Positions 1 through 12,646 of a stretch of 12,646 nucleotides of DNA are shown here, one piece after another (within the stretch, counting starts at the first letter, position 1; each line of letters opens with the position of its first letter). Made by a program: the position numbers and the translations under genes. The notes beneath the pieces were generated by a model. That model was given only the letters and a program-made list of their open reading frames with translations, had not been told where the DNA came from and did not search any database. The DNA is taken from IMG/VR virus record IMGVR_UViG_2703718674_000003; one strand, 5' to 3'. This stretch comes from a virus. Its lineage: Duplodnaviria; Heunggongvirae; Uroviricota; Caudoviricetes.

Positions 1-130
1 ATGTTTTCAGGTCAGCATTCAGCCCTGCCGCCATACGCTGTGAGTACCCGTCACCAAAACGCACTTCACGCACCGATGGCTGCGAGTTCACCTCCATATC
101 CGGCTTCACTTTCCAGCGAAAGGTTTTCAT
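1..130 (-). CDS. M: Minor tail protein M, N-terminal fragment (gene runs off the window start)
   Basis: Reverse complement of 1..130 translates from ATG (130..128) as MKTFRWKVKPDMEVNSQPSVREVRFGDGYSQRMAAGLNADLKT, which closely matches the N-terminus of lambda gpM as I recall it. The ATG overlaps the H stop codon in an ATGA arrangement (127..130). Confidence 0.85.
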   Translation of the reverse strand, partial: MKTFRWKVKPDMEVNSQPSVREVRFGDGYSQRMAAGLNADLKT

Positions 131-2772
131 CGCCCGCTCCCCGATAACATACCGCCATCACGCAACTGCAGCCGGAGCTCATCCTGCGCCCCCTTGCGGG
201 CCATGTCATACACCGCCTTCATCAGCTGCGGCCCCGCCTGTCCGTTGGTGCCGTCGTTCTGAATCACCACGTGATTGTTCTGATTAAAATTAATACCTTC
301 CGCCCGCCGCATCTGCGCCGGACTTCCGGCACCACCCACATAACCACCTTCCGCATAGCCGCGCATCAGACGGTAAAGATTCCCCACACCTATCCGGCTG
401 GTTGCCTCTTTCGTGAAAACAAACTCCCCGCGGTGAACTATCCCCGCAGGCTCATATTTGCCGCCCGTCCCCGTAAATCCTCCGGTCGCGAAATGGAAGT
501 TCGCCGCCGCAGCCTGAATGGCCGTCCCCGAGGAAGCAGATGCACCACCACCGAAAGCACCGCCAATGGCGCTGCCGATACGCCCGACAATGCCCACCAT
601 GGCCTGTTTAAGCAGGATTTCTGTCATCATGGACAGCACCGAACGGGTGAATCCCCGCCAGTCTGCCTCTGCACCGGTCAGCATCGCCGCCATATTCTGT
701 GCAATACCGTCAAAGGTCTGCGTGGCAGCACTTTTAACCTGCGAAAAACTGTCCGTCGCACTTTCCGCCCACTCGCCCCAGCCGGACTTCAGCCCGGCCA
801 TCCAGCTTCCACGAAGCTGCTCCTCCGCAGACCAGGTGTTCTTCAGTGCCGATGTGGCCTTCGCCAGCGCAGCCGGATTATCACCGTACACGTCCCGAAG
901 ACGCTGCGCTTCAGACTCCCGCTGCGCCTGACGGTCAGTGAGACCGCGGGCTTTTGCGCTGATGGCGGCCTGCTTCGCGCTCTGCTGCTCTTCAAACCGC
1001 ACCGCCTGCTGTGCCAGCTCATTCAGGCGTTTCTGGTATTCAACCTTGTCGCCCAGCTCAGCCAGCTGGCGTTTGTACTCCAGCGTCTCGTCTTTATGCG
1101 CCAGCAGGGATTTTTCCTGCTCAGATAACTGTCGTTTCGTGGCAGCCTCTTTCAGGACCGCATACTGACTTTCCGCCTTCCATAAATCACGGCGCTGCCG
1201 GCTGATTTTCTCATTCGCACCGCTGTGTTTTTCCAGCGTCCTGAGCTCAGCTTCAAGGGCAAGCAGAGCCTCTCTTGCCTGCTCCTCTTCCCTCTCCCCG
1301 GCAGAGCGCGTTTTCGGTGATGTATGCTTTTTACCTGTCAGCTCTTCAGCCAGACGGCTGACGGCTTCCTGCTGCCCCGGACCTTTGCTGACGCCTGTTG
1401 CACGCGAACGGTTGATGTACCCCATTTCCCCCTGGCGTATACGCGCATCCCGTTCCGCAATGGATTTTCTCAGCGCCAGTTCATCACGTTTTGTTTTCTC
1501 AATAAATACGCGGTTCTCTTCTGCCAGTTCACCAAACAACGCACCAACGCCGGGCACATTCTTTGTCGTTTCCCAGGCTGACTGAATAAATTCAGCCAGC
1601 GCCAGATCCCCCTGCACAAGCAGCAGCTTCACCTGTTCAACGGTTCCGGCCACCACGTCAGTGATCAGACTGAGTGCCCCCAGTGTATGATCACCTATCC
1701 ATGCCCATGCGTCAGAAGTCCAGGTTTTAACATCGTCCCAGATTTTTTCCACCGGCGTGGCCGCTTTATCAAGTTGCTCCAGACGTGCATTCATGACATC
1801 CGCAAACAGGGACATCGCCTCCGTCACCGCAGCCTGTTTACCTTTCGTGCGCTCAAGCTCATCAATATGGCGTAACTGGGAAACGCTCAGGAAGTTATAC
1901 TGCTGATTCAGGGAGGCCAGCGCCTTCACCGGATCTGCTGCAATCCCTTCAAAGGCTTTTTCCACCTTCCCGGCATCGTCCCCCACCGTCTGCAGCCATC
2001 TCTGAGAGGTTTCCCCCATGATCCGTAGCTGCCCGGCGGTATATTTCCCGCTTTCTGCCAGACGGGCCAGATTTTCTGCCGCCTGTCTGATACCACCACC
2101 GGCTTCATCGCTGATCACCCCGGCCATTTTCCACAATTCTGCCGTTGTGGTGGCAGCCGCCCCTCCGGTCAGGATCAGTGAACGCAATAAGGCCCGGTCA
2201 GCCTGCTCTGCCTGCCAGGCGGCGGCAGCAAGCGCGGCCAGTACGGCAACCCCGCCACCTGCCGCCACACGGGCCACCGACATAAATCGTCCCAGCTCAC
2301 CGGCATTCCGGGCATTTTCAGCCAGTGCATTTGCCGTATCTGACAGCGACTCCTCTGATGATTCAGAGGCATCCCTGATCCCGAGAAGTTCCTCCTTCAG
2401 CAGGGTAAGCAGGCTGAGCGGTCCACCGAATGAATCGCTGATCTGCCCCCCCTGCTGCAGCATGATAAGGAAGGGATTCTGACCACCGGCAAGCTGAGTG
2501 ACAATATCCGTGAACTGTGCGGGCAGTGTGCGCATGGCAGCCTTATACTGTCCGACTGATATCCCGGCTTTTTGTGCCGCCAGCGCCTGTCGGCTCAGAC
2601 TCTGCTCAGCAGCATCAGCCTGTTTTCTGAAAGACTGACTGACTTTCCCGGACATCAAATCAGCAAGCGCACTGGTTTCACCCAGCTCTTTTTTTACCCG
2701 CGCTGCCTCTTCAGAAAAACGGGCAGAATCCAGTGTCAGCACGGCTGTCAGATCGGCAAAATTACCTGCCAT
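127..2772 (-). CDS. H: Tail tape measure protein (lambda gpH-like), about 881 aa
   Basis: The protein matches lambda gpH along its length by eye, with long identical blocks such as SLSRQALAAQKAGISVGQYKAAMR, LTLQAELRTLEKHAGANEKIS-like, SVLSMMTEILLKQAMVGIVG and AGIVHRGEFVFTKEATSRIGVGNLYRLMRGYA. The ORF track starts it at a GTG (2781), but the ATG at 2772 has an AGGAGG Shine-Dalgarno 8 nt upstream and aligns with the lambda H start (MAGNFADL vs MAEPVGDL). Stop TGA at 129..127. Confidence 0.93.
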   Translation of the reverse strand: MAGNFADLTAVLTLDSARFSEEAARVKKELGETSALADLMSGKVSQSFRKQADAAEQSLSRQALAAQKAGISVGQYKAAMRTLPAQFTDIVTQLAGGQNPFLIMLQQGGQISDSFGGPLSLLTLLKEELLGIRDASESSEESLSDTANALAENARNAGELGRFMSVARVAAGGGVAVLAALAAAAWQAEQADRALLRSLILTGGAAATTTAELWKMAGVISDEAGGGIRQAAENLARLAESGKYTAGQLRIMGETSQRWLQTVGDDAGKVEKAFEGIAADPVKALASLNQQYNFLSVSQLRHIDELERTKGKQAAVTEAMSLFADVMNARLEQLDKAATPVEKIWDDVKTWTSDAWAWIGDHTLGALSLITDVVAGTVEQVKLLLVQGDLALAEFIQSAWETTKNVPGVGALFGELAEENRVFIEKTKRDELALRKSIAERDARIRQGEMGYINRSRATGVSKGPGQQEAVSRLAEELTGKKHTSPKTRSAGEREEEQAREALLALEAELRTLEKHSGANEKISRQRRDLWKAESQYAVLKEAATKRQLSEQEKSLLAHKDETLEYKRQLAELGDKVEYQKRLNELAQQAVRFEEQQSAKQAAISAKARGLTDRQAQRESEAQRLRDVYGDNPAALAKATSALKNTWSAEEQLRGSWMAGLKSGWGEWAESATDSFSQVKSAATQTFDGIAQNMAAMLTGAEADWRGFTRSVLSMMTEILLKQAMVGIVGRIGSAIGGAFGGGASASSGTAIQAAAANFHFATGGFTGTGGKYEPAGIVHRGEFVFTKEATSRIGVGNLYRLMRGYAEGGYVGGAGSPAQMRRAEGINFNQNNHVVIQNDGTNGQAGPQLMKAVYDMARKGAQDELRLQLRDGGMLSGSGR

Positions 2773-2815
2773 CGTGGTCACCTCCTGAAATGTCCTCTGA
2801 TACCATCAATAACTG

Positions 2816-3573
2816 TCACAACCTCCTTCCCTCCTCCCCGAAACGGACTCCACCGGCGAGGCCCGCCGCCTTCTGCATCAGTACATCATTTTCGTCCGGC
2901 GCCTCCGCCTGTCCTTCCTCTGCCTCCGGAGCGAACAGGCTGAAATCCGCCGGATGCATATCCGGATCGCAAAAAAACAGGCTGAGTACGGCGTACATCA
3001 GCCCGGAAAAATGCATATCCAGCTGGGTATCCTGAAAATAATGCGTGCAGTAAAAACGTCGCCAGTCGGCATATTCGGTGGATGTCATCCCGGCAAGCAT
3101 GGCGCGCCAGTCGGCTCTCCCCATCTCACGCGCCAGTTTCAGGACAAAGTTCAGCTCGCCTTCGAATGCTTTTTTGATGTTACCGGCTCAGTCGCTTCTG
3201 TTTTCCCGGTTGGTTCAGGATCGGCATCGTGCCGGTTATCCAGCATACCTGAAAGATAAAGCACCCGGTTCGTTGCCTGATTCAGTGCATCAGCAGGCCA
3301 TCCCAGCATCACTTCACGGCGGATCTGCTGCATCTCTGTCTCCGGAGAGGCCAGAGTGCCTTTGAGGGAATGGGAATGCCATAGCGACATCGCCACAAGC
3401 AGGGATGCCGTTTCCAGATATCGCTGGTTAATGCGCACGACATCATGCTTCGTTGTCTTCTGTTGTTCTGCGTCTGAAACAAACTTCATATAATCAAACC
3501 GCTGCAGCGCAGACAATTCGGAAAGCGTGACGGACACACCGTTATATTCAAATTGTTCTGTTTTCAGAAACAT
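2816..3573 (-). CDS. T: Tail assembly chaperone G-T fusion made by programmed -1 ribosomal frameshift near the end of G (about 250 aa)
   Basis: A slippery heptamer A AAA AAG (mRNA sense) lies at 3175..3169, 5 codons before the G stop. The -1 frame is open from that point to the TGA at 2818..2816 and encodes AFEGELNLVLKLAREMGRADWRAMLAGM..., corresponding to the 102-aa ORF 2816..3124. Codon phase fits a -1 shift (G frame codon tops are 0 mod 3, T frame 1 mod 3). The position between V/G and H matches the conserved G/G-T arrangement of lambda-like tails. Confidence 0.8.
3151..3573 (-). CDS. G: Tail assembly chaperone G (lambda gpG-like), 140 aa
   Basis: The protein begins MFLKTEQFEYNGVSVTLSELSALQR, near-identical to the lambda gpG N-terminus. 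ATG at 3573 is preceded by GGAGG at 7-nt spacing. Stop TGA at 3153..3151. Confidence 0.9.
   Translation of the reverse strand: MFLKTEQFEYNGVSVTLSELSALQRFDYMKFVSDAEQQKTTKHDVVRINQRYLETASLLVAMSLWHSHSLKGTLASPETEMQQIRREVMLGWPADALNQATNRVLYLSGMLDNRHDADPEPTGKTEATEPVTSKKHSKAS
3169..3175 (-). promoter_or_regulatory. Slippery heptamer A AAA AAG for the G to G-T -1 frameshift
   Basis: Plus strand 3169..3175 is cttttttt-type (c followed by six t), i.e. AAAAAAG on the minus strand in the X XXY YYZ phase of the G frame (UCA AAA AAG). This is a canonical -1 frameshift heptamer, as in E. coli dnaX. Confidence 0.7.
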
Positions 3574-3603
3574 GTATTACCTCCGTTTACCCTGCAGCGC
3601 CCG

Positions 3604-3685
3604 NNNNNNNNNNNNNNNNNNNNNNNNNNNNNNNNNNNNNNNNNNNNNNNNNNNNNNNNNNNNNNNNNNNNNNNNNNNNNNNNNN
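3604..3685. other. Assembly gap (82 N)
   Basis: Uninterrupted run of n characters. It is not a multiple of 3, so the reading frame across it is meaningless. Confidence 0.99.
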
Positions 3686-4283
3686 CGGAAACCGCTCTGA
3701 ACGTCTTGTCGGTTGCACTTTCCGGCTCAAAAGAAACCGTCAGGGTGGTTGTTTTCCCTTTTGCCACCGTACCGGATGTCGGTGTCACCTTAATTGCAGT
3801 GGCCGGCGTAATTTCGCTGCGTTCTTCCGCCACGGAAGGTTTGCCCACGTTAGTGACTTTCACCGTGCGGGTGATCACTTCTTTCGCCGTCACGGCCTTA
3901 CCGATACTGCTGACCCAGCCACGGAACACATCCACCGTGCCATTTGGGAAACGGATTTTATAGGCCCGCACATCCCCGCTTTCAAACCAGCCTATAAGCC
4001 CTTTCTGACCTTCTTCTCCCGGTTTCCAGGCCAGCGTAAAACTGGTATCTCCTGCAGACTTCTGCCCCTGCCCGGTCGCGGTCCAGTCCGCGTCTTCATC
4101 ATCCAGGTAGTTATCATCGTAGGGTTCTGCCGTCATCTCGCCCGGCGTCAGATCCTTCACCTTAGCCAGTCGCTGCCAGTCATCGTCTGACAACGGGTTT
4201 GCATAAGCATCACCCTTGCCGTTGTAAACCCACAGAGTGGTACCGGCACCTTTTACCGGCTCAAGGGGATTTGGTGTTGCCAT
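3686..4283 (-). CDS. V: Major tail protein V (lambda gpV-like); 3' end lost in the assembly gap
   Basis: The N-terminal 199 aa ([86 protein letters not shown]...FRAVS) are near-identical to lambda gpV. ATG at 4283 is preceded by a GAGGA Shine-Dalgarno. The true stop lies within or just after the N run, in the roughly 30 nt before the G start. The ORF-track tail (GRCRVNGGNTCF, ending 3564) depends on an arbitrary frame across the gap and is not trusted. Confidence 0.85.
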
Positions 4284-4290
4284 ATCGTCC

Positions 4291-4689
4291 TCACATCTCG
4301 TAGGTAATTTTCCACAGGAGATCTGCCGATCCCCACATCATAAACTCATCATCCCGGCGGTAGTCATACCCCTGAAGATTCATCTTCAGCAGTAATGCAC
4401 TGAGCCCGGGAACTGCCTCCAGCGCAGGAAGAATTTTTTCTTCCATCCACATATCCAGTGCCGAGTCCGGTTCTTTTGCCCTGAGAAAAACCTCAATATG
4501 CAGTGTCGCCTCCCAGGTTCCCTCATCAACGAACTCGTCAGCAGCAGACGCATCTGTCAGGTAAACAGCAACAGCAGGCAGTTCCTGTTCATCAATAAAA
4601 ACCGGGCGACCGTCAAACCAGCTCACCCTCTCAGAAATATTTTCTTTCAGGGCAGACAGAACTGCCGCCCGTATTTCACGGTGTTTCAT
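4291..4689 (-). CDS. U: Tail terminator protein U (lambda gpU-like), 132 aa
   Basis: [14 protein letters not shown] ... GYDYRRDD ... ITYEM matches lambda gpU at both termini. ATG at 4689 is preceded by GGGAGG. Confidence 0.93.
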
Positions 4690-4701
4690 ACACCCTCCCA
4701 G

Positions 4702-5331
4702 TCATTTTCTTTTCAGCACCAGGCGTAACTGATGCGTCATGGCTTTCATCATCTGCGCCGGTAATTTTTCCCGGTACATCCGGTCCCGTTCACGTTCAAA
4801 GGTTTCTGCCAGCGGTCCGGCAGTCGTAATCTTCACCACTTCGATCGGCAGACGGTGGCGTTTCGGCCTCCCTTTGCTGTCCGCGCCGGTGGATGATGAT
4901 GCCCACGGCATACGCTGCATCACATGCCAGCGTCCGTTAGCCAGCCGGGTGATAAAGGCGTCCGGGATCCGTCTTTTCCCCACAATCAGCACACTGCCGC
5001 CCCCTTTCAGGGCCGCACGCTGTCCTTTCTTTCTCCGTTTTCTGCGGGAAAGTCGAACGCGGGCCTCCCCCAGTTTGATGGCGGGCAGGTTGCCGGTATT
5101 GATGTAAACCTTTGCGTAAACCTTATCCGGTCGTGCCGGACTTAACCGGATGCGGGCACGGATAAGACGACGGGGAACGGCCAGCTCCCTGGCAACTGAA
5201 GAGGCCGTTTTCGCAATAATGGCCCCCGCCACTCGGTTCAGTGTCGTGGCAGAGGCCCGGGGAACGGCACGGCGATCAATTGCATCCAGATTTTTCATGG
5301 CCTGCGCCAGACCTTTTATTGCCATACTCAT
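4702..5331 (-). CDS. Z: Tail completion protein Z (lambda gpZ-like), 209 aa
   Basis: The N-terminus MSMAIKGL and the block LSRRKRRKKGQR..LKGGGSVL.VG.RRIP.AFI..L.NGRWHVMQR match lambda gpZ as recalled. The ATG at 5331 overlaps the upstream gene stop (ATGA at 5328..5331). Confidence 0.9.
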   Translation of the reverse strand: MSMAIKGLAQAMKNLDAIDRRAVPRASATTLNRVAGAIIAKTASSVARELAVPRRLIRARIRLSPARPDKVYAKVYINTGNLPAIKLGEARVRLSRRKRRKKGQRAALKGGGSVLIVGKRRIPDAFITRLANGRWHVMQRMPWASSSTGADSKGRPKRHRLPIEVVKITTAGPLAETFERERDRMYREKLPAQMMKAMTHQLRLVLKRK

Positions 5332-5609
5332 TCCTGTTCGACAAAAATCCGGGGTTTACCGTTGTACGTGTCATAACGGGTCACCGTCAGTGTGCGCCCC
5401 GCAAACACAACAACATCATGACGGGCCGGACGGTACCGGGCTGAAAACACCACCAGTGACAACTGGCTGCCCGAAAGCGCCCCCATCTCCGCGGACTCTT
5501 CCTCCGGCATCACGTCGTACACGACGCCGTTAATCTCCGCCTGTTTGCCCATCACCCGAACGGTCGCCACGTCCATCCGGCAACACATTCGCGTAAACAG
5601 ATCAGACAT
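5328..5609 (-). CDS. Small head-tail joining/attachment-like protein, 93 aa (occupies the lambda FII position; possibly the Gifsy-2-type prophage family)
   Basis: ORF with ATG at 5609 and TGA at 5330..5328, translationally coupled to both neighbours (8-nt overlap upstream, ATGA overlap with Z). Its position between the head genes and Z is where lambda encodes FII. I see no obvious similarity to lambda FII, so the function is assigned by synteny. Confidence 0.6.
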   Translation of the reverse strand: MSDLFTRMCCRMDVATVRVMGKQAEINGVVYDVMPEEESAEMGALSGSQLSLVVFSARYRPARHDVVVFAGRTLTVTRYDTYNGKPRIFVEQE

Positions 5610-5928
5610 TGATTTTTACCGCCACAGTGGCGCTGTTTGCAGGGGCATTTTCCCAGGCTACCCCCGCTGCCACCGCACCGTCTGCAGCCAGCTGCACAAC
5701 CCCGTCCTTCAGATAAACCACCGCGCCGGACTGAATGTCGTCAGCAGACTGTTTGGGCAGCAGGAACACGCCTTCGGCAAAACCGTCACCGGCCTCACCG
5801 GCAGGAATATCGGTAATGGCCACGGCCACCATACTGCCGACCACCACCGCAGCACCGCTCAGGATGGTCTGATCTCCGGCATTCACCAGTTCAATGGTGG
5901 TACCGTCCTGTACAAAATTTTTCGCCAT
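5602..5928 (-). CDS. Small Gly/Ala/Val-rich head protein, 108 aa; probable capsid decoration/cement protein (DUF2190-like)
   Basis: ORF directly downstream of the capsid gene, with ATG at 5928 preceded by GGAGAAA. The composition and MAKNFVQDGTTIEL start resemble the small proteins found next to major capsid genes in many prophages. Assigned from memory of that family and from synteny, not from a search. Confidence 0.55.
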   Translation of the reverse strand: MAKNFVQDGTTIELVNAGDQTILSGAAVVVGSMVAVAITDIPAGEAGDGFAEGVFLLPKQSADDIQSGAVVYLKDGVVQLAADGAVAAGVAWENAPANSATVAVKINV

Positions 5929-5944
5929 AATGCTGTTTCTCCGG

Positions 5945-5993
5945 ACAGCCCCGGTGGGGCTGTTTTTCAGGCATAAAAAAAGCCCTTTCGGGC
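5945..5993 (-). terminator. Tandem hairpins in the capsid-decoration intergenic region; possible partial terminator after the capsid gene
   Basis: Minus strand: GCCC-GAAA-GGGC (5993..5982) followed by U7 (5981..5975), then an 8-bp GC-rich stem (5963..5945) just upstream of the decoration-gene ribosome binding site. Read on the plus strand, the 8-bp stem (acagcccc ggt ggggctgt) is followed by a T5 run and so looks like a plus-strand intrinsic terminator. Confidence 0.35.
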
Positions 5994-6015
5994 AGTGATT
6001 GTGATAACGCGGTTA

Positions 6016-8040
6016 TCAGGCCACCGACGAACGCACCAGCCCGCGCCAGTCAAGTGGTGCCACTCCGGCATCAATACGGATTTTTGTGGCAATGCCGTCA
6101 GTGGTGAAACCTTCCTGCTGATCAATGTATGGCGTGTCCACACCATCCAGCCAGGCCACTTCAATGGTGTCAGTGCCCTGTGCCGCCGCCAGATACCAGG
6201 TTTTCGGGTCTGCCGCATCAAGACGCGCTTCTGCAATCACCTCAGCAAAGTTCTGGATAGGGTTAATGACACCGGCGTTTGCATCCGCCCCTTTCACACT
6301 GGCCGATTTGATGGTCTGGTTCGCCACCGTCTCCAGTGCCACCGGTACCAGCATAAAGGCCGGACGGATATTCAGGGCACGATCGCCTTCTTTCTGCAGG
6401 CGCATCATCTGACGGGCCGCATCCAGTCCGGAAACGGAGATCCCCCCGGTGGCAATATTTTTGTGATCGGCATGGAACAGCGCCTTACCGTCGGACAGTT
6501 TCGGGTTATCCGTCAGCACCTTGTAGACCAGGTCACCAATCGTTGCCTTCGCCGCACGCCCCATCTTCATCGGCACGTCCACCAGCATATTCAGATCATC
6601 ATTGATAATGGCCTGGCGGGTGATGGAGAAAATCTCCCCGTAAGTGGCCAGTGCAATGGTCTCCTTGCGATCTGAGGTGGTGATGTATTTATACTCCGCC
6701 CCCTCACGAACCTGGCGCAGAGAACCAAAACCGCCCATCCCCACGCGATACGCTGTTTTGAAGTCTGACAGGCGTCCCTTACGGGTCCACTTCTGGAAGG
6801 TTTCTTCTGATTCCTCCCAGCCCTGGATCAGCCCCTTGTTCGACACATCCAGCAGAATATTGCCAAAATCAGAGGTGCTGTGCGTCAGCGCCAGCCCGAC
6901 CATCTGCATGGGGTTATAACTGGCCACCCCAATACCGCGCTCCGTCAGTGACATGCGAGCCCATTCACGCAGGGTCATCCCGTTATAGGCGTTATCCTTC
7001 TCGACATTTTCAAATCCGGCACGGGCCAGCATCGCCTGGCGGATCCCGTCCCCCACAAAATTGCCGTTTCCGGCATAAATATGGGCCGGTGTATTTTTGT
7101 TGGTCGGCGAGGACTCCTTGCCCATTTCATTCAGCAGTCGTTCACGGGCCATTTCCAGCGAACAGTCAGGATCAGCCACGCACTGTGCCTGAAGCGTCTG
7201 ATAGCGACCACCGAACATGGCAAACAGATCGTTAATGCCTGACATGCGGGCTTTCTGTTCTGCCATAACGCGGGCGCGAATGGTCGCCTCATCAGACACT
7301 GCCGGTACCGGTGATGGTTCTGTTACCGCCGGTGCAGGGATTGTCACTGTGGTATCACGCGGGGCACTGTTGCGTGGCGGAGTAATCATGTTTCGGATGG
7401 ATTCCGGCATCTTTTTAAATTCCTCTGTACGTTTTGACTGAATACATGCCATTGCCTCAACAGCGGGTGTCACCTGGTCAGCAAATCCGTGTGCCAGACA
7501 TTCGGCACCGGACATCCAGGTTTCATCCGCCAGCATGGCGGCAATTTCATCGGTGGTTTTTCCGGTTTTCTGCGCATAGGCTGGCAACAGTACCGATTCG
7601 ACTTTATCCAGCAAATCGGCATAACTGCGCATATCCTCAGCATCCCCGCCACTGAATCCCCATGGCTTATGGATCATCATGAAGGCATTTTCCGGCATAA
7701 TGACCGTATCACCGGCCATCGCAATCACAGATGCCATCGAGGCGGCAACGCCATCCACATACACGGTAATGGTCGCCCCCTGATTTTTCAGGGCATTAAA
7801 AATGGCGATGCCTTCAAAGACATCGCCACCCGGTGAATTGATATGGAGATTAATGTGGGTGATATCACCCAGAGCATTCAGTTCGCTGACAAACTGCTTC
7901 GCGGTAACTCCCCAGAAACCAATCTCGTCATAAATATAAATATCCGCGTCACCCGGCACCCCAGCCTGCATCCTGAACCAGGATTTATTCTTCATGCTGG
8001 CTTTCGGTGTCGCGCTGATACTGTCGTTCAGTTCCGGCAC
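6016..8040 (-). CDS. Fused prohead protease (ClpP/S14-like) - scaffold-like linker - major capsid protein (tripartite capsid gene), about 675 aa
   Basis: The N-terminal region (GDADIYIYDEIGFWGV ... INSPGGDVFEGIAIFNAL ... VDGVAASMASVIAMAGD ... MMIHKPWG) has a ClpP-like serine protease signature. The middle is a Pro/Ala/Glu-rich, likely helical segment. I recall the C-terminal roughly 300 aa as major-capsid-like (Mu gpT-like family). The start is uncertain: GTG at 8040 has an AAAGGAGG Shine-Dalgarno 5 nt upstream, while the alternative ATG at 7995 (MKNKSWF) has no good Shine-Dalgarno. The ORF-track start at 8187 overlaps the portal gene by about 200 nt and is unlikely. Stop is TGA followed by TAA at 6018..6013. 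Confidence 0.85.
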   Translation of the reverse strand: MPELNDSISATPKASMKNKSWFRMQAGVPGDADIYIYDEIGFWGVTAKQFVSELNALGDITHINLHINSPGGDVFEGIAIFNALKNQGATITVYVDGVAASMASVIAMAGDTVIMPENAFMMIHKPWGFSGGDAEDMRSYADLLDKVESVLLPAYAQKTGKTTDEIAAMLADETWMSGAECLAHGFADQVTPAVEAMACIQSKRTEEFKKMPESIRNMITPPRNSAPRDTTVTIPAPAVTEPSPVPAVSDEATIRARVMAEQKARMSGINDLFAMFGGRYQTLQAQCVADPDCSLEMARERLLNEMGKESSPTNKNTPAHIYAGNGNFVGDGIRQAMLARAGFENVEKDNAYNGMTLREWARMSLTERGIGVASYNPMQMVGLALTHSTSDFGNILLDVSNKGLIQGWEESEETFQKWTRKGRLSDFKTAYRVGMGGFGSLRQVREGAEYKYITTSDRKETIALATYGEIFSITRQAIINDDLNMLVDVPMKMGRAAKATIGDLVYKVLTDNPKLSDGKALFHADHKNIATGGISVSGLDAARQMMRLQKEGDRALNIRPAFMLVPVALETVANQTIKSASVKGADANAGVINPIQNFAEVIAEARLDAADPKTWYLAAAQGTDTIEVAWLDGVDTPYIDQQEGFTTDGIATKIRIDAGVAPLDWRGLVRSSVA

Positions 8041-9487
8041 TGTTGCCTCCTTTGTCGTTGACGGGATCCGTATCAAAGACCAGCCCCAGTCTGCTGTTTT
8101 CATCAATTTCAGCCTTGCGGCGACGTTTGACCTCATCCGGATTGCGCCCGCCGGCACGCACCCAGTCAGATTCTGTCGCTGCACCACCCCGGATCTGAAT
8201 TCTCCAGGCTTCAGCTTCCTTAACCGGGTCGATCCACGGCATCACCGGACCGGAATACGTCGCGTTATATAGCGTTTTCATCTCCACATCCGCCGGAATT
8301 TTCAGCAGACCTGCCGCAACCACCATATTCAGCCATGTCCGGTACACCGGGCGGGTTACCGCGCCAATAAAACAGTCCTGCAGGATCAGGTAACCATCCG
8401 TGGACTCGACCAGCTCCTGCCGCTGGGCGCTGTAGGTGCCGTTATAGTTACGCGCCGCACTGGAAAAACTCAGACGACTGCCTGCTGCCACTGCACGCAA
8501 CTGGCCGTTGCGGAAAGTTTCAAGGTTGGGATTGGGACGGTCAGATTTGACCATGCCGATATCCTCGCCCTTGCGCAAATCGTCATAAATAATACCCGGG
8601 GTGATATGGACTTCCCGCTCGGTTTCTTTGATCCCCGGATCTTCATAGTCCTGTCCGTCACCTTTACGGATATACAGTCCCAGCGCCGCAGCAATACGCG
8701 CCGCTGTCAGTTCCGCATCCTCATACTCCTTAAGGGCACTGATCCGCATCAGCACCCCCGATAACATGGATGAGCCTCGCGTCTGGTGCAGACGACGAGT
8801 GAACTTCAGGTGGATCATTTTTCCGGCAGCGATTTCTTTCGTATCACTCTGCCGGCCGCTGACCGGATAATTTTTATAAACCAGATATTTTTTCGGTCTT
8901 CCCCACTCATCAAGAAAAACCCCCTGATTCAGTCCGGCGGATTCATCAGTGCGCATGGGAACAAAATCCGGCTCCATCGCCTCAAGCCAGAATGGCACTC
9001 CCGCCGTCCGTTCCAGACCGTTTCCCGCACCACTGACCATCTGCGCAAACACTTCACCATCCCGCAGCCAGGTCCGCAGCAGTAAACGTTCAAGCACAGG
9101 ACGGGTATACTGCCCTGTCACATCCGGACTCACGGACCATTCAGCCCACAAACGGCGGATATCCGCAGCCAGCTCAGCCGCCATTTCCCCGTTTTTTCGT
9201 AATGGCTGAGGCTCCACAATAATTCCCCTGGCACCAATCACCCGCTCTTCCAGCTTGTCAAACACACCAATCACCAGGTCATGATTGATATCCAGAAAAC
9301 GGGCCTGCTCCCGCAGGGAAACCGCACCGTATTTACTGAGCTGATCAGCAGAGCGATTTTCCCGCCGGGCTTTATGTGTCCGGGTCGGTTTCACCGCCTC
9401 ATAGGCCATGATTAACGCCCTTGAACGCAGTCTGGCTGCTTTCCACCTAGGGGAAAACACGCCGATCACATCATCAATAATTGCCAT
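7985..9487 (-). CDS. B: Portal protein (lambda gpB-like), 500 aa
   Basis: Size and position (immediately after W and the terminase, before the protease-capsid gene) fit a lambda-family portal. The ATG at 9487 overlaps the W stop (TAATG). Confidence 0.9.
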   Translation of the reverse strand: MAIIDDVIGVFSPRWKAARLRSRALIMAYEAVKPTRTHKARRENRSADQLSKYGAVSLREQARFLDINHDLVIGVFDKLEERVIGARGIIVEPQPLRKNGEMAAELAADIRRLWAEWSVSPDVTGQYTRPVLERLLLRTWLRDGEVFAQMVSGAGNGLERTAGVPFWLEAMEPDFVPMRTDESAGLNQGVFLDEWGRPKKYLVYKNYPVSGRQSDTKEIAAGKMIHLKFTRRLHQTRGSSMLSGVLMRISALKEYEDAELTAARIAAALGLYIRKGDGQDYEDPGIKETEREVHITPGIIYDDLRKGEDIGMVKSDRPNPNLETFRNGQLRAVAAGSRLSFSSAARNYNGTYSAQRQELVESTDGYLILQDCFIGAVTRPVYRTWLNMVVAAGLLKIPADVEMKTLYNATYSGPVMPWIDPVKEAEAWRIQIRGGAATESDWVRAGGRNPDEVKRRRKAEIDENSRLGLVFDTDPVNDKGGNSAGTERQYQRDTESQHEE

Positions 9488-9723
9488 TAAAACCTCGCCA
9501 GTTTAAATCCCGGTTTTCCCCGCCTGCGGCTCACCATCGCGGCAAGCCTGCGTTCCCACTCCTGACGTCCGGCGCGGATCTGAGAAAGGCTTTCCAGCGT
9601 CAGTTGCTGCCCGTTGAAGGTGACAGACTTTCCCTCCAGTACGGCCATTTCCGCTTCACGGTACCGCTGTATCATTTCTCTGGCTTCTTCTGTGCTCACA
9701 ACCAGCCTCCTGATGTTATCCAT
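9487..9723 (-). CDS. W: Head-tail joining protein (lambda gpW-like), 78 aa
   Basis: The C-terminus ...MVSRRRGKPGF resembles the lambda gpW C-terminus (...QRRRGPAGFYV), and the length is similar. It sits between terminase large subunit and portal as in lambda. The ATG at 9723 overlaps the 3' end of the terminase gene by 28 nt. Confidence 0.8.
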   Translation of the reverse strand: MDNIRRLVVSTEEAREMIQRYREAEMAVLEGKSVTFNGQQLTLESLSQIRAGRQEWERRLAAMVSRRRGKPGFKLARF

Positions 9724-11819
9724 GGATTATCTTCCGCACGCTCCGTCCGCAGTTTTTTCTTCCGGCGACGGCGTTTTTCTGCCCCGGCCGTCAGTTCCGG
9801 GGATACCGTTTCACCAGAACGCTCCTGCGGGAAGACGAGCCACGTTTCCCGCTGTGCCCAGTCCGGTGCGGAGGGCCAGCGGATCTTTTCGTAACCATGC
9901 AGAACGGCAAGCGCATCCGCATAAACCAGCAGGTCAAACGCTTCGTTAGCGCCCCTGCCCGGTTTTCGCCATTTTCCGTCACTGCCGCGCTCTTCATAGG
10001 TCAGCTCATCGTAAAACCACCGCCCCAGCCAGTCGGGAAAGTGGATATAGTTCGGCCCTGGTGTGTCACGCCACAGGGCATTATTTACACGATCCTTAAA
10101 CGCATCCGTCTGAACCAGCCACAGCGCGACATCGCCACTGGCTCTGGCACGGCGGGCACTTCTGCCGGTATTATCCGGGAAGGTTCGGTTAATCAGCCTG
10201 TCACGGCGAAGTCCATCCCCCTTGAACAGAAACACCCTGTTGCCCAGTCCGTCACTCCGGCAACGACGCCAGAAACGATAGGCGTTATCTGTCACCCCGG
10301 CTTCCCCTCCCGTATCCACCGCCATGGCCATCAGACGCATGCGCACATCCGGATCAGAAGCCAGCGGCCATGTTTTATGGAACACATCCGTCAGCAACAA
10401 ATCCCAGTCCTCCGGATATGCCGCCGGATCAACCGGCAGACTTTCACCGTTGGGACTGCAGCGCAGTGAATGCCGGATGTTGTAGCGATCAACAATCCAG
10501 CGTTCCCCCTGCTCTCCGTATCCGGTGATCTGCACAACAAAACGGCGATTTTTACCGCCCTGTACGTCAACCGTTGCCTCAATAAAACGCACACCATCCG
10601 GCACAGATCGCCGGGGAAACGGCTCGGCACGCTGTTCAAGCAGTTCACTTTTACGCTGTTCCGTGGCTGAACGGGGCAGATAGGGTCGTCCGATATCGGT
10701 GTTCACCACCGCTTTCAGGGTCTCTTCACTGCCGGTTCGCTCATACTCTTCTTCTGCCGCCAGCAGTTTAAAAATCAGTTGTTCCCAGGTCTGAAACGCC
10801 GCAGCTGGCCCCTCCATCCAAAATGACGCAATCCGGGAGTTTCGTGGCGTTCCGGTGATACTGCCGTCCGCCGCCGCCCGTTCACCTTCACGAAGCCAGA
10901 TCCCCTGGTTATTCAGTTCGCGTTTCTGCTCAGGGGCAATCAGCCCGCGACAATGCGGACACATCAGACGGGCAGCCTGACCGGCAGCCACAAAATCCGG
11001 GTTATTCCGGTATCCGGTCATGTTATCCATCACCGGCTGAAAATATTCCCCGCAGTGCGGACACGGCCAGTACCACCGGCGGCGGTCTCCCCGGTTATAC
11101 AGTGACAGGATCCCCGTTGTTGGCGGTGCCTCATGTGCGCCACCACAACGCCATTTGGTATCGGTGATATCCCGCCCCGGTGAACTCTCGACCAGGGTCA
11201 TCCCCGAAGACATAAAGGTGGTGGTACGCTTTGAGGCCAGCGTGAAGGCATCCCCTTCCCCGTCCACGTTTTCAGGGAAACGGTCATAATCCGTCAGCGC
11301 CACACGACGGTAATCCGAAGAGGAAAAGACGGTGATCGACGGCCAGCCAATCTTCAGGAAGGAGCCGTCAAGAAACATTTTATCGTGGACGTTGTTGTCA
11401 TTACGGGAAGGACTGAGGCGCTTGCTGACCTCCGGACTGTGGCGAAACGTCCTGGAAAGACGCGTTCTGGAATGCTCACGCGCCTTCGTCTCAGTCATCT
11501 GCACCACCAGCATATCCGCCGGATCACAGATGATGCCGTACACAATCCAGCCATCAATCAGCCCTTCGGTTTTCCCGGTTCGCGCAGGTCCCACAAACAC
11601 CACCGCGTCATATTCACGGGCTGATAATGTATTAATGGGGTCAATCATATAGGGCGTCAGCGATGACTCCCACGGACCGGAAGTATTGGCTCCCCGTGGA
11701 ACCCGCATATAACGCCTGATGGCTTCCGCTACTGGTAACCGGCTGGGTGGGCGAAACAGCGAGGCCACTTCGCGCCAGATATCGGATGCGCGGCTATGGC
11801 TCTCGTTCACCTGATTCAC
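9696..11819 (-). CDS. A: Terminase large subunit (lambda gpA family), 707 aa
   Basis: The N-terminal SLFRP motif is shared with lambda gpA; a Walker A-like VFVGPARTGKTEG is present, and paired CPHCG motifs (CPHCGEYF, CPHCRG) suggest a zinc-binding region. The start is a GTG at 11819 that directly overlaps the small-subunit stop (minus strand reads ATG TGA, with GTG in the other frame); the next in-frame ATG would delete the conserved N-terminus. Confidence 0.92.
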   Translation of the reverse strand: MNQVNESHSRASDIWREVASLFRPPSRLPVAEAIRRYMRVPRGANTSGPWESSLTPYMIDPINTLSAREYDAVVFVGPARTGKTEGLIDGWIVYGIICDPADMLVVQMTETKAREHSRTRLSRTFRHSPEVSKRLSPSRNDNNVHDKMFLDGSFLKIGWPSITVFSSSDYRRVALTDYDRFPENVDGEGDAFTLASKRTTTFMSSGMTLVESSPGRDITDTKWRCGGAHEAPPTTGILSLYNRGDRRRWYWPCPHCGEYFQPVMDNMTGYRNNPDFVAAGQAARLMCPHCRGLIAPEQKRELNNQGIWLREGERAAADGSITGTPRNSRIASFWMEGPAAAFQTWEQLIFKLLAAEEEYERTGSEETLKAVVNTDIGRPYLPRSATEQRKSELLEQRAEPFPRRSVPDGVRFIEATVDVQGGKNRRFVVQITGYGEQGERWIVDRYNIRHSLRCSPNGESLPVDPAAYPEDWDLLLTDVFHKTWPLASDPDVRMRLMAMAVDTGGEAGVTDNAYRFWRRCRSDGLGNRVFLFKGDGLRRDRLINRTFPDNTGRSARRARASGDVALWLVQTDAFKDRVNNALWRDTPGPNYIHFPDWLGRWFYDELTYEERGSDGKWRKPGRGANEAFDLLVYADALAVLHGYEKIRWPSAPDWAQRETWLVFPQERSGETVSPELTAGAEKRRRRKKKLRTERAEDNPWITSGGWL

Positions 11820-12292
11820 ATATCGGCCTCATCACAACAGTCAATGACTGCCTTTTCCAGTGTGTCGCGGATCTCATCAACCACAATCTGTACTTCATTC
11901 AGTTGTGATGCAGTCCACCCCCTGTCCCTCTCCAGCCGGTCAGGCCAGGTTTCCAGTACCTGAACTATCGCTTTCACCACGACAGAAAAGGACCGCCTGA
12001 CATCACTGACTGGCACAAGCTGAACAGTTTCATGCTGAAATTTAAGACGCTCGCGCTCGGACTGATACCATGCCTTACGAGCGTGAGGATCCATATCCTC
12101 ATCTTCGGAAGATGGTGGTTTTTCCAGCAACGAAGTTATCAAATCCGTCAGGAGATACAGTTTTTTCTTTTCATTACTGCCTGGTGCAAGAGGAACATCC
12201 GCCATTCTGGCGGCAACAGTCTGCCGGTGCAGACCTGAAAGGGCTGCCAGTTGATTAATATTTAACTTCATATTTTTCAGCTCGCCGTCCAT
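11816..12292 (-). CDS. Nu1: Terminase small subunit (lambda Nu1-like, N-terminal DNA-binding helix-turn-helix), 158 aa
   Basis: The N-terminus MKLNINQLAALSGLHRQTVAARM resembles the Nu1 helix-turn-helix (VNKKQLADIFGASIRTIQNW). The gene lies immediately upstream of, and is coupled to, the large subunit. ATG at 12292 is preceded by GGAGGG at 6-nt spacing; an alternative ATG at 12271 aligns with the Nu1 start but has a weaker Shine-Dalgarno. Confidence 0.82.
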   Translation of the reverse strand: MDGELKNMKLNINQLAALSGLHRQTVAARMADVPLAPGSNEKKKLYLLTDLITSLLEKPPSSEDEDMDPHARKAWYQSERERLKFQHETVQLVPVSDVRRSFSVVVKAIVQVLETWPDRLERDRGWTASQLNEVQIVVDEIRDTLEKAVIDCCDEADM

Positions 12293-12370
12293 TTACATCC
12301 CTCCACATAAACCGCAGAACAGAAGTGACTCTGTTTTTTTGTAAAGAAATGCCGCCATATAAAGATGTCG

Positions 12371-12510
12371 AACAAAAAACAACCACAACCATCATCTTTT
12401 TAATACTAACAGCATTAAAAACAACAAGTTACCATCATGATGATGATGACGATAAAATCACAAAAATGCGCCTTTTTCCGCGCCGCCCGCCCCGTGTTCA
12501 GGCCCACCCC
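12371..12510 (-). other. Candidate cos region (cosN-like GC-rich core plus A/T-rich cosB-like repeats)
   Basis: On the gene strand, 12495..12478 reads ACGGGGCGGGCGGCGCGG, which shares ACGGGGCGG with the lambda cosN junction (TTACGGGGCGGCGACCTCGCGG). It lies about 190 nt upstream of the terminase small subunit start, the same spacing as cosN to Nu1 in lambda. The A/T-rich DNA between it and the gene has two imperfect direct repeats ending in ACCATCAT (12371..12395 and 12417..12439). Confidence 0.4.
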
Positions 12511-12646
12511 ACCAGGAGGACCCGCAAAAAATGATAATGGTTATCATTTGCAACAAAATCCAGTTTCTTCCACCATCGCACCGGACTGGCGACTATGAGG
12601 GGACAACACCGCGCTCCGTTAACGCGGTAAACCCCGGTGTGTATCG

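Follow-up and report, generated by a model that had tools for sequence, protein, structure and literature searches.

What sets the head region of this phage apart from lambda, and where does the difference begin and end? The window, by which we mean the whole 12,646-nucleotide stretch of viral DNA analysed, was 99.5-99.8% identical to E. coli O157:H7 Stx prophages of the VT1-Sakai type; the same head module is present in the Stx phages VT1-Sakai, ASU11, CP-1639 and 1720a-02 (DNA 97-99.6% identical). A preliminary description had placed a module boundary at 5328-8040, reading a fused protease-capsid gene and two small genes as a non-lambda cassette embedded between lambda-like packaging and tail genes. 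Open reading frames confirmed three minus-strand genes there: ORFs of 93 aa (p93, 5328-5609) and 108 aa (p108, 5602-5928), plus a long one that ends at 6016. They are tightly packed, the sole gap being the 87 nt between the capsid gene and the downstream p108 gene. Outside this segment, mapping of an N-run at 3604-3685, inside the V gene, revealed that it conceals 138 nt. We consider it probable (about 85%) that 5328-8040 makes up the capsid portion of an entire Gifsy-2/mEp460-type head module, which runs from cos to an FII-like stopper and is joined to a lambda-like tail. The segment is nothing out of the ordinary: its capsid genes are those of a lambdoid prophage well known from E. coli O157, and the arrangement is already known. 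Head and tail genes of lambdoid phages are separate co-transferred modules (PMC9836094), and the head region of O157 lambdoid prophages comes in two organisations (PMC2669165).

The long ORF comprises the following regions (sub-region limits are approximate).

6016..8040, minus strand: fused ClpP-like prohead protease, scaffold-like linker and HK97-fold major capsid protein (NF045540, Pfam, phrog_133)
7471-7947, minus strand: protease
6892-7470, minus strand: linker and helical region
6019-6891, minus strand: capsid domain

Within this single ORF Pfam detected CLP_protease (1.2e-36) and Phage_capsid_4 (9.4e-56), with Mu-like_gpT also matched, and PHROG returned phrog_133. NCBIfam NF045540, the ClpP-like prohead protease/major capsid protein fusion, scored 1004 bits against a cut-off of 475 in a near full-length alignment (residues 17-657 against profile positions 2-651 of 652). 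The product is 674 aa long from a GTG at 8040, which has AGGAGG 5 nt upstream and is kept with its Shine-Dalgarno sequence in mEp460 and mEp043; PGAP, which names the gene as a fusion, starts it instead at the ATG at 7995 (659 aa). The fusion was colinear in four phages, mEp460, mEp043 and Gifsy-2 included, with invariant GVAASMAS and MMIHKP, which we take to be the Ser and His catalytic motifs of ClpP.

Could the fused ORF be an artefact of assembly or of a frameshift, or else a pseudogene, with two separate genes as the functional state? Its unusual length, and nothing more, would suggest so, together with the VT1-Sakai region being broken by IS629. Such a reading is at odds with the full-length NF045540 match, with the intact colinear ORF in Gifsy-2, in 80 viral contigs and in the plaque-forming phages mEp460 and mEp043, and with the presence of the fusion in more than 500 complete E. 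coli genomes; we give it next to no chance, as the curated family and the wide intact occurrence refute it for practical purposes. The fusion announced by the preliminary description is real. So is the lack of separate C, Nu3, D, E and FI genes, none of which was found in the window's head region by ORF, Pfam or BLASTP analysis. In BLASTP, no lambda protein was matched by the fusion, by p108 or by p93.

A conserved in-frame ATG also lies inside the fusion gene.

7408..7410, minus strand: internal ATG (M196, 'MPESIRNM'), with GAGGA 9-10 nt upstream

By its sequence context this codon may be a Nu3-like nested start, which would yield a 464-aa product without the protease.

Downstream of the fusion gene lie two hairpins and the two small genes.

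5975..5993, minus strand: terminator-like hairpin, GCCC-GAAA-GGGC then T7, 23 nt past the capsid stop codon
5946..5962, minus strand: second hairpin, CAGCCCC-ACC-GGGGCTG, directly upstream of the p108 ribosome-binding site
5602..5928, minus strand: p108, predicted capsid decoration/cement protein, PF09956 (formerly DUF2190; Phage_cement_2), from Pfam, phrog_122 and fold
5328..5609, minus strand: p93, predicted FII-type head-tail joining (stopper/head-closure) protein, Gifsy-2 family PF13856, from Pfam, 2PP6 and fold

The first hairpin has an invariant stem and a variable loop in mEp460, mEp043 and Gifsy-2, as it does in 73 of 77 related viral loci, and the mEp460 and mEp043 records annotate it as a rho-independent terminator. 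At the position of the second hairpin Gifsy-2 has CCGGCAC/GTGCCGG, that is, compensatory changes.

The preliminary description had seen no obvious similarity of the small proteins to lambda D, FI or FII, and had left open that sensitive searches might reveal divergent orthologues of D and FII. Residues 6-106 of the 108 of p108 matched PF09956 (6.6e-19, 68.6 bits against a gathering score of 24), and the protein matched phrog_122 'head decoration' (4e-39). Its confident AF2 model (pLDDT 91.8), of predicted all-beta fold, superposed in Foldseek on the phiCD508 decoration protein gp48 (TM 0.77), with further matches to capsid chains of T1, Sf11, Pam3 and HFTV1. The p108-like fold is common to the small decoration or cement proteins of these phages and to the base of phi29 gp8.5, at 9-17% sequence identity. 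phiCD508 gp48 is trimeric, with 420 copies (140 trimers) on a T=7 shell (PMC11948020). Family and modelled fold make p108 a capsid decoration protein, with predicted capsid binding. Lambda gpD and phage 21 SHP are more distant: their structures (1C5E, 1TD0) overlapped p108 over a 59-residue core alone (TM 0.42-0.47, E = 0.5-0.8), p108 matched neither HDPD (PF02924) in Pfam nor gpD in BLASTP, and the hhalign comparison with the gpD profile was negative (E = 0.35, probability 0.2%). p108 is a functional analogue of lambda D, and orthology is not demonstrable.

p93, whose gene abuts Z, matched PF13856 (6.7e-14, 52.2 bits against a gathering score of 24.1) and, over residues 1-92, the Gifsy-2 homologue STM1035, known from a crystal structure (PDB 2PP6; E = 3.3e-13, 39% identity). 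Its model, of medium confidence (pLDDT 77), had the same fold as 2PP6 (TM 0.78) and resembled gpFII in the lambda neck (8K37_M, TM 0.75, E = 2e-4; 8XOW_f, TM 0.67), siphophage stopper proteins being the next Foldseek matches. At the sequence level, hhalign aligned p93 with the FII family over 82 columns (E = 1.7e-4, probability 50%, 27% identity), and the match of p93 to PF05354 Phage_attach (18 bits, E = 0.0043) fell below the gathering score of 26. Such sub-threshold matches were found in 14 of 16 p93 family members and, reciprocally, lambda FII matched PF13856 (E = 0.0028). Lambda gpFII (1K0H; in situ 8K37 and 8XOW) is likewise encoded directly upstream of Z and is longer than p93 (117 against 93 aa), with ~22-27% identity over aligned columns, sub-threshold in Pfam. 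These matches, mainly that of the medium-confidence model with its sub-threshold sequence link, indicate that p93 is probably a remote, divergent homologue of gpFII. Profile searches and structure prediction thus placed p108 in PF09956 with a decoration fold and p93 in PF13856 with a gpFII-like fold. Lack of similarity to FII is what BLASTP alone sees, and fails with reciprocal Pfam, hhalign and Foldseek comparisons; of the two suspected orthologues, p93 appears to be a divergent FII homologue but p108 only a D analogue. To call the pair the least characterised genes, as had been done, was an overstatement, both belonging to curated Pfam and PHROG families and one having a solved homologue.

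Some databases name such proteins quite differently. 'RecA/RadA family phage recombinase', 'DNA breaking-rejoining protein', 'ATP-binding sugar transporter-like protein' and 'membrane protein' all occur in the sources, and would make p108 and p93 non-structural enzymes or transporters. Neither protein matched a nucleotide-binding or catalytic family, their folds match capsid decoration and neck stopper proteins, and their genes occupy a conserved place after the capsid gene and ahead of the tail-completion genes, all of which renders such functions highly improbable.

On the other side of the capsid gene lie the packaging genes.

7985..9487, minus strand: portal protein (Phage_portal_2, 2.8e-80)
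9487..9723 (PGAP 9487-9699), minus strand: W-like head-tail adaptor (phrog_118 head-tail adaptor, 4.5e-33)
9696..11819, minus strand: terminase large subunit TerL, GpA family (GpA_ATPase and GpA_nuclease)
11816..12292, minus strand: terminase small subunit TerS, DUF1441 type, not Nu1-like (PF07278, 3.8e-48; phrog_141)
12479..12494, minus strand: candidate cosN-like G+C-rich site GGGGCGGGCGGCGCGG, aligning with the lambda cosN of PhiR12_2_star

The last of these probably functions as cos. TerL is 24% identical to lambda A and 71-72% to its mEp460 and mEp043 counterparts, the portal 21% to lambda B and 78% to that of mEp460. The W-like adaptor reached E = 0.06 against lambda W and is 79% identical to the mEp460 protein; TerS, with no BLASTP match to lambda Nu1, is 55% identical to mEp460 TerS. 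Lambda counterparts of terminase, W and portal, as proposed earlier, therefore exist at family level, but the proteins themselves are far from lambda and TerS is unrelated to Nu1. From TerS to p93, every gene is at most 24% identical to lambda. Against mEp460/mEp043 these genes show 50-79% identity, against Gifsy-2 36-67%, and all seven co-vary. Tested against the Gifsy-2/mEp460-type head module, the seven genes were syntenic and homologous, each at 36-79% identity. Affinity to lambda shifts once, at p93|Z, and does not shift at portal|capsid (8040), across which DNA similarity to the mEp460 group is unbroken (5911-9729).

These comparisons bear on the proposal that a capsid-only cassette (fusion, p108 and p93) was swapped into a lambda-like late operon, with junctions at ~8040 and ~5328. 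In its favour, TerL and portal share their Pfam families with lambda A and B, the gene order parallels lambda, and affinity to lambda does change at p93|Z. Yet TerS, TerL, W and portal are as close to mEp460 (55-79%) as the capsid gene is and stand just as far from lambda, mEp460-group similarity runs straight through the portal|capsid boundary, and the sharp junctions with a lambda-type-head phage, described below, lie at neither coordinate. We judge such a swap unlikely. The capsid genes are non-lambda and the modular mosaicism is real, yet the packaging side of the embedded cassette is wrong, since TerS to portal are equally unlike lambda; on the tail side the cassette's edge does coincide with the affinity shift. 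p108 and p93 are less similar to their mEp460 counterparts (50-57% identity) than the capsid gene is (78%), a difference that may stem from additional small-scale exchange within the head module.

The tail side of the module is marked by the following features.

4702..5331, minus strand: Z-like tail completion protein, the first gene clearly nearer lambda than Gifsy-2-type-head phages
4291..4689, minus strand: U-like tail terminator (PF06141)
4284..4290, no strand: sharp recombination junction, in the spacer between the U and V genes (sliding identity)
3587..4283, minus strand: V major tail protein (79% to lambda V), start of the shared lambda-like tail-shaft block

As the preliminary description had it, the tail genes Z-U-V-G-T-H are lambda-like (Z-H 41-79% overall; G 41%, T 71%, H 50%). 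To locate the junctions, Gifsy-type and lambda-type head modules were compared with the window. PhiR12_2_star combines a complete lambda-type head (C/Nu3, D, E, FI, FII and Nu1-type TerS) with a near-identical V-H block. Sliding identity to PhiR12_2_star and Stx1a phages was 93-100% below the U|V junction and ~60% above it; in PhiR12_2_star it held through V and fell at 4286. The block in which the window's DNA departs from lambda-type-head phages ends with U (~60% DNA identity to the PhiR12_2_star gene), and the megablast matches of many phages stop at 4308. On the far side, similarity to PhiR12_2_star returns only at ~12520, just outside cos (blastn span 12517-12646 only), ending ~30 nt upstream of the cosN-like site, and this is where the head module has its far junction. 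The sharp DNA junctions are thus U|V (~4285) and the position beside cos (~12520), not the 5328 and 8040 of the boundary first drawn.

Which edge delimits the module on the tail side is less clear-cut. Z and U may historically belong to the lambda-like tail, with p93|Z as the module edge and U|V as a later, independent exchange of the tail shaft. For this history speak the identity of Z to lambda Z (52%, against 29-44% to its counterparts in phages with Gifsy-2-type heads), that of U to lambda U (55%), and the failure of BLAST to detect p93 against FII; but U is equally near its mEp043 and Gifsy-2 counterparts (53-56%), and U|V was the sole sharp DNA breakpoint found. We regard this history as a serious though somewhat less than even possibility, and it complements and is compatible with the complete head module that we favour. 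Since Z and U lie at about the same distance from lambda as from mEp043, the module has a fuzzy edge, with an older limit at p93|Z and a recent one at U|V.

How would such a head be built? The 659-674-aa polyprotein would co-assemble on the portal into a procapsid, with the N-terminal ClpP-like protease and the helical scaffold-like region inside. The protease would then trim away approximately 360 residues from the N-terminus, so that a shell protein of ~290 aa with a Mu-gpT-like HK97 fold remains. TerS/TerL would package DNA from cos as the shell expands, and p108 trimers would act as cement at three-fold and quasi-three-fold sites, the role of gpD in lambda. The W-like adaptor and a p93 hexamer, the FII equivalent, would seal the portal and connect it to the U-terminated tail; the window's head module encodes no FI equivalent. 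Virion proteomics, processing data or a capsid structure for the Gifsy-2/mEp460 head type were not found in the searchable literature, and the cleavage site, copy numbers and p108 and p93 binding sites are for this reason proposed by analogy.

Compared with lambda (Nu1, A, W, B, C/Nu3, D, E, FI, FII), the window shares the functional logic and order of the head module and the TerL and portal families. The lambda C protease, which matches CLP_protease weakly, is of the same ClpP/SppA superfamily as the fusion, and each of the two phages has a cement protein of the trimer type and a stopper with the FII fold, on predicted folds in the window. A lambda-type module with separate C/Nu3, D, E, FI and FII and a Nu1-type TerS is, however, not present in the window. 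Where lambda has C, a nested Nu3 and E, the window has protease, scaffold and capsid in a single polypeptide; the lambda capsid is of Phage_cap_E type and the window's of Phage_capsid_4/Mu-gpT type. The lambda decoration gene (HDPD) precedes the capsid gene, whereas the window's (PF09956) comes after it, and lambda has FI and the window none. In Gifsy-2, Fels-1, mEp460, mEp043 and cdtI, by contrast, the order is identical to the window's: TerS(DUF1441)-TerL(GpA)-W-like-portal-ClpP::capsid fusion-terminator hairpin-DUF2190-Gifsy-2 family-Z-U-V-G-T-H. The V, G, T and H proteins of mEp460 and Gifsy-2 are 24-61% identical to those of the window, which are nearer lambda, and the window's prophage therefore pairs a Gifsy-2-type head with a more lambda-like tail.

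All long ORFs in the window are encoded on the minus strand; their order is TerS, TerL, W-like, portal, an ORF of 659-723 aa, ORFs of 108 and 93 aa, Z, U, V, G, T and H. Stx prophages of E. coli O157:H7 (VT1-Sakai, ASU11) and many complete genomes matched the window at 99.5-99.8% identity; part of it was found in 4162 of 5426 E. coli genomes, and at least 80% of it in 521. The three ORFs reported in the preliminary description were present where it had placed them:

6016-8040, minus strand: protease/scaffold/major-capsid gene (the fusion), named 'ClpP-like prohead protease/major capsid protein fusion protein' in RefSeq
5602-5928, minus strand: p108, the 108-aa protein, named 'DUF2190 family protein' in RefSeq
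5328-5609, minus strand: p93, the 93-aa protein, named 'DNA breaking-rejoining protein' in RefSeq

The reported absence of separate C, Nu3, D, E and FI genes was likewise confirmed, no space being left for them in the window. This arrangement is ordinary, well populated and already annotated. Curated families already cover all three genes, and the two small proteins are not orphans. Discovery value is low: this is textbook modular mosaicism of head and tail genes in lambdoid prophages, and the Stx phages of O157 are among the most heavily sequenced of prophage families.

The region of VT1-Sakai (AP000400.1) that matches window positions 5200-8300 is split into two pieces by IS629, and the window is free of this insertion. 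The interruption fits the head-formation defect that has been reported for Sp15 (PMC2669165). In lysates of O157 Sakai, siphovirus particles whose heads were prolate (44 x 95 nm) were observed and ascribed to some lambdoid prophage (PMC2669165); head modules of the Gifsy-2 type might conceivably produce prolate heads.

Comparison of each gene product with its counterparts in lambda and in three phages with this head type (mEp460, mEp043 and Gifsy-2) located the change in affinity.

Percent protein identity between window genes and their counterparts (dash, no BLASTP match).
TerS: lambda -, mEp460 55, mEp043 50, Gifsy-2 36
TerL: lambda 24, mEp460 71, mEp043 72, Gifsy-2 67
W-like: lambda 35 over 34 aa only (E = 0.06), mEp460 79, mEp043 63, Gifsy-2 53
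Portal: lambda 21, mEp460 78, mEp043 73, Gifsy-2 64
Protease-capsid fusion: lambda -, mEp460 78, mEp043 77, Gifsy-2 62
p108: lambda -, mEp460 50, mEp043 64, Gifsy-2 53
p93: lambda -, mEp460 57, mEp043 58, Gifsy-2 39
Z: lambda 52, mEp460 44, mEp043 43, Gifsy-2 29
U: lambda 55, mEp460 50, mEp043 56, Gifsy-2 53
V: lambda 79, mEp460 61, mEp043 68, Gifsy-2 60
G: lambda 41, mEp460 34, mEp043 32, Gifsy-2 30
T: lambda 71, mEp460 39, mEp043 55, Gifsy-2 39
H: lambda 50, mEp460 24, mEp043 38, Gifsy-2 25

The packaging and portal genes are as unlike lambda as the capsid genes and group with the latter. Relative to lambda there is a single shift, at p93|Z, and none at portal|capsid. Many phages have only window 1-4308 in common with the stretch, at 92-97% DNA identity; among them, PhiR12_2_star (PhiR12) carries a full lambda-type head (Nu1, A, W, B, C/Nu3, D, E, FI, FII, Z, U). 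A sliding identity window against this phage gave 93-100% in V (3686-4285), ∼60% in U and background levels in Z. Similarity returned in the alignment only at 12517-12646, the cosQ-side flank, and broke ∼30 nt before the lambda cosN of PhiR12, with which the following site aligned:

∼12479-12494, minus strand: cosN-like G+C-rich site, GGGGCGGGCGGCGCGG

An exact search for lambda cosN returned chance-level matches only, the cos-like site having come from the alignment. On the nucleotide comparison, the head module has its far edge where the high cosQ-side identity is lost, ∼30 nt upstream of the cosN-like site. Because the breaks against PhiR12_2_star fall at U|V and near cos, the distinguishing unit is cos through U, ∼8.2 kb. 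Such a unit agrees both with the published view of head and tail genes as separate co-transferred modules (PMC9836094) and with the two head-region organisations described for O157 lambdoid prophages (PMC2669165). The preliminary description, which saw a non-lambda capsid cassette at 5328-8040 between lambda-like genes, was thus largely correct in what it observed and right about mosaicism, and wrong about the exchanged unit and its junctions. Useful for annotation is that the exchange involves the whole head and connector block from cos to U, in keeping with interacting structural genes being transferred together.

Several features were observed on the tail side. In V, a masked run of 82 N at 3604-3685 stands for 138 nt (the Ig-like C-terminal part) and therefore carries V into a wrong frame in the ORF list; mapping of the N-run put the true V stop at 3587. 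The heptamer A AAA AAG at 3169-3175 (minus strand) is in register with the G frame and precedes the G stop by 18 nt; it probably serves as the -1 frameshift site making G-T. The corresponding lambda heptamer is G GGA AAG. GGGAAAA at 3201-3207 was rejected as slippery site, being out of register with the G frame. PGAP calls T an incomplete pseudogene because T has no start codon of its own. The tape-measure gene H (127-2781) is itself mosaic relative to PhiR12_2_star: 92.6% identity over 1-1265, no match over 1266-2422, then patches of 83-88%.

In Pfam the fusion matched CLP_protease (1.2e-36), Phage_capsid_4 (9.4e-56) and, more weakly, Mu-like gpT, and it matched NCBIfam NF045540 end to end (1004 bits, cut-off 475); BLASTP gave no match to lambda proteins. 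Protein alignment was colinear with the counterparts in mEp460, mEp043 and Gifsy-2: the GVAASMAS and MMIHKP motifs are invariant, a Pro/Gln-rich linker is variable, a helical stretch is conserved and the capsid domain is highly conserved. The family matches and colinear alignment establish that the fusion is real, and together with the E. coli genome matches they rule out an assembly artefact as its source. The GTG start codon at 8040 is preceded at 5 nt by AGGAGG, an arrangement kept in mEp460 and mEp043, and the PGAP start is an ATG at 7995 with a weak SD. These sequence features favour GTG 8040 over the PGAP start of the capsid polyprotein: it is no worse as an initiation codon, even if the choice is not certain. 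Helper-embedded PICI satellites are reported to integrate at a site named 'C:CLP_protease:110' in the late genes of lambdoid prophages (PMC10111431), and the fusion gene family (protease domain ∼7471-7947) may be a target of these satellites.

Directly after the protease domain, the fusion contains an in-frame ATG at 7408-7410 (minus strand; M196, 'MPESIRNM'), with an SD-like GAGGA at ∼7420-7424, 9-10 nt upstream. The GAGGA-N9-10-ATG arrangement was kept in all ∼85 relatives examined, including a lineage in which the encoded EEF has become EDF; relatives from this fusion-alignment scan all share at least 76% identity, so that the conservation tests of both the internal start and the hairpins described below rest on few independent lineages. 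Conservation at the protein level could explain the arrangement equally well. By analogy with lambda C/Nu3, the gene might be read in two nested ways, which we consider unlikely. Such internal initiation could give an abundant 464-aa scaffold-capsid protein devoid of protease, leaving the full-length form as minority protease-bearing subunits.

Two hairpins lie in the 87 nt that separate the capsid gene from p108:

5975-5993, minus strand: terminator-like hairpin, GCCC-GAAA-GGGC followed by T7, 23 nt past the capsid stop
5946-5962, minus strand: second hairpin, 7 bp, abutting the p108 ribosome-binding site

The first, which the mEp460 and mEp043 annotations list as a terminator, has an invariant stem and variable loops in mEp460, mEp043, Gifsy-2 and 73 of 77 related loci; in Gifsy-2, the second carries compensatory changes. 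A generic terminator scan, which needs at least 5 stem pairs, missed the first hairpin (4 pairs), which came to light on inspection of the sequence. This hairpin sits in a late operon subject to Q antitermination. If the nested reading were true, internal start and post-capsid hairpin would together be a built-in means of fixing the proportions of protease, capsid and downstream gene products in a head made from a single polyprotein. Experimental biology of the protease-scaffold-capsid polyprotein is thin, which makes both observations modest leads.

p93 matched PF13856 (6.7e-14) and 2PP6, the crystal structure of its Gifsy-2 homologue (E = 3e-13), with no BLASTP match to lambda proteins. The FII family PF05354 gave sub-threshold matches in 14 of 16 p93 family members; reciprocally, lambda FII matched PF13856 over nearly its entire length (E = 0.0028), and profile-profile comparison of the two families gave E = 1.7e-4 (probability 50%, 82 columns). 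The p93 model (pLDDT 77) matched 2PP6 best (TM 0.78). gpFII came second, both as part of the lambda neck (8K37_M; TM 0.75, E = 2e-4) and as part of the mature virion (8XOW_f), ahead of the stoppers of R4C, T1 and Pam3; presence of gpFII in 8K37 and 8XOW was confirmed. These family and fold matches, and a gene position immediately upstream of Z, make a divergent stopper of the FII type the best reading of p93. Two database labels for it, 'ATP-binding sugar transporter-like' and 'DNA breaking-rejoining protein', are misnomers, and those for p108, 'RecA/RadA family phage recombinase' and 'membrane protein', are misleading; correcting them is of value for annotation.

p108 matched PF09956 (Phage_cement_2, formerly DUF2190; 6.6e-19) and phrog_122 'head decoration' (4e-39), and BLASTP gave no match to lambda proteins. 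A PDB sequence search returned chance matches only, and the structure was therefore predicted; the model, based on an alignment of 40 sequences, is confident and all-beta (pLDDT 91.8). Foldseek against the PDB retrieved capsid decoration and cement chains, led by phiCD508 gp48 (TM 0.77), a trimeric decoration protein present in 420 copies on a T=7 shell (PMC11948020), and followed by the phi29 head-fibre base, HFTV1, Sf11, T1, Pam3 and others.

By analogy, assembly may be pictured as follows. The polyprotein would co-assemble on the portal, the protease and scaffold-like regions being enclosed, and self-processing would yield a shell protein of ∼290 aa. TerS/TerL would package from cos, the shell would expand, p108 trimers would cement the three-fold sites, and the W-like adaptor and p93 would seal the portal and dock the tail, itself capped by U. 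Literature searches (DUF2190 and decoration, 2PP6, protease-capsid fusions) returned nothing specific to this head type and no test of any of these steps for it.

Against lambda gpD and phage 21 SHP, the p108 model matched over a 59-column core only (TM 0.42-0.47). Comparison of the p108 profile with a single gpD sequence was negative; identity of at least 98% among all 80 viral loci retrieved precluded a family profile for gpD. The decoration-fold matches, core-only gpD match and negative profile comparison point to p108 as a functional counterpart of gpD that belongs to another family, with orthology not demonstrable. The two also differ in gene order: the p108 gene follows the capsid gene, whereas in lambda D precedes E.

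Follow-up and report, generated by a model that had tools for sequence, protein, structure and literature searches.

The tripartite capsid gene of the Salmonella prophage Gifsy-2 (STM1033 region) is reported by Effantin et al. (2010, Virology 402:355). According to papers that cite this work, the fused gene is known from experiment, the mature capsid protein is released by autoproteolysis, and a T=7 decorated capsid is formed; they also indicate that Gifsy-2 uses a trimeric cement protein, as lambda does. The same fusion has been described in Paracoccus prophages. Nested protease and scaffold products have precedents in lambda, HSV-1 and HFTV1. Here we consider a fusion gene of the Gifsy-2 kind in a stretch of viral DNA of 12,646 nucleotides (the window, which is the whole stretch analysed), and the signals within it that suggest a second start, at ATG 7410, from which a scaffold-capsid protein lacking the protease would be made.

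Gene layout and relation to described systems

On the minus strand, an open frame of 723 codons runs without interruption from position 8187 to a TGA stop codon and includes the fusion gene, in which a ClpP-like protease comes first, then a linker rich in Pro together with a helical segment, and last an HK97-fold capsid domain (Table 1). The encoded protein scores 1155 bits against the PHROG 133 profile, covering positions 2-667 of 668, and 1004 bits against the NCBIfam model NF045540 (cut-off 475; model positions 2-651 of 652), and it belongs to that family. Pfam, NCBIfam and the combination of AF2 and Foldseek agree on a protease, a linker or scaffold-like middle part and a capsid domain within one ORF, as the preliminary description had proposed. 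Taken as a whole, the locus is very probably a Gifsy-2-type tripartite capsid gene (NF045540) of a lambdoid prophage of the E. coli O157 type. The gene is a typical member of NF045540 and PHROG 133 and is already known and annotated; there is much less novelty in the fusion than had been implied at first, because RefSeq already names the 100% identical sequence 'ClpP-like prohead protease/major capsid protein fusion protein'.

Table 1. Features of the fusion gene and its surroundings in the window.
Feature	Position	Strand	Remarks
Full-length fusion CDS	6016..8040	-	674 aa, 73.1 kDa; protease, linker/scaffold-like segment, major capsid protein
Stop codon TGA of the fusion gene	6016-6018	-	
Shine-Dalgarno AAGGAGG	8046..8052	-	5 nt upstream of GTG 8040; within 3' end of portal gene
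ClpP-fold (S14-like) head maturation protease domain	7450..7947	-	aa 32-197
Ser101 codon	7738-7740	-	
His124 codon	7669-7671	-	
Candidate internal translation start	7408..7425	-	GAGGA 7425-7421, A/T-rich spacer, ATG 7410-7408 (Met211)
Pro/Thr/Ala/Val-rich linker, predicted disordered	7291..7386	-	aa 219-250
Helical scaffold-like (delta-domain-like) segment	7114..7290	-	aa 251-309
Major capsid protein domain, HK97 fold	6028..6891	-	Pfam match aa 384-671
Hairpin GCCC-GAAA-GGGC then T7	5993-5975	-	capsid/decoration intergenic; from sequence and fold
Hairpin CAGCCCC-ACC-GGGGCTG	5962-5946	-	capsid/decoration intergenic; from sequence and fold
Head decoration (cement) protein gene	5602..5928	-	108 aa; PF09956 Phage_cement_2 E 7e-19; PHROG 122 'head decoration' E 4e-39
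Portal protein gene, lambda family	7985..9487	-	PF05136 E 3e-80

The proposed match to Gifsy-2 holds in detail. The Gifsy-2 gene (22471-24561 of NC_010393) is co-linear with the present one over 674 aa at 60% identity, with the three parts in the same order, the same overlap with the portal gene, a decoration neighbour that is 54% identical and the same GAGGAG-ATG at the boundary between protease and linker. The two differ in their setting (a Salmonella prophage as opposed to one of the E. coli O157 type), in the first start codon (ATG in Gifsy-2, GTG here) and in length, the Gifsy-2 protein having 696 aa and the present one 674, with the length differences falling in the N-terminus and in two linkers.

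Lambda is approached in the portal, which is of the lambda family, and in the W- and FII-like neighbours and the equivalents of the tail genes Z, U, V, G/T and H, so that the lambda-like character claimed earlier for the tail genes stands. A further likeness, to the C/Nu3 pair, lies in the probable in-frame internal start for a protease-free assembly protein. The head genes themselves differ: lambda has a gpC-type protease, a separate gpE, and gpD ahead of the capsid gene, whereas this locus has a ClpP-like (S14) protease, a fused capsid protein related to Mu gpT, and Phage_cement_2 after the capsid gene, and it lacks an FI gene. The signal-peptide-peptidase (SppA) model reaches only 27 bits (cut-off 155), and Pfam searches of the fusion and decoration proteins returned no gpE or gpD family match; the head module is not of the lambda type.

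As in HK97 gp5, the HK97-fold domain comes after a helical assembly domain on its N-terminal side, which the phage protease presumably cleaves off, and the predicted internal product (aa 211-674) would have the architecture of gp5. The gp4 protease of HK97, however, belongs to another family and is encoded by a separate gene, whereas the ClpP-like protease here lies in the same ORF, which is not the HK97 arrangement. Since a decoration protein is present, chainmail cross-linking of the HK97 type would be unnecessary and is not to be expected. Phage Mu has a nested protease/scaffold pair (gpI/gpZ), and its capsid protein gpT is the product of a separate gene; matches of the capsid domain of the fusion protein include the Mu-like gpT family as well as capsid proteins of phage JBD30 with known structure, labelled 'Mu GpT domain'.

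A second family of fusions, NF045541 (type 2, e.g. in Ralstonia phage YO135_4), has an N-terminal protease domain that is not ClpP-like, but its scaffold-like and capsid parts are homologous to those of the present protein from exactly the internal Met onward. Residues 223-696 of the YO135_4 protein correspond to positions 198-652 of the NF045540 model, with a Shine-Dalgarno (SD) motif and an ATG ('MP') at the boundary. Against NF045541 itself the present protein scores 418 bits, under the cut-off of 525 and over aa 213-671 only; it shares the scaffold-capsid module of that family and is not a member of it.

Capsid domain and scaffold-like segment

The C-terminal part matches Phage_capsid_4 (PF25209; aa 384-671, E 1e-55) and the Mu-like gpT family (PF10124, E 7e-10), and a conserved helical region extends upstream of the capsid domain to about aa 326 (nt 7065). 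When a C-terminal fragment is used as the query, sequence matches to the solved capsid proteins 9jod_A, 8rkx and 8rkc are obtained; a PDB profile search with the full-length alignment had only ClpP chains among the matches listed. A full-length AF2 model built from a shallow alignment (34 sequences, at least 74% identity) reached a pLDDT of 34 and was discarded. The usable model covers aa 200-674, is based on an alignment with 56 more diverse sequences, and has a pLDDT of 69.9, with values of 80-93 for the greater part of the last 200 residues. With this model Foldseek returned 229 PDB matches at E<=1e-3, of which the top ones are all HK97-fold encapsulins and phage capsids with a probability of 1.00, at TM-scores of only 0.4-0.6 and with the E-loop region of the model at low confidence. 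Structure prediction, the check that the preliminary description had proposed for this part, thus supports an HK97 fold, and profile matches place the two outer segments as it had supposed, the capsid domain through PF25209 and the protease through CLP_protease (PF00574; aa 45-191, E 1e-36).

The linker had been called rich in Pro, Ala and Glu. It is Pro-rich, but a single Glu occurs in aa 219-250 (P8 T5 A4 V4 S3), and Pro/Thr/Ala/Val-rich describes it better. These residues have a pLDDT below 50 in the AF2 model and are gappy and variable in alignments. The segment that follows (aa 251-309) consists of three predicted helices with a pLDDT of 71-86; in the first AF2 model no other part reached even moderate confidence. 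No family or PDB match was found for the middle segment alone, and a scaffold function is therefore suggested by its position and by analogy with the HK97 delta-domain.

A candidate translation start inside the gene

At the boundary between protease and linker, an SD-like GAGGA and an ATG codon (Met211) stand in frame within the fusion gene and suggest a second start from which a protease-free scaffold-capsid protein would be translated. The predicted product has 464 aa (211-674; 50.5 kDa) and the N-terminal peptide (M)PESIRNMITPPR. The combination of ATG and SD-like motif is kept in 76 of 79 related gammaproteobacterial loci (41 of 44 lineages), and the next best column reaches 23 of 79; a naive binomial p-value is overstated because these internal-start loci are phylogenetically related. 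ATG and SD are either both present or both absent, and both are lost in distant clades. The internal ATG is not universal in the family, as it is absent in clades at or below 43% identity.

A competing reading is that only the full-length polyprotein is made, so that each capsid subunit would come with a protease of its own, and that the internal GAGGA-ATG is unused and kept for protein reasons (the motif [EKQ][ED][FY]xxMP), as a ribosome pause or as a module-exchange junction. Several observations agree with it. Phe208 and Pro212 are retained by members at or below 43% identity, in which this column has no ATG, and a single product can therefore suffice; as these clades have neither ATG nor SD, a full-length-only mode is evidently viable. 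Pro212 is nearly invariant, which points to a role at the protein level at the same spot. The RefSeq annotation, moreover, has a single CDS. Codon 206, however, ends in G in 40 cases and in A in none, against a background of 47% and with neighbouring synonymous sites saturated, and a constraint on the protein cannot give such a bias. The polyprotein reading also leaves unexplained why SD and ATG are lost jointly, why the least structured mRNA stretch of the fusion gene is centred on ATG 7410, and why the same SD+ATG signal recurs at the same boundary in NF045541, where the protease domain is unrelated. We regard translation of the polyprotein alone as possible but rather unlikely. For the nested pair, in which the internal ribosome-binding site and ATG would be both functional and unreported and would yield a 464-aa protein beside the 674-aa one, the chances appear about even; no mention of such a start was found in the literature searched. 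The earlier wording of a single gene is right in that there is one uninterrupted ORF, but ATG 7410 is probably a second start nested within it.

Two gene calls (P0211 and P0163) begin with 'MP..' at the Met211 column, in agreement with an internal start; in viral contigs and phage records, no close relatives were found that would give the genomic context of these stand-alone proteins.

The start of the full-length protein

Two starts are realistic for the full-length protein, GTG 8040 (674 aa) and ATG 7995 (659 aa), and the ambiguity between them was stated correctly in the preliminary description, but the two are not evenly balanced. GTG 8040 is most likely the translation start. It is preceded by AAGGAGG at a distance of 5 nt, whereas no Shine-Dalgarno motif is present in the sequence ahead of ATG 7995; close lineages share AAAGGAGG together with a GTG or ATG start; and the ATG of Gifsy-2 ('MPEV') lines up with GTG 8040 ('VPEL') rather than with ATG 7995. 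Translation from ATG 7995, which would yield the 659-aa protein of RefSeq, is favoured by the choice of PGAP in NZ_CP038372 and by ATG being the better start codon, but the Met16 codon serves as a start in only 2 of 43 lineages and Met occupies residue 16 in only 27 of 121 close homologues, and we consider this start improbable.

The protease domain

The N-terminal domain passes the model NF045542 ('head maturation protease, ClpP-related') with 224 bits against a cut-off of 120 and matches the PDB ClpP 6hwm (E 3e-18), with the Ser of an AASM motif and the His of an IHKP motif aligned to catalytic residues. Of 138 distant relatives in the alignment, 136 retain these residues, Ser101 and His124. 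The equivalent of the ClpP Asp, Asp172, is present in this protein and variable across the 138 aligned sequences; a complete ClpP Ser-His-Asp triad is thus ruled out as a family feature, and the catalytic mechanism may differ from that of ClpP, since Asp172 is not conserved. Many database names read 'Clp protease ClpP' or 'ATP-dependent Clp protease proteolytic subunit', as if the domain were a cellular-type ATP-dependent ClpP paralogue carried as cargo and unrelated to head maturation, but this can hardly be entertained: scores on true ClpP equivalog models stay far under the cut-offs (e.g. TIGR00493, 61 against 309) while the score on NF045542, a model specific to phages, is above its own; the domain is part of one polypeptide with a capsid protein, encoded between portal and decoration genes; and phage relatives are labelled capsid maturation proteases in 1600 phage records.

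Distribution and conservation

Matching DNA is present in 2070 of 5426 complete E. coli genomes, and E. coli O157:H7 chromosomes carry an identical sequence. Among distant representatives of 50%-identity clusters, 137 of 149 have a length of 600-800 aa. The ORF is unbroken in the sequence analysed; a stop codon or frameshift that splits it into separate protease and capsid genes was among the findings that the preliminary description had set against its own proposal. That the long ORF is an artefact, in which an error of sequencing or assembly, or else a recent mutation in a prophage undergoing decay, brought two separate genes for protease and capsid together, is effectively refuted, even though the database does hold false fusions at this locus (e.g. 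1159-aa portal+protease+capsid ORFs, with junctions at varying positions): the same unbroken ORF recurs in hundreds of complete genomes at at least 99% identity, well over 100 independent clusters retain the fused architecture at an identity of 36-50%, two curated NCBIfam models (NF045540 and NF045541) cover such proteins, and for Gifsy-2 the fusion has been described by experiment. The 1159-aa ORFs were rejected as a larger fusion; their frame switches at differing points of the 56-nt overlap, as single-base indel errors would give. In VT1-Sakai the fusion gene is disrupted by IS629, so not all copies are functional.

Proposed assembly pathway and significance

Two starts are probably read, as judged from the sequence. 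GTG 8040 would give a 73-kDa protease-scaffold-capsid protein, and the internal GAGGA-ATG (7425-7408) a 50.5-kDa scaffold-capsid protein without the protease. With two products, only a minority of the subunits in the procapsid would bring the protease along, each as a covalent extension of one copy of the building block, following the logic of lambda C/Nu3. For the rest of the pathway, Gifsy-2, HK97 and lambda serve as models: the portal would be the site at which the capsid domains assemble into a T=7 procapsid, and the protease and scaffold-like parts would face its interior. The tethered protease would then cut off everything N-terminal of the mature capsid protein, at a site expected between about aa 309 and 385, and DNA packaging would lead to shell expansion, with trimers of the decoration protein stabilising the shell. 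Read in this nested form, the gene may combine the nested-gene strategy of lambda C/Nu3 with the delta-domain strategy of HK97.

For specialists on lambdoid phages the fusion itself is textbook-level, and its importance lies chiefly in accurate annotation. The capsid gene is still named 'Clp protease ClpP' in many database entries, and it is overlooked by pipelines for capsid prediction; in one study no HK97-fold MCP could be found for Gifsy-2. The nested start, if true, would explain how about 415 subunits can form a shell that does not enclose 415 proteases, and would bring a third gene architecture under the nested protease/scaffold principle already known from lambda, herpesviruses and an archaeal virus. 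The same solution would then be found in two fusion families with unrelated proteases, and the annotation of thousands of prophage capsid genes in Enterobacteriaceae, Pseudomonas and relatives would change.

Flanking genes and intergenic hairpins

The portal gene shares its final 56 nt with the beginning of the fusion gene, which is read in another frame. A separate small decoration gene does follow the fusion gene, as had been supposed, and both PF09956 and PHROG 122 identify it; no solved relative of its product was detectable by sequence search. Two hairpins lie between the capsid and decoration genes, the hairpin stem being too short for the terminator scan, and the same paired intergenic hairpins are found in Gifsy-2 with different stem sequences.

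Domain organization and membership of a known family

The capsid fusion gene is already known, because it belongs, as a typical case, to a curated and widespread family. Its product, numbered here from GTG 8040, aligns end to end with PHROG 133 (1155 bits), and with the NCBIfam model NF045540, 'ClpP-like prohead protease/major capsid protein fusion protein', it reaches 1004 bits, where the cut-off is 475. E. coli O157:H7 chromosomes contain the window's sequence at 100% identity, and RefSeq already gives the gene there the name of a fusion. Of 5426 complete E. coli genomes, 2070 have a match; further matches occur in 82 phage records where one region spans 80% or more of the query protein, and in 8190 cluster representatives at E<=1e-30. 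Of 149 newly listed representatives, 137 have lengths of 600-800 aa. Among siphovirus prophages of Paracoccus, 34% are reported to carry the same fusion. The resemblance to the Gifsy-2 tripartite capsid gene proposed in the preliminary description holds: the Gifsy-2 gene (NC_010393, 22471-24561) is co-linear over its full length with 60% identity, and the gene following it is 54% identical to the separate decoration gene of the window. The fusion is confirmed and the tripartite-capsid interpretation supported. In the Stx1 prophage VT1-Sakai (E. coli O157 Sakai), a 99.7% identical gene is interrupted by IS629 (AP000400.1, 2421-3730), with halves annotated 'scaffolding protein' and 'hypothetical protein'; this copy is therefore unable to make capsids on its own.

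The fusion ORF runs without interruption over 723 codons, and both starts proposed earlier exist as described, GTG 8040 with AAGGAGG 5 bases upstream and ATG 7995, ahead of which no such Shine-Dalgarno (SD) motif was found. GTG 8040 is likely the real start, because Met16 (ATG 7995) is poorly kept (Met in 27 of 121 close homologues, otherwise Pro, Val, Ala or Leu), the annotated Gifsy-2 ATG ('MPEV') aligns with the window GTG ('VPEL'), and position 1 is ATG, GTG or TTG in 26 of 43 lineages (21 of these with an SD), against a start codon at position 16 in two of the 43. Homologues called from the upstream position begin 'MP(E/K)...'. The RefSeq start, ATG 7995, is probably 15 codons short.

The proposed ClpP-like protease is corroborated by a Pfam Clp protease domain at aa 45-191 (E 1e-36), by the phage-specific protease model NF045542 (224 bits; cut-off 120) and by alignment with the solved ClpP 6hwm (E 3e-18); against the models of true ClpP the protein falls far under the cut-offs. 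The aligned catalytic residues are Ser101 (within AASM) and His124 (within IHKP). Among 138 sequences from 50%-identity cluster representatives both are kept in 136, and the column of the third triad member, Asp172 (codon 7525-7527), holds D, A or E in about equal shares in these distant relatives; the family-wide feature in the alignment is therefore the Ser-His pair and not the full ClpP triad, and these proteases may use a Ser-His dyad or another acid.

The linker had been called Pro/Ala/Glu-rich. Residues 219-250, predicted to be disordered, are indeed rich in Pro and Ala, as well as Thr and Val, but contain a single Glu. Three confident helices (aa 251-309), a variable loop (aa 310-325) and conserved helices from aa 326, which continue into the capsid fold, follow in the aa 200-674 model described below. 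A family match was sought for the middle segment and none was found; its position and analogy with the HK97 delta domain suggest a scaffold role.

Phage_capsid_4 (Pfam) matches aa 384-671 (E 1e-55), Mu-like gpT more weakly. Weak but specific sequence matches link the C-terminal fragment to capsid proteins of solved structure, namely 9jod_A (E 1e-5) and the 'Mu GpT domain' proteins from phage JBD30. A full-length AlphaFold model from a shallow alignment had a pLDDT of 34, and a second one, of aa 200-674 with 56 sequences down to 39% identity, reached 69.9, with 80-93 across most of the last 200 residues. Of its 229 Foldseek hits in the PDB at E<=1e-3, the top ones are without exception shells of the HK97 fold (encapsulins, and capsids from phages FCWL1, phiXacJX1, PhiTE, JBD30, P4, Adjutor, HRP29 and SaPI1), so that the capsid-like domain anticipated from sequence is indeed assigned a capsid fold.

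A conserved candidate internal start

A scan of the fusion gene for in-frame start codons carrying an SD motif gave one strong internal candidate, ATG 7410 (Met211). It lies exactly where the protease domain ends, ten bases downstream of GAGGA. Both elements are kept in Gifsy-2 and in Pseudomonas phage D14L. Across 80 loci (one-genome-per-species contigs, mostly Gammaproteobacteria, 45-77% identity), a start codon with an SD-like motif occupies this column in 76 of the 79 full-length loci and, by lineage (<80% identity), in 41 of 44; the runner-up column reaches 23 of 79, an SD-like motif accompanies the invariant Met546 in 19 of the 79, and the background is 9%. The residues encoded by the motif vary among lineages (EE, ED, QE, KD, KE, GD), the codon that opens it ends in G (GAG, AAG or CAG) in 40 lineages, GAA, AAA or CAA never occurs there (G-ending background 47%; naive binomial p 1e-13, overstated by shared ancestry), and synonymous sites beside it are saturated; the constraint on the motif thus lies in its nucleotides. 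Where the ATG is absent, in two loci, the motif is absent too. In a separate set from IMG/VR, ATG and SD occur in 26 of 26 lineages at >=46% identity to the window, and in all 13 lineages at <=43% the ATG is missing, with an SD-like motif in at most one or two. The two elements are, as far as these alignments indicate, lost together, and the putative internal start is not universal, being absent from distant clades. Folding of the mRNA (mean of 42 lineages) places all of the gene's 15 least structured 45-nt windows at codons 204-218 (mean -3.8 kcal/mol; gene mean -9.7), and the stand-alone gene calls of two distant cluster representatives (468 and 443 aa) begin at this column ('MPKSAK', 'MPPSAK').

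The type-2 fusion family NF045541 carries an unrelated, non-ClpP protease joined to a homologous scaffold-capsid module, with homology to the window protein confined to the Met211 region onward. In Ralstonia phage YO135_4 GAGAGGA lies 7 bases 5' of an ATG ('MP') at the same boundary, and a signal of this kind is found in 25 of 28 full-length relatives (39-98% identity), one shifted by a codon. Homology in this family (L153, 1844-3937, and L154-L182) begins within a few residues of the internal Met, so that the internal start coincides with the boundary of module exchange.

Taken together, the signals at ATG 7410 have the appearance of a functional translation initiation region, with a predicted second product of aa 211-674 (50.5 kDa). 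Such a product would share the architecture of HK97 gp5, an assembly domain followed by a capsid domain, and the protease would enter the shell as part of the full-length 73-kDa protein. Lambda and HSV-1 are established cases of nested protease/scaffold genes, and recent ribosome profiling adds the archaeal virus HFTV1. As a refinement of the known fusion, the conserved candidate start is testable and may not have been reported before.

Phe208 and Pro212 (F-x-x-x-P; 7405-7419) are nearly invariant over the whole fusion family. Both are kept also where the ATG is missing; the boundary therefore has a protein-level role as well, and may be a cleavage site or hinge too.

Operon and neighbouring genes

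Every long ORF of the window lies on the minus strand, in the arrangement of a lambdoid late operon, and the lambda-like tail genes recognized earlier are present.

Features of the late operon
Feature	Coordinates	Strand	Remarks
Small terminase	11816-12292	-	
Large terminase	9696-11819	-	
gpW-like adaptor	9487-9723	-	
Lambda-family portal	7985-9487	-	
Portal/fusion overlap	7985-8040		56 nt, different frames
Fusion ORF	6016-8187	-	at longest
Hairpin pair	5946-5993	-	between capsid stop and decoration gene
Decoration gene	5602-5928	-	
Gifsy-2/FII-like head-tail protein	5328-5609	-	PHROG 153; Pfam 'Gifsy-2' PF13856; weak lambda FII-type match
Z-, U-, V-like genes, G/T chaperone, tape measure		-	after head-tail gene, in order
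gpG-like chaperone gene	3151-3573	-	
Slippery heptamer A_AAA_AAG	3169-3175	-	canonical; zero frame of gpG-like gene
gpT-like frame (ORF)	2816-3124		

About a dozen 'portal+protease+capsid' ORFs of 1158/1159 aa in public databases (proteins P0071-P0086) were rejected as a real larger fusion; their frame switches at differing points of the portal/fusion overlap, which indicates single-base indel errors. RefSeq calls the head-tail joining gene 'DNA breaking-rejoining protein', and the Pfam description of PF13856 reads 'ATP-binding sugar transporter'; given the position and family of the gene, both look like annotation errors. The heptamer, 16 nt upstream of the stop of the gpG-like gene, is the expected site of a -1 frameshift into the gpT-like frame; in the identical prophage the T part is, according to RefSeq, an incomplete pseudogene. 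The first of the two hairpins is short, GC and followed by T7, hence terminator-like, and the second (7 bp) lies directly ahead of the SD of the decoration gene. In Gifsy-2 (L002, 24585-24640) two hairpins are laid out in the same way, although their stems differ in sequence, which suggests a conserved RNA element that might determine the capsid:decoration expression ratio or stabilize a processed mRNA end.

Follow-up and report, generated by a model that had tools for sequence, protein, structure and literature searches.

Does the DNA just upstream of the terminase genes of this phage carry the site at which its chromosome is cut for packaging and, if so, where would the two nicks fall? We addressed these questions in the window, that is, the whole 12,646-nt stretch of tailed-phage DNA analysed here (IMG/VR record IMGVR_UViG_2703718674_000003). 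A preliminary description of the sequence had proposed a cos site for a gpA-type terminase at the position expected from lambda, and that proposal is borne out by a cosQ, a cosN, the gpA domains of the large subunit and the ends of the genome records of relatives. We find that the minus strand of 12361..12523 very probably forms the cohesive-end site of a VT1-Sakai/Sp15-type lambdoid prophage, with the cosQ, cosN, cosB layout of lambda. The assignment draws on sequence homology, position, a conservation footprint and the record ends of relatives, and we regard the site as a genuine and ordinary lambda-like cos, carried by a prophage family that is very common.

Prophage identity and gene order

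We started with the identity of the prophage. The 397 nt around the site are 99% identical to VT1-Sakai (Sp15 of E. coli O157:H7 Sakai, AP000400.1) and 100% identical to prophages of several complete STEC genomes, among them E. coli 2014C-3061 (NZ_CP027548.1, 1,410,006-1,410,402). This places the window among the lambdoid prophages of Shiga-toxin E. coli that are of the VT1-Sakai/Sp15 type; of 5426 complete E. coli genomes, about 550 have its cos type. The VT1-Sakai record has no cos annotated, and its gene for the small terminase subunit (TerS) is labelled ‘hypothetical protein’; in a 2009 paper, the alignment of putative cos sites was confined to Sp4 and Sp14, both of the true Nu1 type (PMC2669165). 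A PhageTerm study of Stx phages dealt with a different, 3'-cos phage. None of the phage records, IMG/VR contigs and metagenome contigs with the exact cos type begins or ends at the site, and the 18-mer matches in metagenomes were mostly to unrelated sequences.

Every gene of the window is carried on the minus strand, in lambda order. The TerS gene (11816..12292, minus strand; 158 aa) is preceded by a ribosome-binding site, GGAGG, at 12304..12300, and its stop overlaps the start of the gene for the large subunit, TerL (9696..11819, minus strand). TerL is of the lambda gpA type, with both the ATPase and the endonuclease domains (PF05876, 1.8e-81; PF20454, 6.2e-84). Downstream are a head-tail adaptor, a lambda-type portal and a fused ClpP-type protease-capsid gene, and then a decoration protein and tail genes as far as the tape measure; the reading frames for terminase, portal and head are all intact within the window. 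A gpA-type TerL together with TerS, portal, protease-capsid fusion and tail genes in this order is a context that supports a cos site.

The region in front of TerS could instead hold no packaging site at all, and be a promoter, operator or terminator of the late operon in a phage that packages its DNA by headful from a pac site. One weak sigma-70-like match, on the opposite strand, and a marginal leader hairpin by the ribosome-binding site (z = -1.86) would suit such a region, while a terminator-like site was looked for and none was found. Moreover, the two gpA domains of TerL are typical of 5'-cos phages, and the homology to lambda cosQ and cosN described below is base for base and is joined by the record ends of relatives. 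We consider a purely regulatory role very improbable.

The small terminase subunit

The terminase had been described as gpA/Nu1-type, which holds for the large subunit and not for the small one. TerS, encoded directly upstream of the gpA-type TerL, belongs to DUF1441 (PF07278; 3.8e-48, 163.6 bits) and to phrog_141 (6e-66), as do the small subunits of the lambdoid phages cdtI, mEp213, Fels-1 and Gifsy-2. DUF1441 was the sole Pfam family above its curated threshold, HTH_30 being sub-threshold at E = 0.028. TerS gave no match to PF07471 (Phage_Nu1) even at E ≤ 10 and no BLASTP alignment to lambda Nu1; the Nu1 query matched PF07471 over its full length with 333 bits. By these searches TerS is outside the Nu1 Pfam family. 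The PHROG matches are reciprocal and near full length (TerS to phrog_57, the lambda Nu1 family, 1.8e-10; Nu1 to phrog_141, 5.6e-8), and TerS and Nu1 are probably remote homologues. A PDB sequence search with TerS returned only noise, and a single-sequence AlphaFold2 model had too low a mean pLDDT (54.5, and under 50 in the N-terminal part) to be of use. A relative of TerS is encoded in 56 phage records. A scan of genome contigs with the single TerS protein yielded only three Proteus loci, which served as outgroups and contributed little diversity.

The cosN region and the record ends of relatives

We next asked how closely the region resembles lambda cosN. The gene strand at 12495..12478 reads ACGGGGCGGGCGGCGCGG and, as had been pointed out, shares the 9-mer ACGGGGCGG with the lambda junction ...GGTTACG|GGGCGGCGACCT; the 9-mer is identical in NC_001416.1. 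The left flank and left half of cosN, CACG|GGGCGG (12487..12496, minus strand), in which the top-strand nick presumably falls between 12493 and 12492, are nearly invariant among 37 unique relatives. The right flank, CGCGGAAAAAGG (12471..12482, minus strand), is invariant in them. The window thus reads CACG|GGGCGGGCGG|CGCGGAAAAAGG, where the 10 nt between the conserved nick flanks, GGGCGGGCGG (12483..12492, minus strand), would form the 5' cohesive end if cutting takes place at the flanks. The preliminary description had also called this the only strongly GC-rich block of the upstream region; the block is as described, while ‘only’ slightly overstates the case, the 27 nt upstream of it (cosQ to cosN) being G+C-rich as well.

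The same flanks are found at the ends of the records of several phages with a related TerS. Those of cdtI and Tritos start with GGGCGGGAGCGT|CGCGGAAAAAGG and end in ...CACG, and that of the Hafnia phage yong2 has CGCGGG as its first bases, the source of the placement of the ends being not evident in these three records. The LLS record starts with GGGCGGCGCGCT|CGCGGG, and those 12 nt are annotated as the 5' cohesive end, which was itself inferred after Feiss's analysis of mEp213 (PMC12315714). The record of the cyanophage Cr-LKS3 starts with GGGCTCGCG|CGCGGAAG, and for this phage 9-nt 5' extensions were determined experimentally (PMC9303873). Since the window flanks CACG| and CGCGGAAAAAGG match these record ends, we take both to be the nick flanks of this TerS family. 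In lambda, LLS, cdtI, Tritos and Cr-LKS3, a homologous CGCGG(G/A) comes immediately after the cohesive end.

The distance to the terminase genes also agrees with what had been claimed, about 190 bp: the TerS ATG (12292) is 200 nt away from the G with which the overhang starts (12492), or 190 nt when counted after the 10-nt interval, and lambda nu1 starts at bp 191. A literature search with the motif GGGCGGGCGG returned unrelated papers only. Natural cosN variation has reportedly been surveyed by Vahanian et al. in 2017 (Virology 509:140). Variant right halves are well documented among lambda-like cos sites (PMC4669245).

cosQ and the upstream block

Upstream of cosN, the heptamer GGGTCCT (12517..12523, minus strand) is identical to lambda cosQ as listed in the supplement of PMC2669165. 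Its first base and the presumed top-strand nick are 31 nt apart, compared with a spacing of 30 nt in lambda. The window contains a single instance of the combination GGGTCCT-N(18-30)-ACGGGGCGG and 200 dinucleotide-preserving shuffles contained none, which puts the composite site far beyond chance. Further upstream, the conserved block ATGATAACCATTATCAT (12531..12547, minus strand) is homologous to lambda ATGATAATCATTATCAC in an alignment to the lambda right end, and the block is also found in an Stx1a phage with a true lambda-type cos.

Many Stx1a phages share their upstream DNA with the window, with homology running precisely to the final base of cosQ and no further. After cosQ, one such phage, LC645428, continues with a true lambda cosN (GGGCGGCGACCT) and with the cosB and Nu1 of lambda. 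Because the shared DNA runs up to cosQ and is there succeeded by a lambda packaging module, the heptamer of the window corresponds in position to lambda cosQ. By this comparison, the segment with cosQ occurs in combination with two different packaging modules. In lambda, cosQ is the packaging-termination signal.

Predicted elements of cosB

To the right of cosN, an R3-I1-R2-R1 order of cosB elements is known for lambda, 21, phi80 and Gifsy-1 (PMC4669245, PMC9026076). We aligned 37 unique cos regions of the cosB type of the window (group A) and found invariant blocks at cosQ-cosN, R3, I1, R2 and R1, with variable spacers between them. The group-A relatives are closely related, and part of this conservation may reflect recent common ancestry.

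The DNA from the right flank through R3, CGCGGAAAAAGGCGCATTTTTGTGATTTTATCGT(CAT)4 (12482..12437, minus strand), is invariant, and within it the spacer from cosN to R3, CGCATTTTTGTGATTTT (12454..12470, minus strand), is 100% conserved in the 37 unique group-A sequences. The R3-like element, a predicted TerS-binding site, is ATCGT(CAT)4 (12437..12453, minus strand), again invariant, with (CAT)4 at 12448..12437. It starts 44 nt from the presumed top-strand (left) nick, and 44-47 nt from it in relatives. For lambda, R3 is placed at bp 50-65 (PMC9026076), and a distance of 47±2 bp between nick and R site has been reported (Higgins & Becker 1994, cited in PMC9026076).

Between R3 and R2 lies a conserved I1-like element, the predicted IHF site GTAACTTGTTGTTTTTAA (block GTAAnnTGTTGTTTTTAA; 12415..12432, minus strand). 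Its core (12431..12419) departs from the IHF consensus WATCAANNNNTTR by one mismatch and is one of four such matches in the window; a perfect consensus stands at the I1 position in group-B relatives, mEp460, cdtI and the Proteus prophages. The R2-like element, AAAAAGATGATGG (block AAAAAGATGATG(G); 12389..12401, minus strand), is invariant and is an inverted copy of the CATCATC motif of R3; Fels-1 keeps it as AAAAGATGATGA. The R1-like element, TTTTTGTTCGACATCTTT (12361..12378, minus strand), is also invariant and is a degenerate motif in the same orientation as R3; at the R1 position Fels-1 has TTGTTCATCATCTT, which includes CATCATC. Footprint and motif orientation together fit R3, I1, an inverted R2 and R1, with one mismatch in the I1 core and a degenerate R1.

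The motif at R3 changes along with the small subunit. (CAT)4 is also found at the R3 position in Fels-1, LLS and yong2, and in relatives with another TerS helix-turn-helix it is swapped for CACCATCACCACCA, CATCACCAC or GGCGGCGGC. The helix-turn-helix HRQTVA goes with (CAT)4, HRQTAA with CATCACCAC and HRDTVKK with GGCGGCGGC. Such co-change, although no formal test, is consistent with R3 being recognized by the small subunit.

Two imperfect direct repeats (12371..12395 and 12417..12439) had been reported at the cosB position, and they locate cosB only in part. The first does contain the conserved R2-like block AAAAAGATGATGG, while the strongest element, (CAT)4 at 12448..12437, the IHF-like site and cosQ were missed. 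Exact repetition is limited to the 8-mer ACCATCAT, at 12388-12395 and 12431-12438; the versions of 23-25 nt align only with gaps, and the second ends one base too far, 12439 being G. About 0.4 exact 8-mer pairs are expected by chance in 238 nt, and the repeat alone is not significant. Nor is the ACCATCAT end of the second copy conserved. It is created by four bases directly after (CAT)4 that vary in close relatives (GATG, TAGT, GTGT or GTAT), and the rest of that copy is the IHF-like site.

The cohesive end had, finally, been said to differ from that of lambda and therefore to confer a distinct packaging specificity. It does differ under any model of the nicks, the left half of cosN being identical and the right half divergent, but the inference from it is unsound: in lambda-like phages specificity lies in the TerS-cosB contact, and cosN specificity is absent from the terminases that have been tested (PMC4669245). 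A distinct packaging specificity is still likely, because cosB and TerS differ.

Interval length and nick placement

By definition, a lambda-like cos has a 12-base 5' cohesive end, with 12 bp separating the CG dinucleotides at the two nicks (PMC4669245). In the window, 10 bp separate CACG| from |CGCGG, and the site thus departs from the letter of this definition. This interval is 12 bp in lambda, cdtI, Tritos, LLS, Fels-1, mEp460 and the Proteus prophages, 10 bp in the window and most of its IMG/VR relatives, and 11 bp in VT1-Sakai and others, VT1-Sakai having one extra G in cosN (GGGCGGGCGGG). Occasional members of the clade of the window have 12 bp or, at one locus, 7. In Cr-LKS3, the ends of which were mapped experimentally, it is 9 nt (PMC9303873). 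mEp460_4F5 has a 9-nt interval compared with 12 in mEp460, and was set aside as a possible assembly artefact at genome ends.

Among complete E. coli genomes, the exact 72-nt sequence of the 10-bp form was found in 60 records and the exact 73-nt sequence of the 11-bp form in 270. With so many complete genomes carrying these forms, the length variation is real and no sequencing artefact. The interval varies among loci with 100% identical small subunits, and the 10-nt form accompanies two diverged cosB/TerS types, with TerS proteins that are 78% identical. The shortening is uncompensated, in that the distance from the right flank to R3 is constant.

Where, then, would the terminase cut? Our preferred reading, to which we give a little less than an even chance, is that the nicks lie beside the conserved CG|...|CGCGG flanks, leaving a 10-nt end, GGGCGGGCGG, in the window and an 11-nt end in Sakai. 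Alternatively, the terminase may cut the same cos with a fixed stagger of 12 nt, counted from the left nick. This would give GGGCGGGCGGCG (12492..12481, minus strand) as the cohesive end, essentially as the preliminary description had implied, and would place the bottom-strand nick two bases within the otherwise conserved CGCGG flank. The stagger is 12 nt in lambda and is annotated or implied as such for LLS, cdtI and Tritos; a CG would still come after the end (...GCG|CGGAA), and the geometry of Fels-1, with 44 nt from left nick to R3 and 32 nt from right nick to R3, would be reproduced. Twofold symmetry is the same as under the 10-nt model (5/11 as opposed to 5/10), and counts for overhangs of 10, 11, 12 and 13 nt are equal, which gives no discrimination. 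However, in the 11-nt VT1-Sakai site, with its identical TerS, a fixed stagger would put the nick before GC and not CG, and CGCGGAAAAAGG is invariant although the interval in front of it is 7, 10, 11 or 12 nt. In Cr-LKS3, moreover, the short interval is paired with a 9-nt overhang that CGCGGAA directly follows (PMC9303873). We hold the fixed stagger to be a real, if lesser, possibility.

The Cr-LKS3 precedent, the invariance of the flanks and the loss of CG that a fixed stagger would entail in the 11-bp form are our reasons for favouring nicks that follow the flanks. A 10-nt overhang is accordingly the best guess, and the 12-nt end nearly as likely.

If the flanks do place the nicks, the cohesive ends of a large clade of EHEC/STEC prophages may be 10 or 11 nt long, with the length differing between phages with identical terminases; we put this forward tentatively. 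It would mean that a gpA-type enzyme sets both nicks by reading the flanks CG|...|CGCGG and not by a fixed stagger. In a cell carrying both 10-nt and 11-nt prophages, recombination could then give rise to chromosomes with ends that do not anneal, a hidden compatibility barrier inside the ‘defective prophage pool’. The natural 10/11/12-bp variation of cosN among near-identical terminases offers a ready test of how a gpA-type nuclease chooses its nicks.

Is the site still in use?

A short interval might also mean that the site has decayed: the loss of 2 bp from cosN would have crippled cleavage and left a relic in a defective prophage, the packaging of which, if any, would rely on other prophages. 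The departure from the 12 nt of relatives and the locus with only 7 nt would fit decay, and many lambdoid prophages of the O157 type are indeed defective, Sp15 among them with morphogenesis defects (PMC2669165). Yet in O157 Sakai, DNase-resistant particles with packaged Sp15 DNA are reported (PMC2669165), and since Sp15 has an 11-nt interval and an identical TerS, an interval other than 12 is compatible with packaging. The recurrence of the exact 10-nt and 11-nt forms in 60 and 270 complete genomes, and of the 10-nt form with both TerS types, also speaks against decay, as do the intact terminase, portal and head reading frames of the window. Finally, the contrast in the 37 unique sequences between invariant flanks and cosB blocks and variable spacers points to selection that is still acting. 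Altogether, we think it unlikely that the site is a relic.

A proposed model of cos function

For a working cos, we infer protein binding, the use of IHF and the exact nicks by analogy with lambda, as follows. Dimers of the DUF1441 small subunit would bind R3 and R2, two CATCAT-type elements in mutually inverted orientation, and bending by IHF at the site between them would bring the two together; R1 would serve as a third, weaker site for the small subunit. The gpA-type large subunit would thereby be anchored on cosN, some 44 bp off, and would introduce two staggered nicks, leaving a 5' overhang that starts with GGGCGG at 12492. The upstream cosQ would direct the termination of packaging at the next cos along the concatemer.

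With the cos of Sp15-type prophages known, it becomes possible to ask which STEC prophages can be packaged by which terminase, and this compatibility bears on the movement of stx and effector genes between strains. In itself, the site is an unremarkable homologue of lambda cos, and the length of its interval is the sole point of some general interest.

Comparison with known cos sites

The large subunit is of the gpA type in both lambda and the window, and the two sites share a CG dinucleotide beside each presumed nick and an identical ACG|GGGCGG, whereas the right half of the window interval is unrelated to the CGACCT of lambda. Like lambda, the window appears to have three conserved copies of a motif in cosB, the middle one inverted, with an IHF-like site between the first two; unlike those of lambda, its R motifs are of the CATCAT type. 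Its head genes also differ from those of lambda, being of the Gifsy-2 type, with protease and capsid fused.

Closer to the window are VT1-Sakai, with a 100% identical TerS, and cdtI, Tritos, mEp213/LLS, mEp460, Fels-1 and yong2, which share its TerS family at 37-57% identity. These DUF1441 phages have in common with the window the left flank CCACG|GGGCGG, the right-flank motif CGCGG(G/A)A..GGC...TTTTT and the position of the IHF site. They differ from it in having a 12-nt interval (GGGCGGGAGCGT, GGGCGGCGCGCT or GGGCGGCAGCGG), compared with 10 or 11 nt in the clade of the window, and the sub-groups of DUF1441 phages differ in their cosB spacers and R motifs. Cr-LKS3 is a more distant case. Like the window, it encodes a member of the TerS family (32% identity), and its overhang starts with GGGC and is followed by CGCGGAA; it differs in its unrelated host, its genome of 66% G+C, its short cosB, with the TerS start at bp 95, and its 9-nt overhang, GGGCTCGCG. 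Cr-LKS3 thus shows that overhangs shorter than 12 nt occur within this TerS family.

Variation at cosN and in the R3-position element

Among loci with identical or nearly identical small terminase subunits (L001, L010-L089 and L137-L211; window position 12481..12492), the cosN interval, that is, the stretch between the conserved nick flanks CACG and CGCGG, was 7, 10, 11 or 12 bp long. Complete E. coli genome records contained the exact 10-bp form (n = 60) and the exact 11-bp form (n = 270). The cosN of Gifsy-2 (locus L093, NC_010393.1, about 300-330) is more divergent: it reads CCACG, GGTGGCTTCGGGCT, CGCGGG, with the conserved flanks 14 bp apart, so interval length within the family varies both ways. 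The cosQ-like sequence of Gifsy-2 is GGTACTCC. Two mEp460-type phage records also differ by 3 bp inside cosN, with GGGCGGGAG preceding the CGCGG flank in mEp460_4F5 (locus L005, LR595868.1, 1-25) and GGGCGGGAGCGG preceding it in mEp460 (locus L002, JQ182728.1, 1526-1550). This difference reflects either further natural variation in length or an artefact of assembly at the genome ends.

We compared the R3-position elements, which follow the CGCGG flank at a distance of about 32-35 nt, across relatives (loci L003, L005-L008, L058, L090, L093 and L096). Throughout the family they are short runs with triplet periodicity, namely (CAT)4, CACCATCACCACCA, GGCGGCGGC and CAGCAACAG, and in the loci compared the element changes together with the small subunit's predicted recognition helix.

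A mosaic joint at cosQ

Comparison with locus L221 (LC645428.1, 701-1130) placed a mosaic joint precisely at cosQ (window 12517..12646). The window and many Stx1a-converting phages are about 92% identical over a 130-nt stretch that runs up to and through the GGGTCCT heptamer, but past cosQ those phages instead carry a true lambda module of cosN, cosB and Nu1. Since the DNA is shared up to cosQ and is followed by a different module, cosQ acts as a recombination boundary, with the lysis module on one side and two different packaging modules on the other.

The leader of the small-terminase gene

The leader from R1 to the small-terminase start (window 12293..12360) is strongly conserved and contains a 6-bp inverted repeat, AACAGA/TCTGTT (hairpin arms 12335..12318). 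RNA folding predicts a longer stem in which the GGAGG ribosome-binding site (12304..12300) is paired; compared with shuffles the fold is only marginally better (z = -1.86). Such a fold may regulate translation of the small terminase subunit.

Head and tail genes compared with known systems

A single 723-aa reading frame (6016..8187, minus strand) fuses a ClpP-type prohead protease to the major capsid domain, the same fusion as described for Gifsy-2-type heads. Its listed GTG start, which gives an overlap of about 200 nt with the portal gene, is probably too far upstream because the PHROG match does not extend upstream of residue 63. Two adjacent minus-strand frames (2816..3124 and 3151..3573) match the first and second half, respectively, of phrog_32165, a 290-position tail-protein family annotated 'minor tail protein', and the downstream frame additionally matches phrog_39 (tail assembly protein). 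The two frames show the arrangement usual for pairs such as lambda G/GT, the tail-assembly chaperones made by programmed frameshift.
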